A stretch of 64,000 bases of DNA from a virus. This document shows positions 1 to 64,000 of the stretch, one piece after another (the stretch's first letter is position 1; each line of letters starts with the position of its first letter). The stretch lies in IMG/VR virus record IMGVR_UViG_3300028920_002946, positions 1 through 64,000 of that record; one strand, given 5' to 3'. The notes under the pieces were generated by a model. That model was not told where the DNA came from. It made no database searches and worked only from the letters and a program-made list of their open reading frames with translations. The position numbers and the translations under genes are program-made.

Positions 1-1197
1 CGAGGAACTCTGGCTCGTGATGTTCGACAGTCCCGAATCCCAATTCCCGTCATCCGCGCTCGCATCCGAACTCGCGTTGTTGTTCCCCGTCGCCGCGTCT
101 ATCTGGTCAAAGTCGGAATCGTTATCGAATCCGGCGTTGTTCTTGAGAGTGGCCGCCTGGATACCGCAATCCAGCCCGCAATAACAGTTATATGCCGTGC
201 AGTTCTCCACGCGCGAGGCTGCCGCCCCGGCCGTGAGGTAGAGAAAGATGCCGCCTTGTGCTATCCCGCCTTGGTCCCACACGGCGCAGTCGTGTATCTG
301 GTGCGACCCGTTTGTGGTCCCGGTGCAGATCCCGGTTCCTTTCTTCCCGTTCTTGTCTATGAGGCAGTTGTAAACCTTGAACAGGTAGCCGGTGGTCGGG
401 GTGGCCCCTGTAGTGACAGAATGGTAGTTGCTCGTCAGCGAGTATTGGGTGTAGACATACATGTCACGGAAGACAAATTGGCCGCTACCCTCCATATCGC
501 AGCTGAACATGAAGCCGTTGAAGTTGTGCGCGACCCGGTAGGTCGTGTCCGTCGGATCCCCGTAGTTCGGCTTCTCGGAGTAGGTGTTGAAAATGTTCCC
601 GTTCAAGTCCTCGGTGACGGCGGCCGTCGCGGTCTCCGTGGTCGACCCCTTGCCGACGTAGTTGAGGGTCCCGTTGAGGTCGCCCGTGTCCGAGTAGGCG
701 GCGCTCCACGTGGTGTAGTCCTGCCCGCTCCCCACATAGTAGGTCCCCGAGGTGCGCAGGTTGAAGTCCTTCACGCCCCTCCCGGCGTAGCCGTCGGCAT
801 CGTTGAAGATCGACGTGGTGAGGCCGTGGCCGCGCACGTCCAGAAGATCGACCGACTCGCCGCTGCGGAGGCTGGACTCCAGGCCGGCGATGCCCGTGGC
901 CGTCTCGAGCGCGGGCAGGTCGATGTACGCCGACCTCTCGCGCTTCACCACCCAGCCGGGCATGTTCTCCGCGTCCGGCTGGGACGCCTCCGGCACGGGC
1001 AGGAGAGCCTGCTGCACGGCGGGTTTCCAACTCGAGGGGGCGCGGAGGTACAGGTAGGGCACGCGGGCCTGCGGCGGGTACTCGGGCTGGAAGCCCCACT
1101 CGTCCGGGTCGATGTAGCAGACGGGCATCCCGTCCTTGATGCCGCGCGCGGCCTTCTTGTCCCCGACCTTCACGATTATGTCGATGTAGTCCGCCAT
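1..1197 (-). CDS. Right-handed beta-helix (pectin-lyase-like) putative receptor-binding/tailspike protein, 3' end runs off the window
   Basis: Missing from the ORF track because it has no stop in the window. Manual translation from ATG at 1197 (MADYIDIIVKVGDKK...) stayed open to base 1 and shows beta-helix Asn/Cys ladder motifs (VYNCLID, IHDCAVWD, VENCTAYNCY, LKNNAGFDN). Confidence 0.7.
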   Translation of the reverse strand, partial: MADYIDIIVKVGDKKAARGIKDGMPVCYIDPDEWGFQPEYPPQARVPYLYLRAPSSWKPAVQQALLPVPEASQPDAENMPGWVVKRERSAYIDLPALETATGIAGLESSLRSGESVDLLDVRGHGLTTSIFNDADGYAGRGVKDFNLRTSGTYYVGSGQDYTTWSAAYSDTGDLNGTLNYVGKGSTTETATAAVTEDLNGNIFNTYSEKPNYGDPTDTTYRVAHNFNGFMFSCDMEGSGQFVFRDMYVYTQYSLTSNYHSVTTGATPTTGYLFKVYNCLIDKNGKKGTGICTGTTNGSHQIHDCAVWDQGGIAQGGIFLYLTAGAAASRVENCTAYNCYCGLDCGIQAATLKNNAGFDNDSDFDQIDAATGNNNASSDASADDGNWDSGLSNITSQSSS

Positions 1198-1199
1198 GC

Positions 1200-1919
1200 T
1201 CAGCTCTTGTTGAAGTCGAACGAGAGGGAGGCGTTGGTGATGCTCTGCGACCCGTCTACCTCGACCCGCATTATCTCGCCCTTGCCCATCGATGTCGTGT
1301 CCCAATCCGAGATGTCCAAGTCCTGGTTTTTGATGCCGTTGACGATGTGCGGCCCGGTGAGCCCCGGGTGCATCTTGGAGGATGGCGGGAAGGCCGCGTA
1401 GGTGCCCTTGTAGATGTTGAAGTAGATGGTGCCCGTCTCCTCCGCCAGCACGGTCCAGTTCTGGAGCGTCAAGTCGAACGGCGCCCTGATATTGCCTTTC
1501 GTGCCGGACGATATGGCGCTCGAGCCGCCCTCGACGATGATGTTCATGGTGCCCGTGTAGCCGCCCTCGATGCCCCGGACGCCGGTGGCGCCGGATCCCG
1601 TCACGCCCACCGGGCCGGTCTCGCCCTGCGACCCCGTGAATCCGGCCTCTCCGGTGGCCCCCTGCGGCCCCGTCGCACCTTGGTCGCCCGTTATGCCGCC
1701 CTGCCCGGTGATGCCCTGGTAGCCGGTCAGCCCGAAGGTCCCGGTGTCCCCGGCGAGCCCCGTCAACCCCAGCGGGCCCGTTTCCCCCTGCGGTCCCGTG
1801 ACGCCCGAGACGGGGAATCCCACCTTGACCCACTTGTCGTCGGCCTCCGAGTATTGGTAGCGGGAGCCGTACGTCGTCTGATACTGCTCGCCGTTTGCCG
1901 GGCCGGTCGGAAATGCCAT
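1200..1919 (-). CDS. Short collagen-like fibre/adaptor: FPxxPxxG N-terminal module, G-X-T/G-X-Q repeats, ~110-aa C-terminal domain
   Basis: 239-aa ORF with uninterrupted Gly-X-Y repeats; paralogous to 5789..6466; GGGAGA ribosome-binding site upstream. Confidence 0.75.
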   Translation of the reverse strand: MAFPTGPANGEQYQTTYGSRYQYSEADDKWVKVGFPVSGVTGPQGETGPLGLTGLAGDTGTFGLTGYQGITGQGGITGDQGATGPQGATGEAGFTGSQGETGPVGVTGSGATGVRGIEGGYTGTMNIIVEGGSSAISSGTKGNIRAPFDLTLQNWTVLAEETGTIYFNIYKGTYAAFPPSSKMHPGLTGPHIVNGIKNQDLDISDWDTTSMGKGEIMRVEVDGSQSITNASLSFDFNKS

Positions 1920-1973
1920 TTCAGTCTCCCTGACTCTGCCAAAAGGTGCCGGGAAGGCGTCATCGACGCTCGG

Positions 1974-1993
1974 GGTGCGCCTTTCGGTGCACC
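1974..1993 (-). other. GAAA-tetraloop hairpin in the 5' UTR of the 1200..1919 gene
   Basis: Minus strand GGTGCACC-GAAA-GGCGCACC (one mismatch), lying between the 2013-2025 motif and the start codon. Confidence 0.35.
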
Positions 1994-2012
1994 GTACACG
2001 TTGGCTCCAGCA

Positions 2013-2025
2013 ATTAATAGACTAT
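2013..2025 (-). promoter_or_regulatory. Putative phage late-promoter motif ATAGTCTATTAAT
   Basis: Exact copy of the motif also found at 57539-57551; intergenic; oriented with the genes. Confidence 0.6.
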
Positions 2026-2051
2026 CAGGCTTTTCGGGGCGGCAGGGGGGT

Positions 2052-3104
2052 TTACACCAATCCGCTCTGTGTGCTCGCGGCGCCGAACCCCATCTTCGCC
2101 TTGTGGAACGAATATTGAAACGGCCCCGCGTCGCACACCAGGCCGTGCCTGTAGGCGCTGCGCATGCCGTCCACGGGGACGTTCGAGTCCGACGCGGGGC
2201 CTACCCCCGCCTTGATCAGCACCGAACCCGGCTTGAGGCGGAAGTCGCCGTCCTCCAGATAGTTGGGGTTGAGAAACTCGTTTCCCCAATCGCTGACCGG
2301 TATTGGATTCGTTCCGTCACCGTCATCGGAGGCGCAGTGGTCTATGACAACATTAGTTTCACCGACATGAATCCTGAAGTCATCACTACTGAAATAGAAA
2401 ACACTACAATTCTTAATCGTTACATTGCTTTGGTTAATCCAGAAGCCATACCCGCCCCCAGTAAGAATGTTGTTGTAGAAGAAAGCGGGTGTGTCATTGG
2501 ATGAGTTCAAATAAACAGGTGTAACAGTTCCTCCTGAACCACCATAGGACTGCATGACGTTATCATGGAAATACCATTTTCCTCCACTTGGGCTACCTGT
2601 GAGGAAGTCTTCTGTGCCTCCGTCCTTCGCCATTCTGAAGATACAGTTCTTGACCTCACAACCATCGATCCAGTTACCCGTCCATTGGAATAGTTCGTAC
2701 CGATTGTTGGTCATCGTAACTTGAAGGCCATCAAACACTATTCTGATCGGCTTCGTATCTGACCCGCCACATCCGAGAGCTATGTTTGAATTGTTGACAT
2801 TCAACCGATAGGTGCTGTCGTTCCAATGTCCTCCATGAAACCCGTCGGGTTCGGATCGATTCGCTTGGATAGTCAAGGTATAGCCAGAGCCGTCGAAGTA
2901 ATTCCAACCAGGGTCCCAATCCACTCGGTATTCGTCCTCGACCGACCCGCAACATAGCAGAAGGATGTCACTATCGTATAGTTTGTTGCGGAGGTTGTTC
3001 TCCGCCTGCGTCATCGTCGCAAAGGCACGATGGTCGCCTGTGGTGGCGTTGGTAGTACCGTCACCACCTGCAGTCGATGCTGTATTGACGTACCTGGTTA
3101 CCAC
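2052..3104 (-). CDS. Beta-helix putative receptor-binding module (paralog of 4729..5778)
   Basis: 350 aa, GTG start. N-terminal VTRYVNTASTAGGDGTTNAT motif, beta-helix ladders (VKNCIF, FHDNVM, FYNNIL, IKNCSV), C-terminal DFRLKPGSVLIKAG...DAGPFQ resembling choice-of-anchor Q. Confidence 0.7.
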   Translation of the reverse strand: MVTRYVNTASTAGGDGTTNATTGDHRAFATMTQAENNLRNKLYDSDILLLCCGSVEDEYRVDWDPGWNYFDGSGYTLTIQANRSEPDGFHGGHWNDSTYRLNVNNSNIALGCGGSDTKPIRIVFDGLQVTMTNNRYELFQWTGNWIDGCEVKNCIFRMAKDGGTEDFLTGSPSGGKWYFHDNVMQSYGGSGGTVTPVYLNSSNDTPAFFYNNILTGGGYGFWINQSNVTIKNCSVFYFSSDDFRIHVGETNVVIDHCASDDGDGTNPIPVSDWGNEFLNPNYLEDGDFRLKPGSVLIKAGVGPASDSNVPVDGMRSAYRHGLVCDAGPFQYSFHKAKMGFGAASTQSGLV

Positions 3105-3114
3105 GTACTAGCCT

Positions 3115-4725
3115 CTACGTTTGGTGGCAGCCCAACGCCACCGTGACGCTCTCGGGGGAGTCCGACTCAATGACATTCAGCTGCATCCAATCCCCCGCCG
3201 CGCCGGTCGTCCCGGCCCAACCCGACAAATCGTAGTCGGCGTTCCTGAAAGCCTGTCCGATGTGCGGGCCCGTCGCCGACCCGTTCATGGAGAATGACGG
3301 GGGCCACGCGCTGAACGGGCCTATCCTCAAATCGGTGCGGATCGTCGTGCCGTCGCTCGACACCATCTCCCATGAATCGATCTGCAGATCATACGGCACC
3401 TGCAGCTGGCCCCCGATGCCGGTCGAGGGGTTGTTCATGACGAAGTTGAGGAAACCCGTCACCCCCGGGTCGGGGCCGGTCACGCCCTGCGGCCCCGTCA
3501 CGCCCGCGAGGCCGGTTACCCCGACCGGGCCTGTGGATCCGAAGGTCCCGACACCGGTCTCGCCCGTGGGTCCGGTGGGTCCCGGCACTCCCGTGTCCCC
3601 CGGCACTCCCGTGTCCCCTTGGACGCCGGGCACCGAAGCCCCGGTCGCCCCCGCCTGACCCGTCTCGCCCTTGCCGAGCGTGTCGGACTTCATCCAAACG
3701 CTGCGGTCGGAGTGGTAGACGTACAGGCTGCCGCTGGCCGTGCGGTGCTCCTGGCCGTCGTACGGGTCGGACGGGAAGGAGTAGTTCGGCACCGGGTTCT
3801 CGAAGGGCCCTATTGACGCTGTGCCGCCGGATCTGGCGTCCCCGACGATGTCGTCCGCGGGGACATCGGGGTCGGCGGAGGGCCCGATGCCGGCACCCTC
3901 GAGGTCGGAGCCGGATGCCAGCCTGTAGTCGATGCTCGCCACGTAGTCGGGGTTGTGGAACTGCTCGCCCCAATCCGATATGGTGACCGGGTTCGACCCC
4001 TCCCCGTTGGGCGTCGCGCAGTGGTCGACGACGACGCCCGTCCCGGAGAACACGCCCGCGTCGATTCTCGCGCAGTTCGTGACGTAGACGGTCCCGCTAA
4101 AGCGGGCCACCGGGTACGCCCAATTCACGAAGACGCAGTTCACCACGGATATGCCGCTGGCGTTAACCTGCACGCCGTTTGAACTGTTCGGCGTGTCCAC
4201 TTGGAAGACGCAGTTTTCGACATCGACGGCCCCGAAGTGGTCGTACCCCTTGATATTGACTGTTCGTACTATGCAGTTCCTGATCTTCGACCCAGAGAGC
4301 GCATTCGACCCGAAGGAGATGGCATGCCGGGTGTCGTTCTCCTGATATATCTGTATGCCCTCGACGATGAATATCCTGGAGGTGCCGTACGCGTTCTCGA
4401 TGCACGCCTTGCTGGACGTGTCGCATTGGATCCGATAGCGGTCGGTGCTCCAGACGCCGTCGTGCGCTCCGTTGGTGTCGTCCGGGTTGCCCCTGATGGC
4501 CATGGAGTAGGCGGCGTCGGTCGTCCACGATCCCCAGTTGTTGGCGTTCACCGTGTCGGCGGCCGCGCCGCAGCAGAGCACCTGCACGTCGTCCGAGACG
4601 GGAGACGAGTTGAGGGCCGTCATGGCCTCCATCAACGTGGCCCACGCACGGTTCCCGCCGCTGGTGGCGTTCGTGGTGCCGTCACCGCCCGCTGTACTCG
4701 CTGTGTTGACGTACTTGGTTATCAT
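3115..4725 (-). CDS. Beta-helix module fused to FPxxP module, collagen repeats and shared C-terminal domain (tail fibre/RBP)
   Basis: 536 aa; same N-terminal motif; DYRLASGSDLEGAG...SIGPFE motif; G-X-T repeats; C-terminal domain similar to 1200..1919. Confidence 0.7.
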   Translation of the reverse strand: MITKYVNTASTAGGDGTTNATSGGNRAWATLMEAMTALNSSPVSDDVQVLCCGAAADTVNANNWGSWTTDAAYSMAIRGNPDDTNGAHDGVWSTDRYRIQCDTSSKACIENAYGTSRIFIVEGIQIYQENDTRHAISFGSNALSGSKIRNCIVRTVNIKGYDHFGAVDVENCVFQVDTPNSSNGVQVNASGISVVNCVFVNWAYPVARFSGTVYVTNCARIDAGVFSGTGVVVDHCATPNGEGSNPVTISDWGEQFHNPDYVASIDYRLASGSDLEGAGIGPSADPDVPADDIVGDARSGGTASIGPFENPVPNYSFPSDPYDGQEHRTASGSLYVYHSDRSVWMKSDTLGKGETGQAGATGASVPGVQGDTGVPGDTGVPGPTGPTGETGVGTFGSTGPVGVTGLAGVTGPQGVTGPDPGVTGFLNFVMNNPSTGIGGQLQVPYDLQIDSWEMVSSDGTTIRTDLRIGPFSAWPPSFSMNGSATGPHIGQAFRNADYDLSGWAGTTGAAGDWMQLNVIESDSPESVTVALGCHQT

Positions 4726-4728
4726 CTC

Positions 4729-5778
4729 TTACACCAATCCGCTCTGTGTGTTCGCCCCCGGAAAACCCGTCTTCGCCTTATGGAAAGAGTATTGAAACGG
4801 CCCCGCGTCGCACACCAGGCCGTGCCTGTAGGCGCTGCGCATGCCGTCCACGGGGACGTTCGAGTCCGACGCGGGGCCGACCCCGGCCTTGATCAGCACC
4901 GAGCCCGGCTTGAGCCGGAAGTCGCCGTCCTCCAGATAATTGGGGTTGAGGAACTCGTCGCCCCAATCGCTGACTGATATTGGATTCGTTCCGTAACCGT
5001 CATCGGAGGCGCAGCGGTCTACGACAACATTAGTTTGACCAACGGCGACTCTAATGTCCTCGCCAAATCCGAAAACAGTACAATTCTTGATAGTCACATT
5101 ACTCTGATATACACTGATCCCACGCCAACCTCTGGTTATAAGGTTGTTGTAGAAGTAAACAGGTGTGTCATTGGTTGAGTTCAAATAAACACTCTGGACA
5201 AGTCCTCCTGAACCACCATAGGACTGCACGACGTTATCATGGAAATACCATTTTCCTCCGCTTGGGCTACCTGAGATGAAATATTCATCGCCACCATCCA
5301 TCGCCATTCTGAAGATACAGTTCTTGACCTCGCAACCATCGATCCAATTACCCGTCCATTGAAACAGAACAAATCGATTGTTGGTCATCGTAACTTGAAG
5401 GCCATCAAACACTATTCTGATCGGCTTCGTATCCGACCCATTAAGAGGCATAGCTAAATTTGAGTCATTGACATTCAACCGATAGGTGCTGTCGTTCCAA
5501 TGCCCTCCATGGAACCCGTCGGGTTCGGATCGATTCGCTTGGATAGTCAGAGTATAGCCAGGGCCGTCGAAATAGTTGTAATCAGGGTCCCAATCCACTC
5601 GATATTCGTCCTCGACCGACCCGCAACAGAGCAGTAAGAGGTCAGAGTTGAACTGTTTGTTGCGAAGAGTACTTTCCGCCTGATCCATCGTTGCAAAGGC
5701 GCGGTGATCTCCAATGGTGGCGTTCGTGGTACCGTCACCGCCCGCTGTACTCGCTGTGTTGACGTATCTCGTTATCAT
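4729..5778 (-). CDS. Beta-helix putative receptor-binding module (paralog of 2052..3104)
   Basis: 349 aa; about 60 amino-acid differences from 2052..3104 by manual count. Confidence 0.7.
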   Translation of the reverse strand: MITRYVNTASTAGGDGTTNATIGDHRAFATMDQAESTLRNKQFNSDLLLLCCGSVEDEYRVDWDPDYNYFDGPGYTLTIQANRSEPDGFHGGHWNDSTYRLNVNDSNLAMPLNGSDTKPIRIVFDGLQVTMTNNRFVLFQWTGNWIDGCEVKNCIFRMAMDGGDEYFISGSPSGGKWYFHDNVVQSYGGSGGLVQSVYLNSTNDTPVYFYNNLITRGWRGISVYQSNVTIKNCTVFGFGEDIRVAVGQTNVVVDRCASDDGYGTNPISVSDWGDEFLNPNYLEDGDFRLKPGSVLIKAGVGPASDSNVPVDGMRSAYRHGLVCDAGPFQYSFHKAKTGFPGANTQSGLV

Positions 5779-5788
5779 GCCTATCCCC

Positions 5789-6466
5789 TTAAAGCGTCCG
5801 CGAGTACCCGAGGGACACGGTTACACTCTTGATGCCCGTGGCGCCCTGGATCAGGAACTGCACATAGTCCCCGGCCCCCACCGAGACATCTGACCAATCC
5901 GAGAGATCCGTGGCCTGTCCCTTAGTGCCTCCCGTGATGTGCGGCCCCGTCGCACCGGAGTTCATGGTCGCGATGCCGGGCCAATCGGAGTACGGCCCGC
6001 TCTTGACATCCGACCAAAAGAATCCCGTTTCCCGCGAAACCGCCTCCCACGAGTCGAGATCCATCTTGCATGGCACTTTCACGCTCGCCTGGAACCCCGG
6101 CGCGAGGTAGTCGCCGTTCCCGTCGAACGTCATGCCGAGGACACCCGTCGCCGACCCATAGTAGCCCTGCGGCCCGGCCGGGGAGTATCCCGTCTCGCCC
6201 TGCGGCCCGGCGACACCCGTCGCGCCCGGACCACCCGTGGGGCCGGCGGCGCCCTGCGGGCCGTCGATTCCCGTGGCGCCCTGGTCGCCCGTCGGGCCCT
6301 GCGGGCCTGTGGGGCTTTGCGGGCCGGTCGCCCCGCGCAGCCCGGCCTCGCCCCGCAGCTCGGTGCCGTATTTCACCCATCGGTTGCGGTCGGAGCGGTA
6401 GACGTACCTCGACCCGTACTTCGTGGTGTGCGTCTGCCCGTCGTTCGGCCCTGTAGGGAATGCCAT
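5789..6466 (-). CDS. Short collagen-like fibre/adaptor (paralog of 1200..1919)
   Basis: 225 aa; MAFPTGP start, Gly-X-Y repeats, shared C-terminal domain. Confidence 0.75.
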
Positions 6467-6469
6467 GCT

Positions 6470-8140
6470 CTATCTCTTCTCGTAGTGCTTCAGGGAAATT
6501 GACGCCTGTCTGACATCTGACTCGAGAACGTTCACGTGCAGATACTCGCCAAACGCCCCCGTGGTGCCCGACCAATTGGAAAGATCCGACGAACTATCCT
6601 TGAACCCGTCGATGACGTGCGGGCCGGTGTCCCCCGCGTTCATGAGCGCCGCGGAGGCCCAACCGTCGTACGTGCCGCGCGAAAGCTCGGTGACGAACGT
6701 CCCCGTTTCCGGCAGCACCGTCTCCCACGCCCCGATCATAAGATCGTACGGCAGCCTCATCTGCGATCGGTATCCAACCTGTATGGAGGTGTCGCCCCCG
6801 TCGAACGAGAACTGTAGGATCCCCGTGACGCCCGGCGGGACGCCGAGCTCCCCCCGGACTCCCCCGGTGCCATCAAGCCCGGTTTCGCCCTGCATCCCCG
6901 TGGCGCCGTCAAGGGCGGCGCCGGTCAGTCCCTTTTCCCCCTGCACCCCCTGCGCGCCCGTCACGCCTTGGACCCCTTGGACGCCCACCTCCGGCGCCCC
7001 GGTCGCGCCCTCCCCCCCGGTCGCGCCCGCGTTGGATCCCTGCGCCAGGCTGTACTTCACGTAGTGCTTGGACGGCGAGCAATCCGTCAGCCAGGACTGC
7101 CCGAACGATGACGTGTGCAGATCGCCGTCGGTGCAGGTGGGGTATTGGTTCTCAAACGGTCCGACGCTCGCCGTGCCGCCCGACCTCGACTCCCCGACGA
7201 TGTCGTCCGCGGGGACGTCCGAGTCCGCGGAAGGCCCGACCCCGGCGTCCCTGAGGTGCGAACCGAGAGACATCCTGTAGTCGAGATCCGCCGTGTAGCT
7301 CGCGTTGTAGAACTCGTCGTCCCAATCCGATATGGAAACGGGGTTAGTGCCCTCGCCGTCGTCTGCGGCGTTGTGATCTACCGTGGAGGGTCCGGACAGG
7401 CTCAAATCGTCACTGCAGTTGAGGATTGAGCTGTTCTTAATCGTTGCCGTGCAGTCGCTGTGGGTGTAAATCCCCGTGCTCAATGAGTCCAGCACGTTGT
7501 TGTAGAAGTCCAAGCGGATAGTGCCCCCGGCGGTGCTGATGCCCTGTCCCGCATTCGACACATACAAATTCGTGAAGACGTTGTTGCGCACCACCATCGT
7601 TGCGTTGAGGTTGGCCGCATCCTCCGCGCGAAAACAGCTATAATTCGTGACGTTGTTGCTCCACTTGAACAGCGTCTTTTCGCACGAGCTTCCGTCCGAC
7701 AGCCTCGTGAACGTTATTCCGTAGGCGCCTCCCCCTGCCGTCCTCGAACACAGGACTTGGACGCCCTCCACATGATATTCTCTGGATTGGTAGCTGTCCC
7801 TGTGGCAGTTGAAATAGATGCCGTACTGCGAGTTGGCGTTGTCGAAGGTGTACTTCGAGTCGTCCCAAACGCCCCCATGCGCCCCGTTCGCGTCATCGGG
7901 GTTGCCCCTGACGGTGAGGCTGTACCCCGATTGGATCGTCCCCGGGCGGAATTGGGGAATCGAAGAGTCAACGGCATCGCCGCAGCACAGAACCTCATAG
8001 TCATCGTTTACGGGCTGCGCCGCGCGTATCTGCTCCTCCGCCTCCTGCAGGGTCGCGAAAGCACGGTTCGCCCCCGACGTGGCGTTCGTGGTGCCGTCAC
8101 CGCCCGCGCTGCTCGCCGTGTTCACGTATCTCGTTACCAT
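6470..8140 (-). CDS. Beta-helix module + collagen repeats + shared C-terminal domain (tail fibre/RBP)
   Basis: 556 aa; same architecture as 3115..4725. Confidence 0.7.
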   Translation of the reverse strand: MVTRYVNTASSAGGDGTTNATSGANRAFATLQEAEEQIRAAQPVNDDYEVLCCGDAVDSSIPQFRPGTIQSGYSLTVRGNPDDANGAHGGVWDDSKYTFDNANSQYGIYFNCHRDSYQSREYHVEGVQVLCSRTAGGGAYGITFTRLSDGSSCEKTLFKWSNNVTNYSCFRAEDAANLNATMVVRNNVFTNLYVSNAGQGISTAGGTIRLDFYNNVLDSLSTGIYTHSDCTATIKNSSILNCSDDLSLSGPSTVDHNAADDGEGTNPVSISDWDDEFYNASYTADLDYRMSLGSHLRDAGVGPSADSDVPADDIVGESRSGGTASVGPFENQYPTCTDGDLHTSSFGQSWLTDCSPSKHYVKYSLAQGSNAGATGGEGATGAPEVGVQGVQGVTGAQGVQGEKGLTGAALDGATGMQGETGLDGTGGVRGELGVPPGVTGILQFSFDGGDTSIQVGYRSQMRLPYDLMIGAWETVLPETGTFVTELSRGTYDGWASAALMNAGDTGPHVIDGFKDSSSDLSNWSGTTGAFGEYLHVNVLESDVRQASISLKHYEKR

Positions 8141-8192
8141 GTGCTAAAGCTCTCCCCTAGAAATCCGCCCCGAACCATATGGTGTTTGGGGG
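8059..8192. repeat. Direct repeat copy 1 (~130 bp; second copy 10202..10337)
   Basis: Near-identical by manual alignment. Covers the PPNxIWFGADF* gene end, the intergenic spacer and the MVTRYVNTASSAGGDGTTNATSG gene start. Confidence 0.9.
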
Positions 8193-10070
8193 GATAGGGT
8201 ATTGGTTCTCAAACGGTCCGACACTTGCCGTTGCGCCAGAGCGCGTATCGCCAACGATATCGTCCGTGGGGACGTCCGAGTCCACGGAGGGCCCGACCCC
8301 GGCGTCCCTGAGGTGCGAACCGAGAGACATCCTGTAGTCGAAATCCACCGTGTAGTTCGGGTTGTAGAACTCGTCGTCCCAATTTGATATGGATACAGGG
8401 TTAGTGCCGTTTCCGTCATCGGAGGCGCAGTGGTCAACCGTCCCGCCTGCGAAATCAGTGGTATTGTCAAACACGATGCTGTTTTTAACCGTGTATGTTC
8501 CTATATTGAACCCCTTGACGAAACCACGAACCAAACTGTTGTACATGGTGCAGCCACCGACGACACCGGCCCCCGACAAGGGGGGAGTACCTCCAAAGGC
8601 GAGCACACTATTTGTAATCTTGAGAACGCTCAACGCTTGATTCCAAGCGACGGCAGTATCGTTGCTTGTCCTCCCTGACGGTATCACCAAGATGCTCTTG
8701 TCTACAGTCACGTTGCATACGGATCCGACATCGATGTGAAATGGGGTCATATTGGCCGTGGCATAGATTTGAAGAGAAAGGACTGTCACCTGAGACAGGA
8801 CATCCGAAACCCGTATGCCTTCACCGTAAGTTACGTCTTGAATCTTGGTATACTTGCTGGCATCATACACACCGCTGTTGTTTGCTCCGTTACTCACTGC
8901 AGGGTTTCCTCTGACCGTGAATGACACCCCTGTTTCAGTATATGAGAGAAGGTCAACTGTCGAACTGTCCTGCACCGATCCACAGCAAAGAATCTCAAGG
9001 TTCTCGTCTGACCCACAATAGGCAAGCTGGTCTGTGGCTTCTCCCAATGAGGCATAAGCACGGTCGTCCCCTGTGGCGGCGTTCGTAATACCTGTCCCGC
9101 CCGCTGTGCTTCCCGTGTTCACATAAAAGGTCGTCGCTGACGAATAGTCCCCAAGATAGAGTCTTCCCCCCAACACCCCGGTCATCCACTTCGAGGCATC
9201 AGCGGAAATGGCGCAGCAGTATCTCCAATCCGAAGCCGCCGTCTTACCGGGGCGAATCTGACACCAGGTGCTCCCCGAATCAAAGGATCGGTACACATAC
9301 CCGCCCCCGTAGATCTGGAGCATAATGTCCGAACCGTCCGACGATATAGCGCATCCGTGCCAATTCTTGTTCCCTGCTCCCGCTGGTTCCACCGCGGACC
9401 AGTCTGCCCCGGAGTTGTATGAGATGTAGGATCCACCACCGATTTCGATGGCTACGATTGTCGCACCATCATCGGACATTGCAAATCCCTGCCACGTGCC
9501 CGTTGTGTTCCCCTTCGGCTGCACCTCATCCCAATCAGTACCGTAGTTTGAGGAGTAGTAGCAACGGCTCCCATATCCTCCCACAATGACTCTTGACCCA
9601 TCCCCGGAAGCCGCCATACGTCCTGCGCTGTGAACATTTGACCATGAAGATCCGGAATTTCCAGAGTACCACAAATTGCCGCCGGTTTCAGATATGTAAA
9701 GCTTTGTGCCATCATTGGAAAGAGCACAGTAGCTGTAGTTGTAGTTCTTGTCCCCTGCGGGGCGGACCTCGGACCAACTTGAACCGGAATTTGATGTGTA
9801 CCACAAACGGCCATTGTACGCCGTCACCAACATCTTCGTTCCGTCTGAGGACATGGAAGCCCAGAACCATCCGCGGGCGACTGCGTCGTTGTAGGGATCC
9901 GTTGTTCCCCACGAAGACCCACCATCCGAGGAGTAGTACAGATAGCCGCTGGCGGACAACCCGCCTGCCCCGGCAAGGATGCATCCACCGTCATCGGAAA
10001 TGGCGCTGACGTACCAATTGTTGTTGGACGCCCCGCTTGGTTGAGTTTCTGACCATTTAACTAATGCCAC
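8157..10070 (-). CDS. Asp-box/BNR beta-propeller fused to a beta-helix module; putative adhesin/RBP
   Basis: Start revised to GTG at 10070, which has AAGGAGG upstream. Repeated S(S/D)DG...YxSxDxGxSW blades; internal copy of the array N-terminal motif (FYVNTGSTAGGTGITNAATG); C-terminus PPNTIWFGADF. Confidence 0.7.
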   Translation of the reverse strand: MALVKWSETQPSGASNNNWYVSAISDDGGCILAGAGGLSASGYLYYSSDGGSSWGTTDPYNDAVARGWFWASMSSDGTKMLVTAYNGRLWYTSNSGSSWSEVRPAGDKNYNYSYCALSNDGTKLYISETGGNLWYSGNSGSSWSNVHSAGRMAASGDGSRVIVGGYGSRCYYSSNYGTDWDEVQPKGNTTGTWQGFAMSDDGATIVAIEIGGGSYISYNSGADWSAVEPAGAGNKNWHGCAISSDGSDIMLQIYGGGYVYRSFDSGSTWCQIRPGKTAASDWRYCCAISADASKWMTGVLGGRLYLGDYSSATTFYVNTGSTAGGTGITNAATGDDRAYASLGEATDQLAYCGSDENLEILCCGSVQDSSTVDLLSYTETGVSFTVRGNPAVSNGANNSGVYDASKYTKIQDVTYGEGIRVSDVLSQVTVLSLQIYATANMTPFHIDVGSVCNVTVDKSILVIPSGRTSNDTAVAWNQALSVLKITNSVLAFGGTPPLSGAGVVGGCTMYNSLVRGFVKGFNIGTYTVKNSIVFDNTTDFAGGTVDHCASDDGNGTNPVSISNWDDEFYNPNYTVDFDYRMSLGSHLRDAGVGPSVDSDVPTDDIVGDTRSGATASVGPFENQYPIPPNTIWFGADF

Positions 10071-10284
10071 AGGACCAACCCTCCTTGTAGCACCCATACA
10101 TCCCCGATGCCGCGCAGTTTTCCGAGATGTAATCGTACATGTCGGCGGTCACGGTGCCGCCCGATTGTATCACGGCAAAGCCGTGCCCGACCGAACTCGA
10201 CAAGCACGGTTCGCCCCCCGATGTGGCGTTCGTGGTGCCGTCACCGCCCGCGCTGCTCGCCGTGTTCACGTATCTCGTTACCAT
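10057..10284 (-). pseudogene. Chimeric 75-aa remnant: array N-terminal motif joined to an unrelated beta-helix-like gene end
   Basis: First 23 codons match 6470..8140, then an extra G (G6 versus G5) shifts the frame and the homology ends. Confidence 0.6.
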
Positions 10285-10337
10285 GTGCTAAAACTCTCCC
10301 CCTAGAAATCCGCCCCGAACCATATGGCATTGGGGGG
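10202..10337. repeat. Direct repeat copy 2 (first copy 8059..8192)
   Basis: Differs from copy 1 by two single-base homopolymer indels and a few substitutions. Confidence 0.9.
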
Positions 10338-11363
10338 CGCGGTATATTCACCAGAGGATGCGAAACTTGCGGCGTTCTTTTGATTCTCATACTCGGTGGC
10401 GATCTCTTCGTCGCTCATCACGTGGTCCATGACAACCAGTTCGTCAACCCTACCGTTTAGGTATAGTTGGCTTGAACCGGATCGGCTGTATTTGCCGATA
10501 AATACCGTGGCACTCTCATCAGAAGACATCCCTAAGTCACCAAACCACTTCCCGTTATCGACCGAGTTCGACCAAAAGGATAAGGTTTTCTTCACTCCGT
10601 TTATGTACATGTTGTACGAATCGCCGTCAGAGGTCAGCGCAATGTGAAAAAACTCATCCTCCGTTGGTACGTAATCCGAATATCCAAGTATGTAGTTACC
10701 TCCAAACGCACCGTCAACTAAGCGCCATACGAAATACATATTGTAATTATTGACGGTATTATAGGCTAGATAAAAGTAAACGCTTGTGGAGTTCATTTTT
10801 GTCAGAATAAAAATCGCACCGGGCACTACTGTGTTGTAGCGGACCCACGCCTTGATCGTGCCCCGGTCACTCGTGAGGTGCTGGCGAAGATCGGGAACCT
10901 CAACGAAACCGTCCCCTGCAAACTCCACAGCATCATTTATCTGGCCCTCAGCTTCCGAGGCGTTTGTGAGCGAGCTTGCCTCATCGTTCGATGAGGAGTC
11001 CGATGCTCCGCTGTCTACATCCTGATAGTGGTGTACGAGCTGGGCGTCCCTGGCATCCCACACCCCCACATCGTTGGACCTTTCATCCCCTCCGTAATGG
11101 CACAGTATAGCCGTATCCTTCGTGGAGGATACTGAAGGTATGTTGACCCATGCCTCCACCTTCTCGGAGTCGCTGTCGAACAGGACTATTTCACGGTCAA
11201 GTTCAGTAACATTTGCAGAGTCGTAGAACCTGATGCCCTGCTTTGTCCCGGCCCAGAAATCATCAGGGATCCCAAGCATCTCCTCATTGAAGAGAAAGGC
11301 GTAATTGGTCAGATTGCCCGACACCTTCGTGTGGTCAATCGTTATTTGAAATATAGAACTCAT
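10302..11363 (-). CDS. DUF2341-like domain + LamG/concanavalin-A-like lectin domain
   Basis: ITIDHTKVSGNLTN...IRFYD...LDREI...AWVNIP...ILCHYG is DUF2341-like; TIKAWV...FFHIALT...MYING...LNGRVDELVV is LamG-like. Visibly lower GC than flanking core genes. Confidence 0.75.
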   Translation of the reverse strand: MSSIFQITIDHTKVSGNLTNYAFLFNEEMLGIPDDFWAGTKQGIRFYDSANVTELDREIVLFDSDSEKVEAWVNIPSVSSTKDTAILCHYGGDERSNDVGVWDARDAQLVHHYQDVDSGASDSSSNDEASSLTNASEAEGQINDAVEFAGDGFVEVPDLRQHLTSDRGTIKAWVRYNTVVPGAIFILTKMNSTSVYFYLAYNTVNNYNMYFVWRLVDGAFGGNYILGYSDYVPTEDEFFHIALTSDGDSYNMYINGVKKTLSFWSNSVDNGKWFGDLGMSSDESATVFIGKYSRSGSSQLYLNGRVDELVVMDHVMSDEEIATEYENQKNAASFASSGEYTAPPNAIWFGADF

Positions 11364-11394
11364 CTTTACGCCCTAGAAATATTGCCCATACCAA

Positions 11395-13851
<2,457 letters not shown>

Positions 13852-13865
13852 TTGGCCGCCCTCAC

Positions 13866-14594
13866 TTATACCGTGTCCTGGACGTTGTCCTCAGAGTCGT
13901 CCACGGTGTCGATCCACGTGTCCATGCTGCTGTCCACCACGTCCTGAACGTACGAGGCCAGGCTACTCTGGTACGCCGGGACGGAACTGCCCTCGGGCCC
14001 CTTCACCCCCGTGGCCCCCTGCACCGCGAACCCTCCAAGGCCCGTGTGGCCGCGCGGGCCGGTCAGCCCCATATAGCCGGTCAAGCCGCCGCCCCCGGTG
14101 ACCCCCGGGAAGCCCGTGGACCCCCTTGGGCCCGTCGCGCCCCTCGCCCCGCGAAGGGTGAAGTTGCCGTACCCCCTGTACACCTCGATGTCCCCGGCCG
14201 TGACCGGGAGCATCGCGCTCAAGTCCTCCGACCCGTCGTGGCGCAGCCTCACCAGCATCAGCGGCAGCATCCCCGACAAATCCGGGAAGGTCTTCACGAC
14301 GCCGAAGCTGCGCCTGTTCATCGCTATGCTCGGCACCACCTCCACGGCGCCGGCCTCGTCGAGGCAGACCAGCACGTACATCACGTCGCCGCGGTTGTTG
14401 AACACCCGGCGCGACGACGCCGCCATCCGGGCCGCGACCGCACGCGGTATGTCGATGCGGACATCCCCGTACCGCACCCAATGGTCGCCGACGACCACCA
14501 TGCCGCCCTTGGCTGACGCGGTGTCTTCGGCGCGGAGGGAGTCGTCTCTGACCTTAAGGCCGAAATCCCTCTTGTTCTTGGGTATTATCGCCAT
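13866..14594 (-). CDS. Fibre-anchor-like domain + short collagen segment
   Basis: 242 aa; N-terminal beta-rich domain resembling those of 14631..15290 and 17232..18299, followed by Gly-X-Y repeats. Confidence 0.55.
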
Positions 14595-14621
14595 TCGCGT
14601 ACCCGTCTTGAATGCGCGGCT

Positions 14622-14634
14622 ATCAATAGACTAT
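14622..14634 (-). promoter_or_regulatory. Putative late-promoter motif variant ATAGTCTATTGAT
   Basis: One mismatch to consensus; overlaps the TAG stop of the upstream gene; 28 nt before the next ATG. Confidence 0.55.
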
Positions 14635-15290
14635 TCCGCCGCCTGGAAAAAGGATGTCAGCGGCACGTGCACCTGCCAGTTGATGCCCGTCATGCCCCGC
14701 ACGCCCGTCTCGCCCCGCGGGGCGACGGGCTGCGGGCCCGTGTGCCCGGCCATACCGGACGCGCCCAAGGCCCCCCTGTCCCCCTCCGGCCCGGTCGCGC
14801 CCTGGGGTCCTGTCTCGCCCGCCACGTCGCTGTCGACGCCGGTTATGCCCTTCCGCCCGGCGTCGAGGACGTTGCCCGCGCCGTTGAAGTACTCCAAATT
14901 CTCGTTTCTCAGCGGCAGATAGCCGAGGTTGAGGTCGTCCGACCCGTCCTGGACCGCCACGACGCCGACCAGGGGCACGATGTCGAAGGCGACCGGGCGC
15001 GGCACCGACCGCACGCTCGTGAACGGCACCTGCCTGCCCTCCACGACCTTGATGCCCTCGTCGAGATCCAGCCCCACCATGAGGTAGACGGCGTAATTCC
15101 GGTTCTGGAAGAACCTCGTGCGGGGCGGCACGACGGCCCGGCCGATGTACGCCGACAGCCTGAACAGCACCGCGTCGTAGTTGACCCAGCTGTTGTCGAC
15201 GACCACCGAACCCGCCTCTATGCGCACCGAGTCGTCGGAGTAGCCCGGGGTCGTCCCCGCCGTCACCTGTGCCGATCTTGGCTTGAGCAT
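14631..15290 (-). CDS. Fibre-anchor-like domain + short collagen segment
   Basis: Start revised to ATG at 15290 (MLKPRSAQV; GGGGAAGG upstream). The longer listed ORF overlaps the PKD gene. Confidence 0.55.
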   Translation of the reverse strand: MLKPRSAQVTAGTTPGYSDDSVRIEAGSVVVDNSWVNYDAVLFRLSAYIGRAVVPPRTRFFQNRNYAVYLMVGLDLDEGIKVVEGRQVPFTSVRSVPRPVAFDIVPLVGVVAVQDGSDDLNLGYLPLRNENLEYFNGAGNVLDAGRKGITGVDSDVAGETGPQGATGPEGDRGALGASGMAGHTGPQPVAPRGETGVRGMTGINWQVHVPLTSFFQAAE

Positions 15291-15298
15291 GCCTTCCC

Positions 15299-16003
15299 CT
15301 AGTCGAAGATCAGAGACGGCCCCGCCGGCCGCCGGAACCCGTTCTCGCCCGGCGACGAGCCGGACTGCACGTAGCACCTGACGCCGTTCGGGAGTATGTT
15401 GGTCAAACAGTCGCCCACCTTGGGCATGTGGGCGAGTATCTCGTCGACCTGCGGCGGCGCGATGTCGTACGTGTACAGCGTGGCCTCGCCCTGCACCACC
15501 GTTATGTAGGCCGCCTTCGCCTCCGTGTCCTGCCTCCCCACGGCGTTCGTGACCAGGAGCGTGACGGTGTACGTCCCCGGCTGGTCGTAGACGTGCGTCG
15601 GGCTCTCCAGCGTGGACGTGCGGCCGTCGCCAAACGTCCAGAGCCACGAGACGATGGGGTTCGACGACGTGCTGGTGTCCGTGAACTTCACGCTCAGGGG
15701 GGTGTAGCCCGTCACCTTGTTGGCCGAGAAGTCGGCGACCGGCGTGTCAGCGTAGACATCGATGTAGTCGATCTTGGTCTCGTCGTCGCTGCCGTCGGCG
15801 TTGAACGAGTCCAAGGTGACGGTGTACGTCCCCGCGCCCGTGTACGTGTGATACGGGTTCTGCTCCACGCCCGTGGGGCTTCCATCCCCGTAGTCCCAAT
15901 ACCACCCGGTCGGGGAGTTGGTGGAGAGGTCGATGAACGTGACGCCCAGCGGCTCTATGCCCGTTACTGGATAACCTTCAAAATCAGATATTGGTGCGGC
16001 CAT
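15299..16003 (-). CDS. Double PKD-domain protein
   Basis: Two textbook PKD repeats (WDYGDG...NPYHTYTGAGTYTVTL; WTFGDG...SPTHVYDQPGTYTVTL). Confidence 0.85.
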   Translation of the reverse strand: MAAPISDFEGYPVTGIEPLGVTFIDLSTNSPTGWYWDYGDGSPTGVEQNPYHTYTGAGTYTVTLDSFNADGSDDETKIDYIDVYADTPVADFSANKVTGYTPLSVKFTDTSTSSNPIVSWLWTFGDGRTSTLESPTHVYDQPGTYTVTLLVTNAVGRQDTEAKAAYITVVQGEATLYTYDIAPPQVDEILAHMPKVGDCLTNILPNGVRCYVQSGSSPGENGFRRPAGPSLIFD

Positions 16004-16096
16004 TCCTACCCCTGTTATACATCTATTGACCCTTGAATCTAGTCATCTATCTAATGCCATATATTCAAAAAATTCAATATATTAGAAATATTATAG

Positions 16097-16567
16097 CTAT
16101 TCATTCTTCCGGATCTTCGAACCCAACTCGACGTTGTAGTTCCCGTACGCCCCATAGACATGGGACGGCCCCGTCGCGCAGGAGTGCAGCGAGGCGTCGC
16201 CGAAGTCCCAATCCCAATCGTAGAACTCGTACCCCGTGGGCGCGGAACTCGTGTTTGTGAACGAGGCCGTCACCGGGGGTTCGCTCTCCTCATTGTAGGA
16301 GGCCGAGAAGGAGAGTTCGCCCACCCGTATCCAAGCGCGCATTATCACCGACGAACTGGACCCGCCCGGGGCGTAGGCGGTCACGACAACCGTGTGATAT
16401 CCCGCGGTCGTGTAGACGTGCGTGGGATTCTGGACGGCGCTCGTGGCACCGTCTCCGAAATCCCACACGTACGAAAGCCACGTGCCGGACAGGACGGTGA
16501 CGCCGAAGTTCACCGTAAGCGGGGCCGCCCCCAACACCACATCCGCCGTAGGTCGTATGTCTGCCAT
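16097..16567 (-). CDS. PKD-domain protein
   Basis: WDFGDGATSAVQNPTHVYTTAGYHTV plus a second WDFGD repeat. Confidence 0.85.
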   Translation of the reverse strand: MADIRPTADVVLGAAPLTVNFGVTVLSGTWLSYVWDFGDGATSAVQNPTHVYTTAGYHTVVVTAYAPGGSSSSVIMRAWIRVGELSFSASYNEESEPPVTASFTNTSSAPTGYEFYDWDWDFGDASLHSCATGPSHVYGAYGNYNVELGSKIRKNE

Positions 16568-16577
16568 CGGCTATCAC

Positions 16578-17222
16578 CTAGTCAAGGACGCCCGCCATCG
16601 CGCGCGTCTCGTAGTAATACTCCCGCAAATCCCTGTCGCCGAGCCATATCTTGAACTCATCTATCTTCAGCGTGCTGTTCGGCGCGAGTCGGAAGACGTT
16701 CGAGTTCAGGGCCGGCGGGGATCCGTTCACGGACTTGGCCACGGACAGGGCGCGCCTGACCGTCGAGTAGGTGCCGGCGTACATCCCGTCCGCGCCCGCG
16801 TGGAACTCAACCAGGACCCACCGACCGACAGCCGTCACGGGATCGGCGGATCTGTGGACGTAGTTGTAGTCCTCGTACACGAGCCTGAGGTTGGAGTCGA
16901 GGCGGAATCTCCAATACTCCGTGTCGGAGTAGCTGACCCCCTCGGCTATGACGAAATCGGGTCGAGGATGGTTCTCGTTGACCACCACATAGCCCGATCT
17001 CGTCAAGGTGTCCTGCGACGAGGCGTCCTCGACCACCAACGTCACATCGTACTCACCGGGGAGATAGGTGTGGTTCACGGCCGTGAGGTTGCCGTCCACC
17101 GACGTTCCGTCGCCGAATATCCACTTGCGCGACACTATCGTGCCGACGGAGGCGTCGTTGAACGTAACGGTGACCAAGCCGTCGCCCACCCTGTTCGTCG
17201 CTGTGAACCCCGCTGTCGCCAT
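16578..17222 (-). CDS. PKD domain + LamG-like C-terminal domain
   Basis: WIFGDGTS...NHTYLPGEYDVTL; C-terminal GRWVLVEF...KIDEFKIW. Confidence 0.7.
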   Translation of the reverse strand: MATAGFTATNRVGDGLVTVTFNDASVGTIVSRKWIFGDGTSVDGNLTAVNHTYLPGEYDVTLVVEDASSQDTLTRSGYVVVNENHPRPDFVIAEGVSYSDTEYWRFRLDSNLRLVYEDYNYVHRSADPVTAVGRWVLVEFHAGADGMYAGTYSTVRRALSVAKSVNGSPPALNSNVFRLAPNSTLKIDEFKIWLGDRDLREYYYETRAMAGVLD

Positions 17223-17231
17223 CGCCCGCCC

Positions 17232-18299
17232 CTACGGCTGCACTATCAGCTTCGTCTTGTCCATGTACCCGGCCACGTTCGTGGCCCTCAGCTTCACCAA
17301 ATGCTCGCCCGTCGTCACCGTCGCCGTGAATATCTCGGCCGTGGACACGGGCGCGCCATCCATCGTCCATTGGAACGAGTCGGGGAAGTAGGAACACCTC
17401 TCCGAGAACCGCAGGACGCCGGTCACCCCGTTGACCCCCGTGTAGTAGAAGTCGGACTCGGGCTTGATATCCACCCTCACCCACGCCTGCAGCACTCCAG
17501 TGAACCCCGAGAAGTCGACGTACGCGTCATGCTCGTACGACGAGTAATCCCCTTGGTTGACCACCGAGTGGCAGTTGTCCACAATTCCCGTTTCCCTCGT
17601 GTACGAGGAGGTCAGATCCGACCCGGTGACGCCGAGGCCCGTGGCGGACCACGTGCAGTCCCTGGCGCGAGCCGAGTAATCCGTTTGCACCTCGCCGTCC
17701 GACTTGAATTTCATGTACATCAGCAGGTCGAGATCCGGGTACACGCCCGTCACGCCCCCGACGCCCTGCATGCCGGTGACGCCGACACCCGTGGGGCCGC
17801 CATCTCCCGTGACGCCCTGCCACCCGTCCATGCCGGTCCAGCCCTGCGCCCCCGAATGGCCCTGCCACCCCGTGGGGCCGAGCGGCCCCTGGAGGCCCGG
17901 TTCCCCGGTCACGCCCCCGTCGCTTATGGTGAAGCACGACATCCGGGAGTATTCGTTGACCCTGACCACCGAGTTGCCGCCGAGCGACTGCAGGACCACA
18001 AACTGGGCCACGGGCACGAGGTTCGGCAGAACGCGCGACGTGGCCGAGGATATAAACCTGGTGGACAGGGCAACCCGGTCGTAAACCAAGCGGCCCGACT
18101 CTACCTCGTAGTACACGTTCACGACGGCGTAGTGGCCCTTCTCGGACGGCAAGCTGAATATGCCCCGCCGCTGGATGGGCACAACCACCTTTCCGATCGG
18201 CACCACGCGGTCGTTGTAGAGTATGTTGCCCAAATCGGCGACATAATCAACCGTGCCGTCCGCGTTCCTGCGCTCCGTGACCGTGTTGGTCCTTACCAT
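17232..18299 (-). CDS. Anchor domain + collagen segment + LamG-like/PKD-like domains
   Basis: 355 aa; Gly-X-Y run in the middle; PDLDLLMYMKF and FQWTMDG motifs. Confidence 0.55.
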   Translation of the reverse strand: MVRTNTVTERRNADGTVDYVADLGNILYNDRVVPIGKVVVPIQRRGIFSLPSEKGHYAVVNVYYEVESGRLVYDRVALSTRFISSATSRVLPNLVPVAQFVVLQSLGGNSVVRVNEYSRMSCFTISDGGVTGEPGLQGPLGPTGWQGHSGAQGWTGMDGWQGVTGDGGPTGVGVTGMQGVGGVTGVYPDLDLLMYMKFKSDGEVQTDYSARARDCTWSATGLGVTGSDLTSSYTRETGIVDNCHSVVNQGDYSSYEHDAYVDFSGFTGVLQAWVRVDIKPESDFYYTGVNGVTGVLRFSERCSYFPDSFQWTMDGAPVSTAEIFTATVTTGEHLVKLRATNVAGYMDKTKLIVQP

Positions 18300-18300
18300 G

Positions 18301-21300
18301 CTACTTCCTCAGCATAGGCTTGTTCGTCAGCCTGTACACGCAGATCGCGGTGTCCGCCTCCTCGGTGTAGCCGGGGGAGTACTCCTCGTTCCCGTCCTCG
18401 AAGTAGCCCGCTGCGTTCTCGGTGCGGGCCTTGTAGACCTTCGACATCAGGATGAGCACCACCTCGCCCCTCGACACGGGGGAGGTCAAGTCGGATCTCA
18501 CCCTCGCCACCATCGGCACGAACACTTTTCGGGGAGTGCTTATCGCCATGCCCTCAGCCTGCGCGTAAACGTCGACGTCGCAGGTCGTGTAGAACGTGCG
18601 GCCGAGCCTGTCGCCCACGTTGTTCGGGGACGAGAGCGTAATGTCCTCCCCCACGTAGTTCGCTATGGTCGCCGGCAGCTTCACGAACCCCGTGTCGACG
18701 CTGTACGTCGCGAAGTCCATGTCGTCCACGTTGGAGAACATGTTGTCGCTGTCCACACCGTCGTCGTTCACGCCGATCTGCTCCGCGGGCACCACATAGG
18801 GGACCCCCTCGATGAAGTTGCTCGACCCGGTGCCGAGGTTCGTGACGAACACGAAGTCGGATGTCTTCAAGACCTCGAGCTTCATCGAGCCCGGAAGGCT
18901 GCCGACCGTCTGCACCGGACGGAACTTGTAGAAGGCATAGGCCAGCGAGTCGTCCGCCAGGGCCGGAAGCGTGTTGAACTTGACCAAGAGCGGCACGAGC
19001 ACCGTCCCGGCATTGACCGACTTCTCGGGCGACAGATGAACCGTCACGGCGGACGTGCCGAGACCGTCGACGCTCTCTATCGGTATGACCGTGTAGTAGT
19101 CCTGGGCGACGTCGTTCGACTTGTACCACGCATACATCTGATAGTCCGACTCCCTCGTCGTCATAGACGGGAAACCGAGTATCGTTGCGTCCTGCAGCCC
19201 CGGCACAGCCGCCGTGCCGAGATCGATGTCGAACTGGTTCTGCAGGCTTGTGAACGTGAGCGGGTAGAGGATGCCGGTGTACAGCCCGCCGATTCCCTTG
19301 GAGGCGACGTGGTAGTTGCTCGTGAAGGATGTCTTGATGGCATCCTGCACCTCGCCCCGGTTGTCCGCGGTGATGCCCACACCTATGTCGGCGCCGCCGA
19401 GATCGGCCGGCTGCACGACCACCTCGCAGACGACCTCGACAACCGCGTTCGCGGGTATGGTGTACGCCTCGTCTGTGTGCACGACGAGGTTTGCCGTGAC
19501 GACGGAGCCGTCCACGGTTTCCCTGTCCCGCATGCTCATGTTCGCGGCGTACTCGGTCGATATCTTGTACTCGGCCCCGCTCACGACGTTGGAGATGCTG
19601 CGCACGGCGAATACGGAGTAGCCGTTGAGGTTCTTCGGCACCCGGACGGTGTTCGTCGCGTCCTCGTTCCGGAAGAAATGGTGGTACTCCACGAGGCTGC
19701 CGCGGAACTGCTGCCCGCCGTACTTGCGGAAGCTTTTCCTCCAATCCGAGTCGGAGTGTCCCGTGTTTCCGGCGAGCTCATAAAGCTCCCGATCCTCGAC
19801 GTTGTCCCGTATCTCCTTGGCGGAGTAGGCCGTCACATAGTCCGGATAGCCGTCGACATCCTCCGAAAGCGTTTCAAGCACCCTGCTCGCATCCGAGGCC
19901 CTTGTCGCGTTGAACCAATACGTCTGCGCGCTGTCCGACGGCGTGGCGATGTACTTCACGGACACGGGCTCGTTAGGCACCCTCGACAGGCCGTCGCCGG
20001 AGTAATCGAGGTAGTGGGCCGTGAACTGGTACTCTATGCCCTCGAGGGAACCGCCCTGCGGGACATAGTCGTCCGCGATGGTGGCTTTGACCGTATCCGT
20101 GCCGAGGCCCTCCCAGACGACCTGGACGGGCTCCTCGGTGACAGTCCCCTCGCGCACAACGACAGCCTTGTAGAAAGCCGGGTCGTTGTGGAAAAGGCCC
20201 TGGTCTATGGGTCCGAAGGTGAGTTCGGAGGAGGTGATGACTATGTTCGGGTCGAAGGTCTTCACCTGCTCGGTCAACACGGCCGTCGACGTGACCCCGC
20301 CGGACACGAGGCTCGTTATGGCCGTGGTGCCCTCGAAGCTGTCCGCCGCCAATATAGAGGTCCCGTACTGGAGGCCCTGCTGATCCTTGTCGGTCATGTT
20401 TGTGCGGAGCCTGTTCGCCAGGAGCTTGTCGAGGTTCTTCTCGAGCAGGTAGCTGTAGGAGTTGACCACCACCGAGCGCCTCACATCAACGACATCCTCG
20501 TCGACGATCCTCTCGTACGTGAGGCCGTCGGGGCGTATGGCGTTGTATTCGTAGTACGTCGACCCGTTGATGTTCGTGTCGGCGTTGAACGGCGCCGAGT
20601 TGCGCCTCGTGACCATGAACATGGGCACCGCCCAGGAATAGCCGTCCACCGTGTTGCGGCAGCTGGCCCTCCACAGGCCGTAGTCGCCCGTGTCGCCCCC
20701 TTGGTTCTCAAAGGAATAGCCCCCGGCGGACTCCTCGTCGGTGTTCGGGCCGAGGCTGCGGACGTAGGTCATCCCCAAACCGGATTCGGGGTAGCCGAAC
20801 GGATCGATGCCCTCCGCGACCCGGATCCGATACTGGATCTGGACCCTCTTGGTGGTCTCCACGCCCACTTGCGGGCTGATGATGTTCTCCACCAGGTAGT
20901 CGTCCGCCTCCGAGAGTATGTTGCCCTCCGGATAGATCCTGCCTCTCGTGCGAACCTCGAGGTCGCTGTCCTGCTCCCCGGACCCTCCGGCGGGGTCGTA
21001 CTTGTAGACCAGGCCGTCGTCCCCGACTATCCAGCCGAGGTTGCTCTCGACGAAGCTCGCGTCATGCAAATCGACGCCCGTGCCGATGTCCAGGATCTCC
21101 CACTTCGAGCCGCTGTTGGCGGTGACCAGCACGGTTCCGTACTCGCCGACGACCCATGCCCTGTCCTCGACGGAAAAGCTTATCTGCGCCGGTGAGAGGC
21201 TTGTGATGGACCCGCTGGTGGGCCTGAAGTCGGAGGGCGAGCTGAACGGCTCGTACGACACGGTGGCCTCGAACACCCTGACCTTCGCCCTGTCCTCGTC

Positions 21301-22716
21301 CGGCAGCGAGGCGTCGCTGGCGAGATAGGGGTTCGTGATGTCGTTGATCGCGTCCCGGAGGTCCTCCGCGGTCGCGTAGAGGTCGAGGTCGAGCACGTGT
21401 ATGTAGTTGAGGCTGTCCTGCACCCCCGTGAACTCCAGGACGACAGAGTTCGGGTAGTTGGAGGGCGAGATCCTGTACGTGATGTTGGTGAAATAGTTGC
21501 GGCTGTCGGGATAGACCGCGATGGTGAACTTCATCGGGAAGTCGCGCTGGATGATGACCCTGTCGAGGTTCGTGGTGCGCGTCGGGTACAGGTCAGCGAG
21601 CGACGTGTAGGCGCCCCCCTCCCACACCCTGTCGGTCATGGAGGCCCATGTGTAGCCGCTGTCGGACGTCCTCATGATGAGGCCGCCCTCCCCGACGATC
21701 AGGCCGTCGTTGAGGTTGTAGAAGCCTATCGAGGTGATGTTCGAGGTGACCTGGAGGCCCGTCCTCGAGTCCGTGACCGTGTAGTCCTCCCAGGTGCGCC
21801 CGCCGTCCTTGGTGACTATGAGCGCCCCGCCGTCTCCGACAGCCCACCCCACGAAGGCGTCGAAGAACGTGACGCCGTTGAGGTTCGCCGTGACGCCGGA
21901 GACCTGCGTGATGACGGAAAACTCGGTGCCGTCGATCGACAGGAGCACGGTCCCGTTCTCCCCGACCGCAACGATATTCTGCGAATCTATGACGAACACA
22001 TCGCGGAGGTCGTCGACGGTGTCCGCGCTGAGCCGTATCCACGACTCGCCGCCGTCGTTGCTTTTCAAGACCTCCCCCCCGTCCCCGACCAGATAGCCGA
22101 TCAAGTGGTCGAGGAAGAAGATTCTGTTGAAGTTGACGTTAACCGGGACATCCTTCGAAACCCAGTTGACGCCCCCGTCGATCGTCTTCAGGACTACGCC
22201 GTTGGCCCCCGCCGCCCATCCGAGGTTCTCGTCGTTCATGTCCACGGAGCGGATGTCCGCCACTTTCATGACGGGGGTCGGCTGCGCGGCCCCCTCGCTT
22301 CCGTTTTCGGGGGATATCAGCGACCTCCAGACCTCCAGGAAAACGCCGTCCGTGCGGGACCCCGATCTGAGGACGGAGTCGCTCAGGTCGATCTCGTTGA
22401 CGTGGGTCTCGTTCGTCCCGGTGTTTGTGACATAGACGGGCCACCCGTTCACCAGCGCGACCTCGGGCTTGGCGCCAGCCGGATCCTGCGTGTAGAAGCT
22501 GTTCTGCAGATCCGCCGAACAGTAGTTCGGCCTGTAGCTGAGCCAGCCGGAGGGCAGATGCGCCGTCGACTTCTGGGTGAGAATCTCCTGCAACTCCTGC
22601 GCGAGGTTCAGTTCCGAGTCGAGTATCGGAATGTCCTTCTGGAAGACCACCTTGTCGAAGGCGTACCCCTGCCCCTCGTACGTGGTGGAAACCCCTTCAC
22701 CTAGATTTTTGGCCAT
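18301..22716 (-). CDS. Large baseplate/fibre-attachment protein with YCF48/BNR beta-propeller
   Basis: 1471 aa; N-terminal VVFQKDIPILDSELNLAQELQ resembles DUF4815/DUF6519-type baseplate N-termini; repeated GWAVGDGG...TxDGGxTW blades; adjacent to the wedge gene. Confidence 0.6.
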   Translation of the reverse strand: MAKNLGEGVSTTYEGQGYAFDKVVFQKDIPILDSELNLAQELQEILTQKSTAHLPSGWLSYRPNYCSADLQNSFYTQDPAGAKPEVALVNGWPVYVTNTGTNETHVNEIDLSDSVLRSGSRTDGVFLEVWRSLISPENGSEGAAQPTPVMKVADIRSVDMNDENLGWAAGANGVVLKTIDGGVNWVSKDVPVNVNFNRIFFLDHLIGYLVGDGGEVLKSNDGGESWIRLSADTVDDLRDVFVIDSQNIVAVGENGTVLLSIDGTEFSVITQVSGVTANLNGVTFFDAFVGWAVGDGGALIVTKDGGRTWEDYTVTDSRTGLQVTSNITSIGFYNLNDGLIVGEGGLIMRTSDSGYTWASMTDRVWEGGAYTSLADLYPTRTTNLDRVIIQRDFPMKFTIAVYPDSRNYFTNITYRISPSNYPNSVVLEFTGVQDSLNYIHVLDLDLYATAEDLRDAINDITNPYLASDASLPDEDRAKVRVFEATVSYEPFSSPSDFRPTSGSITSLSPAQISFSVEDRAWVVGEYGTVLVTANSGSKWEILDIGTGVDLHDASFVESNLGWIVGDDGLVYKYDPAGGSGEQDSDLEVRTRGRIYPEGNILSEADDYLVENIISPQVGVETTKRVQIQYRIRVAEGIDPFGYPESGLGMTYVRSLGPNTDEESAGGYSFENQGGDTGDYGLWRASCRNTVDGYSWAVPMFMVTRRNSAPFNADTNINGSTYYEYNAIRPDGLTYERIVDEDVVDVRRSVVVNSYSYLLEKNLDKLLANRLRTNMTDKDQQGLQYGTSILAADSFEGTTAITSLVSGGVTSTAVLTEQVKTFDPNIVITSSELTFGPIDQGLFHNDPAFYKAVVVREGTVTEEPVQVVWEGLGTDTVKATIADDYVPQGGSLEGIEYQFTAHYLDYSGDGLSRVPNEPVSVKYIATPSDSAQTYWFNATRASDASRVLETLSEDVDGYPDYVTAYSAKEIRDNVEDRELYELAGNTGHSDSDWRKSFRKYGGQQFRGSLVEYHHFFRNEDATNTVRVPKNLNGYSVFAVRSISNVVSGAEYKISTEYAANMSMRDRETVDGSVVTANLVVHTDEAYTIPANAVVEVVCEVVVQPADLGGADIGVGITADNRGEVQDAIKTSFTSNYHVASKGIGGLYTGILYPLTFTSLQNQFDIDLGTAAVPGLQDATILGFPSMTTRESDYQMYAWYKSNDVAQDYYTVIPIESVDGLGTSAVTVHLSPEKSVNAGTVLVPLLVKFNTLPALADDSLAYAFYKFRPVQTVGSLPGSMKLEVLKTSDFVFVTNLGTGSSNFIEGVPYVVPAEQIGVNDDGVDSDNMFSNVDDMDFATYSVDTGFVKLPATIANYVGEDITLSSPNNVGDRLGRTFYTTCDVDVYAQAEGMAISTPRKVFVPMVARVRSDLTSPVSRGEVVLILMSKVYKARTENAAGYFEDGNEEYSPGYTEEADTAICVYRLTNKPMLRK

Positions 22717-22718
22717 TG

Positions 22719-25700
22719 CTAGAGCCCTCTCTTGACAATGCGCTCATCGACCACTTCCACGTTCTTCGTCGCGAGGGAGTCGATGGTCAGATATTCTATC
22801 TGGCTGGTTTCGATGTCGGCCGCGGCTATGTCGTCGGCGCTGTAGTACGCGTAGTACGAAACCTTGTACCCCTTCTCCTGCGGGGGCCTGCCGTCAGTCG
22901 TGCTGACGATTATCTTGCCGTCGTCCTGTATGTACGCCCTGCCGGGGCCGCGGCCCACAAGGGAGGGGTCGGACACGAGTTCGAGCGGCCTGCTGTCCTC
23001 GTAGACGCCCCTGAACAGGTTCGAGGGGCCGCCGTTGTCGATGGTCTTGTATGTGAGCGCCGGCCGCAGGGTCCTGTAGGACGAGATCCCCCCGGCCGCC
23101 GTCCTCTGGAAAATCTCGAACGCCGGGGACCCTATGTCGTCCAAAGGGATGAAGGACCCGTTCCGCTTCATCATCTTCGTAAGCGGCATCTGCACGCTGC
23201 GCACGCCGCTGACACCCCTCACGACATCCACGACATCGTCCTGGGTCAGCGGCCCCCCCATGTTGAGCCTGCGCACGAAATTCGACAGGGTCTTGTTGAT
23301 CCTCGACTTGAGCTGCAGTTTGTCCACCCCCGACCTGCGCACGACGCGGAAGCTGAGATCGACCTTGTTCTCGACGCCCTGCTTTATCGCGATGTCCGCG
23401 CAGGAACTCCTCATGGACGAAACGGCCGTGTCCACCTGCCCTATGACGCTGTTGACGGTGTAGGTCACGTTGAAGTTCTTGCTTGCGTTGTAGTCCACGC
23501 TGACCCTGTCCCCGTGCCGTATCTTGCCCGTGGAGACGAGGCCCAGATAGGTGTACTCCGTCTCGCTCCCCGTTATCACGGTGTAGTCCACGTCCTTGAC
23601 GTAGATCTCCGTGTCGTCGCTGGGGTCGCTGACGACTATCGACGCCACGTCCACGCCCTTGTACAGCAGCCGCGCGTCCGTGCCGACGAGCATGTCGTGC
23701 TCCTCGTCGACGACCGTCTCGAACTCGTCTATGTCGTCGCTGTCGCCGAAGAGGAACTGCACGCCGTCGTGGGCGATGGAGGAGTTGCCGTCCTGGAGGG
23801 GGTCCTCCAGCTTTACGATTTGGTATCTCGACGAGTCTATGAGCGTGCCGGACGAGTCCGTCACCTCATCCACGGACAGGACGGGCTGGGTGCTCAGCGT
23901 CAGTATGTTGGAGCTGCGGTAGCGGTAGTCGACCTCGACGACGTCCCTCGTGGCCATGCCGATCGTCTGGTTCGCGAGGGACGATGCGAGCACGATGGTG
24001 TCCCCGTCGCCGATGATTTGAAGCGACCCCAAGTCGTAGTCGGCCCCCCTCGTGACGTTCCTGACCGCGTGAACGATCACTATCGGGCTGTTCTCCGTCA
24101 CCTTGGGGTTCCGGGTGCGGATACGGAACGAGGACGCGTCGACCACGTCGAACTGCTCGCCGATCTGGTTGCCGTAGGTGTCGACCGGGTGTTCGTACTT
24201 GAACGCCACCTGGTCGACGATCTGCACGAGCCTGGCCCCCTTGATGTAGATATCGACCTTCCCGCCTATGTGTCTGTTGGTCGGCTCGTCGTAGTCGCGC
24301 ATCATCAGGGGGTCGCCCTCCTCCTCGACGCGCGCCTGCAGGACACCGGGGACGTCATACGCTGCAGAGGCGTACCCCGACTCGTTGCCGCTGTCGAAAG
24401 ACGTGCGGGCCAGCTTGACCCTGTTCGCCACTTCCTGGTTCGTCTCCCTGTCCGAGCCGTACAGAGTCGGGCTCCCGTTGGTGACCTGCAGGAGGCTGTT
24501 CCCGTCATTCACCCTGGTGATGGAGCGGGCCGGCACGTTGCCCGCCGATCCGGGTAGCTGCGCCTCTATGTTGACCGTGATCTCCCACCTCTGCTCAGAC
24601 GGGCTGAAGTAGTAGTCGAGGTTCGCGGAGTCCATGACGTAGGAACCCTTGACCACGAACGTCACGGCCGCGATGCCCCTGTCCACGTCGCCCGGATAGC
24701 TTATCGTGCTGCCGTCCGTGATATACACGTCGTTGGTCGGCGGCGACGTAGTGAACATGACGGCGGTCCCCACGGCCTTCCTCGACGAGTGCCTCGTGAG
24801 GTCGTAGTTCGCGGCGTACTTGTCGAACTGCTCGTCTATGAGAAGCTGCAGGGTCACCGCGTCGGAGACCCCCAAGGCGGCGGCGAGCCTCCTCTTGTTG
24901 ATGCTCGTGGCCACGGGGTCGCTGACGCCGTCGTTGTCGGCGTCGTCGTAGCGCACGAGCGTGTCCAGCGACATGGTGGCGAATATGAAATCCTGTATCG
25001 TGTAGAAACGCTCGAACTGCAGGGAGATGGGATCCATCAAGTCGCGTATGACCGACCCGGCCACGACCGAGACCGATGTGTTGTTCGACATCAAGTCGCG
25101 GCTCATGGAGAAGATGACATCGTTCCTGGATCTCGTCGGAAGCGTCTTGTAGTCCGTGGAGAACTCTATGAAGCTCCCCGGGAGCTCTATCGAGTACGGA
25201 CTCTCCGTGGCCTCGTTGAGTACGTTGTCGAAGACGGTCACCGAAGCCACGAAGTAGAACCTCTGCCCCTGGCTGAGCGTCGTCCCGTCGGTGAGGAAGA
25301 CGTTCGGGAACCTGCCCTCGGAGATCAGCTTCGTGAGCACCGTGGTGGTGAACGAGAACGTGTAGAACTTGTTCTCGACGACCCTCGACCGGACCGTGTC
25401 CACGCGGATCCCCCCCGCCGACTCGTCGTACTCTGTCTCGTTGAGGATGGCATCTATCGTCTCGGACTCGTCCGGGTCGGTCACCAAGACATCGTTCATG
25501 CGCACGTAGCCCGAACCCCCGCCGGCGTCCAAACTGACGTAGAAGCTGCATCCGGCGAAGTCGCTGTCGTCGTTCAAGCGGATGGCGCTCTCCGGCACCA
25601 TGATCTTGATGTACTCCTGGGCCCTGTGCATCTGCACCGAGGTTGGAAGATCCGCGGAGGCGCTCATGGCGGACTCGGACACGACGACCACCGCCACCTC

Positions 25701-26090
25701 CGACACCGCGCTCTCCTCGACAACCGAGCCTATCATGCTCTGCACGCTGCGCCGCGTGACGGTCTTGAACTCCAAATGCACCGTGTCGCCCGCGGACGGC
25801 TCGACGACGTATTCGCCCTCGAACGACCACGGGATCTCGATTGCGGTCGCGGTCGTCGGACCGACGACCATGCCGTCGTCCGACCAGCTGCTGTACGCCC
25901 CGTAGACGCCCTCGCGCTCGATCCTGAAGCGCTGCTGCACGGTGTAGACGACCTCCTCGTCGTAGTCGGCCATGACGACGGGGACGGTGCCGGACATCAT
26001 TATGTCCGTGTCGGAGGTCCGGTAGGTGTCCGGGCCGCCAGCCTGCCAGTTCGTCATGGGATACCGTATGACCGGGGCTGCTATTGTCAT
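22719..26090 (-). CDS. Baseplate wedge protein (baseplate J / T4 gp6-like)
   Basis: 1123 aa; GSVIRDL, YDLTRHSSRKAVG, IEAQLPGSAGNVPARSI...NGSPTLYGSDRETN and VPGV motifs typical of baseplate J; follows the gp25-like gene. Confidence 0.8.
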   Translation of the reverse strand: MTIAAPVIRYPMTNWQAGGPDTYRTSDTDIMMSGTVPVVMADYDEEVVYTVQQRFRIEREGVYGAYSSWSDDGMVVGPTTATAIEIPWSFEGEYVVEPSAGDTVHLEFKTVTRRSVQSMIGSVVEESAVSEVAVVVVSESAMSASADLPTSVQMHRAQEYIKIMVPESAIRLNDDSDFAGCSFYVSLDAGGGSGYVRMNDVLVTDPDESETIDAILNETEYDESAGGIRVDTVRSRVVENKFYTFSFTTTVLTKLISEGRFPNVFLTDGTTLSQGQRFYFVASVTVFDNVLNEATESPYSIELPGSFIEFSTDYKTLPTRSRNDVIFSMSRDLMSNNTSVSVVAGSVIRDLMDPISLQFERFYTIQDFIFATMSLDTLVRYDDADNDGVSDPVATSINKRRLAAALGVSDAVTLQLLIDEQFDKYAANYDLTRHSSRKAVGTAVMFTTSPPTNDVYITDGSTISYPGDVDRGIAAVTFVVKGSYVMDSANLDYYFSPSEQRWEITVNIEAQLPGSAGNVPARSITRVNDGNSLLQVTNGSPTLYGSDRETNQEVANRVKLARTSFDSGNESGYASAAYDVPGVLQARVEEEGDPLMMRDYDEPTNRHIGGKVDIYIKGARLVQIVDQVAFKYEHPVDTYGNQIGEQFDVVDASSFRIRTRNPKVTENSPIVIVHAVRNVTRGADYDLGSLQIIGDGDTIVLASSLANQTIGMATRDVVEVDYRYRSSNILTLSTQPVLSVDEVTDSSGTLIDSSRYQIVKLEDPLQDGNSSIAHDGVQFLFGDSDDIDEFETVVDEEHDMLVGTDARLLYKGVDVASIVVSDPSDDTEIYVKDVDYTVITGSETEYTYLGLVSTGKIRHGDRVSVDYNASKNFNVTYTVNSVIGQVDTAVSSMRSSCADIAIKQGVENKVDLSFRVVRRSGVDKLQLKSRINKTLSNFVRRLNMGGPLTQDDVVDVVRGVSGVRSVQMPLTKMMKRNGSFIPLDDIGSPAFEIFQRTAAGGISSYRTLRPALTYKTIDNGGPSNLFRGVYEDSRPLELVSDPSLVGRGPGRAYIQDDGKIIVSTTDGRPPQEKGYKVSYYAYYSADDIAAADIETSQIEYLTIDSLATKNVEVVDERIVKRGL

Positions 26091-26842
26091 GAGAAGGCCA
26101 ACCTCGTGCGTATCGTGGACTGCAGGTCAACGGGCTGCTCGTACACGAGGCCCTTGCCGGATTGCGCCGTGAACCTGACCACTATGTTGAATGCGGACGG
26201 ATCCTCCATCTGGGTGACCGTCAGGGACAACAGATCCCCGAACAGCTCCCCGGGCGTGACCTCGCGCCCGGACGCCTGCAGCTGCCTCTGGACGGTCTTC
26301 AGCTTGTCTATGGCGGAGTTGACCTGCTCCGTCATCCTGGTGATCAGAAGGTCGGCGTCGAGCACCTTGGATCCGACGACCGTGTGCAGCCCCGTGCCCA
26401 TCCAGCTGTGGAAGGGGTTGCTCTGTATTTTCGTGACTATGTACTTCTCGACGTTCTGCAGGAGCAGCTCCTCGTCCCGCACGGAGCTGAGGTCCTTGTC
26501 GTTCACGTATTCGAAGTCGTCCACATACTTGAGTCCGAGGCACTTCCTGCAGAATGTTGGAATCGTCGTATATTGCGCCTCCACAAGGGGTTGGAACAAC
26601 TTCGTCCTCTGCTTGAAAACCACGAGGAACGGCCTGTCGGATGCCAAGATATCATAATCGACCTCCACCGAGTACTGCGAGGGGCTGATTATGACGTTGT
26701 TCATCCGAACCGACAGGCTGGCCTTCGACGCTATGGGTTTTTGGAAAAGGACGGACCTCCGGTCCGCCTGCAGGGCGCCCTGCTCCCAATTGACCACGTG
26801 GTCGCACAGGTTCTGTATTTTGATGTCCAATGACATATTCAC
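26087..26842 (-). CDS. Baseplate sheath initiator (gp25-like) with N-terminal extension and CxxC
   Basis: LLLQNVEKYIVT...NPFHSWMGTGL gp25-like core; FCRKCLG motif. Confidence 0.7.
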   Translation of the reverse strand: MNMSLDIKIQNLCDHVVNWEQGALQADRRSVLFQKPIASKASLSVRMNNVIISPSQYSVEVDYDILASDRPFLVVFKQRTKLFQPLVEAQYTTIPTFCRKCLGLKYVDDFEYVNDKDLSSVRDEELLLQNVEKYIVTKIQSNPFHSWMGTGLHTVVGSKVLDADLLITRMTEQVNSAIDKLKTVQRQLQASGREVTPGELFGDLLSLTVTQMEDPSAFNIVVRFTAQSGKGLVYEQPVDLQSTIRTRLAFS

Positions 26843-26877
26843 CCGCCGGAGGCGTTGATGTTCGTATATCCCCGCAG

Positions 26878-26890
26878 ATTAATAGGCTAT
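26878..26890 (-). promoter_or_regulatory. Putative late-promoter motif variant ATAGCCTATTAAT
   Basis: One mismatch; abuts the upstream stop; 36 nt before the gp25-like ATG. Confidence 0.55.
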
Positions 26891-28509
26891 TATTGCCCGA
26901 GGGTGTTGTTCTCCTCCCTCACCATCCCCTCCACGAGGCCCATCCTGACGGTCGACTTGAGCGCCCACCGTTCCGTGACGGCCCCGTCCTGACTTTTTAC
27001 TTTGACCTGCTCGCAGTACTTCTCCTTTGCCCATATGGGTTCCTCTTGGGTGCCTATGTTGACCTCGTCCTCGAAGGGGATGTTGCCGTACCGCTTCCTG
27101 ACTCTTGCACGGATCGCGTCCTCCACCGGCATGAGGCCTTTCCGGTTGTTCTTGGTTGGCATGTCCCGCCGCAGCAGTATCTTGCGTATGGTGTCCCTGG
27201 AGGCCTCCTCGGCCTTTTTCGCGAGCGCCTCCCTGATCTTGTCCGGGGTCTGCTCCATGAACTGCCGGGCCTTCTTCACGCCCTCGACGGCCTTCTTGAA
27301 GTCCTGAAGGGAACCTTCTATGTAGGCGTCCCTTTTTAAGGGTGATGTGGTGGTTGCCCGAACGGGCGAAAGCACTGCCTGACGGGCCTTGTCTATGATC
27401 TTCTTGACCGCCGGGTTCGAGGAGGCATGGGCGGCCCCTCCGGACCACTTCACAAGTTCCTCGGACAGGGACGATTCGAACGTAGATAGGGCTCTCGAAA
27501 GGGAGTATAGCGCCAAGGTCGTATCTGCCTTCATACCCGGGATGCCTGTGAAATGCTTCGGTATGTATTTCCTGTTTTCGAACATCTCCTTGATCGATGT
27601 CAGCAGCCTCGCAGGGGCCCCTTCGTACTTGTATTGGCCGACTGTTGTATCGTATGTTATGTTGTACATTTTAGTCAAGACGTCCTTCAGATCCTTAAAA
27701 CTGATTCCCGGCTCCGAAGCTTGGCTCTCCGCACAGAACCCCAATTCCTTGGCCATCTGAAGAACCTTTGACTCATTGTACATAGCGCTATATTTCTCGA
27801 CAAAGTTGCCAACAGCCTTGAAAAGCCTCCGCCTGTACCTTATCCAAGTGATGCAGGCCCTGTCGAACTGCTCGTTGGTGGTCCGAATTGCCCTGTCGGT
27901 CGTCGTGGACTCCGGATACGACTGCACGAGCGAGATGAGGGCCTCCAGATAACCCCTCATCTCCGCGACCGCTATGATTTGGTCGCGTAGCTTGTCGAAC
28001 TCCTCCGGGAAGTCCCTCTTCCTTTGCTCAAACTTCTTCCTCACATTTTCGGTGGCTTTCATGCCACGTTCGATGTTCTTGATGTGGGAGTTGAGGAATC
28101 TTATCTCACGGATGAGTTTCATGATGCGGTTATAGGTGTCCCCGCTGATCCACTCGACCTGCTCCTTCAACTCGGTAACCGAGCTCACCGAGTGGTTGAT
28201 CTTTCGAGCCTCCGAGGAGTTCACCTTGCTCGATGACTCGGCCACGGTGTCGGGAATCACATCGTCCCCGAGAATGTCCTTGAACACCCCGACCGACGTC
28301 GAGGATACGCCCAATTCGTCCAAAACGTAACGCAGTTCGTCCTTAAGCTTGCGCAGGCGAACTTCTAACCTATAGACGGCCGACCTCTTGTGGTCAACGA
28401 CCTCGGAGGAAACGATGGACTGCACGGCCTTGTCCGCGATGCTGACCATGTTGTCGACATCGGCTACCGAAATCTCCTTGTAGAACAGACCGCGGTCATA
28501 GAAGTCCAT
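26890..28509 (-). CDS. Hypothetical alpha-helical/coiled-coil protein
   Basis: 539-aa ORF in operon orientation; no recognisable motif. Confidence 0.7.
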   Translation of the reverse strand: MDFYDRGLFYKEISVADVDNMVSIADKAVQSIVSSEVVDHKRSAVYRLEVRLRKLKDELRYVLDELGVSSTSVGVFKDILGDDVIPDTVAESSSKVNSSEARKINHSVSSVTELKEQVEWISGDTYNRIMKLIREIRFLNSHIKNIERGMKATENVRKKFEQRKRDFPEEFDKLRDQIIAVAEMRGYLEALISLVQSYPESTTTDRAIRTTNEQFDRACITWIRYRRRLFKAVGNFVEKYSAMYNESKVLQMAKELGFCAESQASEPGISFKDLKDVLTKMYNITYDTTVGQYKYEGAPARLLTSIKEMFENRKYIPKHFTGIPGMKADTTLALYSLSRALSTFESSLSEELVKWSGGAAHASSNPAVKKIIDKARQAVLSPVRATTTSPLKRDAYIEGSLQDFKKAVEGVKKARQFMEQTPDKIREALAKKAEEASRDTIRKILLRRDMPTKNNRKGLMPVEDAIRARVRKRYGNIPFEDEVNIGTQEEPIWAKEKYCEQVKVKSQDGAVTERWALKSTVRMGLVEGMVREENNTLGQ

Positions 28510-28512
28510 GGG

Positions 28513-30261
28513 TCACTCCCCGAGTCCGAGAAGACCGAGAAAGGCCTTCAGCGCCTTTTTCGACCTCTCCAGACTCTTCGTCAGCTGCTCCGCCTGGTCC
28601 TCGGCGGCGAGGTTCTGGAAATATCCGCTGTCGATGGAGGGATATCCGTAGACGAACATCACCCCGGCCATGATGCCCTCCTCCGTCAGGGACGCGATGC
28701 TGGGCGTCTTCTTGTCCTTCGACCCTATCTGCAGTCCGCCGACCTCCTCGGTGAGGACGGCGCTGTTGAACTTGTCGACGAAGCCCTGCATGCCCCCGTC
28801 CTCCGGATGGACGGACAGCAGCAGGAAGGTGCCGGAGAGGCGCAGCCGGGAGAGCCTCTCGATGATGTCGGCGACCTTGTTGATGATGTCCAGGTAGAAC
28901 TTGATCTTCTTCTGGATGAAGTTGAGGTACTCCGTCATCGCATCGCTCGATGTGTCCACCATGCCGAGGAGCTTGTCCGTCAGCCTGTCCATGAGGGAGA
29001 ACAGCCTGTCGACCTCCGGCCCGAGAAGGGTGCGAATCGACAGCGACTGCCAATCGGACTCCATCTCCTCCGAGTCCACACGGTTCCCGTCGTCGTCGTA
29101 GAGCGTCTCCTTGGCGAGTTCCGAAAGCGGTATCTTGTTCCTCGGTATGGCGTAGACGGCCTTCGAGGCGGTCGGGGACTCGATCCTCTGGTAGAACGCG
29201 TTCTTGTCCCAGAAGTCGTACCCGACCTCGGTGAAGACCTTGTAGAAGTACATCTCGTTTTCTTTCAGGTCCGTGAAATCCACGTAGCTGTACCGCGGCC
29301 TGCCCACGACCGCGGGGAACCTCTTGATACCCTCGGCGTCGAACTTCTCGTCACGGTAGACCCTGACGACCTCGGTTTCCTCTTTCGCGCCCTTTGGCGC
29401 GCTCACCCTGACCTTGACGCCGTCTCTGTATCTTGACCTCCGCAGCACAAATCCAGACAGCGGGGTGCCGGGGTGATCCCACATGACCTTCACCCCCATG
29501 GCGAGATGGGTGGAGCCGTCCTCCTCCTTTTTCTTGTAGAATCCGGGCACCGCCCTCACGTTCTTGGCCGGGGAGGGGGTGGGGTTGCGGAGCCTGAAGA
29601 GGCTAGACAGCACTTGGAAGTTCTCGATGAGATCCTGCAGGAACCTCGGGTCGTTGGCCCCGCCGATCATGGCCAGCACGAGGCCGCCGACGGTGTCCTC
29701 CTTGCCGAACTTGGGGGCATCCTCGTCCTTGCTGTTGAGGCACGTGGCGTTGACGCGCTGCACAAACTCTCTATAGCCGCCGTTGACCGGAAGCACGAAG
29801 TCCTCGGAGCGAATGTCGAAGTCCGGGAAGATGAGGGAGACGTAGATGCCCGTCGATGCGAAACTGTCGATTATCTCCTGCACCTGCTTCACGATGATTT
29901 TCAACAGCACCTTCAGCAGGCGCGAGATCGACTTGAAGTCGCTTGAGAACATGCGTATGAGCTTCAACAGCCCCACGACCACCTTGGTCAGCTTGTCAGC
30001 GGCCTCGAGGAACCTCTCGATGCCGTCCGTCACCCCGCCGAGGTCGCTGAAGTCCAAGGCGAGGGACCAACTGCTCCATGCGTACCCCTTGCCCTTGACC
30101 TCCTCCGGCGAGTCCCCGCCGCCGGAGTCCGGTGGGGTGAGGTCGCCCGACAGGTCGGGCACCCCGACCACGGCGCTGTAGTCAACGGAGGGTATGTCGA
30201 GGTCGTCTAGCTTCGGCCTGACGTACTCCGGCGGCTCGTCGTATTTTATTCTCGTGCCCAT
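28513..30261 (-). CDS. Hypothetical virion protein: two amphipathic helical repeats flanking an FN3-like domain
   Basis: 582 aa; PSPAKNVRA...VKVMWDHP...YSYVD...YFYKV is FN3-like. Confidence 0.6.
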   Translation of the reverse strand: MGTRIKYDEPPEYVRPKLDDLDIPSVDYSAVVGVPDLSGDLTPPDSGGGDSPEEVKGKGYAWSSWSLALDFSDLGGVTDGIERFLEAADKLTKVVVGLLKLIRMFSSDFKSISRLLKVLLKIIVKQVQEIIDSFASTGIYVSLIFPDFDIRSEDFVLPVNGGYREFVQRVNATCLNSKDEDAPKFGKEDTVGGLVLAMIGGANDPRFLQDLIENFQVLSSLFRLRNPTPSPAKNVRAVPGFYKKKEEDGSTHLAMGVKVMWDHPGTPLSGFVLRRSRYRDGVKVRVSAPKGAKEETEVVRVYRDEKFDAEGIKRFPAVVGRPRYSYVDFTDLKENEMYFYKVFTEVGYDFWDKNAFYQRIESPTASKAVYAIPRNKIPLSELAKETLYDDDGNRVDSEEMESDWQSLSIRTLLGPEVDRLFSLMDRLTDKLLGMVDTSSDAMTEYLNFIQKKIKFYLDIINKVADIIERLSRLRLSGTFLLLSVHPEDGGMQGFVDKFNSAVLTEEVGGLQIGSKDKKTPSIASLTEEGIMAGVMFVYGYPSIDSGYFQNLAAEDQAEQLTKSLERSKKALKAFLGLLGLGE

Positions 30262-30416
30262 CAGGGTTTCATCCTCTTTATCTGCGCCTCTGCCGTTTTG
30301 ATTTCCTTCCTCACCATTCGAGCGAGGAGGTTGAGAAGCATCCGCAACTCGTCCTCCAGAAACCCTTTGGACGAGTCATCAACCGTCACCAATTTCCATT
30401 TTGGTCTTTCGCTCAT
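30261..30416 (-). CDS. Small helical protein (51 aa)
   Basis: Start revised to MSERPKW; ATGA overlap with the upstream stop and TGATG overlap with the downstream start. Confidence 0.6.
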   Translation of the reverse strand: MSERPKWKLVTVDDSSKGFLEDELRMLLNLLARMVRKEIKTAEAQIKRMKP

Positions 30417-33400
30417 AGCCCTGTGTCCCACACGGTTCTTTGATCGTCCTCGTTGGACTCTATCCTCTTTCGCAGCTGGTACGCCCTCTGATCGGCGCCG
30501 TACTCCCTGTGCATCTTGAGGAAGAGCCAAAGATGCTTGTTCGACACGAGCGCCTCGTCCACCACCCCCCGGCGTATCTGCGCGTACCTCGTGTTGCGGA
30601 GCCACCCAAGAAAGTTTTTGGAATCTATGGCGTTCGGGTTGTTCTCGTCATACCTCTCGGGAGTGTAGTAATCCGTCTCCCCCTCCCAGGGCTTGCCGAG
30701 CCTCCTCTTCACGTTGTTCAGCTGCGTGTGAAGGTTGTGGTCGGATACTTGCACGAACTTGATATCGCCCATGACGCCGAAATAGACATGGGACGGCTCG
30801 TTGTACGGCAGAGCCTGCGAGCTCTCCTCCGGCACCCCGTAGGGGACGGCACTGACTTTTATCGGCAACACCTGCACCCCGACCATGCCGGACCCGAAGT
30901 CACCCCTAACGGCATCGATCCATTCGTGGAGATCCTTGGTGTCCAAAGGCAGATCCCCTTGGTAATCGCCATCGGCCACGATTCCCACGTAATCGCTGTA
31001 GATGGTGGCATAGGAGGGGTTGAACATGTTGAGCAGGCGCATCCCCACCAAGCCCCTGAAGTCGGCCGTCAGCTCGACCGTGGCGCCCATCGGGAGGAAC
31101 GACGGCGAGGGCACGAGCAGGCGCGACTCGGCGACCCCGTAGTCGCCGGCGACCTCGGCCGAAACCCCCGTGAGCGCCGTGTCCGAGTTGATCGCCGCCG
31201 CGAGCCCGTCGAACGTGTATCCCGTGAGGTCGTAGGTCTCCGTCGCATTCAGACGGGCGTATCCGGTGGCCGCGAGGCTCGTGGTCACATCCAGAAGACC
31301 GGAGGCGTCCTCCCCCGAATAGTCCCCGTTGAACACGGACGACGGGAATATGGGGTTGAATGCGGGGTCGGCATAGGGCTTGAGGGCCGATATGTACGAT
31401 GCCAGCGACAGGATGGTGTAGTTGCCGGAACTTATGTCTATCGCCCCAGACGAGTACGGTCCGGTGTAAGTGACCGTGCACGACAACGTTATCTGCGACC
31501 TTGCCGCCGGGATGCTGAATGTCGCGTTCGACACGGCATAGCCGACGCCGCCGGAGGAAACCGACAAGGTGAACGCGGCCGTGGGCGCCGTCTGCTTGTA
31601 CAGCTGGGTCGCGACACCGGACAGCGACCCGGACGCCTGCACGAGATCCGTGCTGTCGTCGTCGTTGCTCAATGCCGCCGTGAATATCGCGCCGCCCACC
31701 CCGGGGAAGGTCTCCAGGTTGATGGCGTTCACCAACTCCGATATGGTGTCGTAGGAGGCGTCCGAGAAATCAAACGTCCGGCTGTACTGGTACGGGTACG
31801 AATAGGTCGCCGAGAGGGTCAGCGTGTCCGCCGCGTCGTTCACGACCATCGAGGACGCGGAGAACGTGTAGCCGTCCCCTTCGCCGACACCCAGGACCCT
31901 CACGTCGGACGAAAGGTTCAACTGAAGGGAGCTGAAGACGGTGTCCGGATCGGCCGGGTTGTAGGGGCCGTCGGGGACGATCTGGTATTCTGTCGACTCG
32001 GTCGAGCGGAGTCGCAGGGCGACATCCTTCCGAAGCACGAAATCGCGCAAATCGGCCTTGGGGACATCTTGCTTAAAGTCCGGAAGGTATCCGTATTCGA
32101 AGTAGCCCGGGTCGCGCGCATCGTCTCGCGTGTACCGCAGATTCGCGAAGAACCAGCTGCTCACGATGGGGTAGGAGTTTATCCTATCCACCAGGTCGAT
32201 GAGCGACTCCCTGTCGGGCGCCAGCGGGTCGCCCGAACCCGCCAAAGGCACCGCGATGTCAGCGACATTCGCACTACGGAAGTGCATGTGGTTGTCTATC
32301 ACCTCGTATTCCCGCCGGCCCTCCCCGTCCTCGTCGTCCCAGCAGTACAGGTCGAAGGCGACTATGTCCTGCCGCAGCCCGAGCGGGAACTTGTTGAGGG
32401 ACGTGTCGTGCGCCGCCTCCGGCCCGTCCATGAGGAACCCGGCCGTGGCATCCTCGCTGTACCTCTGGGTGCCGACGCTCAGTTGGACGTCGAGGCCCTT
32501 GCGGACGGAGAGCCTTTGCAATTCGTATCCGACGACGTAGCCGTACTTGTACTGCTCAACCCCGTTGTCGAACCGCACCCCGAAGTTCTTCTTGATCGGC
32601 ACGTACGAGGCATGGATCTCGTAGCTTTTGAACTCTCCTTGGATCGCGGGGTCTCCTATGAGTTCCGCCTCGAACAGCTGCAGGGCGGCCCCCGGCGTCT
32701 GGTTGCCCTCGCTGTCGAACCTCGCGGCGTTGATGGCCGACACGAGGTCGTTTATAGTGTCATGCTCGCGCAGATCTATCTGCAGGGCGGTTTCCGACAC
32801 GCCCCTCCTGACGAGCCTGAGGTATTTCAGGATGGTGACGCTCGGGGGATCCATCTGCTTTATATCCTCGAACTCGGACTCGGTGAGGACATCGCCCGCG
32901 TCTATCTTGTCGATGACCTCCTGCGGACCCATATACTCCTTCGTGTCGCCCTCGTCCATATCCACGAACTCTACGAACATGGACGCGTCCGGGCAGCGTA
33001 TGTTGATGACCTCGAAGAAGTCGGACGGCAGCGTCTCCCACTCCCCGGCGACGGGAAGCCCCTCTATGGCCCTCTTCGCGAGGTTGCCACCGTCGGTGTA
33101 CACGGGCCAAACCCAATAAGGGTTCTCGGGGTCGTCCTGGTTGTCCGTCGGGAACTTGTCCTCGATCATCTTGTCGAGGAACAGAATCCTCGGATCCGAC
33201 CCCCTATGGTCGGCGACGTTAGTCATCGATATGTAGTTCGGGTCAGACAGCGACAGGGCCGTCGTCGACCGCACCAGCAGTTCACAGCTGGCCGCGTCGT
33301 ACGGGTAGTGCGGGTACACAACCCCGACGAACATTGGCGTGAAACCATCGATGTCCGATGAGTTGATGAAGCCCGCGAGCGCATCCAAGCTGATGTAATC

Positions 33401-36400
33401 GCCCCCCTCGACGTCCTTCAATGAGAACGTGCGGAGATAAGGCGACACAACCGCATCCGGATCCGTAGGATCCGACAGGACGGCGTAGACAAGCATGGAG
33501 TCGCCCGCCACGGTCACCGATGCGGAGTCCACACGGTACCGCCCCGGATCCGAAACATCGAACCGAAGCGCGCGCGACTCCACAAGCCCGATCTCCAGCT
33601 TCCTCTGGCTCTCGTACATCGCCCTCGCGGTCCTCTGGTGCATGACCCCTATGCTAAGCCCCGTCACCCACCGGACATAATCGTTCTTCCAATCATCGTT
33701 GTTCTGGTAGTTGATGGCCTTGAACTCCTGCAGGGCGCCGTAGAACGACTCATACTTCGAGTACGCCGCCGACGCGTCCCGGTAGGATTGCGCTATCTGC
33801 GGCGTGGCGTCGTCCTCGTCGTGCACCCCGTCGGGCTTGATGACATCGAGGAGCGGGCCCCGGTCTCCGTAGCCCGCATACCCGCCGATGAGGAAGTACA
33901 GCGCGCGCTCGTACTTGACGAGCCGGGCGGCGAGCCAATCCGACACGCCCGCCGGCTCCCCCTCTTGGTAGTAGGCAAGATATCCCTTGTAGGCGCTCAC
34001 GTTGTCGAGCCGGATCCTGCCCATGGAGTACGCCCGCGCGATCTTGTCGTTGTAGTCGTACAGGTCGCGCAGGATGAGTTCCTCGAACTGCCATGCCTGC
34101 TTCTCCATGAGCAGCCAGCGGTAGACGTTGTCCGGGTCGTAGAAGTTCCTGTAGACCTGGTTGCCCACGAACCCGTACTCCTCCGAGACATCGGTGGCGA
34201 GCGGGTCGCCGTCATTGTCCAATTCGATGATGAGGCGCACCCACAGGTCACGATCCCTGGCCCTAAGGACGTACCCCTCGCGGTAGCCGCCCCTTTCGGA
34301 GACATCGTAGATGCGGTCAAACGACATATAGAAGTACTTCTCGAAGCCGTCCGTGTCCGCAAGTGCGAAATCGTTCTTGTAGAGCGCGTTCTGCGTCGAG
34401 GATATCTTGCGCTCCTCGATGAAGCTTAGATTCCTGAGATTGACCTCAAGTTCCTCAAGCTTCACGAACGCCAACGTGTCCTCGTCGTACCGCCCCGCCT
34501 GCAGGCGAACGTTCTTGTTGAGTTCGGGGATGCCGGGGAAAAGAAGGCGCAGGAAGTCGATCAAGGAGAACTTCCGTATCCTGTCCTTGTGCTTGACGTG
34601 ACCCTCGACCTCGCCGCCCTCGATGCGGGCGCCGTACATCCCCTCGTCGTCGAACATCGGGAACGCCTCGGCAGACGAGCGCGTGACCGACACGACGCGC
34701 CCCTCCCCGGGAAGCGCGGAATTGAATTGGTCCTCACTCGATGTCCGCTTGTCGTTCCTATCAATATTCACGCTGTATTGAAAGACACCGAGGGAGTTCT
34801 GCTTCAGCTTGTAGGTCTTGACGCCCTTCTCGGAGAGAGCCCTGTCGAGGGTAATCATCTCGTAGGTGTACCCCAGGCGCGACCCGTCGGGGCCGGATAT
34901 GATCGATTTGATCTCGTACTTGTTGTCATATCCCAACAGCCTCATCCTGTCGCCGACGGACACCCTCTTCAGCCAAGAGTATTTGTCGTCGTTCGCGCCG
35001 AAGGTCCTCTCGTCCTCCGGTATTTCGACGTTGTAGTAGGCGATCAGCCTGTCGTTGGTGTTGCGCAAAATCACGTGGTCGAGGTTCTGCGTCCAATAGG
35101 GGGTCACCGACTTTATTTTTCCGACGGTTTCCACCCTCCCGTCCGCATACTTGTACTGCACGTTGAAGCAGTAGACCTCGTTGTAGAGCCTGTACTCCGT
35201 GCCGAATCTGGGATAGTAGTGGGGGGCCTGCTTGTCGTAGCCCACAGGGAAGAACTTCGTGTACGTTGCAGGCACGCGCTCTATCTCCGCGTCCGTCGTC
35301 AAGGTGTAGTCGTCCGTGTCCTCCACGTACGCGTCCTGCAGGGTCAGCCTGCCGTCGACCTCCCCCACGGCGTTGCTGCGCGCGAACTTGAAGCCCATCC
35401 CGAGCTGGAGTTCGGCGCTGAAGGCCCGCAGGCGCCTCTTGTACCAATGGTAGAACTTGAGGAACAGCTCTTTCTTGATCTCCTCGTCCTGCAGTAGGTA
35501 TCGGTTGCCAACCACGCCCGCCGCCCAATTCGGCACCTGGTCGTCGGTGGGGGCGGTGTCCGACCCCTGCCCGTTGCCCGACCCCACGCGCTCCAGCAGT
35601 TCCTCGATCTGCGGGACGACGACAATCTCCGAGAAGTCCCTCTCCGTCAGCTTCTGGAGGTAGAATTGGTCGATGTTGAGATAGTCGAGGTAGACATCCA
35701 GCCTCGACCCCGCGGGCAGATTCGTGAAGTAGCGGCACGACACGTAGACCGACTCGCCCTCGTCCTCGGATCGCAGATCCCTGCCCATGTAGGACATCGC
35801 GAAGCGATCCAAATCCTCGATGGCCCCTTCCAGCGTCACGAGTCCAGCGTCGATGCTGTAGTCCTCGTCAAGAGTGAGGCGCCGGAAGTTCAGCGGCCCG
35901 AGTTCCTGCCACGACTCGAACCCCGTCGTCACGTGCACGTAGGACGGCAACCCCTCGTATCCGCCGTACGCGGCGCTCGGATACGTGTGCGACCAGTCCC
36001 CGTCTCCCACCAAACTGGCCGCGCCGGCGGAATCGACCGAGAACGGGAAATTGCCGGCGACAACCGACTCCACACGACCGATTCCCTCGTTGGCGAACTT
36101 GAAAAGGTCGCCGTAGTCCGAATAGGCCACGGTGGTGGTCTTGGTCTGCGACGCGCCCATCACATCGGTCACGGACTCCCTCAGCGTCACGCCGGAGGAT
36201 GTCACAACCATCGAGGCCGACCCGGTGTACCCGCCCGGCGCGGAGTATGAAACCCGTAGCACCCCGGTCGCCACATACGCGACCGCGGGTAGCGCGGTCG
36301 TCCCGATCGGGGCGAGGCGATATCGATCAAAATCGTCGCCGTCAAACAGATCCCTGTATGAGTCCGGCATCGTCACCGTGAAGGGATTGCCCCCCTCGAG

Positions 36401-39400
36401 GGACTCGACCCGGCCTATGGCATCCACCAAACCGTTCAGACCGTCATACTCCGAGTATTCCAGGACCGTCGTTTTCGTCTTGAACCCATCGACGGTCTCG
36501 ACGAGCGTCACAGACGACACCCCGGCCTCCATCGTGGCCGCGCCCGTGTGCGTCTCGGGGGCGGTGTACGACACCGACATGTAGGGCTGGGTCGGATCGG
36601 AGCCGAGGGGCACGGGCAGCGACGACTGTTGCACCCTGTAACCGGGCCTGCCGGACACCTTGTAGCCGGAGGGCAGCGCGGGGGTCACCCCCAGAGTCAT
36701 CGAGCCGCCGCCGGATTCGACGGAGGAAACGGATCTGACGATCCCGCCCTCCAAACGCAGAAGCGTGCCCGCGACAATGTTGCTCCCCAAGTTGCCCCGG
36801 AACGTAAGCGACGCGCCGTCCTCCGACCTGCTCAGCGGGTCGTTGGGCACGTCCTCCCAAACCACCCCGCGCTTGAAATAGACGGAGGGGTCGAGCATGT
36901 TCTCGGAGAAGGGCTCCAAGACTCCCACGGACGAATACTGCCTCCCGTCCCGATCCTCGACCGACACGCCCCCGACGCCCATATACTGCAGGGTGTTGGA
37001 GGGGGCGTCGGAAAACGCAAGGAGATCGCCGCCGACGAACCTCCACGTCAGATCCGCATCCCTCACCGTGAAGGACGACTGCCCGCGGTACGTGCGCAGG
37101 AGCGACCAGCGGAACAGCTCCGGACCCACAGTCAACGTGTAAGGCAGCCTTTGCGTTTGGAAGTCGTCGAACTCCTGCACCAAGTCGGCGCTGTAGGTGC
37201 CGCTCGCGAGGTAGTACTGCTCCGAGGACTCGCCCGACGGCGAAATCGTGAACGGGAGGTAGTCGGGGACCCTCGGGCCTATCGTCACGTTGTCGTTGTA
37301 CGTCGACTTGGTAGCCTGTATGGCGAGGGCCAAGTCATGGACGGTGGCGTAGTCGGATTTGCGGAACACGTACGGCACCGGGTTCGTCGTGCCGCCCACG
37401 GTCTCCGTGAGTGACACCGACTCAGGATCCACGAAGACGGTACCCGAACCCTCAAACCCCTCGGGCGCCTCGTAGCTGAGCGTGAATGCGGGTTCGGGCG
37501 TGTCATCGAGGATGGAGTTTCGCATGATGAGCGTGGTTTCGCCCACGCCGTAGACGGGCGTCCTCGAATACACCACCTCGGAGGGGGACCCCTCCTGCAG
37601 CGGGGGCTGTATGCTGATGACGGCCTGCCCGTCCTCGGCATCCACCGACATCACGCTGTAGACATATTTTCCGCCCACCATGAGAAGGGAGTCGACCTTG
37701 ATGCCCTGCAGTATCTCCAGCACCCCCCCGCTGAACGTCAAACTCTCCGCCCCGACAAGCGGCTCGCCGACCAAGGACGACGCGTCCGGCATCCGCTGCC
37801 ACGAGACGGGGCCGTCAAGGACGTGGAAGACCGGCGCGTTCAAGTCCTCGGGGAAGGATCCATGGACGGCGACCCTGGTGCCCTCGTCCCCGTACGCCGA
37901 TGACCGCACGCGGTAGTAGTAGACGGCGACCGGGTCGCGGTTCTCTATGCGCAGGACGGAGTCGGGCTTGATAGAGTCGGTGCGGTCGAAACCGTCGATA
38001 AGGAACTCGCTGCCGCCGGCGGGCAGCACGGGGTAGAATATCTGGATCGGCGCGTAGGGCAGCACCTCGGACTCGAAGCTGTAGGTGGCCACGACCGTGT
38101 CGTCGGGCAAGATCTCCAGCGTGTTTCGCTCCGCGTCCAGGGCGATCTGCCTGTTCTGGTCGGTGTACGCCGCGCCGCCGGTGTCCAGAGCCGCGCCCGA
38201 CCCCAGCACTTTCGCGTAGACGGGCGAGCCCATGAGTATGGACCCGCTGAAGGACACCCTGCCGGGGTCGCCGGGCTTCTTGAAGTAGTCCCGCACCGGG
38301 ATCGACACGACGGGGTTGTTGACCTTGAACAGGTACTGCCCGTCCTCGACGGCCTCCAAGGCGTCATCGATGACGGTCATGCGGTAGTTGCCAACCTCGC
38401 CCGGCTTGGACTGCAGTATGCAATGCATCTGCGACAGGGGCGTGTAGGTGGCCTCCAAGGACAAAACGTCCTCCGAGTAGACCGAGGGGTCGACCAGGGT
38501 GACCCTGCCGGTGAAATGGCTTATCTCGAAGTCCTCGCCCTCGGTCAAAACCGAACTCCCCGTTTCGACCCTCCCATATTGATCCGTCCTGCTCCACTTC
38601 TTGACGATGCTGACCGAGTCCGCGAGCACCGGGTACTTGGAGAGCCGCGGCGCGGCGCGGTCGATCTTCTCCACCTCGACATCCTCGCCCTCGACGTAAT
38701 AGCTGACCAGGACGGACTCGCCCTTTTTTAGCGGGGTGGTCATGCGGGCGGCTCCGGACGTGTACTCGATCATGTAGTCCACGCCGACAACCATGTTGTT
38801 CTCGTCCGTGTCCTCGTAGTAGACGATGTCCCCGTCCGGCACCCCGAACAGGCCCGTCACCCCCGGTATCACCAAGTCATCGGGGTTCCGGACATCCGCG
38901 GCTCCGACGCCCTTGATCACGCTGATGCCGTTCCATATCAGTTCCCGCGGGACGGCGACGTGGTCGCAGGGCTCCTCCCTGTTCGCATGGTCAATGAATA
39001 CCAGCGTGCCAGCGTCGTAGTCCATGAGGTACTCGGAGTACCTCGGGACGTCGCCCTGGCCCACGGACACGGAGTCCGTTCCGTAGATGATCCTCTGCAC
39101 CGGCTTGCGCGCGGCGGATCCGCTCGATTCGACCTCGACCGCCTTCGAAACGGCCACGATGCCGCCGACATCGCCGTTGATCCCGGTCACCTGCAGTTCG
39201 TCGCTCAGGGTGCCCAAGAACTTGATGTACGCCGACAGCCTCTCCTCGTACGGGGGGTAGGGGTAGGAGAACTCGGGCGAGTTGCTGTAGTTGACGACGT
39301 AGTCCTCGAACTCCGTCCTCCGCCGCACCTCCCCCTGCGCGTCGCCCCAATAGACCTGCAGGCTGGCGTGCGGGTACGGCAGGGGGCTGAGGCCGACATC

Positions 39401-40075
39401 GCTGTACTCCTGCGTGCTGCTCTCGATGACGGTCTTGTGGACGCTGCCGACGGTGAAGAGGTCGGGCAGCGACGGGCTGGCCCCCTTGTTGAACTGTATC
39501 TCGATGCCGGTCGAGAACTCGATGACCCCCGAATAGGCCACGTACGGCCCCATGGCGTCCGCGCCGGTCGGCGTCCACTCGCCCTTTTCCTTGTCGTAAT
39601 AGAACGGGACCCCCGTCTCCCCGCCCTCGTAGGCCTCGTACATCGCGCCGTCAAGTTTGGTCCTGCGCACGCTGCACTGCCCGGTGTAGAGATCCGGGCC
39701 GGATTCGGATGACTTCGCGTAGTTCTCCGTAAGATAGACGTCCTGGCCGTCGATCCCGGTGACCGTGTAGAATCTAGTGTCCCCGTCATGGCGTATGGAG
39801 TCCCCGTTCCCGGGGGCGTACGGCCCGGAGAACCCAGAGGCGACGAAGCTGCCGTCTGTGAAGTCGGCGGTGCCCTTGTAATCGTTCCTCTGGAGGGACG
39901 ACTCAATGAGGTACTGCGCCTCGACGCCGCGCTCGCCCGAGTGGGTGGTCGCCTCGTCACCGGGGTTCACCGACAGGCCGGCCGTGCTACGGGCGTTCTT
40001 GACGCCCGAGCGCGCGCCGCGCACGACGGTGGGCTCAAGATCGAGCGATTTCAATCTGAATACTTCCGATCCCAT
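30413..40075 (-). CDS. Giant (3220-aa) multidomain virion/baseplate protein
   Basis: Single uninterrupted ORF between the spike genes and the wedge genes, with many repeated modules. Confidence 0.75.
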   Translation of the reverse strand: MGSEVFRLKSLDLEPTVVRGARSGVKNARSTAGLSVNPGDEATTHSGERGVEAQYLIESSLQRNDYKGTADFTDGSFVASGFSGPYAPGNGDSIRHDGDTRFYTVTGIDGQDVYLTENYAKSSESGPDLYTGQCSVRRTKLDGAMYEAYEGGETGVPFYYDKEKGEWTPTGADAMGPYVAYSGVIEFSTGIEIQFNKGASPSLPDLFTVGSVHKTVIESSTQEYSDVGLSPLPYPHASLQVYWGDAQGEVRRRTEFEDYVVNYSNSPEFSYPYPPYEERLSAYIKFLGTLSDELQVTGINGDVGGIVAVSKAVEVESSGSAARKPVQRIIYGTDSVSVGQGDVPRYSEYLMDYDAGTLVFIDHANREEPCDHVAVPRELIWNGISVIKGVGAADVRNPDDLVIPGVTGLFGVPDGDIVYYEDTDENNMVVGVDYMIEYTSGAARMTTPLKKGESVLVSYYVEGEDVEVEKIDRAAPRLSKYPVLADSVSIVKKWSRTDQYGRVETGSSVLTEGEDFEISHFTGRVTLVDPSVYSEDVLSLEATYTPLSQMHCILQSKPGEVGNYRMTVIDDALEAVEDGQYLFKVNNPVVSIPVRDYFKKPGDPGRVSFSGSILMGSPVYAKVLGSGAALDTGGAAYTDQNRQIALDAERNTLEILPDDTVVATYSFESEVLPYAPIQIFYPVLPAGGSEFLIDGFDRTDSIKPDSVLRIENRDPVAVYYYRVRSSAYGDEGTRVAVHGSFPEDLNAPVFHVLDGPVSWQRMPDASSLVGEPLVGAESLTFSGGVLEILQGIKVDSLLMVGGKYVYSVMSVDAEDGQAVISIQPPLQEGSPSEVVYSRTPVYGVGETTLIMRNSILDDTPEPAFTLSYEAPEGFEGSGTVFVDPESVSLTETVGGTTNPVPYVFRKSDYATVHDLALAIQATKSTYNDNVTIGPRVPDYLPFTISPSGESSEQYYLASGTYSADLVQEFDDFQTQRLPYTLTVGPELFRWSLLRTYRGQSSFTVRDADLTWRFVGGDLLAFSDAPSNTLQYMGVGGVSVEDRDGRQYSSVGVLEPFSENMLDPSVYFKRGVVWEDVPNDPLSRSEDGASLTFRGNLGSNIVAGTLLRLEGGIVRSVSSVESGGGSMTLGVTPALPSGYKVSGRPGYRVQQSSLPVPLGSDPTQPYMSVSYTAPETHTGAATMEAGVSSVTLVETVDGFKTKTTVLEYSEYDGLNGLVDAIGRVESLEGGNPFTVTMPDSYRDLFDGDDFDRYRLAPIGTTALPAVAYVATGVLRVSYSAPGGYTGSASMVVTSSGVTLRESVTDVMGASQTKTTTVAYSDYGDLFKFANEGIGRVESVVAGNFPFSVDSAGAASLVGDGDWSHTYPSAAYGGYEGLPSYVHVTTGFESWQELGPLNFRRLTLDEDYSIDAGLVTLEGAIEDLDRFAMSYMGRDLRSEDEGESVYVSCRYFTNLPAGSRLDVYLDYLNIDQFYLQKLTERDFSEIVVVPQIEELLERVGSGNGQGSDTAPTDDQVPNWAAGVVGNRYLLQDEEIKKELFLKFYHWYKRRLRAFSAELQLGMGFKFARSNAVGEVDGRLTLQDAYVEDTDDYTLTTDAEIERVPATYTKFFPVGYDKQAPHYYPRFGTEYRLYNEVYCFNVQYKYADGRVETVGKIKSVTPYWTQNLDHVILRNTNDRLIAYYNVEIPEDERTFGANDDKYSWLKRVSVGDRMRLLGYDNKYEIKSIISGPDGSRLGYTYEMITLDRALSEKGVKTYKLKQNSLGVFQYSVNIDRNDKRTSSEDQFNSALPGEGRVVSVTRSSAEAFPMFDDEGMYGARIEGGEVEGHVKHKDRIRKFSLIDFLRLLFPGIPELNKNVRLQAGRYDEDTLAFVKLEELEVNLRNLSFIEERKISSTQNALYKNDFALADTDGFEKYFYMSFDRIYDVSERGGYREGYVLRARDRDLWVRLIIELDNDGDPLATDVSEEYGFVGNQVYRNFYDPDNVYRWLLMEKQAWQFEELILRDLYDYNDKIARAYSMGRIRLDNVSAYKGYLAYYQEGEPAGVSDWLAARLVKYERALYFLIGGYAGYGDRGPLLDVIKPDGVHDEDDATPQIAQSYRDASAAYSKYESFYGALQEFKAINYQNNDDWKNDYVRWVTGLSIGVMHQRTARAMYESQRKLEIGLVESRALRFDVSDPGRYRVDSASVTVAGDSMLVYAVLSDPTDPDAVVSPYLRTFSLKDVEGGDYISLDALAGFINSSDIDGFTPMFVGVVYPHYPYDAASCELLVRSTTALSLSDPNYISMTNVADHRGSDPRILFLDKMIEDKFPTDNQDDPENPYWVWPVYTDGGNLAKRAIEGLPVAGEWETLPSDFFEVINIRCPDASMFVEFVDMDEGDTKEYMGPQEVIDKIDAGDVLTESEFEDIKQMDPPSVTILKYLRLVRRGVSETALQIDLREHDTINDLVSAINAARFDSEGNQTPGAALQLFEAELIGDPAIQGEFKSYEIHASYVPIKKNFGVRFDNGVEQYKYGYVVGYELQRLSVRKGLDVQLSVGTQRYSEDATAGFLMDGPEAAHDTSLNKFPLGLRQDIVAFDLYCWDDEDGEGRREYEVIDNHMHFRSANVADIAVPLAGSGDPLAPDRESLIDLVDRINSYPIVSSWFFANLRYTRDDARDPGYFEYGYLPDFKQDVPKADLRDFVLRKDVALRLRSTESTEYQIVPDGPYNPADPDTVFSSLQLNLSSDVRVLGVGEGDGYTFSASSMVVNDAADTLTLSATYSYPYQYSRTFDFSDASYDTISELVNAINLETFPGVGGAIFTAALSNDDDSTDLVQASGSLSGVATQLYKQTAPTAAFTLSVSSGGVGYAVSNATFSIPAARSQITLSCTVTYTGPYSSGAIDISSGNYTILSLASYISALKPYADPAFNPIFPSSVFNGDYSGEDASGLLDVTTSLAATGYARLNATETYDLTGYTFDGLAAAINSDTALTGVSAEVAGDYGVAESRLLVPSPSFLPMGATVELTADFRGLVGMRLLNMFNPSYATIYSDYVGIVADGDYQGDLPLDTKDLHEWIDAVRGDFGSGMVGVQVLPIKVSAVPYGVPEESSQALPYNEPSHVYFGVMGDIKFVQVSDHNLHTQLNNVKRRLGKPWEGETDYYTPERYDENNPNAIDSKNFLGWLRNTRYAQIRRGVVDEALVSNKHLWLFLKMHREYGADQRAYQLRKRIESNEDDQRTVWDTGL

Positions 40076-40693
40076 CTAGCTTACCTTCGTGGTGATGGAC
40101 GGCACCCCCGCTACCGCCAATGGACCCGTGGGAGGAACGGGCGCTATCGCCCCCGCGGCCACCACGGAAAACGTCGCGCTCGCCTTGAGGTGCGTGACAA
40201 CCCCGAACGACACGCTATCGCACACATTCCCGACGTTCCTTCCCATCATGTTCTTCAAAGTCATCTTTCCCTTCATGAGGGTGGACAGAGTCGAAGAGTT
40301 CAAGGCGGTGAACTTGCCCGTGCCGGCCCCGACGGCGCATCCCGCCGCCGTCCCGGTGAGCACCATGCCCATGAGCACCTGCGAAATCCCGGCGGAAACA
40401 CCATCGAACAGCTTTGAAAGATCCCTGCCCCTCAGATTCAATATGGTCGCCCTGCCGAGCATCGTTGCGGACATCGCCTTGCTCACGATACCCGCCACCG
40501 CGAGGCTCGTTATCGTGCCCGTGGGGCCGGCAGTCCCCGCCAACGTGCACGTCACCATGTTCGGGGACGTGACATGCGCGGCGACGGATGACCCTATGGC
40601 ATCCGCTATCGCGCCTATGTCACGCCCCTTGATGCCGCGCGGCGCGCAGTTGGCGACGATGGCGGCGGCTATCAGCTTCCCCGTGACAGGCAT
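40076..40693 (-). CDS. Putative spike-tip protein with three internal repeats
   Basis: 205 aa; three GR(D/N)-containing repeats; immediately downstream of the gp5-like gene. Confidence 0.5.
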   Translation of the reverse strand: MPVTGKLIAAAIVANCAPRGIKGRDIGAIADAIGSSVAAHVTSPNMVTCTLAGTAGPTGTITSLAVAGIVSKAMSATMLGRATILNLRGRDLSKLFDGVSAGISQVLMGMVLTGTAAGCAVGAGTGKFTALNSSTLSTLMKGKMTLKNMMGRNVGNVCDSVSFGVVTHLKASATFSVVAAGAIAPVPPTGPLAVAGVPSITTKVS

Positions 40694-40695
40694 CG

Positions 40696-42699
40696 CTACC
40701 CCGGCAGCCCCGCCGCCTTGACGGTCTTCGACCCGACCAGGGGCGCGCCCGTCACGTAGTCGAAATGGGTCTTCTCGGTTATCACGCCGCCCATCAGGCG
40801 CTCCTTGCTCTTCAGCTTGATGCTCCCCCCCTCCACGTTCACCGATCCCGCGAGACTCGCCTTCACGGTGGCTTTGAACTTCGACTTGGCCGTGAAAGAC
40901 CCGACCTTCGTGGACAGATCCACATTCCCCGACTTGATCGCCACCTTGTAGTCGCCAAGCTTTATCGAGGTTTCGCTGTCCCCTGCGGTTATCTTCGTTT
41001 CCCTGTCGCCGGCGCGTATCGTCTCCTTGATCTTCCCAAGCCTCACGGATGTCTCGCGCGACCCTACCTTGGTGATTGACTCGGTTATGTTACCCACAAT
41101 CGAGTTCACCTCAAGTTCGCTGTCGCCCGAGGTTACCGTTGTGAGACGGCTGCCGTACGTCTCCTGCTTCTCTTTGACGGCCCTCTCGGCATAGACGCTC
41201 GCGACGGCGACGTTCATGTCCTGCCCGACATTGAGCGTGTAGGCGCCGGCGACCCCCTCCCTGTGCATGCCGCCGACGCTCTTGAGGTCGGACGACTCGA
41301 TGAGCGCCTCGCGGTTCCCCCCGATTTCGACTCTCTCTCCGCCATCGACCTTCTCGATCTTGCGGTAGCGCCGCAATGTCTCCAGCAGTTCCTCGTCGTC
41401 GTCGAAGTCGTAGACATCCGGGTCGGCTGCGCCGTACATGTAGAAGGCCGTACCGCTGGTTCTGATGTCGATGCTGCGTCCCGCGTAGGGGTTGCCGATC
41501 CTGTCGTTGTGATCCCCGATGGACCAATGCAGGCCGCCCCTGGTGGACAGATCCCAAGACGCGCCGTACTTCGAGTCCCTGCCGTACACCTCTTTCTTGC
41601 TACCGTCGGCAAGGATCGACATGGACCGGCCCTTGCCGATCCCCCCGCCCGTCCCGCTGGGGGCGTACATGTAGAGGTGGCCCTCCTTGTCGATTCCTAT
41701 GAACCCGCCCTTTTCCGGGTTGCGGCGGTTGGGGGCGAATATGCTGACGGCCATGCCGTACCTCTGGGCATCGTCCGGGCTCATCGCGTCGAGGGAGAAC
41801 AAGCCCTCCCTGTCGTCAGCGGTCGAAAACAGATTCGCCTTGAGGATCTGCCCGTACGATTCCCTCGACGAGTTGTTCCCGACGAGGTTGCCCATGGCGA
41901 GAACGGCGGCCGGGTTTCGGTTGTTGTCAGAGAGGCCGGAGTTCACCTCGTTCTTCGGCGTCTCGTCCGTCACGAGATCCTCCACCTCTATCAGATACTC
42001 CGAGAAGTACCTGTTGCCGCCGGTTTCGAAGGGGAGCCTCGTGCGCTTGGCGCCGCCAGCCGTGATCTCGGTCTCGGCGAAGCTGCTCTCGTCCTCCCTC
42101 GTGCTGTCGTAGAGGTTCCTCGTGACGATGCCGCAGCTTTGCCACACGCCGCCCGAGAACATGAAGCTGCTCGCCGAGGACGAGATTGTGTGCCCCGCCA
42201 GGCCGTCCATGATAAACTCGACGTCGAGGTGCCTGGCGGCGTACCTCTCGTTGAGGGTGACCTCCGCGCCGTTCGAGGACGACATCGCGATGTCGCCGCG
42301 CTTGAGCTTCGGGAAGTTGAACACCAGCTCGTTCGACTGGGGCAGGTTTATCCCCTCGGGGTAGGTCTTGACGTTCTTCCCGTCAAGCGCGTAGATGTAG
42401 TCGGGAAGGTAGAAGATGGGGTACATCAGGTTGTACTCGTTGGCGAGTATCACCCTGCTCCCGATCTGCGGCATCGCGGCTATGTAGCTGTTGGTCCCGG
42501 CGTACGGGTGCGTTATGGGGATGCCCTCGAACGAGCCGTATCCCCCGTACGTCTGCACGTCCATGGTCTGACGGTCGTCGTCCACGGCCGTGACGACGGC
42601 CATCAGAAATGTGTTATCCTCCCTCTTGCGCATCCCGAGGGAGGGCTTCGTGTCGGGTCCGGGCGACCACCCGACTCTTTTCAGGTCATTGTAGGCCAT
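40696..42699 (-). CDS. Central spike protein (T4 gp5 / VgrG-like)
   Basis: N-terminal OB-fold-like AVVTAVDDDRQTMDVQ...MPQIGSRVIL; C-terminal short beta-strand repeats (ETKITAGDSETSIKLGDYKVAIKSG). Confidence 0.7.
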   Translation of the reverse strand: MAYNDLKRVGWSPGPDTKPSLGMRKREDNTFLMAVVTAVDDDRQTMDVQTYGGYGSFEGIPITHPYAGTNSYIAAMPQIGSRVILANEYNLMYPIFYLPDYIYALDGKNVKTYPEGINLPQSNELVFNFPKLKRGDIAMSSSNGAEVTLNERYAARHLDVEFIMDGLAGHTISSSASSFMFSGGVWQSCGIVTRNLYDSTREDESSFAETEITAGGAKRTRLPFETGGNRYFSEYLIEVEDLVTDETPKNEVNSGLSDNNRNPAAVLAMGNLVGNNSSRESYGQILKANLFSTADDREGLFSLDAMSPDDAQRYGMAVSIFAPNRRNPEKGGFIGIDKEGHLYMYAPSGTGGGIGKGRSMSILADGSKKEVYGRDSKYGASWDLSTRGGLHWSIGDHNDRIGNPYAGRSIDIRTSGTAFYMYGAADPDVYDFDDDEELLETLRRYRKIEKVDGGERVEIGGNREALIESSDLKSVGGMHREGVAGAYTLNVGQDMNVAVASVYAERAVKEKQETYGSRLTTVTSGDSELEVNSIVGNITESITKVGSRETSVRLGKIKETIRAGDRETKITAGDSETSIKLGDYKVAIKSGNVDLSTKVGSFTAKSKFKATVKASLAGSVNVEGGSIKLKSKERLMGGVITEKTHFDYVTGAPLVGSKTVKAAGLPG

Positions 42700-42706
42700 G
42701 GCTCAC

Positions 42707-45226
42707 CTAGTTCTCCGTCGGCGTCTGGTTGCCGGAATCGGCCCCCACCTGTATCTCGACGGCCCTGTCAAGCTGCTGATCGTTGGCGATGTTTTTCGAG
42801 TCCGGCTTGGTCGTGTAGTAAAGTTCCGGATCGTTGTCCGGGTTCGGGGACTGCAAATCCAGGTCGTTCAGTTTGCGCCTCTGATCGACGCCCCTCTCGA
42901 ACTCCTCGGGGTCGGTTTCCTGCGGGTTCGACAGGGGGTTGATCGAGGAGGGCGGCTTGGAGGCGGATTCGGCGTTGCCGGACGTCGTGACGGACTGCCC
43001 CGTCCCGGAGGCGCCGAGCACGGCGTTCGTCTGCGCGTCCCGTGCATCGCGGGGGTTGCTGCTGTCCACCAGATCGCTCGCCCTCGTCACCTTGAGGTTC
43101 GCGCCGTACGGGAACGCCCCGATGTGCTTGTACCCCCTTTTGTCGCTGAAGGGCACCGTGTCGTCCGTTATCATGAGAAGCTCGTTCGAAATTATGGCCT
43201 GCGTCTCAGCCCTCTGGTCGTCTATCGGCACTGGGTTTTTGGCGGCGGCCTTTTCGTCCCCCTCCTGAAGCTTGGACACCTTCGTCTGGTTGTCGACGAC
43301 GTAGCCCCCGGTCTTGTTGGCCGCCACCCTCTTCACGCGCGCGTCCGACACCTTGTAGAAGCCCTGCGAAGGGGGGCCGGCGAGGAACCCGCTCGCCCTC
43401 TTGAAATCATCCTTGAGTATGTCGTTGACCATCATCTGGAGCTCCCCCTCCGGCAGGCTGCCCCCCTTGATGGCCTCCCTCAGCTCGATGACGGCCTCCT
43501 GCATCTTCTCGTCGGCGGTCTTCTCCGGCGCCTCCTTGTCCTCATCGTTTTTGGACTTGTCCTCGTTCACGACAAGGCCCAGATTGGTCTTGGGGTCGAA
43601 CCGAAGGACCTTCGACTTCAAAAGCGTGCCGGCGGTGCCCGTAACCGACCCGTCGTCCCACACCCTGTCCCTGCGGAACTCGAGCCCCAGGGTGGTAGTC
43701 GCGGAGGACCCGAAGGACACGGAGTGGCTCACCGATGTCACGTAATAGTAGGCGTCTATGTGCTTCACGTACACCGGGTAGCCCAGCCTCAACTCGGGGC
43801 GCAGCGGGGTGGAGAGGCTCCCCGTGTAGGCCCTGCCGTTGACCCTCGTCATCTCGGCGCAGGCTACGAGGCGCAGCGAGCGGGCGTCGTTGCCGTAGCG
43901 CATGGCGACGTGCTGAAACCTTATGCCGTAGCGCTTCACGCTGTCGACGTCGATGTGATACCCTATGTTCTCCAAGTCGGGTATCTCGTAACGCAGGGGC
44001 GCGGTGACCTCGAGGTAGTTCACGATTGCGTCGCTGTTCGTGTCCGCCCCGAAGGTGATGATGTCCTCCGGCTTGAACGTGTAGTAGGGCACGTCCTCGG
44101 CGTTCACGTCGAGGTTGTAGAGCGGCGGCTTGAACACCAGCCGGCCATTCGAATCGAGGAAGAACTCCATGTGCGTCTGTTCGCAGACCTGGTTGGCTAT
44201 CTCGAGCTTCGTGGTTTCCAGGGCCGTCGCGCCATCGCCGAAGAGGTTGAAGGCCCCGTAGGGCTGTATCCTCGCAAGTATGCCGTAGTCGAGGGTCAGG
44301 CGGGCGCGTATGCTCGACTGCCTGTCCATTCGGGCCGTGCTGCGGAAGGTGGACACCGACTCCCTCACCGACTCGATGGATATCGGGCCGCGGAGCCCGA
44401 ACATCTCCAGCGGCATCCTGTCGGGATCCGCTATGGGCGAGTCGGCATCGAACCCGAAGCGCCTGTTCCAATAGTCTATGATGTTCATCGAAAGCGCTGT
44501 GAAGGTCCTTTTCCGCTCCGCGCCGCTGAGCCCGCCGAAGTCCGGCGCGAACTCGGACTTGGAAAGCTTCGGGTAGATGAAGTTGTACGCCCGGCCGCTG
44601 TCGGAAACGAAGAAGGTGTCCATGAACAGCGCGTAGATGAGCTCCCACGGGGTCATGTTCTCGAAGACGGTCGGGAACCTGTTCATCCCCGGCGCACCAA
44701 ACAAGCTCTGTATGGCGGCCGGCTTCAGGGTCAGCTTCTGGTACTTCCACCAGGTCAGTATGTCGCCGCAGGTGATCGAGAACGTGTTGACCCCACCGCT
44801 GTAGCTCTCGGAAACGTTCGTGATCATGCCCCAGAACACGGGGTAGTACTGTGGTACGTACCCGGTGCTCTCGTCGAGGTAGCGCCCCTTCATGTATACC
44901 TTCACTTCCATCATGGGGGCGAAGTATGGCATCTTCGTGCCGTTCGGGAGGTTGATGTAGTAGTCCTCGTGCAGCCCCTTGTACTGCGGGGCGACAACGT
45001 CGAACGTGCATTTCGAGGCGCCGGGCGGCGACAGGGCTAGGCTCACATTAACGGAGGTGATGCCGCCCCTTATCTCGAGCCCCTTCAGCCCCTTCTTGCT
45101 CACGGGGGACAGCACGCGCGCGCCAAGTGCCCCGTTCACGGACACGAAGGCGTCCGGCGCGAGCCGCAGCAGCCCCCTATTGCGGAATTCGTTCGGCGTG
45201 AACAGGCCTGATCTTGTCTCTGCCAT
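42707..45226 (-). CDS. Baseplate hub protein (T4 gp27 / phage late control D-like)
   Basis: 839 aa; FFLDSNGRLVFKPP and LRPELRLGYPV...YYVTSVSHS motifs; position upstream of the spike. Confidence 0.7.
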   Translation of the reverse strand: MAETRSGLFTPNEFRNRGLLRLAPDAFVSVNGALGARVLSPVSKKGLKGLEIRGGITSVNVSLALSPPGASKCTFDVVAPQYKGLHEDYYINLPNGTKMPYFAPMMEVKVYMKGRYLDESTGYVPQYYPVFWGMITNVSESYSGGVNTFSITCGDILTWWKYQKLTLKPAAIQSLFGAPGMNRFPTVFENMTPWELIYALFMDTFFVSDSGRAYNFIYPKLSKSEFAPDFGGLSGAERKRTFTALSMNIIDYWNRRFGFDADSPIADPDRMPLEMFGLRGPISIESVRESVSTFRSTARMDRQSSIRARLTLDYGILARIQPYGAFNLFGDGATALETTKLEIANQVCEQTHMEFFLDSNGRLVFKPPLYNLDVNAEDVPYYTFKPEDIITFGADTNSDAIVNYLEVTAPLRYEIPDLENIGYHIDVDSVKRYGIRFQHVAMRYGNDARSLRLVACAEMTRVNGRAYTGSLSTPLRPELRLGYPVYVKHIDAYYYVTSVSHSVSFGSSATTTLGLEFRRDRVWDDGSVTGTAGTLLKSKVLRFDPKTNLGLVVNEDKSKNDEDKEAPEKTADEKMQEAVIELREAIKGGSLPEGELQMMVNDILKDDFKRASGFLAGPPSQGFYKVSDARVKRVAANKTGGYVVDNQTKVSKLQEGDEKAAAKNPVPIDDQRAETQAIISNELLMITDDTVPFSDKRGYKHIGAFPYGANLKVTRASDLVDSSNPRDARDAQTNAVLGASGTGQSVTTSGNAESASKPPSSINPLSNPQETDPEEFERGVDQRRKLNDLDLQSPNPDNDPELYYTTKPDSKNIANDQQLDRAVEIQVGADSGNQTPTEN

Positions 45227-45232
45227 AACGGC

Positions 45233-46573
45233 TCACTCCGTGACAACCACCACCGCGCCGCCCGACCCGGCCCACATGGCAAGTTCGTCGCGAAGATCTT
45301 TGCCCTCCATGATGATGCATCCCCGCGAGGCGTTAAGGTTGCCCGGGCCGTATCCCCCATGGATGCGGAACACGCTCCGCCCGTATTGAAAGGTGTTGTT
45401 ATCACCGACGGGGGTCAGCGTAACGGTGGAGTCGGACGGGGCGCCATTGTTTCTGTCCCTCGTCTCCGGCTCTATGACCCAGACCCCCCTCGGTATGGGG
45501 CCGACCTCGACCACATACTCGAGCGTGGGATTGTTTATTCCCTCGCCCTTCCCGGAGTAGCAATCCTTCGTCCAGAGCACCTTGCCCGTCTTGTCGGTCA
45601 CCACGAACTCGCCCGTGGACTGAGAGTACGTGCATATGATTTCCGGGTCAAGATCCCCGGGGATGTCATGAACCTGCCGGGACACGACGGACGGATCCAC
45701 CGGCTCGTACGTCCGGGCGTTCCCGGGGGTCGACGGCAGCGGCGGCACGTTGTAGTACTTCTGCATCTGATCCTCGTTCATGCGCACGGTCTTGGCCAGC
45801 TCCATGTCGCCCCCCTGGATGCTGACCTGCACGTTGCCGACCTTCTCGTTCCCGTCCTTGCGGAGATGGCCGTCGAAGGAGTCGCCACGTAGCCCAGCCA
45901 CCACGAACTCGAAGTTGTAGTTGATGCGGTACGGCGTGCTCGCGGTGTCGTCCAGCGTGAACGTGTTGAACGCGCCCACGTGGTCGGCGCCGTCGTAGGA
46001 AACCATGACGAAGTCCATGACGTTGATGACCCTGCTGGTGCCGTCGTTCCAGAGGGTCTGGTCCGCTGTGTCCGTCAGGAAGTAGGCGCCGTTGCGTTTG
46101 AAGAACGACACGAGGGCCAGCAAGTTCGCGAACTCGAGGGAGTTCCGGCGGTTGTAGTTCGTGAGGCCGCCCGTGCGTATCCGCAGCCCGCGGACGGTGT
46201 TCGCGACCTCGTTCGGGTTGTAGTAGAACCCTGCCGAACTGCCGGAGACGGTCAGCGTCTGGAGCTGCTGGCCCCAATAGGTGGTCACCCAGCTCCTCCG
46301 CGTGTACGCGTTCTGGACGGCGTGGGTGTGGCCGTACTGTATGTCGCTCGGGTTGACCATCAGCGTGAGCGGGTATCGCGCCTCGCCCGTCTCGACGTTA
46401 TAAAGCGAGATTACGAACGGTATGTAGTTCGCCGGGGGCCGCATGGCGGACATGAAGGTCGTCGAGTACCCCGGATAGGTCGTGCCCGCCGGGTCGACGT
46501 GGTAGTCCCCGCCCTGGGATTTGATGAGTCCCTTCAGCGACTCCGTCGTGTCGAGATGGTACGGCACCGCCAT
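45233..46573 (-). CDS. Tube-initiator/baseplate protein with C-terminal Tlde1/DUF2778-like L,D-transpeptidase-fold domain
   Basis: N-terminal LMVNPSDI...TYWGQQLQTLTVSG; C-terminal YSGKG..INNP...GPIPRG.W...FRIHGG...ASRGCI. Confidence 0.65.
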   Translation of the reverse strand: MAVPYHLDTTESLKGLIKSQGGDYHVDPAGTTYPGYSTTFMSAMRPPANYIPFVISLYNVETGEARYPLTLMVNPSDIQYGHTHAVQNAYTRRSWVTTYWGQQLQTLTVSGSSAGFYYNPNEVANTVRGLRIRTGGLTNYNRRNSLEFANLLALVSFFKRNGAYFLTDTADQTLWNDGTSRVINVMDFVMVSYDGADHVGAFNTFTLDDTASTPYRINYNFEFVVAGLRGDSFDGHLRKDGNEKVGNVQVSIQGGDMELAKTVRMNEDQMQKYYNVPPLPSTPGNARTYEPVDPSVVSRQVHDIPGDLDPEIICTYSQSTGEFVVTDKTGKVLWTKDCYSGKGEGINNPTLEYVVEVGPIPRGVWVIEPETRDRNNGAPSDSTVTLTPVGDNNTFQYGRSVFRIHGGYGPGNLNASRGCIIMEGKDLRDELAMWAGSGGAVVVVTE

Positions 46574-46574
46574 C

Positions 46575-47402
46575 TTACTTGCCCCCCGCTATCGATCCTT
46601 GCCGGTACGTGGTCTTCTCAGACTTGAACACCATCGTGTAGGTCATCCTGAAGGGGGAGGCGCTGTCCTCCGACAGGTCGAACGTGTCGAGGTAGCCCAT
46701 GCACGACAGGTAGTCGAAGACCAGGTTCACGTACAGCCTCTCCTTTATCAGCCCCTCCCGGGGGTGGTTGTTGATGAACCCGGCGTTGTCCGGGTCGCCG
46801 AGGAACCCCTCGACCACGGGGCTGACGTAGCCCTCCATCCGCAGCGTGCCGACGCTCCCCTCGTATGTCCTGTTGTCCTGTATGATGAATCCGTCGTAGG
46901 TGAAGACCGTCTTGAGCTCGCGCAGGAACTTGTAAGCCTCGGTGAGGCCGCGCCTCTCGGTCAGCAGGCCCGGGAACTTGCCGTTGAGGGCGTACCCGAA
47001 GAAACTAAACGACGACCCCGACAGGGTGAGAAGGTCGATCTCGTCGCCCCAATGTTCCTCCACCCAACGCGTCATGGTCTGATATCTGTTCGTCATCTTC
47101 GCCGAGTTCACCGTGATCTGCTCGGGGTTCGGGGACATCTTGATGGCGGTCACCACCAAGCCGCTCCTCATGACTATGCCGTAGGGCTGCATCGAGGAGT
47201 CCATCATGCGCAGGAACATCGGCATCTCGTTCGGCGTGCGGCGGAGCCAGGGGCGTATCTCCCGCTCCCTGGTGAGGCCGAGGTCGGCGTTCGACACCTT
47301 CCGCATCATAGCCCGGGACTCATCGAAGTATAGAAGCCCGCCCGTGACCGGATCCTCCATAAGGATCCGCTGCTGGCTCGGCGTCACGTCCTCTATCGAC
47401 AT
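46575..47402 (-). CDS. Tube-initiator-like baseplate protein (gp48/gp54-like)
   Basis: MSPNPEQI...WVEEHWGDEIDLLTLSGSS mirrors the N-terminal domain of 45233..46573; directly after the tape measure. Confidence 0.6.
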   Translation of the reverse strand: MSIEDVTPSQQRILMEDPVTGGLLYFDESRAMMRKVSNADLGLTREREIRPWLRRTPNEMPMFLRMMDSSMQPYGIVMRSGLVVTAIKMSPNPEQITVNSAKMTNRYQTMTRWVEEHWGDEIDLLTLSGSSFSFFGYALNGKFPGLLTERRGLTEAYKFLRELKTVFTYDGFIIQDNRTYEGSVGTLRMEGYVSPVVEGFLGDPDNAGFINNHPREGLIKERLYVNLVFDYLSCMGYLDTFDLSEDSASPFRMTYTMVFKSEKTTYRQGSIAGGK

Positions 47403-47406
47403 GGCC

Positions 47407-50400
47407 CTATACCCTCATCTCGTCCTTGTACTTCATTCTGTTGACCACGTCCTCGACCGCCTCGACGAACACGCGGCGGTACTCCTCGGGCTTGCCCTCC
47501 ATCGGTGCGTTGAAGTTGAGGGTCACCCCGTTCATGGCCAGCCCCCCGGCCGCGCCGCCCCTCATGATGCCCGGGCCGTAGTTCATCAGCTGCCCGGCCC
47601 CCATGCCGAGGCCCTTCGCCAGGGAGGAGCTGTCTATGGCCATGTCGCCCCTCTTCAAGTTGACGAGGCCGCCCCTCTTCACGAGGAAGTCCTGCTCTTC
47701 ACCGAACAGTGCATCAGCCGCTTCATCGAAACCTATTTTCGACCTGTACCCCGCTTTGGTTTTTGCGCCGAGAGACTCAACAAGCCTATTGGCGAAATCG
47801 GGGTCGCGTTTATTGGCGGCGGTCCCCCCGTACGCGCCGGTGGCCGATTTTCCCAACTTTTTCAAATCAGCATTGAGTCCGCGCACTGCAAGGTTATACG
47901 CTTCGGCCGCGCCCTCACGGGCCCTCTCGAGCTGCATTTGGCTGTAGACGCCGCCTTCGGTGGCCTCCGGGGCTGACATGACCGCCCGATGCAGTTTCCC
48001 CAACTCCTTAATCTCCTCCTTTTGCTTATGCACGCTGGCGAGCTGCTCGTCGGCGGACATGCGCGCCTCGCGCCGCACCTCCTCGAGGATCGAGGGTATG
48101 AGGCTGTATTTTTTCTCGATTTCCGCTATCTGCTCGCGCCCCGTTGACAGAGAGGCGGACACGCTCTTTATGGCTTTTTCATCGGCGCCAGCCCTCTTCA
48201 TGGCTTCCAGGAGTTCGCCTCCGGTGTACTGCTGTATCTGAAGCTGCTTGTATCTGGCGGCCGCATGGGTCTCGGCGCTGACGAACCTCTCCTCCTGTTC
48301 CCCCCTCTTGCGTTTCGTAAGGAACCTGAAAAGCCCTATAAGCTCCTGGAGTATGCTTCCGGCCCTCTTGGCCGTCTCCGCCGTGGCCACCGATATGCTT
48401 GCCATGAAGTCGCTGCTCGCCAAGGCGAACTTCACGTTCTCCTTGCCTATGTCGAGGTACTTGGCGATGGGGGTGGTCTGCTTCACCAACTCCTCCATCC
48501 GCCGATCCGTGACCTCAGCCTCCTTGCCGGCGGTGACCACCGCAGCCACCCTACTCGCCCAATCCTTGACCTCGCCCTGCGATATCGCCTTGTATTCCTT
48601 CTCGCTCCATTTCGTGCCCGCTTTCTTGCCCGCCTGCTTGCCCGCTACGACTTCCTCGACCCTGTTGACCATGTGCATGAAAACCGGGCCGCCCTCCCTT
48701 ATCAAGGAGAGGATGCGCTCCAATTCGTCGGCGCCAATCCCCCCCGCTTTAAGCTTCCCACGGGCCTCCGAAAGCAAGTCCTCCAATGACTTGATGGGGC
48801 TGAGCTTCGGGTGGTTGAAGAACAAGTTCACGTCGCTCGCGACATCGCTCAAGGCGCTCCCCTGCACGGCATCGTTCATGATGGTTTCGAAATGCCCGAT
48901 CTCCTCCTCCATCAAGGAGAACGTGGCGTTCGCCCTCTTCATCGCCTTGTTGACCGTGTCGAGGTTCCATCCCATCGTCTTGCTCAACACCTCATACGCG
49001 GCGGCCTTGTCCTCAAAGAAGTCCACGTTGAACTTCTCCATGACCCTGTACGCCATCTTCATGACATCGTCCGAGAGCACGTCGAGCATGCCCGCCATGC
49101 CCGTCAAGTCGCCCCTCCTGGCGGCCTCCTGGAGATTCCTTTTGTCCATCTCGGCGGCGTGCAGGCGCGTCCTGGCCGCCTCCAGCTCCTTTTTGGCCCC
49201 CTCCGTCTTTGGGCCGCCCCCGCCCTCGAGTTCCCTGACGATGCTCTTCTGCTCCTGGATGGCCTGATCCATCTCGGCGACGCGCTGGTCCATCATCCTC
49301 TTGACCTCGTCCTCGCCGAGTATGTTGACCAGCTGCCGGCGCTGGTCCATCCCCATGCCCTTGATGCTCCCCATCAGCGTCTGGACGGTCTCGGAGGCGT
49401 CCTTGAAGCCCATGAGGCCCGTCTCCGAGAAGGTGCGCAGCATGTCCGAGGTGGACTTGAGGTAGTTCCCGTAGAAGGACAGCGACGTGCTGACGTTCTC
49501 GACTATCTGGTAGAACTTCTGCGAGTTCACGCCGGCCATCGCGGCGTCGTACGACAGGCCCTTGAAGGCGTCGCTCACGTCGTCGAGGCTGCTCCGGAGG
49601 TTCATCATCTGGCGGCTCATCATCTGCCCCATCTCGCTGAACGAAACCCCGAACTGCTTGCTCAGCTTGAAGCCCTCCTCTATGGCCTGGTTGTAGCCCC
49701 CGGCCCTCTTCGCGATGCCCTCGAGCGAAAGTCCGCCCGTGGACATGGCCTTGAAGAACCCCGTGATGTCCTTCTCCTGCAAACCGAGCCTCATGTTGCG
49801 GCCGACATCGAATATGGCCTTGTTGAAATCCGCCATGGACTTGCTGACATCCTTCATGAGGACGGTGGATCCCGCCATCGTCATCCAGGACTTGTTGAGA
49901 TCCTTCATGAACTTGTCGAGCTCGTTGACGGCGCTGACCGCGGCCCTGATGGTCCCGACGAGCATGCCTATCCAATTCAAGCCCTTGAGGGCATTGCCGA
50001 GCGCCTTGAGCCCGCCCGAAAGCTTCAGTATGCCCCCCCCGGCATCCTCCGCTATGGCCTTGAACTCCTTGAAGCCCTCGCGGACACTCTCCATCGACCC
50101 GTAGCCGCCCTTGAACGCCCCGCCCATGGCCCCCAGCGTCTTCGACTTGATGCCGACGGCCCCGACAAGGCCCCCCGCCACGCCCCCGAGAGCCTTCTCC
50201 CCGAAAACCTCCTTTCCCCACTTACCGTAGGCTTCCTTCCTCTCCCCGCGGGTGCCCGTCCTCATAGTGTGGAGGAGCTTCGTCCTCTCGCTGGCGTTCT
50301 TCATGGCCTTATCGTGCAGCTTGTCCTCGTAGGACATGAGCGCCTTGTACATCGACTCGCCGATGACCTTGCGCGCCTTGAGCTGGTCGAGCTCCGCGCG

Positions 50401-50766
50401 GAACACCTTGGATATCTGCTTGGTGTGGCTCACATATTCGGCGACCGACTTGGTGCTCGCCGAGGCCATATCGTCCATCCTCTTGCCGACTTTGTTGACC
50501 TCGTCCTGCACGTTCTGGATCACGCCCCTCAATTTTTCCCAAGCCCGCAGGGACCGCGTTGCGACCGTCTTTTTCTTCTCGAGCTTGTCGTATTCCCGGT
50601 TTATCCTCTCGACCTGCTTCGAATAATCTGCGGCGCTCCTGTCGAGCATGTTGAGCTTCTGGGCCAGCCTGGACTGCGCGTTGGTCACGTCCGAGATAAC
50701 GTTCCGATGCCGGGTCATGGCATCGGTCAGCTCATTAAGCTTCCGGGGATCCTGATAAATATTCAT
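47407..50766 (-). CDS. Tape measure protein
   Basis: 1119 aa; helical, Ala/Gly-rich with a hydrophobic stretch; canonical position after tube and chaperones. Confidence 0.8.
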   Translation of the reverse strand: MNIYQDPRKLNELTDAMTRHRNVISDVTNAQSRLAQKLNMLDRSAADYSKQVERINREYDKLEKKKTVATRSLRAWEKLRGVIQNVQDEVNKVGKRMDDMASASTKSVAEYVSHTKQISKVFRAELDQLKARKVIGESMYKALMSYEDKLHDKAMKNASERTKLLHTMRTGTRGERKEAYGKWGKEVFGEKALGGVAGGLVGAVGIKSKTLGAMGGAFKGGYGSMESVREGFKEFKAIAEDAGGGILKLSGGLKALGNALKGLNWIGMLVGTIRAAVSAVNELDKFMKDLNKSWMTMAGSTVLMKDVSKSMADFNKAIFDVGRNMRLGLQEKDITGFFKAMSTGGLSLEGIAKRAGGYNQAIEEGFKLSKQFGVSFSEMGQMMSRQMMNLRSSLDDVSDAFKGLSYDAAMAGVNSQKFYQIVENVSTSLSFYGNYLKSTSDMLRTFSETGLMGFKDASETVQTLMGSIKGMGMDQRRQLVNILGEDEVKRMMDQRVAEMDQAIQEQKSIVRELEGGGGPKTEGAKKELEAARTRLHAAEMDKRNLQEAARRGDLTGMAGMLDVLSDDVMKMAYRVMEKFNVDFFEDKAAAYEVLSKTMGWNLDTVNKAMKRANATFSLMEEEIGHFETIMNDAVQGSALSDVASDVNLFFNHPKLSPIKSLEDLLSEARGKLKAGGIGADELERILSLIREGGPVFMHMVNRVEEVVAGKQAGKKAGTKWSEKEYKAISQGEVKDWASRVAAVVTAGKEAEVTDRRMEELVKQTTPIAKYLDIGKENVKFALASSDFMASISVATAETAKRAGSILQELIGLFRFLTKRKRGEQEERFVSAETHAAARYKQLQIQQYTGGELLEAMKRAGADEKAIKSVSASLSTGREQIAEIEKKYSLIPSILEEVRREARMSADEQLASVHKQKEEIKELGKLHRAVMSAPEATEGGVYSQMQLERAREGAAEAYNLAVRGLNADLKKLGKSATGAYGGTAANKRDPDFANRLVESLGAKTKAGYRSKIGFDEAADALFGEEQDFLVKRGGLVNLKRGDMAIDSSSLAKGLGMGAGQLMNYGPGIMRGGAAGGLAMNGVTLNFNAPMEGKPEEYRRVFVEAVEDVVNRMKYKDEMRV

Positions 50767-50772
50767 CGGGGC

Positions 50773-51810
50773 CTACCTTATCACCCTCGTGCTCACCTTT
50801 TTCATGAATCGGTCGTCCTTCTCGTCCTTCTCGTAGCCCTCGTACGCGCTCATGTACCTCACGACGTGCGACTTCGGGGCGCTCGAGAGGGCCTCGATCT
50901 CCTCGGGGGTCGCCTGGCGCGAGTCCTCCTCATCCAGGGACGCGGGATCCACCCTCATGCCCTCGCGGAAGGCCCGCGCGCGCTCCTCGGCGCGCCGCTT
51001 CATCTCCTCCGCGCGCGACCGCTGCCTCTCCATCCACTTGTCGATGAAAAGATCATGTTTGTCCTTCTCGCCCCTCATCTGGCGGTACAGCTCGCGTACG
51101 ATGTCCTCCCTGCTACGGATGGGCATGGTCCACTCGGCCGCCCTCTTCTCCTCGTCGCGGCGCTTCTTGTCGTACCCCCACTTCCTTATCTCTGCCCGCA
51201 GGGACTCCAATTCGTCCCTCTGCTTGTCGTAGTTGCGGGAGATGACCCTCGCGCCCTTGTAGTTCAGGGAGGACGCCACCATGAGGGAGAGGTTGAACTG
51301 CTTGGCGTACTCGTGCTCCTCGTCCAGCTGCCTGTTCACGAGCGCCCAGTTCTCCTGGACTGCGTTCAGGCCCGCCACACGCGCGCCCGGGAAGCTGAGC
51401 AGGCCGTCCTCCTTGTAGACCCTCCACAGATAGCGGGATCTCTCGGTGTAGCAGAAGCCCTCGAGGAATCTGAGGACATCGTAGTAATGCCCGCTGAGGA
51501 ACTTGACCGCCGCGTTGAGGGACGACACGAGGCTCACGGGGGATCGCCTGTACATGCCCATGAGCGCCGGCACGGCCTCCGACCTCGCGTCCAGCATGGA
51601 CTCCCCGTCGATGGAGAACGTGCAGAACGCCAGCTTGCACGAAAGGTCGGCGACGGGATCCTTGGCGTCCCTGTACATGCCGAGCATGGACGACTCCCTG
51701 TCCGTCATGCTCTTTATGACCACGTAGGACCCGTCGATCCGCAACTCGGCCGTCAGAAAGCCCTGTGTGATGATCCTCTCGACGATCGGGTATGCCGTCT
51801 CCGCGTCCAC
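50773..51810 (-). CDS. Tail assembly chaperone-like protein
   Basis: 345 aa; GTG start; located between tube and tape measure. Confidence 0.5.
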   Translation of the reverse strand: MDAETAYPIVERIITQGFLTAELRIDGSYVVIKSMTDRESSMLGMYRDAKDPVADLSCKLAFCTFSIDGESMLDARSEAVPALMGMYRRSPVSLVSSLNAAVKFLSGHYYDVLRFLEGFCYTERSRYLWRVYKEDGLLSFPGARVAGLNAVQENWALVNRQLDEEHEYAKQFNLSLMVASSLNYKGARVISRNYDKQRDELESLRAEIRKWGYDKKRRDEEKRAAEWTMPIRSREDIVRELYRQMRGEKDKHDLFIDKWMERQRSRAEEMKRRAEERARAFREGMRVDPASLDEEDSRQATPEEIEALSSAPKSHVVRYMSAYEGYEKDEKDDRFMKKVSTRVIR

Positions 51811-51812
51811 GC

Positions 51813-52415
51813 CTACGCCTTGGGCCTCTCGCTCGCATCGCTGTAGTCGTCGGGCAGCCTCTCAAGCTGTATGTCGGCGTCGGGCGAGGGGACGTTCGAT
51901 GCCCCGGTCTCCCCCGACTCCGGGCCTGCGGCCGCCTCGGGTGTCGCCTCCGCCCTGGACTGCGCCTCGTTAATCCTGGCCTCGCGTTCCTTCTCCCTCT
52001 GCTCGGGGGTCTTGTACCACGAGTAGGACAGCGACTTGTTTATCTCCTCCTCCTTCTGCTCGCGCAGATCGACGTACACGTCGAACAGGGTGTCCGTGAC
52101 CTTGTTCGGGAGCGTGTTCAGCAGCTCCTTGACGTAGACGGCCCTCTCCTTCGACGAGTTCGCGCCCCTCTCGCCGTCCTCAACCACCTCCGGCAGCTCC
52201 TCGCCGTCTATGGTCCGTATGGCGTAGGACAGCATGTTCTTCTGCATCTCGCTGTAGAAGGCCATGCCCTCCATATCCTCCGAGGGCGTGGCCTGGACCC
52301 TCTGCTCCTCGTTGAGGGACAGGACCTGCAGCCCGAACTTGACGCCGCCGATTTCGGCCTCCGTCCGGTACTGGAACTTCATCTGCAGCTTTTTGATGGA
52401 ATCTGGTATAGGCAT
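51813..52415 (-). CDS. Tail assembly chaperone-like protein
   Basis: 200 aa; LSLNEEQ...LSYAIRTIDG...LPNKVTDTLFDVY pattern; located after the tube gene. Confidence 0.55.
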   Translation of the reverse strand: MPIPDSIKKLQMKFQYRTEAEIGGVKFGLQVLSLNEEQRVQATPSEDMEGMAFYSEMQKNMLSYAIRTIDGEELPEVVEDGERGANSSKERAVYVKELLNTLPNKVTDTLFDVYVDLREQKEEEINKSLSYSWYKTPEQREKEREARINEAQSRAEATPEAAAGPESGETGASNVPSPDADIQLERLPDDYSDASERPKA

Positions 52416-52602
52416 GTGAATCTCCCCACGCGGAATCCGCCGCGCGCGAAAAAGTGAACAGAAGCTGTTCTGGGAGTTCGCAGCCTAGAGGTACTGCTCG
52501 GAAGGATGTGTATCTAATTATCTTATTTGTATATACAGGTGCAGCTATGGAGATTTGATTTTATGTAGATATCACGACCTGTCCGAAAGCGCCCCTATGC
52601 GC

Positions 52603-53298
52603 TTATCCCTGGGCCGCCGCCAAACCGGGAGTCGACGAAGTTATGATCCTGGACACCGAGCCGATGTTGAACAGATCGCTGTCATCGAACTCGTTGTAGT
52701 CGGCCGTCGGGCTCTGGATGATGTCCGTGACGTTGACAGTGCAGTTCTCCTGCACCAGCGCCGCGTCGGCCGCATAGCTGGAGTTCACGTCGGACAGCCA
52801 GCACCCCTCGTAGTAGGTGACGATAGCCGCCAAGTTTCCTTCAGCCGCGTAGTCCCCGTACGCTTCCGAGAAATTTGAGTTCTCGCTGAAGTTCGCCTGG
52901 AAGTTGTCCGACACGAGGCGGCTGATGACCAACTCCTGCACGATGTCGAACGGCCACTTGTGGTGCCTGAGCGACCGCACGATGCCGTCGATGCCCCCTT
53001 TGTACCCGAACACCTGGAAAATCATGCTCAGGTACTGCGCGGTCCTCGTAACGGCGAGTGTCATCGGCTCGGTCACGCCCGGCACAAGCTCGGCGACGTG
53101 GTCGCCGTAGCCGACGCCGCGCACGGGCTCGATGGCCCTCGTCTCAGAGGGGTCGAACGTCGCCACGACCCCTATCTGGGTCGCCACCGTCTGGTTGTCC
53201 GCCGGGGTCGCGTAGATCTTGTTCTTCTGACTGATGACCGACGCGGTCTCGGGCGTGACACCCAAACGGTGTATGTAAGTGTCCCTGTCTCTTGCCAT
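52603..53298 (-). CDS. Tail tube protein
   Basis: 231 aa; IGVVATFDPSETR...GVGYGD...ELVPG...PFDI...YYEGCWLS...LVQENCTV pattern of myovirus tube proteins; downstream of the sheath. Confidence 0.8.
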   Translation of the reverse strand: MARDRDTYIHRLGVTPETASVISQKNKIYATPADNQTVATQIGVVATFDPSETRAIEPVRGVGYGDHVAELVPGVTEPMTLAVTRTAQYLSMIFQVFGYKGGIDGIVRSLRHHKWPFDIVQELVISRLVSDNFQANFSENSNFSEAYGDYAAEGNLAAIVTYYEGCWLSDVNSSYAADAALVQENCTVNVTDIIQSPTADYNEFDDSDLFNIGSVSRIITSSTPGLAAAQG

Positions 53299-53316
53299 GT
53301 GCTGGGCTCCTTTGGG

Positions 53317-54411
53317 TTACTGGAAGAGCTTCCCAAGCGTGTCGACATCGTCCTTGGTGAGTTCCACATCGGCCATCGGCGCTGTCAGCTCGATGCCTTT
53401 GAACACCATCGAGGACTCACTCCGGTCGCTGGCTTCCTTCTTCATCTCGCCGAGTTCCTCGAGCGCTTTGGCGGCCTGCTCGGCCCCCTTGGTGGCCTCC
53501 TCTTCCTTCTTCTCGGCCTTCTCCTCCTTGCGCTCCTCCTTCTGCTCCTGCGCCTTGGTCGGCTCGGCCTCGTCCTTCTTCGGCGCCGGCTCCTCGACCA
53601 CGGCCTCCTCGGCTACCTCCTCGGCCTCCCCGGCCTCGGCTTGCTTCGGCTCCTCGGCCTCCGCGGCCTCGGACTGCTTTGGCTCCTCGGCGGCCTCCTT
53701 GGAGGCCTCCTTGCGGACCTCGCCCTTGGACTTGGAGTACATGTCCGTGTCGAGGGCCTCGGCGACGTCAGGCGTCTGCTCCGGCTTCAAGGTCGAAGGC
53801 TTCTCGGCCTTCTTCTCCCCGTCCGGGGTCTGCTCCTTGGTGAGGTGCGCGTTGGTGTCGCAGCACTGCACCTTGTCCATGGCCTCCTTGCCGAGCACGT
53901 CGCCGACAAGGTTGCGGATGACCGCGTCTGTGGCCTCGCGGCTCCACGAGTTGACTGTTCCTTCCCTCTCGGGGGTCGCTTCATCAGACACGGTTTCCTC
54001 CTCCTCGCTTGCGCTCTTCAAGATCCCTTGTATCTTCGGATCCTGTAGTAGTTTCTGCACCTCAGGCTTTGTCAAGAGAGCCTGCATGACAGCGTGAGCC
54101 TTCTTTGGGTCACTCATCAGTGCGAGCTGCTGTTGCGGGTTCCTCGGCTCGAAAGCCGGGTCGACATGCTGGCGTCCCACCGTGGCTGGTCCCTTCGGGG
54201 CACTCATTTGGACACCGAATCCGCCGCCGAGTTGCGCCGCCTGCGCCTCGTCAGCGTCGAACCCCTCGCCCAGAAGGGTGGCGAACTTCTCGTCCGGCAT
54301 GAGTTCCAGGGCGCGGGACATGGCCAGAAGCTCGTTCCTCATCTGACTGTCGTTGGCAAACACGTCCGCGAGCCCACCGATTCTCTTCGAAAGTGCGATG
54401 CGATCCATCAT
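53317..54411 (-). CDS. Acidic low-complexity protein between sheath and tube
   Basis: Start revised to MMDRIAL (GAGGAG upstream); E/A/K-rich tracts. Confidence 0.7.
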   Translation of the reverse strand: MMDRIALSKRIGGLADVFANDSQMRNELLAMSRALELMPDEKFATLLGEGFDADEAQAAQLGGGFGVQMSAPKGPATVGRQHVDPAFEPRNPQQQLALMSDPKKAHAVMQALLTKPEVQKLLQDPKIQGILKSASEEEETVSDEATPEREGTVNSWSREATDAVIRNLVGDVLGKEAMDKVQCCDTNAHLTKEQTPDGEKKAEKPSTLKPEQTPDVAEALDTDMYSKSKGEVRKEASKEAAEEPKQSEAAEAEEPKQAEAGEAEEVAEEAVVEEPAPKKDEAEPTKAQEQKEERKEEKAEKKEEEATKGAEQAAKALEELGEMKKEASDRSESSMVFKGIELTAPMADVELTKDDVDTLGKLFQ

Positions 54412-54459
54412 TCTCTCCTCGTGATTGGTATTCTCGCTTCGGTATTTCACTCCCGGCCA

Positions 54460-54475
54460 GGGAGCCGAAGCCCCC
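54460..54475 (-). terminator. C(UUCG)G tetraloop hairpin directly after the sheath stop (mRNA stabiliser or weak terminator)
   Basis: Minus strand GGGGGC-TTCG-GCTCCC; no U-tract. Confidence 0.5.
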
Positions 54476-54479
54476 TACC

Positions 54480-57428
54480 CTAGATCGAAGTGCTCATGTT
54501 GAGTGTGACAAGTATCCAATCAAGCTCCGGCACCGGCGAGTAGTAAGCCTCGACGTCCACCGTGCTTATGTCCGTTGCATTCGGCGTGACCTTGATCCCC
54601 TTGTACTCGACGATCAGCTCCGACTGCTTCAATGACTTGAAGTACGCACCCACCGTGTCCTTGATCTGCGGCAGGATCCTCGGCAGGTTCTTCGAGCCGA
54701 TGTACCTGCGCAGCACCCTGCGGAGGCCCTGCTGCACGAAGTGCTTGACCTCGACGATGCGCGGGTTCCTGGTGAGCTGGTTGCTGAGGTCCGTCGTCAG
54801 GTAGAACATGATGTCGATGACGGGGTTCCTCTCCTCCAGGACCGTGCAGCCCGCCTGCGCCACCTGCGCCGCCGTGACGTTGTCGAGCCTGCGGTACAGC
54901 CTCGTGAAGCCCGTCACGCTCTGCCCGGTGAGGGGCGTCGCGATGTCGTAGGCCGGCGAGACGTCCAGGCCCGCGACCGCCGCGGCCACGATCGACCCGT
55001 CCATGAGGTACTCGACGTCGTTGCCGTACACGTCCGTGATGGTGTACACCGCCGCGTCCGGATAGACCGCCGTGACCTTCTCGGTCTTCAGATTCTTCAC
55101 GCTGGAGATGACCGTGTCGGGATCCGTGCCGATCTCGAAGCCGATGATGCTCGTGCGCTCGTTGCGGTAGCGCTTGCTCGACTGGATCGCGTTCGATGTC
55201 TTCAGATACGAATGGATCTCCGAATCGGTGCTCAACGGCTGGATGAGCGCGGGCCTGAGGCCGTTGGCCAGAGGCTCGTTGAACTCGTCGATTCCGTCGA
55301 TGTAGTCCTGGACGCTCGCGTCCGTGCCGCCCGACACCTTCTGGATCTGCTTCACCGCTATGGCCCGGGCGCCGTTCTTGAACGCCAAGTCGCACGCGAC
55401 GGTGACTCGGTTGTTGACGTCGTAGGGGCCGTACAGCTTCTGCACCTGGCCCATGTCCGTGACGTACTTCACCGTGAAGTCGATCTTGTTCTTGTCGAAC
55501 GTGACGTAGTAGATGTCGCCCACGTCCGGCTCGTTGCCGGACTTGTTGTAGGTGTAGATGAGCACCGTGTCGTCAGTGTTGTCCTCGGCGCCGCCGTCTG
55601 TCGTCAAAACCGTGAGATTGACTCCCGGGATGACGCGCACGATGTTCGTGTTGGCGGTGATGTAGTACTTCGCCGGACTGGTCGCCGAGGTCGGGTCGCC
55701 CACGTAGTAGTAGACGTAGGTGCCCACGCCGGGCGCGAACCCGGTGTCGGCGAACGCCACCCTGAACCCGGTCGCCGGGTCGATGTAGGTCTTCCCGAGG
55801 TAGCCCTTGTTCTGGTTGTAGGTCGTGACCGAGCCGGTCTTCCCGTCCGTCGTGAAGGCGGGGCCGACCTTCGAACTGACCGTGAAGCCGCCCACGCCGT
55901 CGAAGGTGACCTTCACCCTCTCGACCTGCGCGAGGAGCGGGTCGACTTCGGTGTTGACCGCGCCCGCGCCCGCGTAAACCGGGGTCACCGTGCCGCCGGC
56001 GGCCTGCTGCACATCCAAGGCCCACCCGTTGAGGTTGGATTGGATCGTGTACTTGCCGACCGTGGCCGCCCCCGGGACCCTGTTCGTCAGAGTCCAGGTG
56101 TCGTCGCGGAGGTTGTTCTCGTGGTACGTGACGTAGACCTTCTCCTCCATCGCCTCCGAGGGGGCCGTCGCCAGCGTGATGGTCTGCCCGCTGATGCTCA
56201 GGACGGGCACAGCGCCGGCCGTCTTGGCGGCTGACCATGTGGCGCCCACGTAGGCGATGATGTCGTCGGGGTCCTCGGTCGCTTTCCCGGTATCGTCTCC
56301 GTTAACCGGCGCGCTCGGCAACGTGAATTCCTTGTTTGTGCCGGAGTTGATCTTGTTGCCGTTCGCGTCGTAGACCGGGTTGCCGGATCCGTCCGTCTTG
56401 TAGACGACCGGGGCGGCCACGCGGCCGTAAACGTATGTGTCGACAATCGACATGAACACATTGTCGTTGAGCGCATCGGATCCCACCGTGTAAACGCCCG
56501 CCTCCTGGCTGTAGGAGTTGCCCCAGTGGATGGCGGGGGAACCCGTGGCCGGGTCGGTGCTGAGCACGCAGTCGTTGCCGATGGAGTAGTCGTTCGTGTC
56601 CTGGCTCAGGCCGGCCTTGATCAGCCTGTTCACCTGCGCGGCGGGGAGCACGTCGAACGTGTCCTGCCAGGTGTTGGTGAAGTACCAGACGCGGACATCG
56701 TCATCGGTATCAGGGGCGGTTTCGAGCGCGAACATGCCGTCCGACCCGTCCAGGTCGGTGATGGTCGCCTCGATGTCGTTGACCGTGACCTTGATGATCT
56801 GGACGGTCGCCTCGACCTCGTCGCCCGGCGAGCCCGGGGTCGGGTCGTAAAGGATGACGACTGTCTTGCCGATGTCGGTGTCGGTCGCGGCGCGGCCGTC
56901 GTTGTCGCCCTTGACGATCCTGGCGTTCTTCACCTTGAACGACGTGTTGCTCCCGTCAGCCTGGTCGGAGAGATCCTCGTCCTCGACGTAGGTGTCGCGG
57001 CGCTTCATCCAGTAGTTCGCGCGCACGTCCGCCCCAGTCGGGGGTATCCTCTGCAGGGTGACCTCGCCGGTCAGCCCGTCGACCGAGTTGACCGCGACGG
57101 GCACGCTGTCGACGGTCACGATGACCGCCCGGGGGTCGTCGGAGACCGTGCCGGATCCGTCGCCGGTCACGATCGGGAAGTATTCGACGTTGAAGTTCTT
57201 GTTGGTCCCCGTGAACTTCGCCGATTCGTCCTCTTCGAGAATCAGATTGTCGGCGATCGCCGAAGATCCGCGCGGCACCTCGAAGTTGGAGATCCTCGTC
57301 TCCTCGGAGGATGTCCCGATGATAGCGGGGATCCTCACGTCACCGGCCGCGGTGACTCCCGGCGCCTCTAGCCTTGTCTCCACGATCACAGACGGGAAGA
57401 CAAAAACTTCAAGTGGTCCTATGGCCAT
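54480..57428 (-). CDS. Contractile tail sheath protein with Ig-like insertion domains
   Basis: 982 aa; N-terminal VFPSVIVET...IPAIIG; C-terminal sheath motifs (AAAVAG, LTGQSVTGF, GCTVLE, VEAYYSPVPELDWILVT). Confidence 0.9.
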   Translation of the reverse strand: MAIGPLEVFVFPSVIVETRLEAPGVTAAGDVRIPAIIGTSSEETRISNFEVPRGSSAIADNLILEEDESAKFTGTNKNFNVEYFPIVTGDGSGTVSDDPRAVIVTVDSVPVAVNSVDGLTGEVTLQRIPPTGADVRANYWMKRRDTYVEDEDLSDQADGSNTSFKVKNARIVKGDNDGRAATDTDIGKTVVILYDPTPGSPGDEVEATVQIIKVTVNDIEATITDLDGSDGMFALETAPDTDDDVRVWYFTNTWQDTFDVLPAAQVNRLIKAGLSQDTNDYSIGNDCVLSTDPATGSPAIHWGNSYSQEAGVYTVGSDALNDNVFMSIVDTYVYGRVAAPVVYKTDGSGNPVYDANGNKINSGTNKEFTLPSAPVNGDDTGKATEDPDDIIAYVGATWSAAKTAGAVPVLSISGQTITLATAPSEAMEEKVYVTYHENNLRDDTWTLTNRVPGAATVGKYTIQSNLNGWALDVQQAAGGTVTPVYAGAGAVNTEVDPLLAQVERVKVTFDGVGGFTVSSKVGPAFTTDGKTGSVTTYNQNKGYLGKTYIDPATGFRVAFADTGFAPGVGTYVYYYVGDPTSATSPAKYYITANTNIVRVIPGVNLTVLTTDGGAEDNTDDTVLIYTYNKSGNEPDVGDIYYVTFDKNKIDFTVKYVTDMGQVQKLYGPYDVNNRVTVACDLAFKNGARAIAVKQIQKVSGGTDASVQDYIDGIDEFNEPLANGLRPALIQPLSTDSEIHSYLKTSNAIQSSKRYRNERTSIIGFEIGTDPDTVISSVKNLKTEKVTAVYPDAAVYTITDVYGNDVEYLMDGSIVAAAVAGLDVSPAYDIATPLTGQSVTGFTRLYRRLDNVTAAQVAQAGCTVLEERNPVIDIMFYLTTDLSNQLTRNPRIVEVKHFVQQGLRRVLRRYIGSKNLPRILPQIKDTVGAYFKSLKQSELIVEYKGIKVTPNATDISTVDVEAYYSPVPELDWILVTLNMSTSI

Positions 57429-57538
57429 CTCGCCTTCTCCTTTTTCATTCCTCGCTGGACTCTGCCCTGAAAGCTGTCTTTGTCATGTGATGTCGATGTG
57501 GGACAAGACTGATTTGGGATGTACATTTCATATGGTGC

Positions 57539-57551
57539 ATTAATAGACTAT
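57539..57551 (-). promoter_or_regulatory. Putative late-promoter motif ATAGTCTATTAAT upstream of the sheath gene
   Basis: Exact consensus; intergenic. Confidence 0.6.
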
Positions 57552-57564
57552 TAGCCCAGCCTCT

Positions 57565-58014
57565 TCAGGCTTCGATGGCCCCCGGGCCGTCAAACTGCCC
57601 GAGGCCCTTTCGCTTCCTCTCCGCCCGGTGCTCGGACAACGCCTCGCTGAACTCCCTCCGGATCCCCTTGGACCTCTCGTCCCCCAAGGCCGCCATCGGC
57701 CTCAAGGTGCCGTCCTTGCCCCTCGGGACCTCAATCGGTACGGGCTTCAAACCGGCCCTTCTCTTGCCCTTCCGGCTCTCGAGGTACTCCCAGCGCCTGT
57801 CGGCGTCGGCGCCGATTGCCCTGTCAATCTCCTTGGGTGTCGTCAGGGTCTCGCCCGCGGCAACCTTGGACGCTATGCCGAAGGTCGTCGCCTCCACCCT
57901 CTTGGAGTCGGCCTTGCACTTCGGGCAGGGCCTCTCGTCGTCCCTCCTGTCGTAGGGGACAATCTCCTCGAACTCGTGTCTGCACCCGGCGCAGCGGTAG
58001 ACGTACAAAGGCAT
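57565..58014 (-). CDS. FmdB-family zinc-ribbon protein
   Basis: MPLYVYRCAGCRHEFE...PCPKC; start revised to MPLY (GGGAG upstream). Confidence 0.8.
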   Translation of the reverse strand: MPLYVYRCAGCRHEFEEIVPYDRRDDERPCPKCKADSKRVEATTFGIASKVAAGETLTTPKEIDRAIGADADRRWEYLESRKGKRRAGLKPVPIEVPRGKDGTLRPMAALGDERSKGIRREFSEALSEHRAERKRKGLGQFDGPGAIEA

Positions 58015-58095
58015 GTCGGCTCCCTTTCCATGTGGATTTATATATGTGGCGCACCCGCGCCGATAGACCAAACCTATTAGCAGATTATTCCCGCC

Positions 58096-59547
58096 CTAGA
58101 CATACCGCGGGTAGCCCACTTTGGGGTACTTCACCTCGAACTCCGTCCCCATCGGCGTAAGCTGGAGCTCGAACACGCGGTTATCGGGTGTTACGACGTA
58201 TTTGTTGGTCTTCAAGTACTCGTAGAGATTCTCGTCGAAGTCGAGGATCTCCCACAGGACGGGCACGAACTTCTTCCATTCCGTCATCATCTGCATCGAG
58301 AGGGACTGTATGTAGTGCAGATCGTTGGTGTTCGAGTCATACACGTTCTCGGACTCGCCGGCCTGGTCGAACTCCTCGAGGGTAAGCCCCTCGTCCACGA
58401 GCAGATATCTGCGGTTGTCCCAGATCTCGTTGATGAGGAAGTCGGCCATCTCGGCGGACTCCTCGGGGTGCCGCGAGAACGCGTCGATGTCGAAGTTCAT
58501 GGTGTGGTGGCCGCTGTACACGCTCGCCGACACCTGCCTCTCGGGGTAGACTATGACCACGACCTTGTCGCCCACCTCGATCTGGCTGTTGAAGCACAGG
58601 ACGGCGCCGGGTATGCTGGTGTCGTCGTAATGGAGGGGGTCGGGTATCGGGAAAGGCCCCGTGGAGGCCCCCACGTACCTGTAATCGGCGTACAACGTGT
58701 ACTTCACGGGCAGCGGCTCCAAGAACGTGATCAAGCCGCTCTCCGTGACCGTGTAGTCCGTGCCCCTCTCGAGGTATATCTTGTCGTCCAACCGCCCCTT
58801 GGTGATGTACAGCTTGTCGAAGTCCCCGAAAAGGCCCCCGTGATCGAGCTGGGCGGTCATCTCAAGGCCCGTCGTGGACTCTATGACCTCCTCCTTGAGC
58901 ACCTGCAGGAGCCTGTCGACCATGAAGTGCGTGCCGGCCCCCGTGGAGCCGGGGTCGACTATCTGGATGTAATACCGCCCCGGGGGGCTCATGATGCCGC
59001 GGTAGTAGGACACCGTGAGCGTGTCGCCGACGACAGGCGGCGTGTCGAGCACTATCATCCCCCTGGAGCCGTCGAGGTAGTCCGCATGCACGACATCGCC
59101 GTTCAGGAGCAGGTCGACTTGGCGGAAGTTGTCCGCCACCGTGTCGTTGTTCCAGCCGGCGAGGATGGGCTTGTGCTGGGTGTAGAAGAACCTGTTCGTG
59201 CCGTGCGTGGGCGTCCCGGTTATCTGCGCCGAAAGATCCTCGTCCTCGACCCGCTCGCTCGTCTTCTCGCGGTTCTCCCACACCCACTGCATGAATTTGC
59301 CGCCGTAGTTCCCCGCCCGCGCGAGGGCCACGTAGCTCTTCATGGTGAAGGCGAAGTCGTCGGGGGACAGCTTGATGCGCGACGTTGTGGCGTTGCGCAG
59401 GACGATGCCGCGCTCCGGCCTCTCGGTGTACGGGAACTTGTGGTACACCTCCGTGCCCCGGTAGTTGACGTGCTCGTTGATGGCGCTGCGCAGCTCGTAC
59501 ATGACGCGGCGCTTAACGGCCGTCAGCAGGTTCACATCCATCATCAT
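58096..59547 (-). CDS. Tail completion/terminator-like protein with inserted Ig-like domains
   Basis: 483 aa; position between neck and sheath genes; contains the Ig-like module also seen in the sheath. Confidence 0.5.
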   Translation of the reverse strand: MMMDVNLLTAVKRRVMYELRSAINEHVNYRGTEVYHKFPYTERPERGIVLRNATTSRIKLSPDDFAFTMKSYVALARAGNYGGKFMQWVWENREKTSERVEDEDLSAQITGTPTHGTNRFFYTQHKPILAGWNNDTVADNFRQVDLLLNGDVVHADYLDGSRGMIVLDTPPVVGDTLTVSYYRGIMSPPGRYYIQIVDPGSTGAGTHFMVDRLLQVLKEEVIESTTGLEMTAQLDHGGLFGDFDKLYITKGRLDDKIYLERGTDYTVTESGLITFLEPLPVKYTLYADYRYVGASTGPFPIPDPLHYDDTSIPGAVLCFNSQIEVGDKVVVIVYPERQVSASVYSGHHTMNFDIDAFSRHPEESAEMADFLINEIWDNRRYLLVDEGLTLEEFDQAGESENVYDSNTNDLHYIQSLSMQMMTEWKKFVPVLWEILDFDENLYEYLKTNKYVVTPDNRVFELQLTPMGTEFEVKYPKVGYPRYV

Positions 59548-59591
59548 GGCGCCGCGCCTTCCCTGGCATGGGTTTACGATAGGGTCTGGGG

Positions 59592-59604
59592 ATTAACAGA
59601 GAAT
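59592..59604 (-). promoter_or_regulatory. Degenerate copy of the late-promoter motif (ATTCTCTGTTAAT)
   Basis: Partial match, same orientation, about 45 nt upstream of 59547. Confidence 0.35.
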
Positions 59605-59615
59605 TACGGGACGAA

Positions 59616-59640
59616 GCGGGGCGCGGGTACTGCGCCCCGC
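59616..59640. terminator. GC-rich hairpin (9-bp perfect stem) after the Nudix gene
   Basis: gcggggcgc-gggtact-gcgccccgc; weak U-tract. Confidence 0.45.
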
Positions 59641-59710
59641 GCCCCTTGTGCCCGGTGAAAGGAGTAAGTCCGGGCGTATGGGCCCCCAGCGGAGGGGAGG
59701 CCCGAAAAAC

Positions 59711-60247
59711 CTATCCAAGCACGAGCCTCATGAACAGCATCGGCAGGAGCGGATCCTCGGCCTTGGCGACCTCGGACGGCTTGACCCACACGCACCTGGC
59801 CAAGGACTCCAAGTGGGACCCGTCGCCCTCGGCCTCGACCTCCTCGGCCTTGGCCGCGTCCACCGCGAAGAGATGGTACACCGTGTCCACGGATTTGGTG
59901 CCCCGGCAGGTCCCCAGCTTTCTCAGGGCCCCGGCGGGGGCCTTGAGGCCGCCCTCCTCGCGCAATTCCATGACGGCCGTCCCCAAGATGTCCTGCTTGC
60001 CGCCCTTCTTCTCGACGCCCCCGGTGATGGAACTCATTGCCTCGTCCATGCCCCAGCATGGGGTGACCTCCATCCTGACCATCACCTCGACGAGGTTGCC
60101 CCCCGGATCGACCCTGTAGGGCATTATGGACACTATGTCGCCATCGCAGCGCTTTTCATGAAGGTAGGAATACCCGTTCACGCCCTTCTCGGGTAGCACC
60201 AATTCCCGTAGTTCCACCCAATCGTTGCCGTATAGCTTCCGTATCAT
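59711..60247 (-). CDS. Nudix hydrolase
   Basis: GGVEK...TAVMELREEGGL Nudix-box variant; start revised to MIRKLYG. Confidence 0.8.
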   Translation of the reverse strand: MIRKLYGNDWVELRELVLPEKGVNGYSYLHEKRCDGDIVSIMPYRVDPGGNLVEVMVRMEVTPCWGMDEAMSSITGGVEKKGGKQDILGTAVMELREEGGLKAPAGALRKLGTCRGTKSVDTVYHLFAVDAAKAEEVEAEGDGSHLESLARCVWVKPSEVAKAEDPLLPMLFMRLVLG

Positions 60248-60257
60248 GGACACCCCT

Positions 60258-61262
60258 CTATTCATTCATGGCGGCTATGAGCAACCCCTTCGCCACGTCG
60301 TTGAGCGGGTCCTTCGCCATGCGTATCTCACTGATTTCTATGGGGAAGGAGGCCCTGTCATGCTCGAACTCCCTCTTGAAGAACTCGAGGAAGTTTCGGG
60401 CGAGGGCCGTGCCGCCGCTGATGACCCACGGTATCGGGTCGGTCAGCTCGATCGAGCCGCTGTCCTTCTTGAACTCCCTCTTGATGGCGTCGATGACATG
60501 GTGTATCAGGTTGCGGTAGTACACCACGATGGCCTCGCGCTCGCGGACGTTCTTGGGGTCGCCCGCCCCGGGGTCGAGGAGGTCGACGCCCTTCTCCTTG
60601 ATCGACATGATGCGCGTGGCGGTCGTCCCGACGGCTTTGGCGGCGCTCCCGTCGATCCAGTCGCCCGATTCGGAGAGGCTGAAGCTCATGCCCACCATGG
60701 TGCGGTAGACCAAAGAGGTGTTCACCATGCCGGCGCCGAAGCTGCTCGCCAGGGCCGTGAAGCCCTCCGGGGCGCAGTTCGAGTAGACGATGGCGGCCGC
60801 CTCGTTCATCGATGTGGCCTTGTACCCCAGGGACTCGATGATCTTCTTGAACATGGCCTCGTGGTAGATGACATCCATGTCCCTGTCGATCGCCTTCGCC
60901 GGGATCGAGTAGAACACCTTCTCGTCGTCCACGGAGGGGTCCTTCAAGATGGTCCGCAGGAGGATGACGAGCATCTTCTCCGCGTCCCGCTCCCCGGCCG
61001 ACATGACCCCCTTGCTCAAGGGGCGCCGGGCCTCGCGCTTGAGGAGGTTGGCCACGCTCATCGCCGGCTCGCCCACGATGTAGACGGTGTCCCCCTCCTG
61101 CACGTAGTTCACGTTCGACATCTTGAGCATGTTCAGGGTGGAGGCCTCCGCCTCTATGTCCAGGAAGGCGTCCCTCACCGACTCCACATGCACATCCGAC
61201 TGGTCGGACCCCCTCGAGGCGCAAGCCAAAAAGCAGGTACCGCAATCCAATCCGCGTGCCAT
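60258..61262 (-). CDS. Actin-like ATPase (MreB/MamK-like)
   Basis: Phosphate-1 GLDCGT, RRPLSKGV, connect-1 NEAAA, phosphate-2 variant SFGAG, SGDWID, adenosine ISGGT, connect-2 DPLNDVAKG. Confidence 0.85.
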   Translation of the reverse strand: MARGLDCGTCFLACASRGSDQSDVHVESVRDAFLDIEAEASTLNMLKMSNVNYVQEGDTVYIVGEPAMSVANLLKREARRPLSKGVMSAGERDAEKMLVILLRTILKDPSVDDEKVFYSIPAKAIDRDMDVIYHEAMFKKIIESLGYKATSMNEAAAIVYSNCAPEGFTALASSFGAGMVNTSLVYRTMVGMSFSLSESGDWIDGSAAKAVGTTATRIMSIKEKGVDLLDPGAGDPKNVREREAIVVYYRNLIHHVIDAIKREFKKDSGSIELTDPIPWVISGGTALARNFLEFFKREFEHDRASFPIEISEIRMAKDPLNDVAKGLLIAAMNE

Positions 61263-61276
61263 AACAATCTCCTTTC

Positions 61277-61963
61277 CTACGACTTACCCTTTTTCAGATC
61301 CTTCAAGGCCTTGAGGCTGTCGTCTATGTCGCTTCCGCCCTGCACCGTTCGCACATCGAGCTTGATGTGGGTGTTGGCGTCCTCGACGGAGACGGTCGGC
61401 ACGTAGACCTCCTCGGGCCTGGTCGGCCCCCCCGAACCTGATTCCCGGCCGTCCCCCGCCCGATCCAATATACTTTCCAAACGGTCGAGAATCGCAGTAT
61501 CCTTGGTGGAGGACTCCACCTTCTCGGCCAACTGCCTGAGGGACTCCTGCAGCGAGTCGCTCGCCCCCGATCCTGAAAGGCCCGATATCCTCTCCTCGAG
61601 CCTGCCTATGCGCTCCAGGAGGGCGTCCACGACACCCTGGTCGGTCTTGGGGCCGGACGACTCCCGCAGGGACGACTCCAGGGCCGTCATCCTCTCGAGG
61701 ACGAGGTCAAGCTTCGAGGTGTCCTGCGCCCGCCGCCGCGGGGCCGTCGACGTGGCGGGCAAATCGATCTCCCCGTCGATGTCGCCATACCGCTGAAGGA
61801 CGGTGATCCTGCCGGCCTTCTCGGCCCTCTTGAGGTCGTTCGACCTCGCGTACTGCGCGTTGGAGTAAATCTTCTGCTGCTTGTAATAAATCACGTCCCC
61901 GAGGTCGCTGACCTCCACCTTGTTCGGGTCGTTTCCTATTACAAGAATCATCCTGGCGGGCAT
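61277..61963 (-). CDS. Coiled-coil protein, candidate actin adaptor
   Basis: 228 aa; several heptad segments (LDLVLERMTALE, LLERIGRLEERI, LRQLAEKVE). Confidence 0.6.
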   Translation of the reverse strand: MPARMILVIGNDPNKVEVSDLGDVIYYKQQKIYSNAQYARSNDLKRAEKAGRITVLQRYGDIDGEIDLPATSTAPRRRAQDTSKLDLVLERMTALESSLRESSGPKTDQGVVDALLERIGRLEERISGLSGSGASDSLQESLRQLAEKVESSTKDTAILDRLESILDRAGDGRESGSGGPTRPEEVYVPTVSVEDANTHIKLDVRTVQGGSDIDDSLKALKDLKKGKS

Positions 61964-62030
61964 CTTATCTGTTGCGCGCGCCCCGGAGGGCGGGCGTCAT
62001 GTCTATATGGGCGGAGGATCCCGCGGCCGC

Positions 62031-62753
62031 CTACAGGTACTTCTTGGCGAGGTCGTCGATGTCTGCGCTCGCCTTCTTCGGGAACTCGAACTTCGGCGTC
62101 TGATCCTTCGGGAGGCTCGGCTTGCCGTCGTCGGGCTTGTCCTTCTTCTTGGGCTTCTTCTTCGGTTCCTCAACCTCCCCTTCGGCCTCCTCCGAAACCT
62201 CCTCCGAAACCTCCTCCGGGGCTTCCTCGTCCCCGTCGCCCGGCGCGGATTCGTCCTCCTCCCCGTCGCCCTCGTAATCGAGGTTGATCTCCTCCTCCTC
62301 GTCCGGCTCGGCCATCTCCTCCTTCTGCTCGTCGACGGGCTTGAAGATTTCCCCCCCGGAGTCGTCCTCGTCGCCCTCAGGCTTCTTCTTCGGCGGCTTC
62401 GGCACACCCTGCCCCTCGGGGGCCGGGACCGGTGTCTCCTCGACTGCCCCGGCCGGGACGGCCAGCGGGTCGTCGCCCTCGGCGGCCTCCACGTAGAACC
62501 GCTCGCTCATTTCCGTCGGCACGTACCTCATGTCGCCCTGGCAGGCCGGGCAGCCGATGACCTCGTTCACCGTGACCGGCTCGACATCCGGGATGCCCTC
62601 TGCCGCGGCGGCCTTGGCGCGCCTCGCGTTGATGGAGGCGAGGCTGGCGGTGTGGTTGCAGGACGCGCAAACGAAGTAGGAACTCTCGGCGGCTTCCTTG
62701 TCGATGGCGTCCGCTATCTCAAGCAGCTTCTGCGCGGCGGTCTTGCGATCCAT
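62031..62753 (-). CDS. Zinc-ribbon protein with a highly acidic tail
   Basis: CASC...CPAC, followed by a D/E-rich tract. Confidence 0.7.
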   Translation of the reverse strand: MDRKTAAQKLLEIADAIDKEAAESSYFVCASCNHTASLASINARRAKAAAAEGIPDVEPVTVNEVIGCPACQGDMRYVPTEMSERFYVEAAEGDDPLAVPAGAVEETPVPAPEGQGVPKPPKKKPEGDEDDSGGEIFKPVDEQKEEMAEPDEEEEINLDYEGDGEEDESAPGDGDEEAPEEVSEEVSEEAEGEVEEPKKKPKKKDKPDDGKPSLPKDQTPKFEFPKKASADIDDLAKKYL

Positions 62754-62815
62754 TTGTCAACTCCCTTGAATCCGTGGGTATATGCCCTGCATATCGATGC
62801 CTGCATGAATAGAAA

Positions 62816-62828
62816 ATTAATAGACATT
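62816..62828 (-). promoter_or_regulatory. Putative late-promoter motif variant AATGTCTATTAAT
   Basis: Core GTCTATTAAT intact; overlaps the upstream stop; heads the 62753-59711 gene run. Confidence 0.55.
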
Positions 62829-64000
62829 AATAAACAATGTTCTCGAACGTTACCGTCCTGCCCTTCAGCTGGTACTGCTCCGGTATCTCCGGCTTGTCCG
62901 GGATGGTCGGGCTGGCGTCGGTCGGCCTGCCCGTCCTGTAGGCGTTCCAGGCCGGCGGCACGCCGTCCTCGCCGCCCGTTATCGGCACCTTGTACCGGAC
63001 ATCGTTGTGGTCCAGCGGCGCCAGGTTGAAGTGCTGCTGGAAAATCGCCCCGCGCGCCCCCTGGGGGTTCACGTGGGCTATCGAGTAGCGGTCGTTGTTC
63101 TGGCGGACCACGAAGTCCCTGTCGTTGATGAGCGGGTACGGCCCCGTCCACGTGGTCCAGTCGTAGTTCACGTGCAGGCCGACGTCCATCAGCTCCACGA
63201 TCTTCTCCGTCTCCGGGGGCGCCACGAGGATGTCGTACGGGCCGTAGTAGCCGCCGACATAGCCCGTGCCGTAGCACCTCAGGCAGCTGGCCCTCCCCGT
63301 GCGGTACTCCTGGTCCCAGCAGGAGCACCTCTGGCCGGCCCAGCGCCGGATGAACAACCTCACCCGCTCGCCGCCCTGCTCGAGGATGAACCTGTTCCTG
63401 CGGATGGACTCGGCCCAAATCCAGTCGATCCGCTCCATGTCGTAGGGGTTCACGGGCACGGTCTCGGCGAGCGGGGTCTCCCTGCCCTCCCCCGTGTCGG
63501 GGTCAACGGCCACCGACGTGACCCGGTAGTAGATCTTGCGGTTGATGTCGGTCTGGATCCAATTGTTGATGTACGTGTACGTGACGCGTATCTCGCCCCC
63601 GCGCGCGAGGTCGGGCAGGATGGGGTCGTCCAATCGGTTCGTCGTGTGGTTGTAGACCTTGTTCTTGATGAGGAATATCTCGCCCGTCTCGCCCATGACC
63701 CTGAACGCCGGCACGACCTGCCAATCGGACGACGAGGTTTCCTTGATCCGGACAATGACGCTGTCGATGCCGTCGGCGACCTTGCCGTTCGTCCCCGGGA
63801 TGACGATGGGCTGGTGGTACGTCTTCACTATCCAGTCGCCCGTGGCGTTCGTCCCGGCGATGAAGCGGCCGCCGGCGACGGGGTCCTCGTCCACCACCTC
63901 GACCTCGCGCGTCTGGTCCCTGTAGAACATGACGCCGACGGGCGTCGCGTTCAGCTTCTCGTAGGGCGCGTCCGGGGCGTCGAACGCGCGGTACACGTTG
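62827..64000 (-). CDS. Neck/head-completion-like protein with a Zn-binding motif, 5' end beyond the window
   Basis: Frame is open to the window edge (..NVYRAFD, FN3-like, so the listed GTG is probably internal); RCSCWD...SCLRCYGTGYVGGY motif. Confidence 0.55.
   Translation of the reverse strand, partial: NVYRAFDAPDAPYEKLNATPVGVMFYRDQTREVEVVDEDPVAGGRFIAGTNATGDWIVKTYHQPIVIPGTNGKVADGIDSVIVRIKETSSSDWQVVPAFRVMGETGEIFLIKNKVYNHTTNRLDDPILPDLARGGEIRVTYTYINNWIQTDINRKIYYRVTSVAVDPDTGEGRETPLAETVPVNPYDMERIDWIWAESIRRNRFILEQGGERVRLFIRRWAGQRCSCWDQEYRTGRASCLRCYGTGYVGGYYGPYDILVAPPETEKIVELMDVGLHVNYDWTTWTGPYPLINDRDFVVRQNNDRYSIAHVNPQGARGAIFQQHFNLAPLDHNDVRYKVPITGGEDGVPPAWNAYRTGRPTDASPTIPDKPEIPEQYQLKGRTVTFENIVY

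What the first reader, a model, noticed from the sequence alone, without database searches (positions are those of the whole stretch)
59711..62828. Putative phage actin cytoskeleton module in the late virion-assembly region (actin + coiled-coil + acidic Zn-ribbon + Nudix)
Seen: an MreB/MamK-like ATPase with all actin-fold motifs (phosphate-2 Asp replaced by Ser: SFGAG; connect-1 Glu kept). It is preceded by a coiled-coil protein and an acidic Zn-ribbon protein. The four-gene run is bracketed by a late-motif copy (62816) and a hairpin (59616), and sits between neck and tail genes. Known: phiKZ-like jumbo phages use tubulin PhuZ to position the phage nucleus and traffic capsids; magnetosome MamK filaments work with the acidic adaptor MamJ; phage actin-like proteins such as AlpC have been linked to DNA transport. 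Inference: a late-expressed actin filament that positions or transports assembling virions or organises a viral factory, an actin counterpart of the PhuZ spindle. No centromere-like repeat array lies nearby, which argues against simple ParMRC partitioning.
Basis: partly seen in the sequence, partly recalled or inferred. Interest (0 to 1): 0.82.

Follow-up and report, generated by a model that had tools for sequence, protein, structure and literature searches.

The report
Huge-phage actin with its docking partner
An uncultured phage of about 465 kb carries, among its late tail genes, a very strongly conserved actin of the "volactin" family together with a coiled-coil partner that also accompanies this actin in planctomycete bacteria, so the phage probably builds its own actin filaments while virions assemble, which no paper I could search describes.

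Summary

- **The actin.** The 334-aa protein (60258-61262, minus strand) is a full-length member of Pfam Volactin (PF25216, 218 bits against a cut-off of 35), not MreB. It is the best-conserved gene of the region in all 14 related viral contigs plus one phage contig binned in a MAG (58-82% identity).
- **The module.** It is smaller than proposed. The coiled-coil protein and the actin are the core, the acidic Zn-ribbon protein is specific to this clade, and the Nudix gene sits in a slot that holds other cargo in relatives.
- **New here.** 112 of 301 sampled Planctomycetota genomes carry cellular volactin-family actins. In the subgroup nearest the phage, a coiled-coil protein lies directly upstream. 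Its two ends resemble those of the phage protein, though the statistical support is modest.
- **Timing.** A conserved promoter-like motif precedes both this operon and the sheath gene.
- **Tubulin.** None was found in a 98%-complete relative.

Filament formation, tail docking and cargo are inferred, not shown. This scan has already found the same kind of module on other DNA (e1-5679355, e1-5359647). I found no published account.

The parts
62816..62833 (-). Promoter-like AT-rich motif (TTATTAATGTCTATTAAT) about 65-80 nt upstream of the Zn-ribbon gene
   Evidence: The related motif TAATAnnCTnTTAATA is kept upstream of both the Zn-ribbon gene and the sheath gene in relatives of very different GC content. 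Promoter function is inferred.
62031..62753 (-). Acidic Zn-ribbon protein (240 aa): N-terminal helix plus CxxC...CxxC ribbon, a long acidic disordered linker, and conserved short motifs ([IL]F.PVD[ED]Q, a Lys-rich patch, C-terminal PKFE...KY)
   Evidence: Present in 13 of 13 clade loci that reach this position. No Pfam or PHROG match. Only 11 relatives found by word search. Absent from LR745208. Its link to the actin rests on adjacency and the shared operon only.
61277..61963 (-). Coiled-coil partner (adaptor), 228 aa; the true start is probably Met5 (61951)
   Evidence: The AF2 model has a folded N-domain at residues 1-60 (pLDDT 81-93), helices at 81-170, a disordered but conserved stretch at 171-209, and a terminal amphipathic helix at 213-226. 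Both ends are conserved in all relatives. Both ends also align with the coiled-coil protein encoded upstream of Planctomycetota volactin-type actins.
60258..61262 (-). Volactin-family actin (334 aa)
   Evidence: PF25216 E = 2.8e-64, covering 1-321 of 321 profile positions. AF2 pLDDT 88. Best structural matches are BeeR (Z 25.7), MreB (Z 23.9), crenactin (Z 22.9) and the MamK filament (TM 0.72). 58-82% identical across relatives.
59711..60265 (-). Nudix-fold protein (184 aa), an accessory gene in a variable slot and not part of the conserved module
   Evidence: Marginal Pfam NUDIX match. Found only in L002 among relatives. Other relatives hold DUF4379/DUF723 treble-clef proteins or nothing at this place.
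59618..59645 (-). GC-rich hairpin after the Nudix stop codon, a possible operon end
   Evidence: -33 kcal/mol, z = -3.2. No U-tract follows, so terminator function is inferred.
62827..63996 (-). Upstream flank: conserved 389-aa virion-type protein with a CxC...CxxC knuckle
   Evidence: Weak PHROG 'virion structural protein' matches. Syntenic in all relatives and in LR745208.
54480..59547 (-). Downstream flank: conserved 483-aa protein, Zn_ribbon_8 protein, a second copy of the motif (57539-57546) and the tail sheath

Best explanation
This is a phage cytoskeletal cassette expressed late in infection.

1. The actin is a volactin-family ATPase that probably polymerises into dynamic filaments.
2. 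The coiled-coil protein upstream is probably its adaptor. It would dimerise through its helices and hold the filament with its conserved C-terminal stretch and helix, while its small N-terminal domain holds a cargo or an anchor.
3. The pair is probably an old two-gene unit shared with Planctomycetota cells.
4. The acidic Zn-ribbon protein is a clade-specific third component, perhaps a regulator or a second tether.
5. Because the operon sits between virion genes and shares its promoter-like motif with the sheath gene, the filaments most likely organise space in the infected cell while heads and tails are made.

What is shown: family membership, the fold, very strong conservation, synteny, and the shared motif. 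What is inferred: polymerisation, tail-to-actin docking, late timing, and the cargo.
For: - Family and fold: PF25216 at 218 bits over its full length. The named member, volactin, forms dynamic filaments in vivo (PMC10869688). All nucleotide-binding motifs are intact. The best structural matches are filament formers.
- Constraint: the actin is the most conserved gene of the region in every relative, with 120 listed clusters at 61-100% identity.
- Inteins: a Cys1...HN|Cys+1 intein with a LAGLIDADG domain sits exactly inside the phosphate-2 loop in L015/P0121.
- Pairing: the partner and the actin co-occur in all 14 clade loci that reach that position and in LR745208.
- Cellular counterpart: all 11 examined Planctomycetota subgroup-1 loci with enough flank have a coiled-coil protein directly upstream.
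- Matching ends: the cellular partner's N-terminal (VSLKDL..KGFKQVKV) and C-terminal (VE.N...V.VK....GV...L.KLK.L) segments align with the phage partner. hhalign over the whole proteins (global mode) gave E = 3.9e-5. The C-terminal score was 21.8 against 8.0 +/- 2.0 for shuffles. The N-terminal score was 17.9 against 9.8 +/- 1.9.
- Timing: the promoter-like motif is shared with the sheath gene and conserved across relatives.
- Tubulin: PF00091 and PF13809 were not found in the 466,729-bp, 98%-complete relative.
Against: - No experiment exists for any phage member.
- The phosphate-2 Asp is a Ser, so ATPase chemistry may differ, although this is family-wide.
- Structure alone does not exclude a chaperone-like ATPase: the BiP nucleotide-binding domain scores Z 21.7 against 25.7 for BeeR.
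- Homology between the phage and cellular partners is only moderately supported: HH probability 17-43%, and hmmsearch E = 2e-4 to 0.3.
- I could not run a multimer prediction, and I found no natural partner-actin fusion to stand in for one.
- Some relatives have extra genes between the partner and the actin.
- The N-domain of the partner has no confident fold match, so the cargo is unknown.
- The hairpin lacks a U-tract.
Confidence: 0.6

Rival explanations
1. Host-system mimic. The phage copy of the host's own volactin-plus-partner pair replaces, sustains or hijacks whatever that pair does in the cell (cell architecture, membrane or DNA positioning). It would not act on virions.
For: Both the actin (38-42% identity) and the partner's two ends resemble the Planctomycetota cellular pair. 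The family is in 112 of 301 sampled Planctomycetota genomes. If the N-domains are homologous, the two partners could bind the same host target.
Against: The host is unknown. In the tree the phage sequences form their own well-supported clade and are not nested in the cellular one. The fixed position between virion genes over deep divergence (sheath about 34% identical in LR745208) and the sheath-type motif fit a virion-stage role better.
Confidence: 0.18
2. ParMRC-like partition system that segregates the phage genome as a plasmid-like or pseudolysogenic element.
For: Volactin dynamics resemble those of ParM (PMC10869688). The architecture is adaptor plus actin. Some cellular paralogues are fused to a ParB-type HTH, a weak match in L019. 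IMG/VR labels the record 'provirus'.
Against: No iterated centromere-like repeats nearby. No DNA-binding domain detected in the partner. The cassette is embedded in virion genes behind a motif shared with the sheath gene. In my judgement, the 'provirus' label on a 183-kb piece of a 464-kb contig is most likely a trimming artefact.
Confidence: 0.1
3. Non-polymerising actin-fold ATPase that works as an assembly chaperone for head-tail joining or tail assembly, in the way Hsp70 homologues serve closterovirus virions.
For: The gene sits in the virion module. Hsp70 nucleotide-binding domains are structurally close (BiP Z 21.7). Viral Hsp70s top the viral fold library.
Against: There is no substrate-binding domain. 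Membership is in a family whose studied member polymerises. The top structural matches are polymers. The same pair occurs in cells that make no virions.
Confidence: 0.07

Closest known systems
Volactin (VolA, HVO_2015) of Haloferax volcanii; Pfam PF25216 (PMC10869688)
   Same: Same Pfam family, matched over its full length and far above the cut-off. The actin-fold motifs are intact. The H. volcanii control genome is the only one of 14 controls over the cut-off.
   Different: This one is viral and probably late-expressed. Its partner is a soluble coiled-coil protein, not the 4-TM CdpA-like neighbour HVO_2016 (PMC12126565). I could not align it with HVO_2015 itself because no reference sequence was on hand.
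Cellular volactin-type actin plus upstream coiled-coil protein of Planctomycetota (uncharacterised; loci L017-L019, L025, L030, L031, L045-L048)
   Same: Same gene order. The actin is 38-42% identical. The partner has the same layout: a small N-domain, a coiled coil, and a C-terminal VE.N...LK.LK tail.
   Different: Chromosomal context: NFACT, a sigma-54 regulator and a GTPase as neighbours. Longer coiled coils. No Zn-ribbon protein. The sequences form a separate clade in the tree.
AlpC/AlpA of the Corynebacterium glutamicum prophage CGP3 (PMC4446434, PMC5539076)
   Same: A phage-encoded actin-like protein with an adaptor.
   Different: AlpA binds DNA sites (alpS) and AlpC serves viral DNA transport and replication. 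Here no DNA-binding domain or repeat sites were found, the actin family is different, and the setting is a late structural operon.
PhuZ tubulin spindle of nucleus-forming jumbo phages (PMC4244570, PMC8314001)
   Same: A phage-encoded cytoskeletal polymer in a very large phage.
   Different: A tubulin fold, not an actin fold. No tubulin gene was found in this clade's near-complete genome. There is no evidence here for a phage nucleus.
MamK, MreB and BeeR filaments (PDB 5ljv, 4cze, 8r2n)
   Same: The best structural matches: TM 0.72 and Z 20-25.7.
   Different: 15-17% identity. MreB Pfam score is below the cut-off. phmmer against PDB sequences found nothing at E <= 1.

Membership tests
Volactin family (Pfam PF25216) | Score above the curated gathering cut-off over the whole profile | tested here: met
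   218.1 bits against 35, profile positions 1-321 of 321. 217.6 bits on the genome search.
Volactin family (Pfam PF25216) | Intact actin-fold nucleotide motifs, including the family's Ser in phosphate-2 | tested here: met
   D6, G8, T9, E154, S174, G176, G178, N181, G283, G284 and G326 are conserved. All but T9, which is kept in at least 90% of them, are invariant across 38 representatives at 31-54% identity. The Ser is also kept in Planctomycetota subgroups 1 and 2.
Volactin family (Pfam PF25216) | Forms dynamic filaments in vivo | not testable with these tools
   Shown only for H. volcanii volactin (PMC10869688).
Volactin family (Pfam PF25216) | Adjacent CdpA-like 4-TM membrane protein, as with HVO_2016 | tested here: not met
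   Neither neighbour matched any membrane-protein family. No hydrophobic stretch long enough to span a membrane was evident by eye, but no TM predictor was run. This is a feature of the archaeal locus, not of the protein family.
ParMRC (type II partition) | Centromere of iterated repeats next to the operon | tested here: not met
   Only short chance or coding repeats in 57400-64000.
ParMRC (type II partition) | Adaptor with a ribbon-helix-helix DNA-binding domain | tested here: inconclusive
   No Pfam DNA-binding domain. The N-domain model is strand-rich with no confident match; the best Z is 5.2.
MreB/Mbl (PF06723) | Score above the gathering cut-off | tested here: not met
   16.7 bits against 27, and a partial match only.
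MamK | Sequence-level relationship to MamK | tested here: not met
   phmmer against all PDB sequences gave no hit at E <= 1. Fold similarity only: 17% identity, TM 0.72.
Hsp70-type chaperone | Nucleotide-binding domain followed by a substrate-binding domain | tested here: not met
   The protein ends with the actin fold at residue 334.
PhuZ/TubZ phage tubulin | Tubulin/FtsZ GTPase domain in the genome | tested here: not met
   PF00091 and PF13809 were not found in five records, including the 98%-complete G001.

The most novel reading that the evidence does not exclude
Huge phages of this clade, possibly infecting Planctomycetota, build their own actin filaments late in infection. Through the coiled-coil adaptor and the acidic Zn-ribbon protein, the filaments move or position capsids, tails or an assembly site. 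That would be an actin-based counterpart of the PhuZ tubulin spindle, built from a two-gene cytoskeletal unit shared with the host phylum.
Probability: 0.3. Interest if true: 0.85.

Novelty: new variant of a known kind. Interest (0 to 1): 0.68.

Why it matters
PhuZ tubulin is the well-studied example of a cytoskeleton that a phage builds during lytic infection; AlpC is an actin-like example from a prophage. A very strongly conserved, late-module actin with its own adaptor would be a second, independent way for a phage to organise the infected cell. It is shared by a whole clade of phages of about 465 kb, and by many other large phages according to this scan.

The link to an uncharacterised actin-plus-coiled-coil pair in more than a third of sampled Planctomycetota genomes also gives a testable entry into the cell biology of that phylum and of the volactin family.

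The parts are small and soluble, so polymerisation and tail-docking tests are easy to do.

Tried and rejected
- PHROGs gave nothing for the actin, the partner, the Zn-ribbon protein or Nudix.
- phmmer against PDB sequences gave nothing.
- A genome-collection scan with a diverse alignment failed for lack of a conserved stretch. The scan with the close alignment used only two peptide patterns, so 'closest cellular relatives are Planctomycetota' rests on a narrow search.
- Cluster look-up gave no names.
- I looked for natural partner-actin fusions to stand in for a multimer prediction and found none. The N-terminal extensions are other domains.
- Fold searches with the partner model gave only coiled-coil look-alikes and weak N-domain matches: AS3MT Z 5.2 and the prophage protein YqbF Z 4.7.
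- The ESM Atlas was uninformative for both neighbours.
- The tree did not resolve whether phages or cells were the donor.
- The second Planctomycetota subgroup (30-34% identity) is not phage-linked, because no virion genes lie nearby.
- The idea that Nudix belongs to the module was rejected.
- Reviews and comparative papers on jumbo and huge phages that I searched do not mention actin. The 14 of 17 volactin papers listed show no phage topic in their titles or abstracts.
Full report
**What is there**

The window is the first 64 kb of a 182,677-bp viral record. The actin's exact sequence is on record on one contig of 463,769 bp. GC is about 62% and nearly all long ORFs are on the minus strand.

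The finding covers four minus-strand genes:
- an acidic Zn-ribbon protein (62031-62753)
- a coiled-coil protein (61277-61963)
- an actin-fold protein (60258-61262)
- a Nudix-fold protein (59711-60265), which overlaps the actin stop codon

They lie between a conserved 389-aa virion-type protein on one side and, on the other, a 483-aa protein, a Zn_ribbon_8 protein and the tail sheath.

**The actin**

- Pfam places it in Volactin (PF25216) over the full profile at E = 2.8e-64. MreB is below its cut-off.
- All five actin-fold motifs are present.
- The Ser that replaces the usual phosphate-2 Asp is invariant in 38 family representatives at 31-54% identity. It is also kept in cellular Planctomycetota members. 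It is therefore a family trait.
- An AF2 model (pLDDT 88, pTM 0.86) matches filament-forming actins best. By Foldseek the MamK filament has TM 0.72. By VIA-align, BeeR scores Z 25.7, MreB 23.9 and crenactin 22.9.
- The BiP nucleotide-binding domain scores Z 21.7, so the fold alone does not exclude a chaperone-type ATPase. The tie to a polymer comes from family membership, because volactin forms dynamic filaments in vivo (PMC10869688).

**Conservation and relatives**

- A word-indexed search found 974 relatives. The best 120 clusters are 61-100% identical and all carry PF25216.
- An exhaustive search of cluster representatives found 921 at E <= 1e-3 and 302 at E <= 1e-30.
- In 14 viral contigs, plus one phage contig binned in an 'Altiarchaeales' MAG, the gene order is kept: 389-aa protein, Zn-ribbon, coiled-coil, actin, a variable slot, 483-aa protein, Zn_ribbon_8, sheath.
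- In every one of these loci the actin is the best-conserved gene: 58-82% identity against 42-72% for the sheath.
- Nudix occurs only in the nearest relative, L002. The slot elsewhere holds DUF4379/DUF723 treble-clef proteins, a CBM9 protein or nothing. Some relatives also have an extra gene between the partner and the actin, including a Vsr-like endonuclease.
- The 485-kb phage LR745208 (actin 44.5% identical, sheath about 34%) keeps the 389-aa protein, a 207-aa partner-like protein, the actin, the 483-aa protein, the Zn_ribbon_8 protein and the sheath. It lacks the acidic Zn-ribbon protein. LR756511 carries the actin in a different setting.

**Inteins**

Many family members are about 700 aa. 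P0121 is 72% identical to the window's actin, and L015 carries a very similar 703-codon open frame. P0121 has a Cys1...His-Asn|Cys+1 intein with a LAGLIDADG domain exactly inside the phosphate-2 loop. Others carry HNH-type inteins at nearby sites. From general knowledge, inteins favour essential, conserved sites.

**The partner and its cellular counterpart**

The partner has four parts:
- a well-modelled N-terminal domain, residues 1-60
- four helices, residues 81-170
- a conserved stretch that is disordered in the monomer model (RPEEVYVP.V.VEDANTHIKL.VRT)
- a terminal amphipathic helix (DSLK.LK.LK)

A scan of species genomes with the phage alignment found, apart from the mis-binned phage contig, only three Planctomycetota contigs. 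Their neighbours are ordinary cellular genes.

PF25216 is present in 112 of 301 sampled Planctomycetota genomes. The subgroup nearest the phage is 38-42% identical. In all 11 of its loci with enough flank, a coiled-coil protein lies directly upstream. Both ends of that protein align with the phage partner:

| Comparison | Result |
|---|---|
| hhalign, whole proteins (global mode) | E = 3.9e-5 |
| C-terminal segment | score 21.8 against 8.0 +/- 2.0 for 30 column shuffles |
| N-terminal segment | score 17.9 against 9.8 +/- 1.9 |
| Profile-to-sequence (hmmsearch) | weak, E = 2e-4 to 0.3 |
| HH probability | 17-43% |

I rate homology as probable, not proven.

A second cellular subgroup has a different upstream protein that ends in ADLLSNL. 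This suggests that tail-bearing partners are a general feature of the family.

In a quick maximum-likelihood tree the phage clade and each cellular subgroup are separate, well-supported clades on an unresolved backbone. No donor can be named.

**Timing**

CTATTAAT occurs four times on the minus strand and never on the plus strand. One copy precedes this operon and one precedes the sheath gene. The wider motif TAATAnnCTnTTAATA is kept at both places in relatives of very different base composition. I read it as a shared promoter of the virion-gene class. That is an inference.

**Tubulin**

I found no tubulin-family gene in five records of the clade, including one that is 98% complete.

**Reading**

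The best-supported picture is a late-expressed phage actin with a tail-docking adaptor, inherited as a pair that cells of Planctomycetota also use, plus a clade-specific acidic Zn-ribbon accessory.

Its fixed place among head-tail genes points to a role during virion assembly, but the cargo is unknown. The rivals are a mimic of a host system, a partition system and a chaperone-type ATPase; each is set out in its own section.

I could not run a multimer prediction, so docking of the tail on the actin is untested here.

**Earlier work**

Earlier notes of this scan describe the same kind of module in other huge-phage fragments (e1-5679355, e1-5359647). They also describe variants with a membrane partner.

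I found no paper that describes volactin-type actins in phages.

Noticed in passing
L015:4408-6516 (P0121 is a near-identical protein): A relative's actin gene carries an in-frame LAGLIDADG intein (Cys1...HN|Cys+1) exactly inside the phosphate-2 loop (ASS|intein|CGAGMVNT). Other family members carry HNH-type inteins at nearby sites.
   Followed up: yes
L017, L018, L019, L025, L030, L031, L045-L048 (Planctomycetota genomes): An uncharacterised cellular pair: a long coiled-coil protein with a conserved VE.N...LK.LK tail directly upstream of a volactin-family actin. PF25216 is present in 112 of 301 sampled Planctomycetota genomes.
   Followed up: partly
L035-L044 (Planctomycetota genomes): A second cellular volactin subgroup (30-34% identical to the phage actin). 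Its upstream protein ends in a different conserved tail, (A/V)DLLSNL.
   Followed up: partly
L019:3232-5196; P0158, P0166, P0172, P0174, P0177; P0189: Fusion forms of the family. One type has an N-terminal domain with a weak ParB-HTH match joined to the actin; it lies in tandem with a plain copy in L019. Another is a 1160-aa protein that joins the actin to Wzz/GNVR and a ParA/MinD-type ATPase.
   Followed up: partly
window 62816-62833, 57539-57546, 26878-26885, 2013-2020: A strand-specific AT-rich motif (core CTATTAAT, wider TAATAnnCTnTTAATA) upstream of virion genes. It is conserved upstream of the same genes in relatives of very different GC content, and is probably the phage's late promoter.
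   Followed up: partly
window 59548-60265 and the equivalent slots in L002-L013: The gaps between actin and the 483-aa gene, and between the partner and the actin, are hot spots for optional genes: Nudix, CBM9, multi-repeat treble-clef (DUF4379/DUF723) proteins and a Vsr-like endonuclease.
   Followed up: partly
window 58096-59547 and 54480-57428: The 483-aa protein shares a repeated segment of about 80-100 aa (its residues 77-182) with the N-terminal part of the sheath protein in several relatives.
   Followed up: no
L016 (WJJK01000382.1): A 28.6-kb contig binned in a 'Candidatus Altiarchaeales' MAG carries this phage clade's virion genes and actin module. It is almost certainly a mis-binned phage contig.
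   Followed up: partly
window 61784-61963 (partner residues 1-60): The partner's N-terminal domain weakly resembles the N-domain of the prophage head-region proteins YqbF (2hjq, Z 4.7) and HI1506 (2out). This is too weak to use.
   Followed up: no
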